Shown here: piece after piece, positions 1 to 64,000 of the stretch
How positions within the stretch are numbered: position 1 is the first letter of the stretch
How the letters are laid out: each line of letters starts with the position of its first letter
DNA from: Leucoraja ocellata
Lineage: Eukaryota
DNA length: 64,000 bases
Direction: 5' to 3'
Assembly (NCBI GenBank): GCA_036785375.1
Contig: JAWMAR010000030.1
Span: 6,014,001 to 6,078,000 of the forward strand
Made by a program: the position numbers and the translations under genes
The notes under the pieces: generated by a model
Database searches by the model: none
The model's input: only the letters and a program-made list of their open reading frames with translations
Told to the model about the DNA's origin: nothing

Positions 1-706
1 ATGTAGAAGCATATAGATGTAAGAGAATGCCACCAGTTGCAGCTTTTCTACTCCGTCATAGACTATTCAGACTTGAAAACATAATTTCCATCCCTACTTT
101 GCCACAGAAGCTGGAACTCCTGAACCAACAGCATGATGGTGTACCTTCATCAGAAGGTCTCAAGAAAGCAATTTCTGAGAAGCCTTCTCTAGGATAAATA
201 GGGATGTGTCATTAAAAGGAATGGCCACATCCAATAAAAAAAAGGAAAAAGGTAAATTGTCCCCATCTTTGCAGCAAATAAACTTTCTTCAAAAGAAGGA
301 AATTATCAGTTACCGGCTCTGGACAGATATATTCCTGGAGATTTCTTTGCATAATCTCCATTCTTCAAGCAATCTATTTGCCCTACATTGTTATATATTT
401 TTGTTGTCCCTGAAATTTGTTTTCCCAGCGTTTCATCCAGCAATTTATTGTAGATTTGCAATTCCTGCAGATTCTGGACCATCCTGGAAGACTCACACTT
501 AGAGCAAGAAAGAACAAAAGTTGTGCTTGTGTTTTGATATGTCGATATTCCTGGGACGATAATGATCCAGCTCCTTTGAAAAGAGCCAAACAATGTCCAT
601 CATCGCCCACCTTAGCTTGTTCCAAAGATGCAGTTGTAACCCACTCCACACCTGCTAGTCACATATTCATTCTCACAACACCTTCAAATGTATCAATTAT
701 TCACAT

Positions 707-712
707 TTTATT
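707..712 (-). terminator. Candidate polyadenylation signal (AATAAA) of SYNPO2L; implies ~2.9 kb 3' UTR
   Basis: Minus strand reads ...gtaaaatAATAAAatgtgaataattgatacatttgaaGGTGTTGTG..., i.e. AATAAA followed ~25 nt later by a GU-rich element. Other AATAAA hexamers exist between here and the stop codon, so the choice is tentative. Confidence 0.4.
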
Positions 713-3139
713 ATTTTACATCAGCATACATAGCACAGTTTGAACATTAAAACTGCAAGAAATGCATATAATTTGCACAAAGTAAGGCTAAACATCTAAT
801 GAATAAGACACATCTATTGGTTTTCGTAAAGTGCAGAGCTGTGTTGCTTCACTTACAATAGCCAAAGTGCTCTAAAACCTATAAGGGGATATGCATGTTA
901 TTCGTTTATGGAAAATCTGTCACTCCAAAGACACTCCGAACAAAGCACTCAGACCCTGTAAAGGAGCCTTTGTCTGGAAATGACTGAGAATTAAAGACAA
1001 AAGGTGCTGGGAATGCTCAGTCAGCCTGGCAGCTTATCTGGGGAAAAAACAATTAACTATTTAAGGTCAACAGCTTGGCAATGGAACTTCATCTCGAAAG
1101 CCTGATCCAGAGTTATTGTTTATTTGTGATGAGGAACAGAATTAATGCCAATGAGCATTTCAAGCAGTTTTTGTTTTTATTTCATATTTCCAGATCCAAT
1201 ATTTTTTTCCCTTTGATTTCCGGGTAATTATTGAATGATTTGGTATTTATCCATTGCTGAATGTTTTGTGTAGAGTCTCACTAGGACACATGAAGAGAGC
1301 AATCGAACAAGAACACGAGTTACCGTCAATCTCCTGAGCCCATTTTCTTCAAAGCTAAATGCAAATTAGTGATGATGGAGAATTACAGTAAAGCAGGTGA
1401 GATTTACGGCTTTCAAATCACAGTAGCTTTGCAAGCCAAAACTGATATTAAACTCTTCAGTTTGGCAATGCTAATAATCAAGGCACTTATCAGTTTTGTG
1501 TGAAATTGCAAAAAGTGAAGATTTTCACTACTGAACTCCAATATGTGTTAAGTCTCAGTGGTTGGGCAAAACCCATAGCATGAAGAAAACATTTACAAAT
1601 TATTAATCTTTGCAAATTATTAACCCTTGCATTATCGAACATTACACATTAAACCAGCTCAAATCATTGAACTAATCCCCAGTTCCATTTACTCTGCTTC
1701 CCATCTCTACATACAGAAACCAAGATCATCCATGTCCCATCTGATGCAATCTTCCTTGTATTTCCAATCGATTCCATAATTTCTGACCATAGCTACTTCA
1801 TATCATCACAACGTAACCACAGTCTTCATTCATCTTAATTGTTTAGCAACATATACAATCAGTTTTATATCACTTGTTTAAGAATAGCACTGCACATTTT
1901 GCACTCTGGCATCCAAAAATTAGCTTTATCATTAAGAGTACGTTGTTATCAATAATAAGATCTACGGTTGGTATTTTGGCTCTGCCCGGGTATGACTTAG
2001 GAACAAATTGCGTGATTTGAATAAATAATACAATTTGTATTTTCCCACTGAAATGTGTCAGAGCAGTTTATCGGAGCAATTTTTGTCCTTTGATAGAGTG
2101 GTGTTTACATCTGAAGCACGGCACATGATTGATCAGCTCAGTGTGTGCTCAGGTGACGATGTCTTCATTCCATTTGGACAATTAAACAATATCTAAAGGT
2201 GGCAACAATGGGAAATTTGTCCGTGTACTGGAGTGGATGGACATTGTACCTATCCTGAAGAGCTAACTGGTATTACACAATTGATAAATTAAAGCTCAAC
2301 TCCACTTGAGAGGATGGTGCCAGATCATTGACAACTCAGTCACCCTTTAAATAAATGGAAGATTAATTTGGAAACAAGTCTAAACTGACAATCAACCGTG
2401 CCGGAGTTGGTTCTGTTTCCTCAATTGCAGATACAGCATTTGACTGAGAAACCATTTTGTGTTGGATTTTCCTGAGAATCTCCCGATGTTTATCTTTACC
2501 TCCCAAAATGTCATCATAATCACAGTCTGCTGCAGAACAGTAATAACAATCAAATTCTATTGCCACGTGCCTGCGATTGTTGGTGTGATCATTCATAACT
2601 CGCGCAAGGCACCACCACCAGGAACTTAACCAAATCCATATATTCCTCTGAAAACATTCACTCTTGAAATCCTTTTCCATTGCTCTGGGAATTTCTGCTT
2701 GTTCGGCTGAAACATTTAATATGTATGTATTGCTTATCACACAGTAAAAAATGGAATTCCGTGTGCACTGAAAAATAATATTTCATAAATATATCAATGT
2801 CACACTACACGGTACAAATTCAGCTAATTGCAAAACGTGCTTCCTTTGTGTTCCAAAGGAGATATTCTGGGAAGAAAGATATTTCATTCTGTGACCCACT
2901 GTGTTTTATCAATCAAAACTCTGACAGGTTCTAATAAAGAATTGCAATGCATAGAGACCTCAAGATGACCCTCCATCTCCATCTCCGCTGTATTTTTTGG
3001 ATATAACGAGGTCTATTCTTGCAGTTAATGCAAAAAAATTAATTATTAAATTTTAAACAACATTATATGGTCGTAAATCCTTATTATAGAGCTCTATGAA
3101 AAATCGCTTAGATTTAGAATGGCAGTTCTTTAGATGTAA

Positions 3140-3546
3140 GTGGCAGCGTTCTTGAATGCGTGAGTCTTTGTCCCTCTCAGAGACTTGACTGCATGAAAAC
3201 AGAAGCCAGTGCAGGACTGAAACAGCTCTGCGCTACCAGGGGTCCAACAGAGACCACCTCATTTGCCCCACTTGGATGAATGTTCAAGAGGGCACGGTGC
3301 CAATTTGAAACAAAAAAAAAACATGGGGGGAAAAACTGGGCACCCTGGCTAATAATCTACCCCGCAACTAAAACCTAAAACCAGATAATCTGGTGACCAT
3401 CATATTGCTACTCATGGGAGCTTGCTGTGCACAAAGGTTGGCAGCGGTACTTACTACACTGGGACGCACATCAAAACTGTCAAATAATGTGGGGTGTCAT
3501 GAGGTCCAGAGAAGTGATTATATAAATGTAAATCTTCCTTTTCTTT
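3140..3546 (+). mobile_element. Deu-domain SINE (SacSINE1/AmnSINE1-like) in the SYNPO2L 3' UTR, antisense to the mRNA
   Basis: ccagataatctggtgaccatcatattgctactcatgggagcttgctgtgcacaaaggttggcagc...tatataaatgtaaatc resembles the Deu-SINE core and tail as I recall them. Related copies are at ~7030-7540, 20330-20500 and 27740-27960. The 5' boundary is approximate. Confidence 0.65.
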
Positions 3547-3619
3547 CAGGATCAGGGTCCTCTTTCTGTTGGAAAATCTTCACCTATCCACTCAGAATCA
3601 AGAATGCACAAACATTCTT

Positions 3620-6576
3620 TCATTCCTGGATTGACCCAGGTCTCCATGTATGACCACCACCTCCACCTTTCACAGCTGAGAACCTCGGTCTAGGGGTGGG
3701 AACCGATGGCTTCTTTTGCATATCTTCCCTGGACGGGAATTGAAGAACTGATGGTTCAAAGGCCACTTCCGAACTGTCTCCAGCTGCTCTCCAGTGTTGG
3801 TGAGCCAGCCCATTGCTGTAAGATACTTTGGCTGATACCGGTGGGGGGGAGTTTGGCGCCGACATCCACACGGGTTCAGCGAGTGTGGTGGCTGACCGCG
3901 GGGCGATAACTGTGGTAGTGATAGTCGGCACTGGGGTTGAGAAGCGTCTGATCTCGAACGCTCTTGCTGTCTTCACAGGGACCTGCTTAGTGGAGATAAA
4001 GGATTGTTGGCCTTGTGGCGTGGTTGGAGCACATCCTGACCACCCTTGTGATCTCACGGTGGATTCATCGCAACTGAACATGGCTGGATTTAATTGATAA
4101 GGCTGACGTCTCATGAAATCAATGGCTTTTATTCCAACCTTTTGGTTCCCACCTGGCCTCCACTTCTTCTCTGCTTTAGGGATTGTTTGGGACTTGCTGG
4201 CTGCTAATGGATATGATGGGGAATAAATGGGGTTATAACCAATTGGTGGTGGAGCCCGGATGTTGGGAGAATATTTCCACGTGGCAGGGAGGGAAGGAGT
4301 GGGAGATGGTCCTCTTGGCTGGGAAGAGTGGGTTGGCACTGAATCAACAATAAATTTGTCCATGCGACTTTGTCTCCTTGCAAAAAGTTCTGCTCCTTTT
4401 CCTTTCAACTGCAGGGTTGCTGGTGTATTGGTTCCATTCACCACTGGATAACAACTGCCAACTAACTGAGGCTTTAAATGAGGCTTTGGGGCTACAGGAG
4501 GAGGTATACTTTGCCTGCGTGCCTGAGACTGCATAAAGTTAGAAGCTTCGGCACCAAGACTCAAAAAGTCTTCTTCAGGTCCTGATTCAAATCCTGCTCC
4601 AATGTGATCTGGCTTCTTTTCATCCAGATTTTGTACCATGGAAAGAAGTTCAGGGTTTGGTGAGGTTTTTTTCTGTTCAGTCTTTGTAAACATCGGCTTC
4701 CTGGTGCTTCTGCGACGTGCCTCTTGCAAGATGCCAGTTTTAGAAGCAGGCACTGAAATGCGTTGCTCTCTTGTGGCCAAGCTCTCAGATGGCTGGTTGG
4801 ATGTCCAAGCTGTTGATGATGTGCTCGCAATGGAAGGGGCGTTCACTACGGCTTCAGAAGGGGCTTCGCTCCTTTTCTGTGGCAGCAGTGTTGAGGAAAC
4901 GCGAAAGGTAGCGGTGCTGGTGACCGGAGCCTGAGGTGGCGAATATGGAGTTGCTGTGAATAGTGACGTCATCAAGGGTGGTGGTGACATCACTGCAGGT
5001 GGTGGCGACATCATTGCCGGTGGTGGTGACATCACTGCAGCTGGTGGTGATGTCATGGTACAATCTGCTGACCTTGCTGCGCATGGTGGTGACATCGCTA
5101 TGATTGATGACACCATCACCGCCGGCTTTGGCGAGTTCACCGCGGCCGTTGTTGGCATCGCTGTGCATTCTGTTGTCATTGATGTAGACGATGGTAACAT
5201 GACTGTGGTTGGTGGTGACATCACAGCAGGTGGAGGTGACATCACAGCAGGTGGAGGTGACATCACAGAAGGTGGAGGCGACGTCACAGGAAGTGGTGAC
5301 ATCACAGGAGGTGGTGGTGACATCACAGCAGGAGGTGGTGACATCACAGCAGGTGGTGGTGACATCACAGCAGATGGTGGTGACATCACAGCAGATGGTG
5401 GTGACATCACAGCAGGTGGTGGTGACATCACAAGAGGTGGAGCTGACATCACAGCCGGTGGTGGTGACATCACAGCAGGTGGAGGTGACATCACAGCAGG
5501 TGGAGGTGACATCACAGCAGGTGGAGGTGACATCACAGCAGGTGGTGGTGACATCACAAGAAGTGGATGTGGCATCACAGCAGGTGGTGGTGGTGGTGGT
5601 GCTGATATTAAAACAGCTGCTGGCAAATAATGTGTTCCCATTCTCATTGGCACTGAAGCTTTCATTAGTTCAGGTTGAGGGATGGCATTCACAGTTGGCC
5701 TGGAGACTACCGCTGCTGGAGGTGAGAAAGGTTTTGTTGGTTTGTTTTGCACAGCAGCTTGTTCCCAGGGTTTGACAGGAGCTGTATTTGTTGCACCTTG
5801 CCGATACAGCACTGGAGCACAGACAGAGTGTACAGGACTCACATGGCTCTGTTGACACCCTGGAGTAAATGGTCTTGCTGTCCAATTTGCCACCCCAGGT
5901 AGGCCAGGGGGACCTTGTACGGTGTGCTGTGAATGGTGCTGCTCACTGGGCCTTGGGTAACTGGTCTCTGCACGTACTATTGGCGACAGATTCATTTCTG
6001 TGCAGTAGTTCAATGCGTCCGAGGCTGGATTCCCAGCACACACAGTCGTACTCCTGGACCAGGCAGGGACTCCATTCATCGCGCTGCACCTCATCACTTC
6101 AGCCTCTGGCTTGGCTTTCATTGGTAAATTGTGTTGTGTCTGAATTGGAGGTTCCTCCAATGCATAGTCCTTTGCTCGTTGTCTCTGATGTTCAAATAAT
6201 ATAACGCCCTTCCCTTTGGTTGCAGTTAGACCATGGGGCTCAGATTTGGGCTTTTCAATGTCCAGGTAAGAACTGTCCCAGTCTGATCCCATTGACTGAT
6301 TTGTCAAACTTTTTGCATCAGAAAACGCATCTTCGTCAAATTCAGACTCACTGGTAGGCAGCAGTTCCCCGTCCTCGTCCATACTCTGCTTCTCCTCGTC
6401 TACACTTCCATAACTAACGAGGGTGTACTTCTTTGCCCTTTGACGGCGCTTCTTAAACATAAGAACCCCCTTTGAGTGAGGATTTGGTGCAGAGGTGAGG
6501 AGAGATGCGATGGTCTTGCATTTTGTCCTGGCCTCCTTCGCTTGCTTCTCCTGTACACTTTCACTCCGATGCAACT
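3620..6576 (-). CDS. SYNPO2L: SYNPO2L (synaptopodin 2-like / CHAP) last coding exon (exon 4)
   Basis: Long ORF with synaptopodin-family motifs: LHRSESVQEK..KEARTKCKTIASLLTSAPNPHSKGVLMFKKRRQRAKKYTLVSYG, SPNPELLSMVQNLD, GFESGPEEDFLSLGAEA, LKGKGAELFARRQSRMDKF, WKYSPNIRAPPPIGYNP, and C-terminal HTWRPG. Acceptor ttctgacattgcag|AGTTGCAT at 6577/6576, phase 1. Stop TGA at 3622-3620. Confidence 0.95.
4952..5578 (-). repeat. Coding 21-bp minisatellite, 30 heptad units, consensus VMSPPPA (GTGATGTCACCACCACCTGCT)
   Basis: Directly visible tandem array. The 627 nt equal 209 codons (29 heptads plus one 6-aa unit), and the register is kept through the degenerate middle. Confidence 0.95.
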
Positions 6577-7029
6577 CTGCAATGTCAGAACACAAAGGAA
6601 TAAACTAACAAGCTTCTGAAACATTACTGTGAACACAAGAGAATTACACATCCAAGATTCCAAGTGTAACAAAATAATCCCGCAGCACCAAAGGGTATTT
6701 TCCTTAATCAGCCTTGTTCAAAACAACAACAATCCCTCACATATTCTTCATGTTATGCTGCATTGGTTTTAATCACAAATGGAAAGTGATATGGAAGATA
6801 TTAACTGAGAAGTGATGAAAGTAATCAGATCCGTTTTAAACAAAATGTATATTTTAAACATAATCTCAGTTTGTGAAGTGTTGGACAATATCTCGGTCCA
6901 GGACTGTGGAAAAAAGAAGTGTCGAGGATTGAATCTTTTGCCCTTATGGAGATTTACCATCAAACAAAGTAATAGCGTAAGACAGTATGGAGATTCCCAC
7001 GATTCTGTTGCCTGACATTAACTCTCAGT

Positions 7030-7540
7030 GAGCTGGTGCTGTCTGAGTCAGATTCTGGGTACAAATACCACCCCAAAATCAGTCAAAAAAGTTTTAAAAA
7101 AAACTACACTGGTTCTCCACAAGGATACGGCCCTGTTGCAGAATTTCAGATAAGGTCATAAACCTTCTCCCTCTCAGGTAGTCATAGAAAAAGGGACATG
7201 GCATTCTCCCTGGTGCCCAGGGCAATATTGATCACCCAAATAATACCAGTAAAAAAAAAAATAGAAACTCAAAATGCTGAATAAATTTAAATGTAAACAG
7301 AAAATGTTGGAGATACTCAGCAGGTCAGGCAGTATCTGAAGAGAGAGAGAAACAGAGTTAATATTTCAGGTTGGAGACAATTCATCAGAACTCTAGCGTT
7401 TTCTATTTCACTTACGTGGATTACCTGGTTATTATGTTGGTGATCCCTTGTTGAGCACAAAGTGGCTGCAGTATATCCCAATTTAAAATGGGATTACATT
7501 TCACAAGCTCATCTCAATCAACTATGGGTTATCCCAATGG
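7030..7540 (+). mobile_element. Degenerate Deu-domain SINE interrupted by a Penelope-derived repeat (~7270-7410)
   Basis: tctccctggtgcccagggcaatattgatcacccaaataataccagtaaaa, then the insertion, then gattacctggttatt..gcacaaagtggctgcag. The halves are collinear with the copy at 3140-3546. Confidence 0.55.
7354..7394 (-). ncRNA. Candidate minimal type I hammerhead ribozyme inside a Penelope pLTR-derived repeat
   Basis: Minus strand AGAGTT-CTGATGA-ATTGTCTCCAACCT-GAAA-TATT-AACTCT. It has a 6-bp stem I, CUGAUGA and GAAA cores, a palindromic minimal stem III (AUAU) and NUH = AUU. Stem II is weak. Confidence 0.5.
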
Positions 7541-7904
7541 TAAAGGACCCAAATCCTTGATGGCTGCCTTCCTCAGAAGCTGCATTGATACTGGGGTATG
7601 AGCTGACAATGTCATTACTAACACAAACCATACCTGAACCAGGAGGGTATACTGTAACTATACACAGGAGTAACTTAATTCTCCATCACCGTGTGTTTAG
7701 CAACACCAAGATTAATTATTTAAATTGCTGGCATTAATACACAATATATTTATTTCAACAACCCATGGGCAAAATCTTTATCACACCACTGATGTCATCT
7801 TCACAATGAAATGCTTTAACACATTCTTTGAAAATTAAAAGACCACCTCGAAACCCTGCGAAACTCAACAGTGTATCTGCATTCTGTGATCTGAGTCACA
7901 GAGA

Positions 7905-8228
7905 ATGCAGCATAGAAACAGGCTCTTCGGTCCACTGAGTTCCTTGTTGGTCATCAGCAACCTTTTTACACATAGACTGCGTTAATCAATTGTATTTATT
8001 CTCCCCACATTCTTATCAGTGCTCCCGGAATCTATCACAAGGGGCAATTTCCTGTGCCCAATTTCCACCCTGCCTGTCTAGAACATAGGAGGAAACTGGA
8101 GCACTTGAAGAAAACCTATGCATTCACAGAGAGAACATGCAAGCTCCCCTCAGACAGCACCTGAGGACAGGATTGAACTTGGGTCTCTGGCACTGTAAGA
8201 TCGACTCTGCTAACTACACCACTGTGGC
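7905..8228 (-). mobile_element. tRNA-derived SINE with CR1-type tail (HE1-like)
   Basis: B-box-like GTTCAATCC on the minus strand (~8170-8180). Body and tail (gcctgtttctatgctg) are shared with copies at 33011, 57233 and 60025. Confidence 0.7.
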
Positions 8229-10794
8229 TGAGGAAATACAAGCAGATCAGGCAAATCAATGATGCCAGCTGCATTAAATGATCTCCTCACAGAGGCTGAG
8301 TAGGATTGGCAAAGAAATGGAAAGCTGATTGCCCTAAGTGTCTTTGAGTAGCTGAGCAAAGATAGTGCCCAAGATGTAAGATTAAAAACCCTGCTGCTCT
8401 GGCCAAATTGTGCACTAAAGCTCAGACGAGATCAGAAGCACATCGACTGCGTGACCTCAAGCACAGAAACAGCTGGAGAGACTCAACAGGTTGAGCAGTA
8501 TCTGTGGTGAGAAGGGAATGGTCGACGTTTCTGAGAAGGGAAAGTAATTGAGACTCTCAATCCTGAAGGAGAATCTTGACCCAAAACATCGACAATTCAC
8601 TTCTTTCTACGATGCTGCCCACCCCGATGAATTCCTCCAGCAATTTGCTTTTTGCTGCAGATTCCAGCATCTATAGTCTCTTGTACCTCCCTTGTTTGAC
8701 CTTGTCCGTTCCTTCTAAGGCACGGGTTAGGCACAGTGCTGGTGAATTGATGTAAAGGAGCAAATCACATATTGAAGATTGATCATCTTGTGGTGTAAAG
8801 GGTGCACGTGTCAGACTGAGAACCTGTGGAATCTGCTCCTGTGGTACTCTGAGGGATGAGAACTTAAGTCTGATGGAATTATGCCAGAGGCAGGGTGTTT
8901 ACAAGTATATTTTCCAGATTCACAATGTCCCATCTCCAGGAATGGCCTGTGAACTTCCCCAATATAAATTACGTTACTTTTATTAGAAAGGAAATTGTTG
9001 ATTAGAACCTCATCGGTCTGTTATTCCACAGTTCACCACTGGGGACACCGCAGTACATCAGTGGCAGGAAGATAAAACTGCAACAGGATAAATCAAGAAT
9101 AATTCATCTGAAGTCGGAAAGGATACCTTAGAGGTGGGGACTGAATTCCTTCTGTGAAAATACCCCCTGCCTGTAGTTCTGCTTCTTCCAAGAAGCAACT
9201 AGACCTCACCTTGACTTTGTGAAAAATACAATGAGCAATCAGCAAGTATGTTTTATTTTTCATTCCCCAGATATAAGCATCACAGATAAGACCAGCATTA
9301 AATACCCTTCTCATATTACCCTGAGCTGCCTTATTTATACACCACTGAAATCTATATGTTGAAGGTACTTCCACTGTGCTTTTTCATTGTTCTGTCCCAG
9401 CAAAGCTTCATGCAGGTATCACTTAACAGGGTTAACACTTAACATTTAAACAGGCTACAGTCATCTGCTATCTTTGACTTTCCAATGGTGGACTTTCTGG
9501 TTTAGGAGATGCTTCCAAAGGATTCTTGCCAATGGACCACAGTTTGCAGTAATGATGCACTTGTTATTGAAGGGTGTGAATCCTTAGGGTGGTGGATGGA
9601 ATGATAACAGAATGATGACCTGTTTTGTCCTGGATAGTGTTGAGCTTCTTCAAGATTCCTGGCACTGAACCACACTAGACAGGTAAAGATTATGACGTTA
9701 TGCTTCTGAATTGCATTTAGATAGCGGAATAGCTTTGGGGATTCATAGACTCCTGCTCTGGAGATGACCTATCTCTGACATGATATATTTACGTGAAATT
9801 TCACGACCGGTGCTTGTTCTAAAGCGATGGAAGGCGCCGACAGTGCTATCCAATGGTATATATTCTCCATTTACCTCCCGTCTCACATTCACCAGGATTG
9901 CTGGGCTCCATGACAGACTTTGTCCCAACAAGAACCAGGGAACTGATTTCACATTGCGATGAGAGTGACTGCTATGTCATCATGATAGTACGTGTGGCAT
10001 CAAAAAGCTTTGTAAAACTCAAGTCAATGGGCTGTAAGGGGGGGGGGGGGGGGGGGGACACTTCAATTGTCAATGTCGTGCATTGCACCATACAAGATGG
10101 TTGTGGCTGTTGGGGGTCAATCATCTCAGCCCCAGGAGAGTACTGCTGGAGTTCCCGAGAAGAGAGTCCAAGACCCAGCCATCTTCAGCAGCTCCATCAG
10201 TGACCACCCTTCCATTACAAGAAACCGCGGGATGTTTAATACCGTTCAGAACTCCTCAGCAAAAAAGACGAACAATCTATCCCTCCATGCTTGAAACACA
10301 GCTGGAAAACATTCAGCATGCGCTAATAAGTAGCAGGTAACATTTGTACCACAGGAGTGTCAGGCAATGGTCATCTCCAGCAAGAGAGTGTTTAACCACT
10401 TCTTGATATTCAACAGAATTACTATTTCTGAGTTCCTCGTCATCTACTTTCTGGTGGTCAGCATTAGTCAGGAAATAAACTGGACCAAAAAAAACAAAAC
10501 AAAAAATAAGTGCTGGAGTAACTCAGTGGTCAGACATGGACTCTGGCGAACATGGATAGTTGATGTTTCGGGTCAAGGCCTTCTTCACACTTTGTGTCCT
10601 TTTATTTTGTAAACCAGTATTGGCAGTTCCTTGTGTCTTCACTGAACTGGATCAGCCACTTCAGGATGGCGACTACAAAAGCAGATCCAAAGCTATGTAT
10701 TATCAGTGGGTGACTCACTAACACCTCAACACTTTTCTACCATTGACAAAGTGCAAGGCAGGTGAATGAACACAACTCCAGCAACATTAAGAAT

Positions 10795-11071
10795 AAGGAG
10801 TAATTCATTTAGAACGGAGAGGAGGAAACACTTTTTCTCACAGAGAGTGGTGAGTGTGGAATTCTCTGCCTCAGAGGGCGGTGGTGGCAGATTCTCTGGA
10901 TGCTTTCAAGAGAGAGCTAGATAGGGCTCTTTAAAATAGCAGAGTCAGGGATATGGTGAGAAGGCAGGAATGGGGTACTGATTGGGGATGATCAGCCATG
11001 ATCACATTGAATCGCGGTGCTGGCTCGAAGGGTCAAATGGCCTACTCCTGCACCTATTGTCTATTGTCTAT
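10795..11071 (+). mobile_element. CR1/HER1-type LINE 3' fragment
   Basis: FFSQRVV-like RT tail coding, 3' stem-loop ...ggcctactcctgcacc and a (CTATTGT)n tail. Inserted into an older LINE remnant (ttaagaa/tcaagaa flanks). Confidence 0.85.
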
Positions 11072-11154
11072 TCAAGAAGGTAAATACTATCAGGGACTCA
11101 GCAGCATTCACAAGAAAGATAACAGTGAATGAAGAAAGTGACTCATCATCTCTT

Positions 11155-11731
11155 AGAAACATAGAAACATAGAAATTAGGTGCAGGAGTAGGCCATTCGG
11201 CCCTTCGAGCCTGCACCGCCATTCAATATGATCATGGCTGATCATCCAACTCAGTATCCCGTACCTGCCTTCTCTCCATACCCCCTGATCCCCTTAGCCA
11301 CAAGGACCACATCTAACTCCCTCTTAAATATAGCCAATGAACTGGCCTCAACTACCCTCTGTGGCAGAGAGTTCCAGAGATTCACCACTCTCTGTGTGAA
11401 AAAAGTTCTTCTCATCTCGGTTTTAAAGGATTTCCCCTTTATCCTTAAGCTGTGACCCCTGGTCCTGGACTTCCCCAACATCGGGAACAATCTTCCTGCA
11501 TCTAGCCTGTCCAACCCCTTAAGAATTTTGTAAGTTTCTATAAGATCCCCTCTCAATCTTCTAAATTCTAGAGAGTATAAACCAAGTCTATCCAGTCTTT
11601 CTTCATAAGACAGTCCTGACATCCCAGGAATCAGTCTGGTGAACCGTCTCTGCACTCCCTCTATGGCAATAATGTCCTTCCTCAGATTTGGAGACCAAAA
11701 CTGTACGCAATACTCCAGGTGTGGTCTCACC
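11155..11731 (-). mobile_element. Young CR1/HER1-type LINE, 5'-truncated
   Basis: Intact ORF2 C-terminus VRPHLEYCVQFWSP..LRGDLIETYKILKG..FFTQRVVNLWNSLP and a (GTTTCTAT)n tail. Confidence 0.93.
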
Positions 11732-13742
11732 TTTCTCCAGGCCAATTAAGGATGGGCAGTAAATGCTGCCCAGATGTCAAAAAAACCCATGACCAAAATT
11801 GCAGAAGAATGTTGACAGACTGGAGGCTAACATTAATGAATCTTCAGATGATCGAGGAAAAATCATTACACCGCAGGTTTATTGGAAGTATCCCCAAAAC
11901 ACATTTCTGATCGATGTGTTAAAATGTTGCTGTTATTTTTCCAGCTGACCTTCTATGAGGTAATCTCAATTTATTCTGTGAGAAAGGGTAACATTCCAGC
12001 CTCAATGAATTGCACATTGTATCGATGTGTTAAGTGCTGACGTGTTTGGGAAAAACAATTGCATTTATTAACTATTGACATATGACTGGGATATTGAAAC
12101 ATACCCATTTGCTTTCGGTTCAACTGATTTCATTTTGATCATTTCTATTAAATGTTTCTTTTTGACCAGCTAATGAGTTGCTCTTTCTATAACACTGGTA
12201 TAAAAAGCTATAAGAACATGCATGGAGTCTGCTCAAATGCATCGATTGAATATTTAAGCCAATTCAAGAGATGAGCTTATTTGAGGTGCCGGACCCCTCC
12301 TGGAAGAGAAAAATATTAATATATATGTACTGTAATAGAAGATTTCGTTTATCATGAATGGTAGTGAAATGGAAACCTGACCAATAAAAACTGCCAGTTG
12401 GAAATTTTATTGCACCGAGATGGATATGCTAGATGGTTGGGTGTGGTAGGATTTTGTAACTAGATATCACCTGGAATTGAGCCTGTTCCGGTCCAGGGGT
12501 CAAGGCAAGGAATGGGACCAGGAAGGGATTCTTTAAAAATCAGGGAACGGTAGAAGTGGTTGGCAAAAAAAGGACAGAGGCTCAGAGTTGGGGTGTAATG
12601 ATCAGGTGAGTGGCCAGTGGAGAGGAGGGGAAGAATAAGTGGACCCCCCCCCCCCCCCCCCCCCATAGGATCTCATGGGATCATTGGGTTCACCAAATGG
12701 CACAAGATAAACCAATTTGAAGTGTAGGGGTTGACACCACTTTGGGGGTTCATGGCATTTGGCTTTGTTAGCCCAGACCAACGGGAAGGAAACACAGTTT
12801 GGAGATCAGAGAGCTTTCGGACCAAGGTCTTGGAGCGTGGGGTATATCAGTGCAGTGTGGCTGTAAGGCCAAAGTGTCCTAACCAAAATCTGCAGTATTA
12901 AGACATCATTGTCCCAAGAGTTGTTCCCAGGACAATTTAGTCCAATTTTCCCTTTAATGTTCCAAAAGGGGCATTGGACTGGGATTGATGCATTCTGTGC
13001 AAAACTGATGCAAAAATTGTTTCAGGAACGCAGGGGTGAATCACTTCAAGAAAACCATAGTGTAAGTTCTGGAATTACATAAAATCACACAGAAGTTATC
13101 ATAATTCAATTTCACTTTGGCAAAAAAAAAGTCTATTTTAAAGCATGAAACACTGGGGGGAAAAAAGGCTCTTCAAAATTTTAAGCTCATGTTAATTTTG
13201 CTACAACAACCACCAGCAACAGGTCCTCTCCCTCTTCTCCCACCAGTTGTAAACACTAGAGACCCGAAACATTGTAAAATGTCACTGTTCACTATCAATA
13301 ACGTGCCTAGGGTTGAAAAATAAAGCCAGATCATTTCTTTACGTTCTCAAAGGAAAACCTACACCACCAGAGTCTAGCTGAGTAAATAGTTGCAGTCACA
13401 AAGTGATGATTTTCAGAGCAAACGTCTTTGGCACCATTGGTAGTTTTGAAACTGTACATCTATAATTTTTAACTGTATAAGATATACCACGGCTAACAAC
13501 CATTTGAGTATTTGTTTCTGTGGTAAGGAGTAAACTGAAATTTCCATACTCTTGCAGTAAATATTTAAAACACATTGAATAAAATAATTTGGTGCTGAAA
13601 TGTTGACCTTCCATCTTACCTTGGGTTACAGGCATGAAACTAATTTCAATTGTAAGACTTTTAAGGATAGAACAAAAATTAATTGTAGACCATTCACAGT
13701 AAAATTAGCTAACACTTTAAAAGTATGCACACATTCAAATAC

Positions 13743-13845
13743 CTGCATAAACTTGATGCTTGCTGGTTTTCTTTTCTGGTTCTTCAGTTTGTGATCTCTG
13801 CATTCTGATAATCTTTGGAGTATTACTTTGTGTCCTCAGTTCCAT
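13743..13845 (-). CDS. SYNPO2L: Probable alternative first coding exon of SYNPO2L (PDZ-less short isoform, CHAPb-like)
   Basis: An ATG-initiated, stop-free 103-nt segment (MELRTQSNTPKIIRMQRSQTEEPEKKTSKHQVYA+G) ends at donor GCAG|gtattt in phase 1. Splicing to exon 4 gives ...VYA-E-LHRSES. As I recall, the mammalian short isoform has the similar junction ...FYA-E-LQRAES after a leader of similar length. Confidence 0.7.
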
Positions 13846-15252
13846 ATAGACACTGTAATCACTCATAAACTGGAGTGAGCCCAAGACTCTTAAGTCTGCC
13901 AAGCTCTCTTATCGCCTTTTACTCCCCTTGTCAGACCAGACAAAAGGACGGTTAAGAACTTCTGTCCGTTTGACTATTTTTACCCATTACATACCAACTA
14001 GTTGTGTGATGGGTTTAAGCATCTGTCTGCGCTCAAACCGGCCTTCAAGAGATTTTTTTCAGACAAGTAAAGCTAAAAGAAAATTGTGGCGATTGACACA
14101 AGAATGAAATGTGTCAAAGTGTCAGGCAGTGATGTCATTAAAATACTTTTCATACTCATAACTGTGGGATAAGCAAGAAAACATTGTTTCAAAAGTCAAG
14201 TAAACATGGTCAAAAGATGAATATACTTTAGATCTATAAATTGACCCCAGTGGAAAAAAGACGTTGGCTGCAAAGTGTGGCAGTAAGCAATATTAAGAGG
14301 ATAATTCTTGTCTCCTTATATAATTTAAGGCATGTTTAATTTTAAATGCTGGAGTTTAAATAGGTCATTAGTGTCAGCAATTCATGAATGTTAGACACAA
14401 AAAAAAAAATCCTCTTTATCCTCAACTCTCTTCAATGGCATTTCAATACTAGAAGCAACTTCCTCAAATCTTCATGAGTTCTAAGAGCAAATTAATCCAT
14501 TCGGCCCATTACGTCTATGCCGCCATTCAATCGTGGCTGACCTGTCTTTCCCTCTCAACCCCATTCTCCTGCCTTCACCCCATAACCGCTGCCACCCTTA
14601 CTAAAGCCTCAATTTCCTGAGCCCAACCTTGGATTTTCTGACACCACGCGCTCTCATTCCCTTTCCCACCATCCCTACACATCTTGCAGCCATCACAATC
14701 TAGCAATCTAAAACTCCCTATAAAGCCCTACTTTATCGTTCTTATCGCCAGTGACTTGCAGTCCCCAAATCTTACTTCCAAAGTTTTCTGGTCTCTACCT
14801 AGAAATCTCATTGACAAGGGTTGCTATATTAAACCATTGTCACACCAATACAGTGGAATCTGTATTTACCTGAACACTTGCATTGATCCCACCCTATAAT
14901 TATCCCAAAGTAATACATTTTTCTTCATCAAATAATAGAATGTTGTTTTATTCGAAAGGTTTAAAGGATAGCACTATTGTAGTAAATTAGAAATATATAT
15001 ATATATAAATGCACGGCGCTTTCATGGGTATGTTTAAACAACTGTTTTCAAGTCTTGACCATAAGATCACACAGTATCAAGTAACAGACAGCAACTGACG
15101 TGCTTTTCAGAGAGTTGACCTCATATCCTCTAAACCTCTCATGTTCCACTTAATAGCAGCACATTGAACACATCAGAAAAGCCCAGAGCATCGGAGGCCT
15201 TTAGGTTTAAAATTATTTGAGACTATCTTAGAAGGTAACTAAAAAAACTTAC

Positions 15253-16360
15253 TGGCTTGCTTGGCCTTCTCTTTGTAGGTGGTGGTTAGCAACTCGTCCA
15301 CGGGGTTGTTCACTGGGCCCACCATGGGCACCAGCTGTGTATCCCTCAGGCTGGGCATGCTGGGCAGGCTGGCGGTCGGCAGCAGCTTCTGCTCAGGTGA
15401 GCCGGCCTGGGCGTGTACCTCCTGGAAGCCGCTGTCAGTTTCCGACGTGCCCAGGATCCCCTGTCGCAGAGGAACATCTTCGCCGCTGGACTGGGCAGAC
15501 CAGGTGTTGGCATAGGCGGGGTTGGTGTTGGGGTTGGTGTTGGGGTAGGTGGGGTTGGTGTTGGGGTAGGTGTTGGGGTAGGTGGGGTTGGTGTTGGGGT
15601 AGGTGTTGGGGTAGGTGGGGTTGGTGTTGGGGTAGGTGGGGTTGGTGTTGGGGTAGGTGTTGGGGTAGGTGGGGTTGGTGGTGAGTTTGGTGATGGGGTA
15701 GGTGGTGTTGGGGTAGGTGGGGTTGGTGTTGGGGTAGGTGGGGTGGTAGTTGGGATAGTTGGGGTTGGTGGTAGGGTAACAGGGAGTGGGCTGAGTGTGG
15801 CTGCTGGGGGTGAGGATAGTGTGGGCGAGACCAGGCTTGGGGTAAGTAGCCATCTCCACTTTGGGCTGCCAGATATTAATCTTGGCTTCCACCTTCCTGG
15901 GCTGAAACATCCTCGGGATTGCCCCTTGGGCGAGGCTGGGATGATCCAGACAGGCGGATGCTGCGGGTTCCGGCGACAGGGGACTCAGAGGGGAGCGGCA
16001 GTCGCTCCACACCGGCTCCGGGCGCTGTCGTACTCGCTCTGCTCCGACGTCTCGTCGGCCGATCCCCGCACTGGCGCTCTGGGACCCGGCCAGCGCTTCT
16101 TCTGCCTCCGCTGCCTCTCGCTCGCCGTGTGATCCGCGTCGCTGTCGGTCTCACCGTAATACGCCTCGCTGTCCGGGGGCGATGTGTAGCACTCCGGCTG
16201 GCCACGGAGCCCGCTGGTGCCGCGGGATGCCTCTGCCTTCACACTGGGGGGCTCCCGCATTAGCCCGGGGACTTTTGAAGTTTCTTGGCTCCGTTCACAG
16301 GGGGCGGTGGCCGGGCTGGTCTCAGATTGAAAGCTGCCAGTTGCCGGGCTGCACGAAATC
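15253..16360 (-). CDS. SYNPO2L: SYNPO2L exon 3 (contains an apparent 1-nt frameshift at ~16020-16022)
   Basis: Acceptor cctcttctag|GATTTCG at 16361/16360 (phase 2) opens a frame encoding SPPDSEAYYGETDSDAD, a SYNPO2L motif. The 3' part in another frame encodes ETDSGFQE..LVPMVGPVNNPVDELLTTTYKEKAKQA and ends at donor GCCA|gtaagt (15253/15252, phase 1). The exon is 1108 nt, whereas the flanking phases require 3n+2. Confidence 0.88.
15505..15778 (-). repeat. Coding minisatellite of mixed 21-bp/12-bp units (NPTYPNT / YPNT) in SYNPO2L exon 3
   Basis: Plus strand is (ggggtaggtggggttggtgtt)/(ggggtaggtgtt) tandem units. Translation contains 6 NPTY plus NPNY and NPAY. Confidence 0.93.
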
Positions 16361-17130
16361 CTAGAAGAGGATTCAAGTTACTGGGATCAGAAGCGATGGA
16401 ACAATTGAACTCGGGATAGACTAGCACCCTCCTGGATTAGTGGCATCTCAGTGGCTGGCAGTGGCTGGCCTGGAATCAGTGGGTAAGAACGCCCGTCATG
16501 GGTTCAAATATCAAGTGTGCGAAGTCACTCTCTCTCAGTCCCTTCAGCCAAGTTACAGAGATAAACTTTTAAACCGCATGGGGCTTTGTAGATGCTGAGG
16601 TTGTGGGGAGGGGACGAGGGCGTGTTGGGCGTTTTAAAGAACATAGAGGCAGAAGGTGATTATATACCCCGTCCAGTCGGATCTGACCATATCCTCCCCT
16701 GCCTGATTACCTATACATCCTTAATATATCTCACCCTTGAATGCACTTCATGACATATTCCCACTAAAGTGTCCCCTAACACCAGAAGGGTTGAACTTTC
16801 TGCTAGTTGCAGTTATTCCACCCTGGAGAACTTGGCCGGGAAGTGTAATAAACATGATGTTCATCACACCTTCATTTCAGTACGTAACTAGGTTGACATG
16901 CCTGGAACAATAATCAAGAACAGAATCTATGGGTAATATTTCACCACATGCAGTGTTGAGAGACCCTGGAATTCCAAACAGATGGAATAACATTTCTGCA
17001 CTCTATCATATTCCTTTATCATTGAACAACCTTAACTGGGTTTGCCAAACATTTAAAAATCTAAGGAATGATAAACTGCTTAAATAAAGGAACTCAAGTG
17101 ATTGCATTTTGCACCGTCCGTGTTTAGTAC

Positions 17131-17282
17131 CTCTTGACCCAGATGCGCAGAGTCCCGTCTGAAGAGTCTATGATGTTCATTGCATCTGCATGTGAAATTC
17201 CACTGCAAGATCTTCCATTGATGGTCAGGAGGGTATCATTCTCACGTAGCCCACCTCTACAAGCTTTCCCTCGCTTCCGCAC
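17131..17282 (-). CDS. SYNPO2L: SYNPO2L exon 2 (C-terminal part of PDZ domain)
   Basis: Encodes VRKRGKACRGGLRENDTLLTINGRSCSGISHADAMNIIDSSDGTLRIWVK(R), a typical PDZ body. Acceptor tattccag|GTG, donor AAGAG|gtacta. 152 nt, phase 0 to phase 2. Confidence 0.93.
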
Positions 17283-20200
17283 CTGGAATAATCCGAGTAA
17301 AAGGATCTGTGATTTGATGCTAAACTCATTATTTTGCACTATTTAAAAAAAAATCTCCTTCACATGAAATAAATGAATCATTACCTCATGCTTAAATTTT
17401 GGTTGGAAAATGAACTCTTATGCTCACTCTCCCAGATGTCATTTTTCTATGTTTCTATGTTTCTATGTGATCTGTGTTTAGTTGATCTGTTACTATCAGG
17501 ACAATGAAATCAGCCAAACTGGAGCATGAGATTGAGAAATGTTCAGTTGGAGTTACACCCAATGCCAATTGTTTCAGAAACTGGAGCTAGTTTTTAAAAC
17601 ATTGTGGTAGAATTCAGCAATACAATGAATTATACGGCAGAAGAATGAATTATCTTGACACGTTGTTGCTAATTGCACCCATTACGGATATTCTTAGAAA
17701 TATTAATAGGCATAAAATACATTAATGGGAAAATTTCCAAAATATATAAATATGAAAAAAAAAATCCAATTTGACCATTATACACAAGTGATGCCAATAA
17801 ATGGTGCTGTTGAATTCAGAAAGTCAGTTTTGATTCAAGAATTGTCTCAGGTTGAGAGATTGACAAAAAAATATTTTTTGCAAAAATACATTTTCTGCTT
17901 TGTTAATGAAGCCACGTCATAAATAGAATAGAATAGAATGCATTTATTGTCATTTAAACCTAGGTTTGAAGGACATATAATTTCTACAGTTTTTTACATT
18001 ACAAAACAATCCAAGACCCACACTTAACACAGTGATGGAAGGCAAAGTCTTTATCGCTTCCCTTTGTTCCTTCTCCCATGGTCCAGCAGTCCAACTGCAG
18101 TGTCGAGGCGAAATATACCAGGGATGTACAAAATATATTTATAAATTACACAAACAACTGTACAATTGTGCTGGTCCATGCCCAATCGTTGCACTTGACA
18201 ATATGCAACCAGTTTGGAGCAAAACCCTAAGCTGGAGACAATCACACCCGAAACGTTTGCTGAATTTGTGCTGAATTTACCAATAACCCTGAAAGCAGAA
18301 ATATTAGGTCAACATCAGTAATTAGAGGTGAAGTCAATCCTACTCAGAAACTCCTAGCAGCTAACAATTTGTGCACAAAAGCTACCAGCACACTTATAAA
18401 TTACTGTTCTTTTGAATATCAATTTACAAGTAAGTGTCTTCAAATCCCATCTATGCTGAAGAAACTAAGTACCGAATGTTGACTTGTTTAAAGGAAGATT
18501 CAAATGCCCCAAAACTTCGCAGGTGAAAAAGAAATCAACTATTTATTCAAGGTGTCCTACTTTCCCTCATGTCCCAATGTCCTCCGTAAACATCACCCGT
18601 GCAATCCAGTAACAGCGGAGAAAAGTGCCTTGAAAAATATAGAGATGACCAAAAATATAGAGATGACCAAAAGAATTGGACAAAATTATTATGATGTAGA
18701 ACGCAGATTCAGATTCAAATAGCTAAAGACAACAAGGACAATTATATGTGGGTGACTTATTGGATAATGTCACTAGATAGCTGATTATAGGAGTTGTACA
18801 ACTCCTGGCATTGCAGCAGTGAAAATTAGTCATTGTCCAAATCCTGATTTTGACTCCGTGAGTTATTGGGTGGGGATTACACAGAGGTTAGACGCAATGC
18901 CTTTGCTGAATAGCCTGCTCTTGCTTAAACAGCAACAGTGAGTCAGATATCAAAAGGTGACTCTTGTTTGTGAAGCAGTGCATCAGGAAAACATGTCCAG
19001 AATAGGACTGAAATAAGGTCCGACCAATATTTTTTGCAGAGTGGTTGATATCTGAAGCCAGAGAAGATGGTAGAATCAAATTCCAGCACTGTGTTCAAGA
19101 GGCATAGAGACGGGCAGTTCACTAGGCAAGGCACAGAAGGATGTGAACCCAATGAGGGGAAATGGGATTAGTGTGGATGAGCAAACAGTCACCATGGATC
19201 TAGAGGGCTAAATGGGCCATTTCTGTGCTGTATGACTGACAATTGAACAGCATGTCAAGGTGATTGGTAGCTAGTACATAAGATCTGTTCAAAACAAACT
19301 CAGGAGGTTAGGCAGCATCTGTAGAAGGAATGGACAGTTAACATTTCGGATCAGAAGAGAATGGACAGGTGATGGTTTGGGTCAGGACCCTCCTTTTAAC
19401 CTTTTAGCTGTGCAGCATTAAATTTTAAAAGCCAAGCACAGCAGATGCTGGAAATACAAAATATAACAAAAAATGCTGTCAATAATTAGCATGCCAGACA
19501 ATATCTGTGATAAGAGAAATAGATTTAATGTTTTAGTTCAATGACCATTCATCAGATAAACATTAACCGTTTCGTTCATTTCCAGCATGAAATTCCAAGT
19601 AATATCAACAAATTACACTGACATTTGTTCAAAATTGTGCTTCATAAACTTCAACCTTGTGATCTTAAAACAAAGTAATCCCCCAAGCTGGGACAAGATT
19701 TTCACAGGTAGATATCAAAGAGGTCCACAAAAGATTAACAAGTTTGGTTCCTGAGATGAGGGACTATGGTTACATGGATAGACAATAAAAGGTTGGGTTT
19801 TTTTGGAGGAAGCTGATTGACATATAAAAAATGATGAGGGGTATGAACAGAGTGGATTAAGGGGGGGGGGGGGGGGCTTTGATAGAGAGATTAAAAACTA
19901 AATGTAACAGCAATAATAAAAAGGGAAAGACAATGACAAAAATCACATGCAACATGCGATTAGAATCTGCAATGCATTATCTGCAGATGTGGTGGGAAGC
20001 ATGCTTCATCGTGACCTACAAGAGAGGATATTTGGTGGAGACAAATGTGCAAGTTTCTGGAGAAGGGCCTAGTAGTAGAATTAGGTAGGCTAAATGCCTC
20101 CTTGTGTAATCTCCTTATGTTCTATGGTTCCATCTAATGTACAAAGGGGAATACAAACTAATTTAATCCAATCTATCTTCTCGATTTAAGTGCAGTATAT

Positions 20201-23200
20201 TTTGGAATCTCCACTACTAGTGTGAAGCTCAAAGCACTTTTCGTGGGTTCAATTGGCATGGTAAAGAAAATATTTGTGGTGTAAGACTCACAGGGACAAT
20301 GAGGAGATTTGCACTGAAGTGTTTAATAGTGGAAGAGCTTGCATTCCTCCAGTATCTGTCACAGCCTTAGTAATTTACAATCATTGACATACTTTACAAG
20401 TGTATGCACTTCTGTAACTTAGGAAATGCAGCAGCCAAAATATGCATAATAAACTCCCATAATCAGCAATGCAATGACCTTGATGAATTGATTGGAGAAT
20501 TAATATTGGATCAAACTTCATATTGGACCCCGATACTCAGAGAACGTTTTGTGAGAAGATGTGCAATGGAACAAGTTCACTTGTGCAAAGCACAATTATT
20601 GCTGACAATGTAGATGAATCACACTGACTATGCATATAAATCTCAATTATTAAAAAAGTATCAATCTTATCAAGATTGTTTGGAAGAAATTAGTGTCATT
20701 GGAAATAACAGCGTGTGCATTTTGTGAGAGATAACAAGAAAGGTCAATGATCCCTGTGATTGTCATCTTGTAGGGCATGACCATGTAGTTTGCAGATGTA
20801 GTACTGAGCGCCACAGGAGGTCCTTTTTCCCTATGGCTATCAACTCCTCCCCTTCTGTCGTGGGGGAGACTGACCCCCCCCCCCCCCCCATCCCCCCTCC
20901 CAACATTTGCACATCCCCAATCCTTTCCACTTGTCACTTTAATTTAATGTTTCATGTTTCTTGTGTTTTATGACTGTTGACAGACCAATTTCCCTCCTGG
21001 CATGAATAAAGTTCTATCGTATCGTCATGTGTTAGACAACGATAACTCCCTGATCTTCCCTTCATTGATGTAAAATAACAGCTTGTCCATACTGACTGCA
21101 ACCTGCCAAAGATTGGCAGATCACTGACTGAGCTGTCTTAACTGCCCAAGTGGTGTAGACTTGCTCTATGAGTCGTTGTTTACAAACATTTATTTTCTGA
21201 TAACTAAAGGACAATTATTTCAATCAGTGTGACTCCCTGATAATATTTGCACAATAGTCAGACATGACCAAATAATGGAAGCACAGGTCAGCTATAATTT
21301 TATTTCTCTCAATAGACTGTCTCATGGTTCAGAATCAACGTTAATAAATACTAATATTCAACTGAAATCGTAGACATATCACAGGATGTGGCTTCTAATA
21401 GCAGTTGAATCGTCCCTGTATGGTTTGCTCAACCTACAGAATGATCAATGCTGCTAAAAACTGCCCTGCATTGCCCGCGATATGCAAAAGTCTGTCTTTG
21501 TGAACCTGCCGAGTTGAGAGTTGAAGGCAAATCCCAAATTACTCAATGCCCGAAAATAGCAATCGGCTCAATGACAGGTGTTATTGCAGGCGGTCCACAC
21601 ATTGCAGGCACTGCGCTTGGCTGTCATTTCACATGCATTATCTCTCCGCACACAGTTTATTTAAGGCACTAACTTATCTGGAATGCATGTATACCATTCC
21701 CCAGTAAGTATTGAGAAACAGTTTCTCTCACTCATGGCGCAGCAACCATAAGTGTTTTTTAAGAGGCACAACCTATTTTCACTGGCTGACGTCACTTTGT
21801 AACCTTCATTTCTTTCTCTCTGGGGTTTGCGTATCAGTTTCTTTCCTCTATCTTTTCCTCTAGTTTTGAGAGCCAAGGATGTGAGTTTTTTTTGTGCTTT
21901 ATTATTTATAGGAATTTAGTTGTCTAAACCTGGAACTGTTCCTGTTCGGACTTTGGGGATACCTGGATTGGATTGCATTGTGACTTCCCTGCACTTAGTT
22001 TTGAAACACATGCGTAAGCAAGAACCAACTGGCTGAAATACTGATAAAAACTTGAAATTAGCACCTTCAACAAAATGATTTACAGTGGGAAGATGACACA
22101 GTAATCTTAATGACAAGTTTAATTTCAACTTTACATAGTACATCTAATTGTTGTGCCTTGGCATAGAACATTCAGGGCAACTTAAAACAAATATTTGACT
22201 GCAAAATCAAAGTATATATTGTCTCAGCAAAAGTGCAAACAGAAGACAACTTTATTTTCAACCCATCTGATAAAAGTTATTAGTTTTGTCAACTTTTCTA
22301 ATGGAAAATAAATACAATTGCAGATCTTGGAATTATCCAACCGTCACCCTTATCTACAACCTGACTCTGGGTTCCTGCTTCATTCTCAGCTGGTGACATG
22401 GAATTTGAAGTGCCTCTAACTTTGGTCCCTATCACCTCAAATGACATTGGCAGCAGGCACATACAGCATTAACACAAGGGATTCATCAGTTCAAACTTAA
22501 CATATTTCACATTTGCCTTTGGGTTAAAATCTTGGAAATCATAGTTAATGGCACCCCATAGGCACTTTCATAACTTGGGATCCTGGTGAAATACAACATC
22601 ATGTTTTGAAAGAAAATTACAGATGAGTAATTAGTGTCCCTCTTGCCAGCAATCCCCAGATCTTGTGAATTGAAAAAATCACCTTAAACTTACAATCCAC
22701 AAACATCCTTCCAAAACCACATCTACCTGGTGTCAGCTGACAACATCTCACCCTATGAAGTTAATGCATAAATTATATTTAAAATTAATTAAAAGGCAGA
22801 TACACTAATTAAGAATATTAATACACTCTGGTGCTTCAGCTCAAAGTTTCAATCTAGACATCAGGAGCACTTAAAAAAAAAACCTTCTCAAAAGTCAATA
22901 TTTTAGTTTTATTATGGAATTATGCCATATTACCAGGGTTAGTATGCACTGTTGATCCTCATTTATCTTTGAGATAGTGGTGGTGAGCACTTTCTTAAAC
23001 TGCGCTGGTTAAGGTACTATCACAATGCTGAAGGAACGTATGATAGATCTCATTCAGGTGGAGTGATTCCAAGTAGGTTTATTTAGTTTCCATGGACCGA
23101 CCACCCTTGTCCTTCTTAGTGGCAGAGACTGCAGTTTGGAGATTCTGTTGGAGTTGCCTTGGGAACTGCAGAACATTTGTTGGTGCACCATGCTGCTAAC

Positions 23201-23580
23201 GAGATGTGGAGGGGAGGGGAGGGAGAAGGAAGGGGACAGAGAGGGAAGGGCTGGAGATGAAGAACAAACCCTAGTAACAGAGGTAATGACCAAATAATGA
23301 CTCAAAGTGTTTTAAGCTGTTGGTTGTGATAAATACCAACTAGGATACCAGGGAGAATTAGTATACTTTGAAATGGACCTTTTACCTCAGAGAACAGACA
23401 GAGCTATGATTTATTTGCACAAATGTTTCATTGCCCCCAAAATCAGTGGTCACCTGTCTTGCACCATGTTGCTCTGGTGTGGGCTCTGGTACATATTCCT
23501 GGTTACCATACGGTTTCCTCCAAGCACGTGCAAGTGAGTCTTGAACTGTGCTGGTGAAGGTAACATCACAATGCTATCGG

Positions 23581-23677
23581 ATACGTCACCACGCACCATG
23601 CGCGCATCACGTGCACGTCATGCATCGTGACGCATAAATGATGTTGCGTAAATTACGCCCAAGTGGGACAGGCCCTT
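23581..23677. mobile_element. One end of a non-autonomous DNA transposon (Harbinger-like MITE)
   Basis: CpG-rich segment ending AAGTGGGACAGGCCCT-TAA, the reverse complement of the end seen at 57495 (TAA-AGGGCCTGTCCCACTT). The superfamily is inferred from the TAA flank. Confidence 0.55.
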
Positions 23678-23812
23678 AAAAAATAAGAATCAAGGGGCAC
23701 AAGGCAGGGAAGAAAAAAAGAATCTCTATCACTACAGTAAAGGTGCAAACTAATGGGGCCAAAATTGAAGTAGTCCTCTGGATCTGATGGCATGGATCCT
23801 AGGATACATGAT

Positions 23813-24001
23813 GTTTAGGAAGGAACTGCAGATGCTGGTTTACATTGAAGATAGACACAAAATGCTGGAATAACTCAGTGCGTCAGGCAGCGTCTCTGAA
23901 GAAAAGAAATAGGTTACGTTTCGTGTCGAGACCCTTCTACATCCTCAGTCCGTTGATGTTGCCTGACCCGCTAAGTTACTCCAGCATTTTGTGTCTATCT
24001 T
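23813..24001. repeat. Penelope pLTR-derived inverted-repeat element (representative of ~25 copies in the window)
   Basis: agatagacacaaaatgctggaataactcag..gtcaggcagcgtc and its reverse complement gatgttgcctgacccgctaagttactccagcattttgtgtctatct. Confidence 0.85.
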
Positions 24002-24009
24002 TAATATCT

Positions 24010-25460
24010 GAACTCCATAGATGCTGGAGAATTCACAGTGGATTGGAGGATCACAAGGAAAATGGCACTATTCAAAAAAGGAGACAGAAAGTTGGAAACT
24101 ATAGACCAGTTAACATTATATTTGTCATTGAGAAAATGATTTTCATTATTCATGATATTCATTATTAAAGATGTAACAGCAGGACAATTAAAAAAATGTC
24201 AGACAAAATGTCAGACATACAATCAGAGTCAATTTAGTTTGAGGCAAGGGAAATTATATGTGACAAATCTACTAGGACTCAATGAGGATGTACCAAATAG
24301 AATGGATTGAGGTGAACCAGTAGATTTGGATTTCCAGGCATTCGATAAGGTGCCATGTAAAGGTTCATTGAAAAAGGCAAATAGGCATGGGATGGGGGTT
24401 AATATATGGGCATGCGTCAGTGAGTGGTTAATAAATAGAAAACATATATTTAGGAGATGGGTCATTTTCAGATTGGCCAGTCACGAGGGGGATGTGGCAG
24501 TCTTCAGGCCTGGGGCTTCAAATATTTACAGGCTGTCCAGGGGAATGAATGGTTTGCAATTTTACAGATATCTATTAGTCGATTTTGTCCATGTTGGAAA
24601 ATACACAAAATTCACTCAATACAATAATCTACAGTGGAGAAAGGCATCAAAAGCACATAAGAATGACGCATTAAAAAAACAACTATGAAAAACTATGTGA
24701 GGCAGAGAGGGGTTGTTTGTGGAAATCGACTTTTCTGTGCATTGAACTGTTGAATTTAATAATATTATGCATGAACATCCTTAGGTTTGGTGCCCATAAC
24801 CATGGGACAACCTGTACAATCAACATTGATGACTCGGGTGATCTTATTGTAATACAGTTTGTCGATGTTAGAAAGATACGTAAGATATGATAAGGACACA
24901 AATCACTTCGAAAATTGCACAGTGAGCAGGTAACAAACTGGCAGATGGAAAATAACATAGGAAAATATGAGACTATTTCAGAAGGAAGAATGAAATAGCG
25001 AATTATTATTTAAATGGAGTGAGATTACAAGTTCCCATGGTGTGCTAAGGTGTTGCCTTGGTGCATGAGACACAAATGAGTGGTATGCCGGACAGCAAGT
25101 AGTTAGGAAGATTAATGGGAACATTGGCCTTTATTTCAGAGTATGGACTACAAAGGTCAGGAATTCTTGTTGCATCTTTACAGGGCACCAGAGTATTAAT
25201 GTGGTTTCAGTATTCATGGTCAAGGAAGGATATATTTACATGTAGGCAGTGCAGAGATGGTTCACTATTGATTCCTGCAGTGAAAGGGTTGATATATGAA
25301 GAAAGGTTTTGCAGATTGGGCCCGTGCTCATTGGAGTTTCGAAGAGTGAGAGTTGATCTTATTGAGACAGACAAGATTCTGAGGAGAATTAGCAGGGTGA
25401 ATGCTGAGTGGATGTTTTCCATAGTGGTGGTATCTAGAGCTGGGGAATCGGCTTCAGAAT
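24010..25460 (+). mobile_element. Old fragmented CR1 ORF2 remnants
   Basis: GNYRPV, DFQAFDKVP and LEFRRVRVDLIETDKIL motifs in broken frames. Confidence 0.8.
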
Positions 25461-26405
25461 AAGACCTTTCTTCAGATGAGTCACATATCCATGCCTTCCA
25501 GAGATGCTGCTTGACCTGCTGAGTTACTCCAGCACTTTTTTTTGTTGTAAACCAGCATCTGCAGTCCCTTGCCTCTAGCTATGTGTGGTGCAAGGAAGCA
25601 AGGGTTTTGCAAAGAGAGCAGGAAAATGGTGTGTTGACCAATATTAGATTATCCAAAAATAAAAACAGAGAATATGTGAACCACTCATCAGTGATTTTGT
25701 TTCAGATTTTCACCATCTGCATTTAAAAGAATTCTCAGTTAGAGCCATAGTGATTTTATGGAATAGTAAGCAGGCTATCGGCCTACTCCCTCCCTCTGTT
25801 TCTTAATTAAATCAACCTTACAGTATTTTAGATTATGGTCTATTAAGTGACTTGGCCAAAATCTTACTGCTGTTGACATTGGTGTCGATTGCACATATAT
25901 AGCACTTGAAATCAAGATTGCACCTGCTCTCGCCATTTTACCCATAATAGCTTTGTCTGGCATTGTGGTCACGTGACCATCGGCACGTTGCCAGTCATTC
26001 CCATTCTCCTGGCCTTCTCCCTGACAGCAATCTGTCCCAATCCGTGTAAAATGCTTGTGGATGGAAATGAGCTCTGGAATGCCATGGCATGTGGTACTGG
26101 ATAAAAATAAAAACTATTGCAGTATGCGTTCCACATCCAAAAATAGGACATCAGAGTGGGGAGGGAGCATTTGGCAATACTGTATATTCAGGAGCTGAGC
26201 TAATATAAAACAATGCAACAGCTCAAATAAATAAAGGATAAATTAATTTTCTCCATGCAATCTCGGTCTTTGGAAGGCAAGAGAGCCTTTCGCTTTATTA
26301 ATACACCAAATCCTTTCACCTCATTCATTATCTTGTTACAAATATGTTGGCGATTTTAAATGCTTTTATTTGATTACTTTATTTTCTATTAAATCGTTGA
26401 CAACA

Positions 26406-26755
26406 TTAGCGACGCAGCGGTGCTGGTTTCCGGCGTGCTATCAAAATGTCAGTTGGAGGGATCACATCACCAACGCCCAGCTCGATGGGGAGATTCCATC
26501 TCTGACCGAGAAGATCAGGGGGAGAAGGATGAGGCTCGCTGGTCACTGCCGCAGCCACCCAGGAATGCCGGTAAACGAGGTTGTGCTGTGGGAACCCACC
26601 CATGGAAGACGTGACCCAGGACGGCCAAACAAGACGATGCTGAAGACGTTGATGGAAGACGCATGTGCAGAGACAAAAGAGGAGCTTTCCAGCTGCATGG
26701 AGGACAAAGATGTGCGGTGCGTCCTTCACCGTGTCCGTCGGAAACCAGCACCACT
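26406..26755 (+). mobile_element. RTE-clade LINE 3' fragment
   Basis: NVSWRDHITN..IRGRRMRLAGHCRSHP..VLWEPTHGRRDPGRP, typical of the C-terminus of RTE/RTEX reverse transcriptases. GC-rich relative to the flanks. Confidence 0.8.
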
Positions 26756-28884
26756 TAAATGCGTTGCTGAAAATAAATTTCCGCAGAACCTATTCTCATT
26801 TCTTGTTTTATAACTCTTTTAAACAAAACACATGGACAAAATCCAATTATATTCTATTCCGAAGCCTAAAATTGAAAGATCCTCCATCACAGTGAATTAC
26901 TGGTACCAGAAAATGGTATCTTTTCTGCCAAGCAGGTGCTTACCTTATTCTTCCAGAAATAATACAATGAAAATGGATCATAAATTTGTCGCGGCCTCCT
27001 TACATTCGACCAAAACAGCAGAGAAGGTGGTGAGAAGACATGGAGATCAAGAGAAGAAGTGGAGATGAGAAACAGGACTCAGAGGGAGCTCTCCTTTGGA
27101 ACCAGAAACCAAGAGCAACCATGGGCGACTAATCCTTTTGTTCTTGGGTTCAATCTGCTTGTTATCAACATCAACCACAGCCCACCTATGAAAGTCACGC
27201 TCATTAATTCTTCACAACCCCTTGACAAGGAAGACTGAGCACCACTTTCAGTCAAGAGAAGGTTGTGGATTCATTTCACTTTGCCTCTCATCCTGACCGT
27301 CATCCTAGACTTCATCGAATAGCCTACCATTTCATCCAAAGCCTGGCTCAGTGGTGTTCTGAAGCCGCTGACATCCATTAATAGCAATCTAATGAGCCCT
27401 AATCTCTTTCTTTGGCTGTTTTCTAATGATTGAGTTGCCAGACTGGAGACTGATCATATAATGCTTATGAGGGGTCAGTGGCCATTTATCCCATCTATTT
27501 ATCTTGCGTATTACCAAATCTCATTCTCATGCAAGGAGTCACTTTGGCATCACAGGAAACCAAATAAAGCAGACAGTCATGTTATGCGATAAGACTGTTT
27601 CAAGTTCACTTCATTTGATTGCAGCCATCTATTTCCAAGTATATTCTATTAAAAAAGGGAACAATTTCCTGCTTTATCTTCAGCATATCATAAAATGAAT
27701 CTAGCAATGCCCCAATGATGAAATGTCAGCCCTGCTTTCCCCTGTGATTTGGTCCGTAATTACCCATCTATCAACATCACAACAACAGATGATCTGATCA
27801 CTTGCCTCATTGCTCTTTGTGGAATCATACTGTATAAATTGGCTGCTGCATTTATTCACACACTAATAACTACATTACCAAAGTATTTAATTCGCAGTAA
27901 AATCATTTGGATATTCAGACATTGTAAAGGGTGTTGGATAAATTCAATTTTTTTCATTCTATGAAAACATTTCTGCTTCAAGTAACAGTAAACCAGAAAA
28001 TAGAATGAAACTGCTGTATTCTCGCTGTCTTTCAAGTATGATTTAATGGCCTTCATTGTTCATGAATAAATAAATGTACTGTTCAACACGTAACTGAGTG
28101 TACAAACTGGAACAGCCTCAGATCAAACCTCTAATCTGTGGTCAGACACCAATCAGGCAACAATTCTCCTTAGTATTCTGGGTTTCTGCTTCTGACTCTG
28201 CCGAGTGTGGAATTTCTCTGAGCTCTAGCTTGTTCTTGACTAAGATTACATGATTTCCATGCATTTGCCTATTGCTTTGTCTCAAAAAACACACTTATAA
28301 TTCATACTACTGCAAGGTTCACTCGTACCCCAGCTAGGACCATTTGAATTTTGTCAGATTTATGGGTCGGTGGCCATTTATCCCAGCTATTTATCTTGCC
28401 TTTTACTAAATCTCATGTTGGGAATCACCTTTTGCATTTCAAAGTCACTTATTCTATTTAAAGTACAAAAGGAAGTTGGTGCCTGGTGCTTGTTAATTGG
28501 CTGTGTGATGAATTGAAATCATTAGCAAACTGCAACTTAGTTGATTGTCACCTTGGGACAAGGTCATTCTGAGGAGGTAGGTTAATTGGGTTGTATTGTA
28601 AATGACAAAACAACTATCTGAGAAGGATGCTACAATGATCTTGGCAAACCTCAGGGTGGACAGATAAATCGTTTTCATTGTGTATCCAGTGCTGTTCACC
28701 CACCACAAAATGCGCCCTGGGCACAGTGGCAGTGGCAGAACCCCTCACTATGGGTGCTGTCTGTACTGAATTTGTACGTTCTCCCTGTGACCATGTGGGT
28801 TTTCTCTAGGTGATCCAGTTTCCTCCCAGGTTCCAAAAACATGTAGGTTTGAAAGTTCATTGGGTCTGTAAAGTCAGTCACATG

Positions 28885-29029
28885 CAGTGGCGGACTGGGT
28901 CTAAAAATATTGGTTGCCAGGAGACAAAGGGGGCCCACTTCATCAGGGGCCCACTTGATATAGGGGGCCCACTTCATCAGGGGCCCACTTGCCATCGGGC
29001 AAGCTGACACCCTGGCCAGTCCACCACTG
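28885..29029. mobile_element. Complete 145-bp hAT-type MITE with 14-bp TIRs and 8-bp TSD
   Basis: TIRs CAGTGGCGGACTGG / CCAGTCCACCACTG (13/14 match). TSD GTCACATG at 28877-28884 and 29030-29037. Four internal GGGGCCCACTT repeats. Confidence 0.9.
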
Positions 29030-29704
29030 GTCACATGGCATCTTCAGTCACATGGCTTGCAGGTGGCTTGGTTGACTTTGGGAAGAATCTCTTCCATTCT
29101 CCCAACAGATGGTGTGGTTATAGTGTGATAGAATAATGCATGAGGTTCCACCGTTTATTGAATGAGGCAGTCTTTAGAGAAACTCTTTTTCTCTCTTGTT
29201 CTCTTGTCTCCCTGTGCTGCAGCAAGGAAGAATTTCATTGTCCCGTCCGGGACATATGACAATAAAACACTCTTGACTCGACTCTTGACACAGCTTATAA
29301 TTCTTCAATACTGCATTGCCTCCTTCAATATAAAAGCTTCGCTGTAGCATTAGCAAATGGAATTGGGTTCTACTAGAAGTCTTCTCTGTAATGCCTTCAG
29401 ACTCGTTATCTGAAATTGTGCAAGAAAGTGATGATTTGGTCACTCTCAAGATCTCCTCACATAGCTACAAGGACAAACATTTCCTCTAGATCAGAAACAA
29501 ATACTTTCTTCTTTCCTGGATTGGTTCAGCTCTAATAATATTCAAGAAGCTCTACCAGAGCAGGACCAAGCTGCCTGCTTGATGGTACACAATATACTAG
29601 CCTAAATATTAATTCCCTCCTGTGGCAATGCAAAGTGGTTGAGAGCAGTTACTTTCCTGGATGACGCTGATATAGTACCACCCAAACCTGCATCCTTGGC
29701 TATC

Positions 29705-30205
29705 AATAAGCTGGATAGGGTGCAGAGATAAACTGGAATGGGTGCAGAGAAGATTTACAAGGATATTGCCAGGACTTGACGGCCTGAGTAGTGGTTGAGC
29801 AGGCTAGGATGTTATTCCTTGGGGAGCAAGAGGATGAAAGGTGATCTAATAGCGCCACATAAGATCATGAGGGGAATTGATCGAGTAAATGCACAGAGTC
29901 CTTTACGCAGAATAGGGCAATCAAGAACCTGAGGGCATAAATTTAAGCTGAGAGTGGAAAGATTTAATAGGTATCTGAGGGGCTTTACACACAAAGAGTG
30001 CTGGGTATGAGGAACAAGCTGCCAGATTGGTTGATTGAGGCAGGTACTATAAGGACACTTAAAATATATTTGAACAGGTACATGGATAGGAAAGGTTGTG
30101 AAGGATATGGGCCGGCAGGCAGGTGGAACTAGTGTAGATTGGGCATTTTGGACAGTGTGGGAGAGTTGAGCCGAAGGTCCTGTTTCCATGCTGTATGACT
30201 CTAAT
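29705..30205 (+). mobile_element. CR1-type LINE 3' fragment
   Basis: Degenerate RT tail (gggtgcagagaagatttacaaggatattgcc..) ending ggtcctgtttccatgctgtatgactcta. Confidence 0.8.
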
Positions 30206-31924
30206 AAGAAAAAATAGAGCATGTGGCTCTTCAAGTTGCACACCAACCAGATTTAGAAACATATCGTGGTTCATTCATCATCCTACCTCCCAACCTAATG
30301 TAGTATTGTGAGAGTACATTCACCAGCAGTGTTTCAAGAAAGTGGCTTACCATTACATTCTGAAAAGTAGTCAGGAATTGGCAATAGATGCCTGACTTGC
30401 CAGTGGTAGCTTGATCTACAAAACAAACTATAAAACATTCAAAGCATTTGGGGAATTGTGGATTGAGGATTCCATAAAAAGGAAGCAATTCCACAGCTGA
30501 TTCCACAGCAATCAGTTTTTATTTGTTTATTTTGGGAAATGGAATCTTTACTAATATAACCAAGCAAGAGATTAAATGGTGCAGGTGATATTAATTCATT
30601 TCTCATGAAGCAGAGAATGTTCTGGAGCAAGGGGACATAGACTCGTGCTAGGCTATTTCTTCGCTCCATAGATGCTGCTGCACACGCTAAATTTCTCCAG
30701 CAATTGTATCTACCTTAGACTCATGGTAAACTACTTATGGGAGAATAACTACATTGAACTGGTGGGCTTTGGATTTTCATTGATTGAGTAAAATTCTGAT
30801 AGATGTTTGGACCACAGAGATGAAGTATGAGAGTGGATAAGGGAGGGGATCAGCCACAATGAATGATGGAACAGTTTCAAGAAGCTACAGGATTTGCTCT
30901 GAATCCTACTTTTTATGTTCTTAAAGAATACCATACTTATAATGGATGCAGATTCATCATTTATGGCTATTGGCTAAATAGTCATGAACCTGATTTCCAT
31001 GTTGAGAGAAGAAAAGATTCAAGGATGTGGTCTCCTCAAAAAACTGCAACATTCCATTGACTTCAGGGATATTTGGCCCATGAGCACTTGAAATGGAAAA
31101 GGAGGAATCAAAATAATAATCAGAACCTCAGGTCCATGGGTTGGGAGCACAAAGAAACTCAACGTGATAGGTGAAAGGAGCGCACCACCCCACAAACTAC
31201 CCAATACCCACACCATCAAGAACCTCTTGCCCAACTATGAATGATTATGCTGTTCTCACATTGACCTGTCACCTCAGAACCACAGGTAGAGGTGGAAGCA
31301 AGTCCTCCTCAATCCTGAATGATTACCTGACAAAAAAACCCTAAACACACTTTAAAATTATAATTTGGCTTCTAGAAGGAAGTGCTGAGAAATAATCAAC
31401 ATGTCATAAGGTCATTTCATTATTTTTGTGGACTGAAACAATTTTTAGTCCAACCATAGAGCTTTCAACACCATCTCCACATCTGACACCACACACAGGG
31501 CTGTGCGAGTCATCGCATACTCAATGCACGAGGTTGCCTTTGGGACTAGCTAGATGGCATTTCATGATATGAAAGAACATTCTGTTGAGCTTAAATATAG
31601 TTCTGACTGACAATTTCGACCTGATTTCTTGATTACTGATGACACATGGAGTGTAACTTGCACCTGTCCCACCTAGGTAATAATCAAGTGGTGTAAGTGG
31701 ACATACACAAATGGACACAAATTATACATTATTTTAATTGTCAATGGGTTGAGAATCAAGCAGATCTACAATTAAGGAGGTGATGCATTATCTCCCAAGT
31801 ATAAATTGGTCATTTGGTTCATAAAATTATAAAATTAGTCATAATTCAACTCTCTAAAGAATTAATATGTTTGGTGGCAGATGTCTCATTTAAACTTGAG
31901 ATTTAGAGTCAACAGCAGATACAC

Positions 31925-32540
31925 CATCTACACTAGTCCCACCTCCCTGCATTTGCCCTACGTCCCTCTAAACCTTTCCTATTATTGTACATGTCCAAAT
32001 GTATTTTAAATGTTATAGTACTTGCCTCAACTACTTCCTCTGGCAGCCCATTCCATACACCCACCTTGCTCTGTGTGGAAAAGTTGCCCCTCAGCATCCT
32101 ATTAGTTCTTTCCCGTCTCACAAACCTGTGGCTCTTGATTTCCCAACTCTGGGCAAAAGACTACATATCCCTCATGATGTTAAACACCTCTATAAGGTCA
32201 CCCTCATCCTCCTGTGCTCCATGAATAAAGTCCTAGCCTGCCCAACCTCTCCCTATAGCTCTGACCCTCAAGTCCTGGCAACATCCTCAGAGTTAGATGT
32301 GGCCCTTGTGACTAAAGGGATCAGGGGGTATGGAGAGAAGGCAGGTATGGGATACTGAGTTGGATGATCAGCCATGATCATATTGAATGGCGGTGCAGGC
32401 TGGAAGGGCCGAATGGCCTACTCCTGCATCTATTTTCTATGTTTCTATAATTCTTCTCTGCACTCTGTAAAGCTTAACAACATCCTTCCTATAGCAGAAT
32501 GACCAAAACTGAACAATATAGTCCAAATGCGACCTTACCA
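31925..32540 (-). mobile_element. CR1-type LINE fragment interrupted by an opposite-strand young CR1 3' end (32290-32448)
   Basis: Host sequence is collinear on both sides. The insert matches the 3' end of the 11155 subfamily and has the tttctatgtttctat tail. Confidence 0.8.
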
Positions 32541-33010
32541 TTTGTAATGTTACAACAAGTGTTCCATCTTAGTGTGTAGTCTCAACATTTGATCCTGGGA
32601 GTGAGGATTTAATTGTGAAGAGGCATGAGAGATGTTGCTGCACTTTTCACAAGAACAATCAGCTATAAAAGCAGGCCTGTTCAAGGGGTTCAAAGGTATT
32701 TATAAATAGCAGCAAACTCTTTCCACTGGTAGGTATGTCAGTAACTATGGGGATAAATTTACAAACGTCATGGAAAAAGTGGGGGGATTAGGAAATGTTT
32801 CAACGCAGGGGGATGCTGTGACAAGAAACAATGGGGAGACAGAATTCAGAAAGGTATTTAAAAGGGAAATGGATAAATGGCTGAGGGAGAGAAAAGTACA
32901 GTGTCCTCCATAATGTTTAGGACAAAGACCCATCATTTATTTATTTACCTCTGTACTCCACAATTTTGTGATCGGGGCTTAGCGGGGCTCCTTTACTGGA
33001 TGTGATTTTA

Positions 33011-33315
33011 GTTTAGTTCAGAGATACAGCGCGGAAACAGGCCTTTCTGCCCACTGAGTCCGAACTGACCAGCGATCCTTAACACGACATTAACACGATC
33101 CTACACATGCTAAGGACAATTTACACTTATACCAAGTCAATTAACCTACGTCTTTACAGTGTGGGTGGAACCCGAAGATCACGGAAAAAACCTACGCAGT
33201 CACAGGAAGAACGTACAAACTCCGTACAGACCGCACCCATAGTCGGGATCAAACACAGGTCATCATAGTCGGGATCAAACCAAGCAGCACTACCGCTGCA
33301 CCAATGTGCTGCCCC
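33011..33315 (-). mobile_element. tRNA-derived SINE (HE1-like) with an internal duplication of the B-box segment
   Basis: Same body as 57233 and 60025; catagtcgggatcaaac occurs twice. Confidence 0.8.
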
Positions 33316-33997
33316 TATCTGATCTGAGTAGTTCCTGGGAAATTCCATCATTCTAAGGGCAGATTGACATTCATAAAATGAAAATGAAACTAAATTATTT
33401 AATCTCAAAATAAATGCTTCGAGAATGTGATCTGATGTTTTTTGCAGAAATTGGCGCAAAAAGTGAGAAAAGGGGGATGGTTTTCAATGTAACGTGAGAG
33501 GTTTATCAAAGCAGAAGTTACAACAGGGAAATTAACAAATATGTGAAAAGGAAAAAAATGCAGGGTTCTAGTAATGGAATACAGGAAGTGGAATCAATTG
33601 GATATTTATTTCAAAGAGTTGGCACAGGCAAAATTAGTCAAAAAGCCAAAATGTGAATGCACCAAAAGCTTTTCACTATATCTCAGTGATAATAAACTAA
33701 ACTAAACTAAAGCAAACTAAGTGTTTAACCAAGAGACGTGTTGCTCTGCCTTAAGTCTCTGTGAAATACTGAGCACTGGGAATGCTCTCTGGCAAGGATT
33801 CAGCAGCTGTGCTTTCCCATATCAAATCCCATATCACCATTTCCACTCATTCCAACAAGCAGACAGGAACTCGGTTCAAGCTCTGATTTAAAGAACAGTC
33901 CTTCAGAGACTGTGGCAATGGAAGAACAGTGCCCGTGTCCACAGATAATACTCTGTTAACTGAGCCAGGTGATGTCACCATCGATCAAGCCAAAATG

Positions 33998-34139
33998 CGG
34001 GGTGGGAGACTGCAACCTTCACATGGTCCGCCCTGTTTCGACAAATGCAATCAACCTGGCGTGCACAATCAAATAAAATCAAATAGAACAAGTTGTCCTA
34101 CAACTTTAGGCTGTGCACGCCATACGCAAGAAGAAGAAG
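33998..34139 (+). mobile_element. Short retroposon with a (GAA)n tail; uninterrupted copy of the element split at 37645-38552
   Basis: Near-identical to 37645-37702 joined to 38468-38552. Confidence 0.8.
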
Positions 34140-35127
34140 CCAAAATGCTAGCAAGCAATGTCCAAAGAGCTTCTCACCTTTCCTATAGTCAGAACTGCAT
34201 GCCTTGTATTCAAATTCTCTGTCAAGCATTCAGCCGAGAAAAGGATGACCTTTTCTTTCCATCAGCTCATTGAGAGTGACCTTATCCCTACCCAAAAACA
34301 AATAAAATCCAGTACCGTCACAAGATGTGGGGCAAATCTGTAATTTATTGTGGGAACAATATTTAGCAATAAATGAGAGCAGTCCTCAGAAAATATGTTT
34401 TCTATATGCCCTTTGTAATTTCGTGCCAAATTTACAAATAGTTATAGGAGATTGGCGAGAAGCATAATAAATGTTGTAATCTTGAGGTTTTTTTAATTGC
34501 TTTGCAAGCTTCTATGCAAGAAGAAGGGTTTCGGCCCGAAACGTTCCTTCGCTCCATGGATGCTGCTGCACCCGCTGAGTTTCTCCAGCATTTGTGTACC
34601 TTCGATTTTCCAGCATCTGCAGTTCCTTCTTAAACACTTCTAAAATACTTAATTGTCCCTTTACTTTTCACTTTAGTTCATCTTCTCAAAATAATCCATT
34701 TAATTGATCCTTCAACGAGTGAAAATATTTTGAGAATGTGCAATCTATGTGCCTTATCTGATTATGAACTGCGCTGGTGACCCCATATTGATCTGTCATG
34801 CGAATTAACTATCTGCAACATGATCTGTCACTGCCTCGATTTATCTACTACCATTCATGCTTTTGTTCAATCATTTTTAAACCTAATTTTATCTAATCCC
34901 TGCTGCCTGTGTCCTAATTGATATTCATTATATTTCTGAGTACATTTTCCAGTTCCATTTATCTTATTATCAGCATCATATTAGAGCAACACAGTGAATG
35001 AGTGAGGTAGGTTTCAACAACTTGTATAAAATTAACTCATAGGAGAATAAAATATTTTGGCACTTCACAGAATGTAATCAGATAAATATGAACACCAAGC
35101 CAAATTTGGAGATACTGTCGTATCATC

Positions 35128-35850
35128 ACCAGGGGCGTGGCATGATTGGCAGCCCCGCCAACTGTCTGTCCGTTTTTTCATCTTTTTTACTTTTAGGACG
35201 TGTTAAAGGTTTGTGTAAATGTTCTCCAGTTTGCTTTATGTGGGGGTCGGGGGAAACTTTTTTTTCTATTCTTACCTTGCCGGGGATGCGATTACTTTTC
35301 AGATCGTGACTCCGGTCGCTCTGCGGCCTAACATCGATGGAGCTGGAGGCATCCTCGGACTGACCTTGAGTGCACCCGTGGGATGTGGACTTAACATTGG
35401 AGTCAATCCCTTGCCTGGGATCGCTCCAACTGCGGCCTGCAGGCTTTACATCGGGAGCTAGCAGTCTCGGGAGAGGCTGAGTCGGGAAGCTCCGGTGTCG
35501 TGGAAGGTTCAACCAGCCCCAACGCGGGGTTCGATCGCCGGCGCGGGGGAGCCGACATCCCCCCGATGCAGGAGCTGATTACCCCAACGCGGAGGGCCCA
35601 AATGCCGCCATCTATGGGAGTCAAGATTGTTCTCGTCAATGGAGGGCTCAAGGCCCCTGACCGCGGGAGAGCTAAGGGAAGAGATTTAACTTTTTTTCGT
35701 CCTCCATCACAGTGAGACATGTGGAGGGGTGGCAGTGGTGGATGTTCATGTGTTATGTGTGTTTGTTGCTTTTTATTGTATGACTGACTTAGCAAATGAA
35801 ATTCCTTGTATGTTGCAAAACATACTTGGCTGATAAAGTATTATTGTGAT
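35128..35850 (+). mobile_element. Unclassified GC-rich interspersed retroposon-like repeat
   Basis: Abrupt CpG-rich block in an AT-rich intron, ending in a stem-loop (gtatgttgcaaaacatac) plus gATAAAgtattatt tail. No convincing ORF. Confidence 0.55.
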
Positions 35851-37464
35851 TGATTCTTTTCAGAGGAGCCTTGAATTTTGAAGTGATTTTTAATCTTTAT
35901 ATTCATATTTCAAATTGTCATCAATTTCATGTGATAACATTGAATAACAAACCACCAAATGGTAAGCAAAATTACAGTCAATGCACATTCTGACAATCTC
36001 CTACACTGTATATTTAGTGGCACTCGTTATTAGTGGTAATGTACCCTGAATAAAGTTTAACATTTTTAATCAGAGATATCTCACAAAAGCAATCTGAACA
36101 TCGGTACACAAAAAAGCTGGAGAAACTCAGCGGGTGCCGCAGCATCTATGGAGCGAAGGAAATAGGCAACGTTTCAAGCCGAAACCCTTGATTGAGCTTG
36201 TATGCAATGGACCTCTGTTGACTTAAACCAATTAGATGATGCATTTCAGCTTGAAGAGACCCAAATCCATGCTCCTCTGTTGTCCTGCAACACTCTCCTG
36301 ACAATGAGCAAGTCTATGAGAAATTTACTTTTGCCCAAACAAATAAAAATGCTTATATCCCAACATCATAATATGCTCATATGTCCAAGGACCTGACCAA
36401 TCAACTACTTTTCAGCTACCCAGTTTACCTCATTGTCCTTCTCAACATTTATCACAAATTATTATTTCCTCCAATAATGTTTCTCTGGCCACAAATAAAT
36501 GTTTCAATGGACACAAATAACGTAGATGTTTGATATGGACTGCAACTTAGACAATGGCTGCAACATTCAGTATCCTAACCTTATATGCCACCATTAATCT
36601 CTCCAAAATCCAGCATCACAAACCTTGCTCAGGCCTGTTTTACACATTTTCTCTGAAAACGTTCCCCAGTGCCTGCTTTTCCCACTCCTTCGCTTTCTTT
36701 TTGCACTCACTACACTCATTAGACACAGGTCTCATTACTATACCTATTCCAAACTGATAAGATTTATTTTTAACCTGAATCTATTCTGCAGCCTCTAATT
36801 CTAATTGAAAGGCAAGACTGCTCACCTGCTCATTTTGAACCGTTTCTGTTATCAACATTACAACTGCATCACTGCCTTAAACTGAATGTGACATTGGTAA
36901 CGCACAGACAATGAAAAATAATTGTGTAGGAAGGAACTGCAGATGCTGGTTACATACCGAAGATAGACACAAAATGCTGGAGTAATGCAGCAGCATCTCT
37001 GGAGAGAAGTAAGGGGGGTGACGTTTCGGGTCGAGACCCTTCAAATCAGCAACTTATTTAAAGTAGTGTAGATTTGCAATCTTCTGAACAAAGAATCACT
37101 AAATTGACAATTATTTTCATACTCTATCAGAACATGAGGATACAAGTATCCTGAAAATCTGAAATATCTGTGGTGTTGGCAATGGAGACAGCTTGCTGGG
37201 AGGGATATTTCTGATCCAATACTGTCAGCTCACATACAGGTCACAAACATGCTTTTTTCCCGTATTATTTATACCATCTGTTTCCACTTTCCAATGTGAT
37301 TACTGTTCCAGCGAAGTATGTAATCACCGATCAGTTGCTAAAGCCGAAAAACAGGGCAAGGAATAAAGCAGTTATCTGGAATCACAGAATTACCTTGCAC
37401 AGAAGAAGGCTATTTGAAACATGATGTCTGTGCTGGCTATGTGAAAGCGCCATGGATATACTTG

Positions 37465-37619
37465 GAAGATAGACACACTTAGCGGGTCAGGCAGCATCTC
37501 TGGAGAAAAGGAATAAGTGACGTTTTGGGTCAGACCCTTCTTCAGTCTGACCTGCTGATTTGCTCCAGCTTTGTGTGTCTATCTTCGGTGTAAACTAGCA
37601 TCTGCAGTTCCTTCCTACA
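37465..37619. mobile_element. Penelope pLTR-derived hairpin-type short repeat with a 14-bp target-site duplication
   Basis: CATGGATATACTTG at 37451-37464 and 37620-37633 flanks two inverted partial copies of the repeat. Confidence 0.85.
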
Positions 37620-37702
37620 CATGGATATACTTGACATTGTTAAAGGGGTGCGAGATTGCAACCTTCACGTGGTCCGCCCTGTTTCGACGAATGCAATCAA
37701 CC

Positions 37703-38467
37703 TATGTCATTAAAACCTCCTTCTTTCATCTCCGCAACATCGCCAAACTCAGACCCTCTCTCACACCGCCCGCTGCTGAAAGACTCATCCATGCCTTCAT
37801 CTCCTCCCGACTGGACTATTGCAACTCACTTCTCCTTGGCATCAGCTCCACCTACATCAACCGACTCCAACTGGTCCAGAACACAGCCGCCCAACTCATC
37901 ACCCATACCAAATCCTGGCATCACATCACTCCAGTCCTCAAACAACTTCACTGGCTTCCCATCTCCCACCGGATCATCTACAAAATCCTGATCCTCACCT
38001 ACAAAGCCCTCCACCATCTCGCCCCCCCCCCCCCCCCCCCCCCCATATCTCAGACCTCCTCTCCTCCTACCAACCCTCACGGTCCCTCAGATCCACATCA
38101 GCCGATCTTCTCTCCATCCACGTCCAACCTCCGCAGTTTTGGGGACAGAGCCTTCTCCAGGGCAGCTCCCAGGCTCTGGAACTCCCTCCCCCAACTGATC
38201 CGCGTGTCCCTCACCATCTTCCAGTCCCGCCTCAAGACCCATCTCTTCACCTCTGCCTATCCTTAGGCCCCACGTGCCGTCCCTTTTCATCTGTGCATTA
38301 ATTGCCTCATATTGTGTTTTGTATTGAATTCTGTATTTACTTTGTGTACTAGTCATGTCTCTGCTATTTATTTCATTCCCCTTACATGTTTTTCCTCTAC
38401 CTGCTAAATTTTTGTAAGGTGTCCTTGAGACTCTTGAAAGGCGCCCATAAATAAATTTATTATTATT
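37703..38467 (+). mobile_element. L2-clade LINE 3' fragment
   Basis: HLRNIAKLRPSLT..LIHAFISSRLDYCNSLL..LQLVQN..HITPVLKQLHWLPI..GDRAFSRAAPRLWNSLP, with frameshifts around a poly-C run. Tail ..gaaaggcgcccataaataaatttattattatt. Confidence 0.92.
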
Positions 38468-39720
38468 AACCTGGTGTGCACAATCAAGTAAGATCAAATA
38501 GAACAAGTTGTCCTACAACTTTAGACTGTGCACGCCATACGCAAGAAGAAGACGTTGTTAAAAGAAAGAAAGAATACATTTGTGAGGTGCTTTGCAGAAC
38601 CTATGATTGCCTCAGTGCAATTTACATCCACTTTTGTGGTACAGTCACCTTTGTAGTTTTGATATTTAGTGACAATTAAGAATCGTTCCAATATTATTCC
38701 AGAATGGGGACTCGGAAATGAATTGAAAGCAAATGTCAGTATCCTCCTCCCCTCTTATCTCATGGAGGATTTATTTGGCATCTGACCTCCAAAATCTTTT
38801 GGCCGCTGCCCGCGTTAATGTTGCAGGCGTGCCGAATGATTCAATCAGATCTAGCGAGTTTCTACATCATGTGCGAATATTCCCAATTACCAGCCAGGTT
38901 GACCAAATCAACGGGCTTGGCAAAGATTTTGCTGAAAATAATTCAGCTGGTCACGTGTGTATATCCGTGTTGAAGGATCCTGCTGGAGATGCATTGGAGC
39001 CGGGTGATATTGATTCCACGCGCATAGCCTCAGCAACAGGGTAAATCGATATGATACATGTGCAATCCTGAGAAGAGTTTGGCTCCTGCAAAATCCCCCG
39101 CGGTACGCACACGCCGCCGTTCAAAGTTAGTCTGACTTTACCGACCGCTTTGACACGTTCGGGGTCTTTGCCCCAAGTAATTTGAGATCAAAGTTTAAAG
39201 TACTTGGCCGGTGCGAAAACGGAATCGAGCATAATAGCAGTAAATTATGTCGAAATACGGTGATTGTGTGTGTGTGTGTGTGGCCCGAACTCCGTAAACT
39301 ATTTGCAGATGAAGGCAACTTCTGGGGTGTCTCTTGGTATGAGTCTTTCTTTCTGGCAATCCCTTCCCTCCATCCAATTTGGGGGGCAGTTAAGCGTATT
39401 TCCCTCGTCTCCCTTGGTTTGAGGGTCTCTTTCTCGGCAGGGCACTGAGCACGTATCTTTGGAAAGGAGATATATCGCTATCGGTCGTCCCGCGCTCTCT
39501 CTCTCATTTCTCTGCGGGCTGGGGTCCAAAAGGGGGAGGGGGAAGAAAATGCTTTGCTCGGGTACGGATCTCAATGAGTGTTGCGGTGCCTACTTCTCGC
39601 CCCTACCCCACCACCTCTCTGTCTTGGAGTATCTCTCTTTCATCTGGGATCCCTCCTCCGTTGGGGGCTCTCCCTGACCGGGTGTGGGGCGGGGGTTAAT
39701 GTGCTGGGCCGCTGTCCTAC

Positions 39721-39825
39721 CTTGGCGACTCGAAGCGGCATGTTTTGTTGGGATCCTCCATGTAGCCTGAAACCCCAGGGCGCGCCACCACTCAAGGTGA
39801 CCAGGGTTTCTTCGCCGGTCCCCAT
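39721..39825 (-). CDS. SYNPO2L: SYNPO2L exon 1, coding part (N-terminal part of PDZ domain)
   Basis: MGTGEETLVTLSGGAPWGFRLHGGSQQNMPLRVAK with the PWGFRL PDZ signature. ATG in good context (GAGGTCATGG). Donor AAG|gtagga. 105 nt, phase 0, joins exon 2 in frame. Confidence 0.94.
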
Positions 39826-39840
39826 GACCTCCTTGTCTCT

Positions 39841-39900
39841 TCAGCAAACGCTATGTCCCCGGGAGGTCTCCATAGCCCTGGTTCTCGCCATCATTCACAT
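39841..39900 (-). other. uORF cluster in SYNPO2L 5' leader (ATG-TGA, then MMARTRAMETSRGHSVC*)
   Basis: Minus strand: ATG TGA ATG ATG GCG AGA ACC AGG GCT ATG GAG ACC TCC CGG GGA CAT AGC GTT TGC TGA, then 15 nt to the main ATG. All are in the main frame. Valid only if the TSS lies upstream of these ATGs. Confidence 0.5.
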
Positions 39901-41204
39901 CTTGAGCGAGGTGACTGGTTGCGGCCGCCGGGAGGTCAGTGCGAGACACTCGTTTGTGCTCTCCTCCCCACAGTAAAGCAGCAACAAACGTAAGGGGCTC
40001 TTGGTTGAAAGCCAAATTTCAGCACATGTTACGTCAATCTCACAGCGCTACTGTGGAAAGATCCATAAGGAGAATGCAAATGCCTGAGTTCAGGTTTAAA
40101 ACACCACTTTAAATGTCAGCTGAAGTGACCCTTCTTGGTTTTATCTGTTTTGTCAGCACCAAAAACAACACCAAAGGCATAATGCTGGGATATGCGATTA
40201 GGTACCAATTGTTTCCAGGATTTGCAAAGCGAGTTGCAGCGAAAGTATTTTTGGGACATTTGTTCAATTCGAAAACTTAATTGTGAAAGGATAATATCCG
40301 TTCCTGATTGTTTCGGCCATGCTCTGGGTTCCAATTTAATTTCGGTTTAGATTGCAAAGAATAACATTGAGGTCGTTTCAGGTGTTGAATATGCGGACAC
40401 TCGCTACGCCAGAAATATTAATTGTGCACATTATTACATAGGAATTGCCGCTTCACAACATTAATGCCAAAACAGCGTTTGATTCTGCAGGAAGATTTGC
40501 TTGAATAAGTCACAATGTTATGTTAAAATTGGATATTTCAAACTGTACAGTCAAATACATAGCATCCCAGTCACTGTTGCGCGGTTGGAAACGAAGCAGC
40601 TATTTTTTTGCCTGACAGAGCGATTTATTTCAGTAAGATTTTCACAAATATAAAAAGTATCTCTCTCTGCACAGATGCTGCTTGCATTCCTGAGTCCAAT
40701 TCAGATTTATTTGTGTTTTTCCCCCATATATTGTTTAATTATCTGCTTTGCAATAGTTACATTGGGATAGTTAATATTCGCCTAAGTAAACAGACCCGAG
40801 ATGAACTTATGAATACACTGTACGGCCATTCAGCCCATCAGGTCCATGCCAGGTCCGCAAAGACCATTTGTTTCCCTCGGGAGTCCTGCAAATAATTATC
40901 TTACATATGGACATAAAGGTTTGTTGTAACTCAAGTTATTCCTTCACTCCATAGATGCTGCCTCACCTGCTGAGTTTCTCCAGCATTTTTGTCTACCTTT
41001 TGGATTCCTTGCTCTCTATAGGGTGGGTCAGATTAAGTCCTCAACCCAGAACATTAATGCAACTTCTCATTGCCAAATTTGCTGAATGTTTTTTGTTTTA
41101 AATTTAAATCGGCAGCACCTTTATTTTTTATGATGACTTTGAAAGGCACTGAGAGTATGGATGCTGAGAGGTTGTTCTTCTAGAGCAGGTGTCTGCAAGT
41201 AGTA

Positions 41205-41970
41205 GCCCAAAGTCCGATATCTACTGTTTCCGTGGTTCGATGTGTGGACTTTTATACATCGGCGAGACCAAACATTGACTGGGCGATCGTTTTGCTGAAC
41301 ACCTATGCTGGGTCTGTCTATACGAGGTTTCGGCCTGAAACGTTGCCTATTTCCTTCGCTCCATAGATGCTGCTGCACCTGCTGAGTTTCTCCAGCATTT
41401 TTGTGTACCTTCCATTTTCCAGCATCTGCAGTTCTTTCTTAAACACTGGGTCTATACGACGTGGGCTTACGCGATCCCCTGGTTGCCAAACACTTTAACT
41501 CCCCTTCCCATTCTGACCTTTCTGTCCTGTGCCCCCTCTGATGTCAGATTGAGGCCAAACCCAAATTGGAGCACAAATTTTGCTTCGACAGCTTACACCC
41601 CAGTGGCATGAGTATTGATTTCCCTAACTTCAAGTAACGCTTGCAGCCCCCTCTTTCTCTCTCCATCATTCCTCCATCCTAGTCATTGTACTAGTCTCTC
41701 TCTCGGTGGGTTTCATTGAATGTATAACTTGTTTTCTCCTAGTCCGCAGCTAACAACGTACCACATTTCCTTGATCATCGTTAAGTTTGTCTGCATTTCT
41801 TTCATTCATCTGTTCTATATTTCTCTCTATCATCATCCATATCTCTCGTTGCCATTTCCCCTGACTGTCTGAAGAAGGACATATAATTAGTGTACTGGAG
41901 TCTGAAGCAGGGTCTAGACCCGGAATGTCATATATTCCTTCTCTCCATAGATGTTGCCTGATCCGCTGAG
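41205..41970 (+). mobile_element. Penelope-like element 3' fragment (GIY-YIG endonuclease remnant plus pLTR)
   Basis: CGLLYIGETKH*LGDRFAEHL..VAKHFNSPSHS..PSGMSIDFPNFK*, followed by the same short repeat found throughout the window. Interrupted at ~41325-41445 by another pLTR-type copy. Confidence 0.85.
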
Positions 41971-42229
41971 ACCGAGGGTCACCAATGAGGTAGATAGTTG
42001 TTCAGGACTCTAACTATGAACCAGTCCATTTAACACAACCACGGGGTCTTTCTTATAAATCAAACTGATCTCTATCAGCTAGATAGAAACAAAAGCTGGA
42101 GTAACTCAGTGGGACAAGCAGGATCTGTGGAGAAGGAATGGGTCGAGACCCAGTTACTCCGGTATTTTGTGTCCATCTTCGGTGTAAACCAGCATCTGCA
42201 AAACACATCCTTATCGGCTTACGAACGGG

Positions 42230-42860
42230 AATGGTTGGGGATCAGGCCCTGCTGTGTGTGTGGGGCCTGGGGCCGCCTCCCTCGACCGACGGCGGCAGCA
42301 ACTTCTTCTCCTCTCAACGCCGGCAAATGGCGCCGGGCTTCACTGCGCGCAGTGAGCATGCGCCACACCCGGCAGCTTGTTGTGCGCCGTGACGCAGCGC
42401 GTGCGTCATTGCGTCAGCACGGCAGGCGGGCGAGAGACGGACGTGGCAGCGAGCGGAGAGAGGCCTCGGGAAGGCGGTGAGTAGCCGGCGGAGTAGTCGC
42501 GGACCCGGCCGGGGGGGCTCGGGCTCGGGCTTTCAGCCGGCTCTGGCATGGACTGGACCACCGGTGGGCACGAATGGCATAGGCCTAGGCCTTTGCTTGA
42601 CGGTGTGAGGCCAAGGCTTAGCCCGATGTAGGCGGTGGATGGGCCGGGGCCGGAGCCGGCGGCTGGTAGCTGGGGCCCGGCCCGGCCCCATGCAGCCTGG
42701 GGCAGTCGTGAAGCGTTAAGTGGGCTGGAGCTTCCAGGGAATCGTCCCACGGGAGTGCCACAAGTACAAGGCCTCCACTCCCTCAGTTCAGGGCCTTGCC
42801 GGCGTTTCGTTGAATCAGGTTTGCGCCCAAAGGCGGGTGAGGCCAAGTCTTGGGCCTGAA
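42230..42860 (+). promoter_or_regulatory. CpG-island promoter of SEC24C
   Basis: Very GC/CpG-rich. YY1-type CAAATGGCG at 42324-42332, NRF1-like TGCGCGCA/GCATGCGC at ~42344-42363, three CRE/ATF-like TGACGCA/TGCGTCA sites at 42390-42416, GACGTGG at 42440-42446. Confidence 0.85.
42400..42476 (+). other. SEC24C: SEC24C non-coding first exon (5' boundary approximate)
   Basis: Strong donor GCG|gtgagt at 42476/42477 inside the CpG island. The next exon starts at acceptor tttcag|55347 and holds the start codon. Confidence 0.7.
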
Positions 42861-43274
42861 GAGACGGGAATGATGTTGAGCAGGATCCTTTGCTGGTTTC
42901 GACGCATTTCCGCATTTCCCCCCCGATTCTTAACATACGCTGGACTCCTCTGCTGTACAATTTCCCTATTGAACCCTCTTGACCATGTGATGTGCCATTG
43001 GTTGAGGCCACTTTATTTACTGAAGTTGTAGTATGAAATATTGTAGCGTATTTCAGTACATCCTGGCGCATCAGATGGGGGATGTGATCACCTGCAGTTG
43101 ACGTTTTTTTACATTTGTTCTCTATTTCTCTACATCGTCGTCTCTCTCTCGTTTCCCTTTCCCCAGACTAGTCTAAAACAGTCTCGACCCGAAACGTCAC
43201 CCATTCCTTCTCTCCAGAGATGCAGCCTGTCCTGCTGGGTTACTCCAGTTTTTTGTGTCTATCTTCTTTTTTTA

Positions 43275-43575
43275 TTTAGAGTCATAGATTAAGACAGTGT
43301 GGAAACAGGCCTCTCGGCCCAACTCGCCCACACCTAGTCCCACTTGCCTGCGTGCGTTTGGTCCATAACCCTCCAAACCTGTCTTATCCATGTACCTGTC
43401 CAACTGTTTCTTAAATGATGGGATAGTCCAAGCCTGAACTACCTCCCCTGGCAGCTTGTTCCATACACCCATCACCCTCTGAGTGGAAAATGTTACCTCG
43501 AGGATCTTTTCCCCTTCACCTTGAACCTATGCCCTCTGGTCCTCGATTTCCCTACTCTGGGTAAAAGACTCTTGG
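43275..43575 (-). mobile_element. CR1-type LINE 3' fragment
   Basis: GVWNKLPGEVV..FKKQLDRYMDKTGLEGYGPNA and tail gcctgtttccacactgtc. Confidence 0.85.
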
Positions 43576-43644
43576 TAAAAGTACCCGATCCATTTGTGGA
43601 ATGGCAGAGGTTCTGCAGAAAACTTATCAATGCATCAAAATGCA

Positions 43645-45115
43645 ACTGATTTAAATATTTTTATTTGACTTTCACAGCAATTTGCATACATACAATGGTA
43701 ACAGACAGTGCCGGTCAAGGCATAATTGTGCAACAGTATGTAAGCGACCCTCAAAGCCCTTGCCCTTACCCACCCGAATCGGGTCGAAACCAAACAGGAA
43801 CAAACAACACTCACATACATACACATCCACACAAATATGGTAAGATAAACGAAACAAAAAGTACTTGTATAAAAAAAAAGGTCACTAATAACAGTAAATA
43901 AGTCAGTAATTAAATAAATAAGTGGGGGGGGGGGGGGTGTTAAGGGGAGAGCAGCTGCAGTAGAGCAGAACAATGGTGGAGAGCACTCAGTCTTCTTCCG
44001 AGTCCGGGGACAAGTTGAGAGAGTTAACAAGTTCCAAGAAAGGGTTCCATGTATCTAGGAATGTCTTGGTAGAGCCTTTGAGAGAGAACCTAAGTTTTTC
44101 AAACTTTAAATTGTAAAGCACCTTCTTAATCCAGCGGGTGTGTGTCAGGGGGACAGGTGAGCCTCCAGCAAGATCAGTCTCCGGGCTAACAAGGTTGTAA
44201 AAGCTAGAACCCGTTTCACCGCAACAGAGAGGTTGGTGTTGGGAGGGGTACCAAAAATGGCTGACAGTGGGTTTGGAGGAATAGTCTGGCTGTAGGCTCT
44301 GCTTATCAAGTCGAAAGCACTCCTCCAAAAGGCTGCTAGCTTAGGGCAAGACCAAAACATATGGCTATGGTTGGCAGGAGATTGATTACATCTGTTGCAG
44401 GTGTCCCTAACAGCGGGGTAAATTCTAGATAATCTTGCATTTGTGTAGTGGACTTTGTGAAGGACTTTGCATTGGATTAGGCCATGACGGGCACATATGC
44501 AGGAAGAATGGGTCAAGTCCAAGGCAGAGTCCCATTGTTGGTCTGTTAGTTTTGTATTCAGCTCACCCTCCCACGCAGCTTTTAATGAGGTATGAGGTTT
44601 CAATATAAACGACCCTAACAAGTTATACAAAACAGAGATGCATTTCTTCCGGTTGGGATCTAGAGCTAAGATGGTATCGGTCAGGGTTTCAGGGGGGCGA
44701 TTTGGGAAATGGGGGAATGTCTTCTTCGCAAAATCCCTAATCTGGAAAAAACGAAAAAGGTGGGAGTTTGGGAGGCTATAGTTGGACGAGAGCTCCGCAA
44801 AAGACGAAAAGATGCCATCCTTGTATAGGTTTTTGATACTACTGATACCGTTGCTATGCCAGGTTTTGAATGCGTGGTCTGTACTTGAAGGTTTAAAGAT
44901 GTGGTTTTTAAGCAGTGGGGTCAAGATGGAAGGGCCTTGTAAACAGAAGTTTTTCCTGAGTTGACTCCATATCTTGAGCGAGAGGGATGAAATTGAGCCT
45001 GCACCCACAGATGTTATAGAAGGGGCAGTTGGGAGCATAGGACAGACCGCAACGGGAGATGTGAACTCGCCTTTTCCATGTGTACCCAGGTCGGTAGGTG
45101 GTCGCAATCATCATT
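43645..45115 (-). mobile_element. L1-clade LINE, 5'-truncated (ORF2 C-terminal Cys-rich domain plus 3' UTR)
   Basis: LKIWSQLRKNF..LFRFFQIRDF..KVLHKVHYTNARLSRIYP..CNRCNQSPANHSHMFWSCPKLAAFW..LARRLILL. Frameshifts near 45015 and 44170. ORF ends ..WNPFLE..DSEED* at 43987. AATAAA near 43660. Confidence 0.9.
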
Positions 45116-45328
45116 CATCCAATACAGGAGTTTTGCAACTTTTACATTAATCTGACCGAAGAGATGAGTGAACATCTCACCTGATAGAGGAGATGAGTTG
45201 GTCTCACCCGAAAGTTGAGATGAGTTGATTTAACTGTTCAATTGTCTCGTATAATGAAGTGCAGTGGACAACTTGCATGCTAATAAATCAAATCAGATAA
45301 TACTATACACATATAACCAAGGCAAAAT

Positions 45329-45870
45329 GTGTAGGAAGGAACTGCAGGTGCTGGTTTACACACAAGATAGACACAAAAATCCAGCGTAACTCAGAGAGTC
45401 AGACAGCATCTCTGGAGAAAAGGAATAGATGATGTTTCTGGTTGAGGCTCTTCAGATTGAGTGTCAGGGGAGAGGGAAGCAAGACATATGAAAAGGTACA
45501 CAGATCGTCCAGTCTGCACTTGGCATCGCTGATATCGGAGTCCAGACCTGGAACAGCGGATACAGTAGATGAGTTTGGAGGAGATGTAAATGAACTCTTT
45601 CTTACCTGAAAGGACGGTTGAGGTTCTTGGACAGAGTTGAGTGAGGAGGTATATGGTCAGGCATTGCACCTCCTATGGTTGCTGGGGAAGGTACCTGGGG
45701 AGGCGGTGATTTGGGTGGGAATATTAACCAGTTGCTGTCTAGGGAAAGGGGGGGAGATGGTAAGATGTGACGAGTGGTGGGATCCCGTTGTAGTTGGCAA
45801 AAATGTTGGAGGATTATGTGCTGTATGCAACGGCTGATGGGGTTAAAGATGAGGACTTGCGGCAAGTACA
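45329..45870 (-). mobile_element. Penelope-like element fragment with internal deletion plus pLTR
   Basis: QHIILQHFCQLQRDPTTRHILPSPPLS and SSKLIYCIRCSRSGL segments, followed by the pLTR-type repeat. Confidence 0.8.
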
Positions 45871-46489
45871 AGTACAAAATATGGAATGATGAGCAGGGTA
45901 CAGAGAGCAGAATATAGATCTCGGTGTTGTATCGTAGTACTTCTAGAGACAAAGTTCAATGTCTGCAATGAGGCATGCCGGACAAGATCCGAGCTTATCG
46001 AAGGACCGATCAGAAGTCTGAACACAGAGGCTCACCAAAAAAAAAGCTGAGTTGATGCCTCACCAGACAGAAGGCTCGTTTAGCAGTGTGGTGCTACTCC
46101 ATAAAGAGTAGTATCCTCTGGCATTGCTTTACTCAGTCAGGTTAGATTATTGTGATTGCACTTTTATTTACTCCAGGCCAGCTGAAGAAAGGTCCTGGCC
46201 AGAAACATAATTTGTCTATTCCCTCCACAGATGCTACCTATCCATTTGATTTCCTTTATTTTTTTGATCAAGATTCCATCATTGGCAGTTTTTTCTGAAT
46301 TGTTCGAGAAGTGGTTTTGTCAGCACCTTGTAATTCATTAATTTTCAGGTGAAGCTACTCCTGAGGTGGGACATGGATCCACAGACTTCTGATTTGGGAG
46401 TTGTCCACTAATCAGTGCCAACACCTCCTCTGGAGATGCATTTTGTTCACACTTAAGGACACTTGTTCCTGGATAGTTTGAGTTGTAGA

Positions 46490-47300
46490 GCTATACAGCA
46501 GAAACTATCTCTTTGGCTCACCTTGTTTAATCTGACCATGTTTGGACCTTTTGGCTCATCCCATTTTCCTATATTTGACCCATAGCCCTCTGAACTCTTC
46601 TGATCATATATTTGTCAAGAAGGCTTTTGGAATTTGTAATTGCATTTGCTTCTAAAGCTTGCTCTGGCAGTTCATTCCAGATACGGACAATTTTCTGAGT
46701 GGAAAAGGTTACCCCTGATGACCCACTTAAATCTCTCTACTCTCATCATAAGCCTTTGACTTCTAGTATTTGAATCTTCTACCCTGGGGAAATTAGCTAT
46801 GAGCGTTCATGTGATCCATGCCCCGCATTATTTTGTCAACCTCAGTAATGTCATCGCTCGGCCTCCTACACTACAAAGGGAAAAGTCTCATCCATTGCAA
46901 CCTCTCCCTATAACTCAAGCCAACAGGTCTCAGTTACATATGGGTATTGTCTTCTGCTCCCTGTCTAACTTAATAACACCCTTCCTTTAGCTAGGTGATC
47001 AGAACGGCGCACAGTACTCCAAAGGCAATCTTGCCCATGTTTTGTACAGCTGCATTATGATGTCACAACTTTTGTACTCTATGTTCTTCCCATTGAAGGC
47101 AAGCATGCTAAATGTTGCCTTCACTGTCCTGTTCACAAGACTTACCACTTTCAGGGAACTGTGCACCTGTACTCGCTGATCTCTCTGTTTTCCAACGTTT
47201 TCCAGGGCTTATTGTACACACCCTGCTCTGGATTGACATATCAAAGTGCAACTACTCACTCATGCCAGACTTAAATCGCATTTTCCATTCTTTGGTATCT
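46490..47300 (-). mobile_element. Old CR1-type LINE fragment
   Basis: Degenerate similarity to the younger CR1 copies (gaacggcgcacagtactccaa corresponds to LEYCAPF). Confidence 0.7.
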
Positions 47301-48529
47301 ACCCAAGATCCCATTGTAAACTTGGATATGCTTCCTCACTGTCAATTTTCCTCTTTGAACAGCATGAATGAGATTCAACTAAGTTGTTAAATTATTGGTT
47401 GTTGGTTCATGAGAAATTGGTACCAGTTAGGTGTACTGGAAAGTTTATGATTGTGGTAGATAGGCTGGTGATTTTTTTGCCATGCTGCTGCATTGAGTTG
47501 TTGTGCATCCAAGGATTGCCTGTTGGGGAATCTCTGAAATCTAATGGTCTTGTGATGTATTCAAATTTGCTAAACTGGAATTAAGCCAAGCTCAGTAATA
47601 GCGTAGCATCTTTAAATGGACTACAGTTTTGATCATTCCCCATGTGCCCACCTAATCTTGTAGGTTACAGATGTCTTGTGTGCATATTCCAGCACACATC
47701 TTGCCATTTCAAGTGACTTGTTGGAACATAAAGAGAAGAACATGTATTTTACTTTAAGATTGTTAGATCACTGCTTTTATATCACTTCCCAGGATAACGT
47801 GGGAGAGTATTTCTTCTTAGACTGAGCCGCAAATTCAGCTCAAAGCTATGTAATCGCATTTTTTCTTTTATTATTTTATCTCCATCACTCTGGGCAGAAT
47901 CATGAAGTGGTTGCATTGTTTGTGTTGCTGCCTATTATGAGAAAAAATATAGATGCTGTTACTTTCCATTCACTTGTCAAGTTTATTTAAAAAATGGCTA
48001 CTTAGTCTGCTTTCTCAGCCCTTTCTAAAATCCTATTCCAACCACATCTAAAATCCAAAAATCATTATTTGGGGCTTCTGCATTTTCATATAATCTTTAC
48101 TCTGAAGTATTCTTTCCCTATTCCCTGTTGTCAATATACATGGCTTAATTTTAACAGCCCTCTCGCATGCCTTCTGCTCTCATTTCAGCAGTTTCTCCCA
48201 AGTTCTATCACCCATTAACTTCTTACCAATAGCTGCTGAATATTTTGACCCATGTCAGTTCTTTGTCCTGCAGTACATTGTTTATTAGTGCATGGTCTTC
48301 TAATGCTAATATGGCCACATTGCATAGGTGTCAATGACCTTTTGCCCTTCATTTTCACTCATACCTCTGCTTTTCCTTTATGGTTGGCGACAGCTTTCCA
48401 TTTGTCATATCATGTGGATTTTTAAACTCTTTTTTGTCAGAGGGCTTTTCTCCTCATCCAAGTTGTCTGTTTTGAGAATTTAAAAATATTTGTCCACTGA
48501 GTACTCTGCAGTGAGTACACCGCAGTCTT

Positions 48530-48975
48530 CATAGAAACATAGAAATTAGGTGCAGGAGTAGGCCATTCGGCCCTTCGAGCCTGCACCGCCATTCAATATG
48601 ATCATGGCTGATCATCCAACTCAGTATCCCGTACCTGCCTTCTCTCCACACCCCCTGATCCCCTTAGCCACAAGGGCCACATCTAACTCCCTCTTAAATA
48701 TAGCCAATGAACTGGCCTCAACTACCCTCTGTGGCAGAGAGTTCCAGAGATTCACCACTCTCTGTGTGAAAAAAGTTCTTCTCATCTCGGTTTTAAAGGA
48801 TTTCCCCCTTATCCTTAAGCTGTGACCCCTTGTCCTGGACTTCCCTAACATCGGGAACAATCTTCCTGCATCTAGCCTGTCCAACCCCTTAAGAATTTTG
48901 TAAGTTTCTATAAGATCCCCTCTCAATCTTCTAAATTCTAGAGAGTATAAACCAAGTCTATCCAGTCTTTCTTCA
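48530..48975 (-). mobile_element. Young CR1/HER1-type LINE 3' fragment, near-identical to 11161-11605
   Basis: By manual comparison, 5 mismatches over 445 bp relative to the copy at 11161. Confidence 0.93.
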
Positions 48976-51900
48976 ATAGGATACTATAGAACTTTATTTA
49001 TTCCAGGGAGGAGTAGATAAATAAAGTTCTATCCTATCTTATGAAGACTATGAACTGATTATTAATTTTGAACAGATATCTGAGAAGATAAAGTAAAATA
49101 AAACTACTTGGTGATAATTAAACCACATGGGACTTTAGAACGATGTTGAAACAAATTATAATTTGTTGCCTCGTCTAGATCACGTGGAAGGTGAGCAGAG
49201 TTCATGAAATAAGTTTCTTTTAAGGATAATCCAAAATACCTTATGGTAAATGCAGCTGATTACTGTGTGTCCTCTCTTTGCTCAACAGTGAGCATGAATG
49301 GTTGCAATAAAACACATTTGACCAAGTTTTGTTTTGAATTCAGTGTGCAAAGACCAGAGTGATTTTAGTGGAATAAAAATGAACTGCAGATGCTGGTTTA
49401 TGTCAAATCTGACACAAAATGCTAGAGCAACTCAGCTGAGACTCTAACATTTTGCGTCTACGTGAGGTGATTTTAGTGGACTGCCAATTGAAGAAAGATT
49501 TATCTGTGCTTCCTAAATTATAACTGCTTTCCTAAAACCTTTAACTGAAATGATTTACTGTTTTGCATATGATTTGTCTTCAGTGATCAGTTACTGTGAA
49601 GTTGCAATTAAGGAAGATTGGCCAATATGTGATGAAGCTTATAACAATAAAAGATTTTAATAACATGCAAGATCCTGAACGGGAATGGCAGAATAGACGT
49701 TGTGATATTGTTTCTTCCAGGGACTTTGTGCTACATTTACAGAATTTTGAAGTTAGGGTTGTCTCAAGTTGGACATGTAAAACGAAGATTGTACTTTCAT
49801 AGGAAAGTAAATCTCTGATATTCTCTATCTTTGAGGACAGTGATTGCTTAATCTTGGTTTATACATTCTTGAAATTAAAACATTTTTCAATATTGAGCAT
49901 ATGAGGATTTGGGCAACGTGGCAGGACACATAGAATCACCATGACGATTATCAGAGCAGCCTGTCAATTAGCATTCGTACTGCTAATCTGAAATATCAGT
50001 GTAAAAAGGCATGGTGTCGAACTAGGAAGTTTTGATGCAAAGGACATGCAGTGCTGGAGGTACACAACAGGTCAGGCAGCATCTCTGGAGAACATGAATA
50101 AGTGATGTTTCAAGACCCATCTTTAGACTTGACCCGGAACATCACCTATCCGTGTTCCTGACCGGCTGTGTTACTCCAGCACTTTGTGTCCTTTTGTGTA
50201 TTAACCAGTATCTGAGTACAGCAGATTCTGGAATCTTGAGCAAACAAAAAAGTGCCAGAGGAACACAGCAGGTCAGATGGCATCTGTGGAGGGAAACTGA
50301 CAGATGACACATCTGGTCGGAACCTTTCTTTAGACTCTGAAAAGGATCCTGACACAAAATGTTGTCTATCCACAGATGCTGCCTAACCCGCTGAGTTCCA
50401 CCAGCACTTTTTTGTTTGCTCAAAATTCTAGCATCTGCCATCTCTTGGGTATCCATTTTGGAGTATTGCATACAGGTTTGGTCTCTGCATTTAAGGATAG
50501 ATAGGGTTGCTTTGGGGACATTGCGGAGAGGTTTATCTAGACCCCCGGGTTAAAATTGTTGCTGAGTGATGAGAATTTGAGCAGGTTCGACCAATATTGA
50601 AGTTTTGAAGAATGGAAGATAATCTTAATGAGCCATATGATTTTGAGGAGGATTATCAAATACATTCTGAGTGGGTGATGTTTAGAACTAGGCATAGATT
50701 CTGATGATTGATCGACTCGTGCTTTGTTATTCTGAAGTATTTTCTTTGCACTTTCTGACTTTGTTTCCTCATTAAGACACTTTTCTCTACCTGCTGTTTC
50801 TATATAATATGATTTTGGGCCTTCCTTCTGTCCCTCCCTGTATTTGATGTGATGCAATTGTAATAAAATTAAGGTGTGTATTATTTTATAAATATCTCGC
50901 ACAAATTTGTGTTCATGTATCTTTGAGTTTTACATGTTAAAAAGATTAATTACAGTGGGCACAATTTTAACCATTTATGCTAGGGAATTTTTAAAGTGAC
51001 AATAGTTAAAAGTTGGAGCTCAGCCACTTAGGAGGAAATTCAGAACGTTTTTTAATGACAACTGATATTTGAAATTTTCTCCCACTATCATATGTCTGTA
51101 ATATTTGGTTATTTAAGAATGGATCCTATTTCTGTTGCTTATGAAGCTATGATAAATAAATATCTTGGCGTAATAGTCAGCTTATCAAATTTCTGAATAG
51201 CTTCCTTTTCGTTCCTATTAGTCATACCTCTTTGGCAATCCAGCATTTTGGTAAGTGGTTGAATTTGATTATGAAATGCTGCAATAACTACACTTCGCTG
51301 AAAAATAAATTGGCCTCCAAGTGTATTGGTATTGCTGTTTCTTTATCTTGCAATGCTGAGAAATCCATCTTCTCTAGAGATCAGTATGTTTATGGGATGC
51401 AAAATAATGGAGAGATGAGAAAAAATGTCAAGATCAGAATTGAACAGAATAGTGGGGGAAGGATGATTTTCTCAGTGACATTTGACATTTGAACTAAATT
51501 GAACTTGACATTTGAACTAAATATTTCATTCAGAATGTAATAATATTCTCTGAAACATTAAGATTTAAAATTGGATTAAAACATTTCCACATGTTGATCA
51601 GCGAGTTAATTTATGGGGGCAACACAATATATGGGGACAACCAAGTGGGCACCTTAGTTTGACATTCTTTTGCTTATCATGAGCCTGAATGCTTTGCTGA
51701 AGCTTCTCGTGGGCAAATCCTTAGTAAGGTTCCTCAGTTGTCTTTATAAAAAAAACTTGCTTTAATTATAAAAAGGGTTTCTTCAGTCTTAGTTAACAAT
51801 GTGTCACAAAGTGCTGGAGTAACTCAGAATGTCAGGCAACATCTTTGGAGAACATGGATAGGCGATGTTTCGGGTCAATTTATTTGGAAAAACCTCAAGT

Positions 51901-54900
51901 TGCTGATGCACAGGAGCAACTTTGTTAAGATTGAGCTGCGAGAGATATTTTGTCATTTTAGCTTGGAGATGTTTCAAATTTATTTTAGTGATTAACATAT
52001 ATACTTGTAACTACCAAAGGGAATTGTTAATTGTCAAGCTCGGTATTGTATTTGCACTACATTTTTGAAACTGTTGAGTTCCACAGTTATTTCTGTCTCC
52101 GCCCCTGACATTGACAATAATTGTCCAATTAGTGTTGTTGTAGTAGTTAAAAATAAAGCAGACTGCAAGAACTTGTGAACCATGGTTTTGTTTTTTTTAA
52201 TTGAAGAAGCATATGCACATGAATAAACACTGTGGTTTGATATGCTGTTATTGGTTCCTGTTCAGGTCATCCTGCCTACCAGTTTATTCAACATACACAT
52301 TCAAATAATCCCTCATTTTGCTGAACTGAGTGTTTGGCTTTAGGATCATTCCAGTCTGTTCACAATCAACAAATATAGTGTGTTTAAACTACAACTTTAA
52401 GTACAACCTTCCCTGGAAACAATTATCCCTCATTACACTGTTTGAAAGACAGAGGTTGCCCATTTGAGTCGGAGTTTACGTCTTTCTCCAAGCGCTGAAT
52501 TCCCTCAAACGGAAGCCAAAGGAGATCCTTAGAAATTTTTAAATATAGAAATAGATTCTTCATAAACAAGGCGGTAAAAGATTATCCGGGGTGGGGGGAG
52601 GGCGGAAATGCAGATTTGAGGTTATGTTCTTCCTTTATTGTGCTGACAGAAGAGGAATAATGTACTTTACTAATATCTCTGGGACAAATATGAGACATTG
52701 TTAGGTCCTGCTTGCATAAAATAATGGGCTATTTCAGGTCTCAAGTTCCTAGATGAGTTGATTTGACAAATATTTGACAGGCACTTGACAACATTGATAC
52801 ATGTGAAGTTATGTACCTTAATTGGGAAAAGCCAGAAGGATAGAGTATCACTTAAATAGTGATTGTTAAACAGCTGGATGTCCTACTACATTGAGTAACC
52901 AAACATGCAGGTAAACCAAGCTGTTAAGGCAAACGGCATCTTGGCCTTCACCAGAGCTCAATGTATTATACGGGATTGGAGTATTGTGTGCAATTTGGTC
53001 GCTGTCTTTTGGAGAGATAGTGCAGAGAAAATGTTCTTGGCAGATTCCCAGAATGGTGGGATTATTGCATGAAGTCAAATCGACTTAGTCCTTATTCATG
53101 AGAGTTTAGAAGAATATGGATTTATTTATTTAAAAACTGACATGTTTTGGCAGGAAGTGTGCGTGGAAGATAACATGTTAGACTTTTCCACCACAAACCT
53201 TTGAATTGCAGAATATATTAAAGAAGCAATCAGATTTCTATGCAGGATGTGAAATGTGATATATGGCCTGCGTGGCAATATTGTATTGAGATAGTGATTT
53301 TTGAATGGCAGAACTGTCTTTAATGGCCTAGTTTTGTTTTGTATTTCTAAGATCAATGGCTAGTTGCTTCTGCAAGAACAGTTATGTTTACATTGTTGGG
53401 GCACAGTACCCAGCTCACCTACATATGTGAATGTTGTACTCTGTAAAAGAACGGTACACTAACCACATTAATAACGTGTGACACAGATCCACGTGTGCCG
53501 GGTATGAACCTTGTTGCTGGGTACTTGACTCAGTTGTCGCCTGTGGTTCACTGATAAGTTGAAATACTTGAGAAAGATAGGATTCTGACAGAATTTTAAT
53601 GGGGATTGCTTAAATCTGAAGTACTTTGATGCTTAGTGGTTATCTTGTGTTATTGTCTGTAAGTTTGCATTTTAAGGTCCAAATGAGTAGATATTGAGCA
53701 TGTGTATGATTGAGCTTTGTGGATAGCTTCCAATAAATCCAGGTGCCTAGTGCTGTAAATATACTTAGACTCATCTATTACCTCGGTATACAATAACCTA
53801 CAATAGCTTTAGTTTAAAAAGTGCCTTGATTTTTAATTTTGTGTTTGCTTTCAAATCTTTGTGGAACACTTCTAGTCTTGCAGACTCTGACATCTCCATT
53901 TGTTTGCTGCAAGCATCTAGTACATTCATTATCCACATTTCTTTACAAGTGCCAACATGGACTGCATGCAACATAGGCTGTATGGCTTGGAATTGCCAAA
54001 GTATTTTAATGTCTAAGAAAATGAGACCAAACCTATACCGAAAGCAACCTAATTTTGGAAATACAACCAAATTATTTTCAGCATCTCATGGCTGATTACT
54101 GAATATTCTGCAAAATATAATCTGGGGTTTTCTTACATTTTGGTACTATTGTATGAGAATAATGCTGAAGCAGCAGTTCGGCAATAAAAGTTGAATTATC
54201 AGCTAATCGCCAACATTTCACTCCCACTTCGTTTTGGTTCTGTTGTACAGCATTATTCAGTTTCAGTGTATTAAATACCTCAGGATGTGATGTAATGCAA
54301 GCCACAGGTTCATATGTTTGTGCCCTCTGCAGCTTGTTGACAAATTACTCATTTCCACTGATACATCCTAGGATTGCAGACAATTACCAAAGTCCACATC
54401 TGTTTGTTATCAAATATGAGTAATGATCATGCAGAATATATTGCTTTGTCTTGTAACCGCAATAAGATTCTTCAATACCATTAGAATATGAAAAGTTACC
54501 ATTGTGTTCATAGTTGAATGCTTTCTCTACTTCCTTGTTGGATAGCTGTTGCAAGTCCACATTGTACGAAATTGTAGGGCTGTCTGTACGCTAATGGATG
54601 CGGATCAACGAAGAAATCCAGATGGATTTAGAACTGACAAATACATAATATATATTCCTTTGTCTCATTTTCAACTCTGATGAAGGTATTTCATTCTGAA
54701 GCATTGATTTTCTTCTCCAATCGCTGAGCACTTCTAGAATTTTGTATTTTTGATTTAAATTTTAATGCCTGCAGTTTTGATTTTCAAATACATTCAAGCT
54801 GATTGAAAGTTTATCTTGGACTCTGTTCATTTAAGCTGTTTAATGCTGTTCCAGAGCTATTGCTTTTGTAGTGTGATTTCACTGACAAAGATAATACAAT

Positions 54901-55363
54901 ACAGCTATATAACATACCATTTCCAGAAGGTCTCTGTCATTTTAAATAACATGCTGTTACTCAACCTCTCATTATCTAACTAACCGGTGTAGGATGGAAC
55001 TGTATATGCTGGTTTAAACCGAGGATAGACACAAAAAGCTGGGGTAACTCAGCAGGACAGGCAGCATCTCTGGAGAGAAAGAATGGGTGATGTTTCGAGA
55101 CTGTCTGACTGGGGAACTGGTAATGCCATTGTGATACACGGTTTAGAATTGGTGTAAAGCTGCTGGTTAAAACTGCATGGACAGTCATTGCCAAAGCCTG
55201 TGTATGCAAACAGTACGGTGCACTAATTTGTCAATGCAAAAATTGGGAACCTTGCAAGGTGAACTTGCACATTTCCTTTAATGAAAAATAGTCAGTGGAA
55301 TGGAAAGAATATGACCGAATAAATGTTCTTTCTGTATTAATTTCAGGTAACATTAGTTTGGGG

Positions 55364-55381
55364 ATGAACTTTGTGAAATAA
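55364..55381 (+). other. uORF (MNFVK*) ending 2 nt before the SEC24C start codon
   Basis: gggATG AAC TTT GTG AAA TAA ag ATG, inside the exon that starts at 55347; out of frame with the main ORF. Confidence 0.7.
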
Positions 55382-55383
55382 AG

Positions 55384-55555
55384 ATGAATCAGCAAGGTCA
55401 CATGGCATCTTATGGACAGCCCCAACCTGGCTACCAAGGGTACCACCAGCAGCAGTTGGCTTATGACAACCAACACATGACCGGTGTCCCACCCCCTCAA
55501 TATGGACCATACAACGGACCCGTCCAAGGCTACCAACAAACTGCTGTGCCGCAAG
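55384..55555 (+). CDS. SEC24C: SEC24C first coding exon (COPII coat subunit, N-terminal Pro/Gln-rich region); exon begins at 55347
   Basis: MNQQGHMASYGQPQPGYQGYHQQ..YGPYNGPVQGYQQTAVPQ(G) resembles the vertebrate SEC24C N-terminus (GQPQP..GYHQ..YNGPVPGYQQ). Donor CAAG|gtatgt. 172 nt, phase 1. Confidence 0.9.
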
Positions 55556-57232
55556 GTATGTCATCAAATAACACAAAACGTAATTGATGCAATGTTGAGC
55601 AGATGCAAAACCTTTCTTTATGTAATTTTCCTTGGATTTCTAAGATGTTGACATTCACTGCTTTCAAATATGAAGTGCGGTCATGAATACATTCTTTTGA
55701 AGTTTTATTTGTTCCATCTGCATTCTTGATCCACCGTGAGTATTTGACTATCAGGCAGATTGAAGACATTCTGGAAATACTTGTATTTTTAACAAGTTGT
55801 GCAACTTTGCAGAAATATGTTTCAGTTTTTGCAGGCTTAAACCAGCATTTTACTTAAATTTGTTTAAAGAATCTATGTTGGCCACGTTTCAGGTTGTTGA
55901 ATTAACTCATTTGAAATTTGGCTTTAACCTACTGCCGTCAAGATAAGATGAAAACTGAGTATGAAATACTGATTTTTGAGGTTCAACAAAGATAATGTGC
56001 CAAACTAACAAAAAGTTCATGAAAAAGAATCGGGTGCTTTTTGCAGAAATAATATTAAACTGCAGACAAATGCATTTTTACGAATTTAAATGCATCGCTA
56101 AAATGGTCCTTTCTGGCAGGCATTATACACTCCTCACCCCTTGGGTTTGGCAAATTGATGTAAAATATATCCATGTTCAAGAGTGATGGGGGGGGGGGGG
56201 GGGGGCAAATTAGCACAGGATGATTTTTATTGGTTTGCTTATGCTTATCGAAAAAAAATTGTTTCTGAAACAGTCGTTGCTTTTCACTTTTCCTTGTTCG
56301 ACATTTATCCACAATTCCTCGGTTGTCAAATGTTCTCACTTAATTTCTTTGGCAGTGCTTTAAATTGTACCTAAATATCTCCAGCGTGTTCTTTGTTTCT
56401 TCAATATTGGAAATAAAATGGGTTATGCAATGTTGATTTTCTTTTCTAGTCAAAGTGTAATCTCTATCGAATCCCATGGTTTTTGTTGTGCAGTTTCATG
56501 TACAAGTAAAAAAAAAATTAGTTTAAAATTGAATAAAAGACTAAGAGGGGAGAGCTCTTAATGGTGCTTTATATTACTTTATCTGTGGTCTGGCGGAAAG
56601 CAATCTGTTTGTTAATGATGCATTAAGGTAGATTTTGAAAGGATTGCCTCTGAAGAAATTATGTCATTTTTAAGCAGTGAACAGTCTAATAATGAAATAA
56701 CATCCGTAATTATGGAAAGATTGCAGTGGTGCACTTCTCTATCTCAAATTGCCAACACTATTTACTTTGTAGGCATTGTTAATATCACAACTGTGCATGC
56801 AGAGCATTTTATTATTCTGTTGCTTTCACACTTCTGTTCTTGAGGAGGAATTGTCAGAATCTAAGGCTATTAAATTCGTATTTGTTTATTAGCTTTGGGC
56901 ATGTAGGTATCTTCTGTTTGTACTTTCCTCCGCATTGGTTTGGTCGGGTCACTAGGCTGGAATCCAGGGTCCTGGCCATGTTGATACGGAACCGCAGATG
57001 CTGGAATCTTGATCAAACCCCAATGTGCTGGAGGAACTCAGCTGGTCAGGCAGCGTCTGTGGGGGGGGATGGACAGGTGATATTTTGGGTCGGAATCCTT
57101 CAATTAATTAAATTTGGGTATGTATAAATCTGCGATTAAAGAAGACCTGCTGTCAGTAATAGTACACTAATTTACAAAATGTTGCTTAAAAACTCTTCTA
57201 ATATCCTTCAACTTGGAAATGTCATCTTCATT

Positions 57233-57672
57233 GTTTAGTTTAGACATACAGCGTGGAAGCAGGACCTTCAGCCCACCGAGTCCACACCGACCAGCGATCC
57301 CCGCAAATTAACACTATCCTACACACACACTAGGGACAATTTACACTTATACCAAGCCAATTAACTTACAAACCTGTACGTCTTTGGAGTGTGAGAGGAA
57401 ACCAAAGATCTCAGAGAAAACACACGGGGAGAAAGTACAAACTCCGTACAGACAGCACCCATAGTCGGGATCGAACCAGTGTCTCCGGCGCTATAAAGGG
57501 CCTGTCCCACTTACGACCACTTGCTGGCACCCGTCATAGTCGCAGCAGGTGGCCGAAATTTTTCAACGTGTTGAAAATCAAGCGGTGACCAGAAAAAGGT
57601 ACGACTCTTTGGGCGACTACTCACGTCCATGCAGGCGTCGCCCCGTGACATTAAGGCTGCGCCACCATGCCA
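57233..57672 (-). mobile_element. tRNA-derived SINE interrupted by a MITE fragment (~57498-57650)
   Basis: SINE body as at 60025. Its head (..ggcgct / ..ctgcgccaccatgcc) is split by AGGGCCTGTCCCACTT... Confidence 0.8.
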
Positions 57673-59541
57673 CCATTTAGTCTGCAGATCATTAGTCTTC
57701 CCTTTAGTCTGCAGGTCATTCCAGAATCTCACTTAACATATCCCTATCAAAACTACTTGATTTAGGAAGAATTGAAGATGAGCAGTAATTTCTCGTTTTG
57801 CCCAATCCCATAACTATGTTTAGTGCCTGTAACCTTACAGAGCAAGATTGTGTTTTAAATGGTTTTGCATCTTCAATTCGCTCTTCATAAATCTTTGTAT
57901 TGGTTGCAAAATCTCGTTTTGTAAAAATTTATGAATTAAAATTGAGCCTGATAGATTATTTTTAGTTGGTCATTTTATTAATTGCTACATTTTTAATTAA
58001 ATTCAATGAAGATTTGACGTTTTGCCTTCTAATGCAAGAACTGAATAATGCTTTTATTTCTGTAATGCCATTAAATTTTCATCCTGCTTTATCGCATGAA
58101 GCAACTTTCCATCAACCCTTTGTTTAGAGCATTTCAATGGGCTATAGTTGTGGAATTTTTTAATTGAGTTTAATTTTCCACACTTGTGACAACACATGGC
58201 AAATTGTATGTTGCCCATAAGTCAGCATTTGCACTTGCCTTCTGGGCTGGGCTTGCAATGTCAGATTCTCTCCACTACACAGTGATTTTTGCCGTGTTCA
58301 AGCCAGACAAGTAATCTTGCCGATAAGAACATGTTTACTCACAACTCTCCAAGGGAAACATTGACTGATGGCGAAATCACACCTTCAGCCTTGATGTCTG
58401 TTGCAGCAGTCAGGGTTCTGCATTTCCTATAATGAATAAAAGAAAAGATTATATCTTGAAGAATGAAAAGATTATTTGGCAAACGCACTTTAACAATTAT
58501 GTCCTCATGCAAAGCAAGTTTAAAAATATGTCAATTTCCTTTTCCTACCCTTGGGTTTAGAGTTTCCATGAAAATGAATTGGCTGCAGGACCTGATTCGA
58601 AAGTATAAAACAGCTGTTATTTTACCGTGTATAAACCGTGAGATATAATTTTTGTTTTGTGTGTTATCCAGGCCATTCATTCCATAAGTCGTGTGATCTC
58701 TGGTGCAAAAACAAAATGAAACAGAATGCAGAATATAGGGTGACAGCAACAGAAAAATGCAGATTAAATTAAAGTGCAAGGGTGTAATGATGTAGATTGG
58801 GAGAATAAACTAGTTTTGCTTAGTAGACTGGGCGGCATCCACAAATCTGCAATTTCTTGCGGCTTTGGGTATAGCAGCTGCCATACCCAGCTATAATGCT
58901 GACAGAAAGGATGCAAAAAGTGCATTGGAAGTGACCATTTTATATTTTAAGTCTGGTGGGTTAGAATTTTTAATGAAGTTCAAGTTAGAATTTCTACATA
59001 ATGTTCATCTTTCATTTTTTTTAAATAAGTTAGCACAATTTGGGAAGCATTTTTTTAAGTGCTTTTGTTGTGTGTAGTTATCCCGACAACTGCTTTCATT
59101 GCAATGAACACTTTCGGGGATACATCTGTATCTCGTTATGATATTTCACGTGACCAATGATTCAAGCCATCTTCATGTCCCCTGTTTTCTGTCGAGAAAT
59201 TCAGTTATATTTTTCTAGTTTATTGAGGCAAAGGCAAACGGCTCTGGATAAATTGACCCAAATTGTAACTAATTTTAAGCGTTTTTGTTTTAAATGATAG
59301 GCATACCAAAATTGTCAATTCTTTACAAATACAAGGTTTATTTGAATCTGGAACCATGCCATACTTGTTCAAAAATTAAATTGTAGGATTTCCAGTGTTC
59401 ATCATTTTATGCAATTTCTATTTTTTCTAATTTGAAAGGAATGTTGAACCTCTTGATTTTTGAAATAATGTAATCTCAGAATTAAATAGATGCATTTATT
59501 GTTCTTTGTATTAATTAAAATTCTGCCGTTGTTTCTTGTAG

Positions 59542-59674
59542 GACCTTTGAGGCCAGTACCAGGATCAGCCCCAACCTCAATTCCTCCCTCAACAACTGCA
59601 CAGCAGCCAGTATATAATCAATATGGGCAGGGAGATGTACACAACGGTCCTGCAGTACCCGAGCAGATGCAAAG
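59542..59674 (+). CDS. SEC24C: SEC24C second coding exon
   Basis: Acceptor ttcttgtag|GA and donor AAAG|gtttgt. Encodes (G)PLRPVPGSAP..YNQYGQGDVHNGPAVPEQMQ(R), matching the SEC24C GQGDVQNGP..QMQR motif. 133 nt, phase 1 to phase 2. Confidence 0.92.
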
Positions 59675-60024
59675 GTTTGTTGAAGTTTATAACTTGTAGG
59701 CTGATAGATTAGAGGATAGACTGAAATGCATTGAGACAAGAGATAGAAGGATCTTTCTTCAACTTTGCCAAACATCAATTTACAAAATATGTACAGACCG
59801 GTAACATGATTTAATGAAATGCAAAACTGAACGTTGTTACACAAATGGGTGCTTTGGAAACTTTATTATACAGGGTAAAAATATAACCATGTCCTTTATG
59901 GAAAATATGCAGCATTATGTTGGACCAAGGATGTAACGTTCTTCTTCATGTAATGTGTATAGATTTTTGTGTGTAACACATCTCGTCATCCAGCTCATGC
60001 CAAACAATAAGCATTCAGCACACT

Positions 60025-60335
60025 TTTAGTTTAGAGATACAACACGGAAGCAGGCCCTTTGGCCCACCAAGTCTGCACCGACCATAATCCCTGCACATTA
60101 ACACTATCCTACACATGCTAGGGACAATTTTACACTTGGTGTACCAAGTCAATTTAACCTAATTACTTGTGTCTTTGGAGTGTGGGGGGAAACCGAAGAT
60201 CTCAAAGTAAATCCACACGGTCACGGGGAGAATGTACAAACTCTGTACAGATGGCACCGGTAGTCGGGATCGAACCAGGGTCTCTGGCGCTGCAAATGCT
60301 GTAAGGCAGTAACTAGACCGCTGTGCCACCGTGTC
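60025..60335 (-). mobile_element. tRNA-derived SINE (HE1-like), near full length
   Basis: Minus strand starts acacggtggcacagcggtctagttactgcc (A box) .. GGTTCGATCCCG (B box) and ends with a CR1-like tail. Confidence 0.85.
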
Positions 60336-61791
60336 ATCACTTTCTTATCATGAAGATCCACTTCAGAAGCATTTCAAATAAAAGCAGCTGCTAATGGCTA
60401 GTTTTTAACGCTTTATTAATAAAAATGGCTTGATATTGGGCCAACAGTGGAATGCACTTCAGATGCTGCATGCTTTGGTATTCAAATCAGCATATGACGG
60501 GCTGCTGCAGGGTATCTGAACTTGATGCTTTTGTGATAATTAGTTGCCATGACTTCTATTTACAGTGAAGCGATTTTTTTTTTATATGACAAAATTATGC
60601 CAATCTTAATGTAACCACTATGGGATAAGATTAGCTGCCTGGGAAGACTAGAGAGATATACCAAAAAAGAGGTGGGAAACAATTCAGCAGCTCATTTAAA
60701 GTTTGCATATTTGTCATGAAGTTTGCTTCTGAGTACTCAGCACTTGAAATGTATCTTCCACGAGCAACTTGGTCACAAGGTTAGCTTCCAACTTCATCTC
60801 CCTTCAAATAATAAATACCATGTCCTGTTCATAGAAATGAAAGTCGCGTATCCCGGTTTACTGATTGTTAAAACTGAGTTTGAATGCCTGCTAATGTTTC
60901 TGCCATTCAAATGATCTCTAAATTGAAATATGAAAAATTATACTGTTAATAACTTTTGAAGATGAAAATGCTAAGAATCACTGAGATACATACCGTTAAT
61001 TTAATAAATGTTAATTACTTACAACTCATCCTCTGACTCCCAACACACGCCTCCCTCAGTGGTCCCTCGCTGAAATTAATTAAGTTTCTTATTCTGCAGC
61101 ACATCTCAGCTGATGCAGGTTGACCAGACAGAGTCTTCTGCTGTGCAGCTTGAAAACACTGAGATTGATACTCCACATTTGTATCATGAGTTGGAACGAC
61201 TACAGGGAGGACATGTCAGGAAGTTTGGGACTTCAGTTGACACCGGGTTACATTCTAGCCCTAAATTTTCTGACAGTTGTACGAGGACATTTGGACAAGG
61301 TGTCTGCTGGAATTTCTCAGTAAACATTTAAAGTATTTAGAATAGTAACATTGAATTAAAAACTTTGAAATGAACCTGGCTATTCTCGAAATGACTTAAC
61401 TGGTAGATCCCTTTCTATCAGCTTTGTTCTATTCGAATGAATAGGTAGTTCCCACAATAGGTGTAATGTGTCATGATTTTAGTAGGTAGTTTATGTGTGG
61501 TGTAATTTGCTGGGCAATTGCACCTGTTTCATGCACTGCTGAAGTCCATGAGGAGGCCAGCATTGGAACACAGTTGAGAAATGGTTTGCAAACATGCAGT
61601 ATGTTTGAAGCTTTGAGTGGGAATGCTGAATGTTGGCATTTATGCACTCAACCCCAGACACTTTACAGGAAGGAGGTAAATTTGCCTGTCTTCAGAGTAA
61701 CTGTTACAGTTCAAACTGCGTTTTATCCCAGTTCATACTCTGGCTCTGCAGTTAAAAACATTCCAAATTAACTGTTGAAATCTTTTTGTAG

Positions 61792-61970
61792 GGTTCCACA
61801 GTCTCAGCAATACATGCCTGGGAATACACTTCATTCTGGTAGTCAACCGATGCCATATCAACAGTATGCGCCCTCGCTTAGTCATGCTCAACAGTTACCA
61901 AACCAGATGGCCCACATGCAGATCACTGGAGTTTCCAGCAACAGTGCATCGCCTGTCAGCCAAGGTTACG
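61792..61970 (+). CDS. SEC24C: SEC24C third coding exon
   Basis: Acceptor tttttgtag|G and donor TACG|gtaggt. Encodes VPQSQQYMPGNT..QMAHMQITG..SQGY(G). 179 nt, phase 2 to phase 1. Confidence 0.88.
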
Positions 61971-63566
61971 GTAGGTAAAGTTAAAATGATCTTATACAGT
62001 TGAAGTTGTGAAATAGTCGTGTACCTCATAGGACAATCATTTGCCATTTCTGAGAACAGCATTCCTAATATTTTTAAGAACATCATAGAATTCTCTGGGT
62101 AATTTGAGCAGCGGAGGTTGCAATACTGGGCAGTGGAGGTTGGAATTGAACCCAGGTCATTCTGCTAGCTGGGCACCACCAAGTTATTTTTATGAGAGCC
62201 TGTCAAGACAGAGTGAAGAATGTTTTATTGTCATGTGCACTGGGAGAGGAATGATGAAATCCTTACTTGCTGCAACTTTACAGGCTTATTCATGTAAGAA
62301 CATAACATAAATGTATAGTATCAAAATACAATCATTTACTTGATGATACTGGATAACCAATAGTGTAACAGACGTATTGTCGAACAAAAACAAAGTCCAT
62401 AGCAGATCATTGCTGAGGTAGGGCTGTGCAGTATGGATCAAAACCCTGATGGGAAGAAGCTATTCTTGAACATGGGTGTTATGGTTCTCGGGCTTCAGAA
62501 CCACCTTCCCAATAGTAGCAGTGAGATGAGTGTGTGACCAGAGTGGTGTAATGCTGGTCAGTGACCAAGAAGAAATTTGTGTCACTGTTGCAACCGCAGG
62601 CCCTGGAGAACACGAGCCGTCTGGGATGATATTAACGTAATTACATGAATTAATGCTTTCAAAAGTACCTGTGCCCCTTGGTGAGGGTGTTGCTTTAATT
62701 CATTTGGCTTTTATTTGCGTGTAAATTCGTGGAATATTTTATTTGCATGAAATTCACCATCTATCGCCTTAGAAAATAAGTGGAATTGTAAGTAAGTGTC
62801 TTTATGTAGGGTCTTTGTGCTAATGTATCCAAAGTTACACTGTTGTTTTGTTTTGTTGGGGTAAATGTATACAAACCGTAATGAAAGATTTAGACTGAAA
62901 TGCGTGCCTTTGAAAAAAGGAACAAGGTTTGAAGAAAGAAATTTGAGAACTTAATTTCATGTGAATAATGATAAGCTCAGAACTGAAGGACCATTAGCAT
63001 TTTGGATGTGATGGGACAAGAGAAGATTGCAAAGAAGACGATATAAACCATGGAGGAACTTGAAAGCAAAGATATTGGACAGCAATCTGGTTATTTGAGA
63101 GGCTATAGAAGTTGAATGGAGCTGGTGAGATGGAGTTGGATGTGGGTCATTACCATAAATGTAGAACTTGCAGTTTCTGCATATCTTATTGAAGTGCATC
63201 ATTTTGATGGTAATCAATTCTGTCCCTTTAGGAATTGATGGGGGGTGCTTTGTCCCTCTCAATTAATGGAGTTCTTTACTATTCTGACTACATTTCTAAA
63301 TTGTCACCACTTTCAGGAAGTAATCCCACTTTTAATTGATATACTAGACAATTTGTGCTGCACTTTTCTCCCTTTTAAATCACAAATGTTCATATCACAA
63401 GCATTTGGTGCCTGGTTAATAATGAAGGCAAGGTGCAAATGCCTGAAATGGTTATGAAATGTATGTAATTCTTTCTGCCTCATTTGTGAACTATATTAAC
63501 TCGCTGGCTGTTTTTACTTTTGTTTCTGTAGGAATCTTTATGACTGTAAATATATTCTATTTTCAG

Positions 63567-63971
63567 GCCCGCCTGCTTCTCGTCCTCCAGCTGCAACTAG
63601 TTTGCCGCCTGTGGGTCCAGCAGCGTATTCTGCAGCGCCTCAGAATATTCCCTCAAGCACACCGCAAGATAATAGCCATCCTCAGCATCCTTTTCCTGGG
63701 CAACCCTCCCCAGTGTCAACCTTCTTGTCTCCTCCCACATCAATAGGTCTTACGGGTGTGATTCATCCTCCTTCAGTTGGAATGCAAAGACCTCCTACGA
63801 TGCATGGACAACCTCTGCCAGGACAGCCTCCATCGGGACCTTATCCACCCCAGCCTAATCACAGATCTTTGGGTCCACAGCCTGGTATGCCAGGACCAAT
63901 CCCTGGTGCTCCAACACAGGGCTTTCAAATGCATCCAGCACCTAATCAGGGATTTGTACCACAACAGAACG
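63567..63971 (+). CDS. SEC24C: SEC24C fourth coding exon (gene continues beyond the window)
   Basis: Acceptor ctattttcag|GC and donor AACG|gtaagc. Pro-rich frame ending QPNH..GFVPQQN(G), like SEC24C ..QPNH..PQQNG. 405 nt, phase 1 to phase 1. Confidence 0.9.
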
Positions 63972-64000
63972 GTAAGCTTTTATGCAATACATAGAACAAA

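What the first reader, a model, noticed from the sequence alone, without database searches (positions are those of the whole stretch)
7354..7394. Candidate intact-core hammerhead ribozyme on the sense strand of SYNPO2L intron 3
Seen: the transcribed (minus) strand reads AGAGUU-CUGAUGA-AUUGUCUCCAACCU-GAAA-UAUU-AACUCU. It has a perfect 6-bp stem I, all core residues (C3 U4 G5 A6 N7 G8 A9, G12 A13 A14), A10.1-U11.1, a self-complementary minimal stem III (AUAU) and an NUH triplet AUU. Predicted cleavage is between 7360 and 7359, ~780 nt upstream of the last-exon acceptor, in sequence shared by both isoform pre-mRNAs. Established: Penelope-like elements carry minimal type I hammerheads with palindromic stem III that cleave as dimers, and intronic hammerheads are known in amniote genes. 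Inference: this is the only copy I found that keeps both the core and stem I, so it could be a retained or exapted self-cleaving RNA. Caveats: stem II is weak (UUG/CAA with a CC bulge), and ACGU to AUAU can arise by plain CpG decay.
Basis: partly seen in the sequence, partly recalled or inferred. Interest (0 to 1): 0.7.

Follow-up and report, generated by a model that had tools for sequence, protein, structure and literature searches.

The report
Decayed Penelope hammerhead in SYNPO2L intron
This is a worn-down end-piece of a common jumping gene lying in a muscle-gene intron; it keeps the letters of a self-cutting RNA core but has lost one of the stems that hold it together, so it is most likely inactive, ordinary debris.

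Summary
The 41-nt motif, its core, the AUU site and the intron-3 position are as described. It is the 5' end of a ~110-nt fragment of a dispersed repeat (33 hits in the window) that marks the ends of Penelope-like elements. It is the window's only copy with core plus stem I, but it is not rare: 174 genome matches of its old subfamily keep both, and 64,750 matches keep core, stem II and cleavage triplet. Stem II here is broken. Two of the six stem-I pairs come from flanking DNA, at about the chance rate. No intact dimer partner lies in the pre-mRNA. Orthologous copies in four related species show no detectable constraint above the intron background (low power), and the breaks persist uncompensated. 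Verdict: neutral relic of a known motif; exaptation about 3%. The scan noted this element family before in other genomes.

The parts
7286..7392 (-). 5'-truncated fragment of the old-subfamily Penelope-like terminal repeat (hammerhead plus downstream tail; the 3' edge may extend to about 7240)
   Evidence: nhmmer hit, alignment with old and young copies, local alignments to 7 relatives
7393..7394 (-). two flanking nucleotides that extend stem I from 4 to 6 bp; likely chance
   Evidence: 2 of the 26 other distinct copies also reach 6 Watson-Crick pairs
7389..7392 (-). stem I, 5' strand (family part)
   Evidence: pair probability 0.45-0.91 in the 41-mer, 0.07-0.14 in a 351-nt context
7382..7388 (-). 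core C3-A9, intact
7381..7381 (-). extra A between A9 and 10.1, typical of PLE minimal hammerheads
   Evidence: 62 of 71; PMC4209133 discussion
7368..7380 (-). stem-loop II, broken: 2 of 5 family pairs, 10.1-11.1 = U·U
7364..7367 (-). G12 A13 A14 A15.1, intact
7360..7363 (-). 15.2/16.2 = U/A (CpG site decayed at both positions), U16.1, U17; predicted cut 7360/7359
   Evidence: this pair reads TA in 7, CA in 10, TG in 8, CG in 2 of 27 distinct copies
7354..7359 (-). stem I, 3' strand
6577..15252 (-). intron 3 of the synaptopodin-family (SYNPO2L-like) host gene
   Evidence: GT donor and AG acceptor in compatible phase

Best explanation
The motif is the hammerhead-bearing 5' edge of a ~110-nt fragment of a dispersed repeat in intron 3, with an intact core and a broken stem II, and it is likely an inactive, neutrally decaying relic of a Penelope-like retrotransposon end. 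Shown: homology to the repeat family; the family motif lies just 3' of GIY-YIG-like ORF ends; loss of G10.1 and two further stem-II pairs; both CpG sites decayed; same insertion in four related species. Inferred: in the parent element the motif would cut tandem element RNA as a double hammerhead; this copy arrived as a 5'-truncated insertion before species A-E split, kept its non-CpG core by chance, and is simply spliced out with the intron without cutting the pre-mRNA.
For: 33 family hits in the window. 12,191 exact 32-nt and 64,750 core+stem II+NUH matches in the genome, reversed-pattern controls 0. Young copies follow ORF remnants with RT-like and GIY-YIG-like sequence (Pfam GIY-YIG E=0.0055, below cut-off); one old-subfamily locus, L068, has a same-strand endonuclease remnant upstream (E=4e-4). 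Core+stem I survives in 174 matches, fewer than the 512 of a 20-nt tail control of the same subfamily, so the subfamily shows no excess retention of the core. Of the first 30 of the 174 (27 distinct), 19 keep at least 3 of 5 stem-II pairs and 21 keep 10.1-11.1; this copy keeps 2 and lacks it. No other sense-strand copy in the gene has an exact core. A single intact min-HHR showed no cleavage and dimers little (PMC4209133). Orthologues: 1 change observed in species B-D against about 1.4 expected.
Against: All 20 core and stem-I positions are intact, which has probability about 0.04 at this copy's own tail divergence of 15%, before allowing for its selection as best of 33. Species C and D show no substitution in the motif, and E none in about 7377-7403. 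Species B appears to carry G at 10.1, the family state. The double CpG change kept the stem-III palindrome. In-context folding does not separate live from dead copies: stem II was predicted (P>0.5) in only 0-2 of 30 intact young copies, and the designed dimer was not the lowest-energy form for any of 6 motifs tried. The conservation test has low power.
Confidence: 0.88

Rival explanations
1. The site keeps slow residual cleavage without a function: either as a homodimer of two transcripts through the AUAU palindrome, or as the substrate half for another old-subfamily transcript that supplies an intact stem II.
For: The substrate half (U16.1, U17, stem I 3' strand) and the palindrome are intact; some old copies keep a full stem II (L071, L072); PLE hammerheads are reported to act as dimers (PMC4209133, PMC6765202 passages).
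Against: A homodimer uses the broken stem II twice (+4.6 kcal/mol for the designed dimer against -9.6 for the best fold, though that test did not favour intact motifs either). The abundant young subfamily has a different second stem-I pair, so it would mismatch. No partner in cis.
Confidence: 0.09
2. The host has domesticated the motif as a deliberately weak intronic ribozyme that cuts part of the pre-mRNA 783 nt before the last acceptor and so tunes splicing or isoform output.
For: Sense strand of intron 3; 6-7 bp stem I; intact core; identical in species C and D; present in all of A-E. Conserved intronic hammerheads exist in amniotes (PMC6155905 passages).
Against: Stem II breaks are shared by A, C and D, with G10.1 also absent in E, and are uncompensated; motif divergence matches the intron (1 observed, about 1.4 expected); the neighbouring flank 7405-7470 is just as invariant; extra stem-I pairs occur at the chance rate (2 of 26 others).
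Confidence: 0.03

Closest known systems
Minimal type I hammerheads (min-HHR) in pLTRs of metazoan Penelope-like elements (Cervera and De la Pena 2014, PMC4209133)
   Same: Core, extra nucleotide after A9, palindromic 15.2-16.2 with no stem III loop, short stem I, mostly solitary truncated copies, family motif 3' of a GIY-YIG-like ORF.
   Different: This copy lacks the conserved G10.1-C11.1 pair and a stable helix II, has no ORF and no tandem partner. The read parts name fishes, coelacanth, Xenopus and reptiles, not cartilaginous fishes; supplements not seen.
Conserved intronic type I hammerheads of amniotes (RECK, DTNB; as reviewed in PMC6155905)
   Same: Sense-strand intronic position; retroelement ancestry.
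   Different: Those are conserved across amniote groups and of canonical build; this one is a minimal PLE type, stem II broken, with no detectable constraint.
Non-LTR retrozymes (bioRxiv 10.64898/2026.07.22.740005; PMC7229834 listing only)
   Same: Type I hammerhead, PLE-related, reported in one chondrichthyan genome.
   Different: Retrozymes are tandem repeats with a hammerhead in each unit; this is a solitary fragment.

Membership tests
PLE min-HHR | Core CUGANGA ... GAAA and NUH | tested here: met
PLE min-HHR | Extra nucleotide between 9 and 10.1 | tested here: met
   A7381; A in 62 of 71 exact-core copies
PLE min-HHR | G10.1-C11.1 closing pair | tested here: not met
   U·U here; paired in 21 of 27 distinct subfamily copies
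PLE min-HHR | Stable helix II | tested here: not met
   2 of 5 pairs; no fold; alternative register +5.9 kcal/mol
PLE min-HHR | Palindromic 15.2-16.2 | tested here: met
   U/A; the same state in 7 of 27 copies, as CpG decay gives
PLE min-HHR | Helix I of 4-5 bp | tested here: met
   4 family pairs plus 2-3 from flanks
PLE min-HHR | Position in a pLTR 3' of an RT/GIY-YIG ORF | tested here: inconclusive
   Seen for the young subfamily (Pfam hit below cut-off) and 1 same-strand case among 60 old-subfamily loci (L068); this copy has no ORF; no RT tree built
PLE min-HHR | Second motif in the same RNA for dimer cleavage | tested here: not met
   0 of the 9 other sense-strand hits between 6577 and 39,800 has an exact core
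PLE min-HHR | Self-cleavage | not testable with these tools
   needs an in vitro assay
Domesticated intronic hammerhead (amniote type) | Sense strand of an intron | tested here: met
Domesticated intronic hammerhead (amniote type) | Conservation above flanks in orthologues | tested here: inconclusive
   1 observed against about 1.4 expected in B-D; E has 0 in about 7377-7403 and 0-4 in 7346-7376; low power
Domesticated intronic hammerhead (amniote type) | Canonical 4-bp helix II | tested here: not met
Domesticated intronic hammerhead (amniote type) | Loop-loop tertiary contacts | not tested
   no stem II to carry them
Non-LTR retrozyme | Tandem units, each with a hammerhead | tested here: not met
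   nearest family hit is about 1.1 kb away and lacks the 5' core

The most novel reading that the evidence does not exclude
A Penelope-derived hammerhead domesticated in a cartilaginous-fish lineage as an attenuated, stem-II-weakened cleavage site in SYNPO2L intron 3 that tunes last-exon splicing in muscle, a fish parallel to the amniote intronic ribozymes.
Probability: 0.03. Interest if true: 0.65.

Novelty: new member of a known kind. Interest (0 to 1): 0.1.

Why it matters
As found it matters little: one decayed copy among tens of thousands. If it cut the pre-mRNA and were conserved, it would show a ribozyme being recruited from transposon debris into gene regulation outside amniotes. The more usable fact is the family size: 64,750 well-formed matches in this assembly (which holds haplotype duplicates), against about 4,000 and 9,000 called remarkable for coelacanth and Xenopus with another descriptor (PMC4209133). 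That gives a large set for testing whether sense-strand intronic copies are selected against.

Tried and rejected
Rfam scans of the window and of 7250-7500 gave no hammerhead match; Rfam models do not fit stem-III-less motifs, so this is not evidence against the family. A strict pattern for a fully intact old-subfamily motif found 0 matches. An inverted arm upstream as the source of the longer stem I was not significant (9 of 100 shuffles as good; clear in 3 of 30 loci). All-against-all search for shared upstream sequence among 30 old loci gave no hit near the motif. In-context pair probabilities and cofolding did not separate intact from broken motifs. Sequencing runs: no RNA holder listed; raw RNA run X22 was read to about 6 in 100 and gave 2 partial reads under 95% alike, uninformative; run X15 had no contig over the unique flank, which proves nothing. 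A genome search with L068 returned the SINE nested in it, not longer element copies. The focal row of the alignment came out empty and was not used. PDB search gave only generic PDZ hits. Four papers asked for by id were not held (Lunse et al. on PLE dimers, the 2010 intronic-hammerhead paper, two on stem II), so the need for stem II and G10.1-C11.1 in catalysis is recalled, supported only by their conservation in PMC4209133.

Full report
Observation. The predicted cut 7360/7359 lies 783 nt before the acceptor. I located four exons of a synaptopodin-family gene: an N-terminal PDZ exon near 39.8 kb, a PDZ exon at 17.1-17.3 kb (Pfam PDZ), an exon ending at a GT donor at 15252, and a 994-codon last exon. 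The motif is therefore on the sense strand of intron 3. On its own the motif is not statistically striking: 8 core-pattern matches in the window against 5.25 +/- 2.35 by chance, folding z = 0.09, no Rfam hammerhead match.

What it belongs to. Iterated nhmmer finds 33 hits of the same repeat in the window. The copy spans about 7286-7392 and aligns over hammerhead and tail with an old and a young subfamily. In the genome (3.44 Gb, with haplotype duplicates) one exact 32-nt young motif occurs 12,191 times and a pattern with core, full stem II and NUH 64,750 times, one per 53 kb; reversed controls gave 0. Among the first 30 young loci several have RT-like and GIY-YIG-like reading frames directly upstream; Pfam GIY-YIG scored E=0.0055, below its cut-off, for 1 of 2 fragments. 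For the old subfamily, tblastn of 60 loci gave one same-strand endonuclease remnant upstream (L068, E=4e-4; about 365 nt from the motif once a nested SINE is set aside) and several on the opposite strand or downstream. The subfamilies differ by a compensated second stem-I pair (U-A in 31, G-C in 27 of 71 exact-core copies; partly fixed by my search patterns). This matches the minimal hammerheads of Penelope-like terminal repeats (PMC4209133, parts 1-2 of 4 read) and the 5'-truncated, often inverted insertions described in PMC8557442 (passages).

Is this copy special? In the window, yes: 3 of 33 hits keep an exact core plus NUH, and only this one has more than 2 bp of stem I. In the genome, no: 174 matches of the old subfamily keep core and 4-bp stem I, two of them this locus and its duplicate. 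A 20-nt tail control of the same subfamily matches 512 times, so core retention is not in excess; 5' truncation also lowers the core count, so this is a rough control. Of 30 loci chosen by the tail alone, 2 (apparently one haplotype pair) keep an exact core and 0 keep core plus stem I. The subfamily is old: median tail divergence 24%, this copy 15%. At 15% the chance that 20 sites stay intact is about 0.04, unremarkable for the best of 33.

Stem II. PMC4209133 lists an extra nucleotide after A9 and a highly conserved G10.1-C11.1. In the family register this copy has U·U, U·C, G-C, U-A, C·A. Of the first 30 of the 174 matches (27 distinct), 21 keep 10.1-11.1 paired and 19 keep at least 3 of 5 pairs; this copy keeps 2. 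Pairing the extra A with U11.1, which the old subfamily allows, still leaves two U·C mismatches next to it. Against leaning on folding: in longer context stem II was predicted in only 0-2 of 30 intact young copies, and cofolding favoured no designed dimer; the intrinsic energy and the comparison within the family carry the argument. That catalysis needs stem II is recalled; the primary papers were not held. PMC9901934 (passages) says only that, across five ribozymes, disrupting two pairs gives negative epistasis on average.

Stems I and III. The family supplies 4 stem-I pairs; the two outer pairs use flanking bases, and 2 of the 26 other distinct copies also reach 6 Watson-Crick pairs, near the 1 in 16 expected. 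The palindrome's inner pair reads TA in 7, CA in 10, TG in 8 and CG in 2 of 27 copies: plain CpG decay. A single min-HHR showed no cleavage and dimers little in PMC4209133 (PMC6765202 passages agree). None of the 9 other sense-strand hits in the gene has an exact core.

Orthologues. Contigs of four other coded species cover the insertion with its flanks, so it predates their split; the most distant, E, differs at 62 of 984 sites. Paralogues mask the motif in the difference tables, so I inferred its state by subtraction from each contig's total: C and D have no substitution in it; B has one, at 7380, giving G10.1; E has none in about 7377-7403 and 0-4 in 7346-7376. Background predicts about 1.4 variable sites for B-D (32 listed in about 940 nt) against 1 seen, and flank 7405-7470 shows no listed difference either. 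The test has low power and detects no constraint; the stem-II breaks are shared by A, C and D without compensation. RNA data were uninformative (see Tried and rejected).

Mechanism and verdict. The parent element would use the motif as a double hammerhead to process tandem RNA (inferred from PMC4209133). This copy is a truncated insertion that lost G10.1, two more stem-II pairs and both CpGs, kept its core by chance, and is most likely spliced out uncut (0.88). Residual functionless cleavage 0.09; domestication 0.03. Literature searches listed no paper devoted to shark or skate PLE hammerheads; bioRxiv 10.64898/2026.07.22.740005 (part 1 of 5 and passages) reports retrozymes in one chondrichthyan genome. 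Supplements of both key papers were not seen and may list this family. PMC6155905 and PMC2837043 were seen as passages. Earlier scan notes on other genomes reach the same reading; I consulted them after forming mine and count them as no support.

Noticed in passing
whole genome G000: 64,750 matches with intact hammerhead core, stem II and NUH, far above the about 4,000 and 9,000 reported for coelacanth and Xenopus (other descriptor; this assembly has haplotype duplicates).
   Followed up: partly
L031-L060, around 1500-1560: In young copies the predicted fold hides stem II once 10 or more flanking bases are included (P>0.5 in 0-2 of 30); by eye the purine-rich core strand is complementary to the pyrimidine-rich tail, a possible built-in off state.
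   Followed up: partly
G000:C30:7313738-7316888 (L001): An inverted second copy of the locus 1.3 Mb away on the same contig, 40 mismatches in 3,124 aligned bases; likely the other haplotype left in the assembly.
   Followed up: partly
window 7380, run X4: Species B appears to have G at position 10.1, the family state, while A, C, D and E have U; a reversion or gene conversion (inferred).
   Followed up: partly
window 4963-5639 and 15470-15809: Coding tandem repeats in the host gene: a 21-nt unit (proline-rich heptads) in the last exon and a 12/9-nt unit in exon 3.
   Followed up: no
window 41219-41634 and 45743-45863: GIY-YIG-like Penelope ORF remnants; the first is interrupted by a terminal-repeat copy at 41326-41402.
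   Followed up: no
window 8462-8652, 23845-24004, 37467-37583, 50243-50419: Back-to-back inverted pairs of the terminal repeat, the usual Penelope insertion form.
   Followed up: no
window 10986-11247: 79-bp inverted repeat in intron 3, part of a young repeat also at 48530-48829 (99%); source of spurious MIR530 Rfam hits.
   Followed up: no
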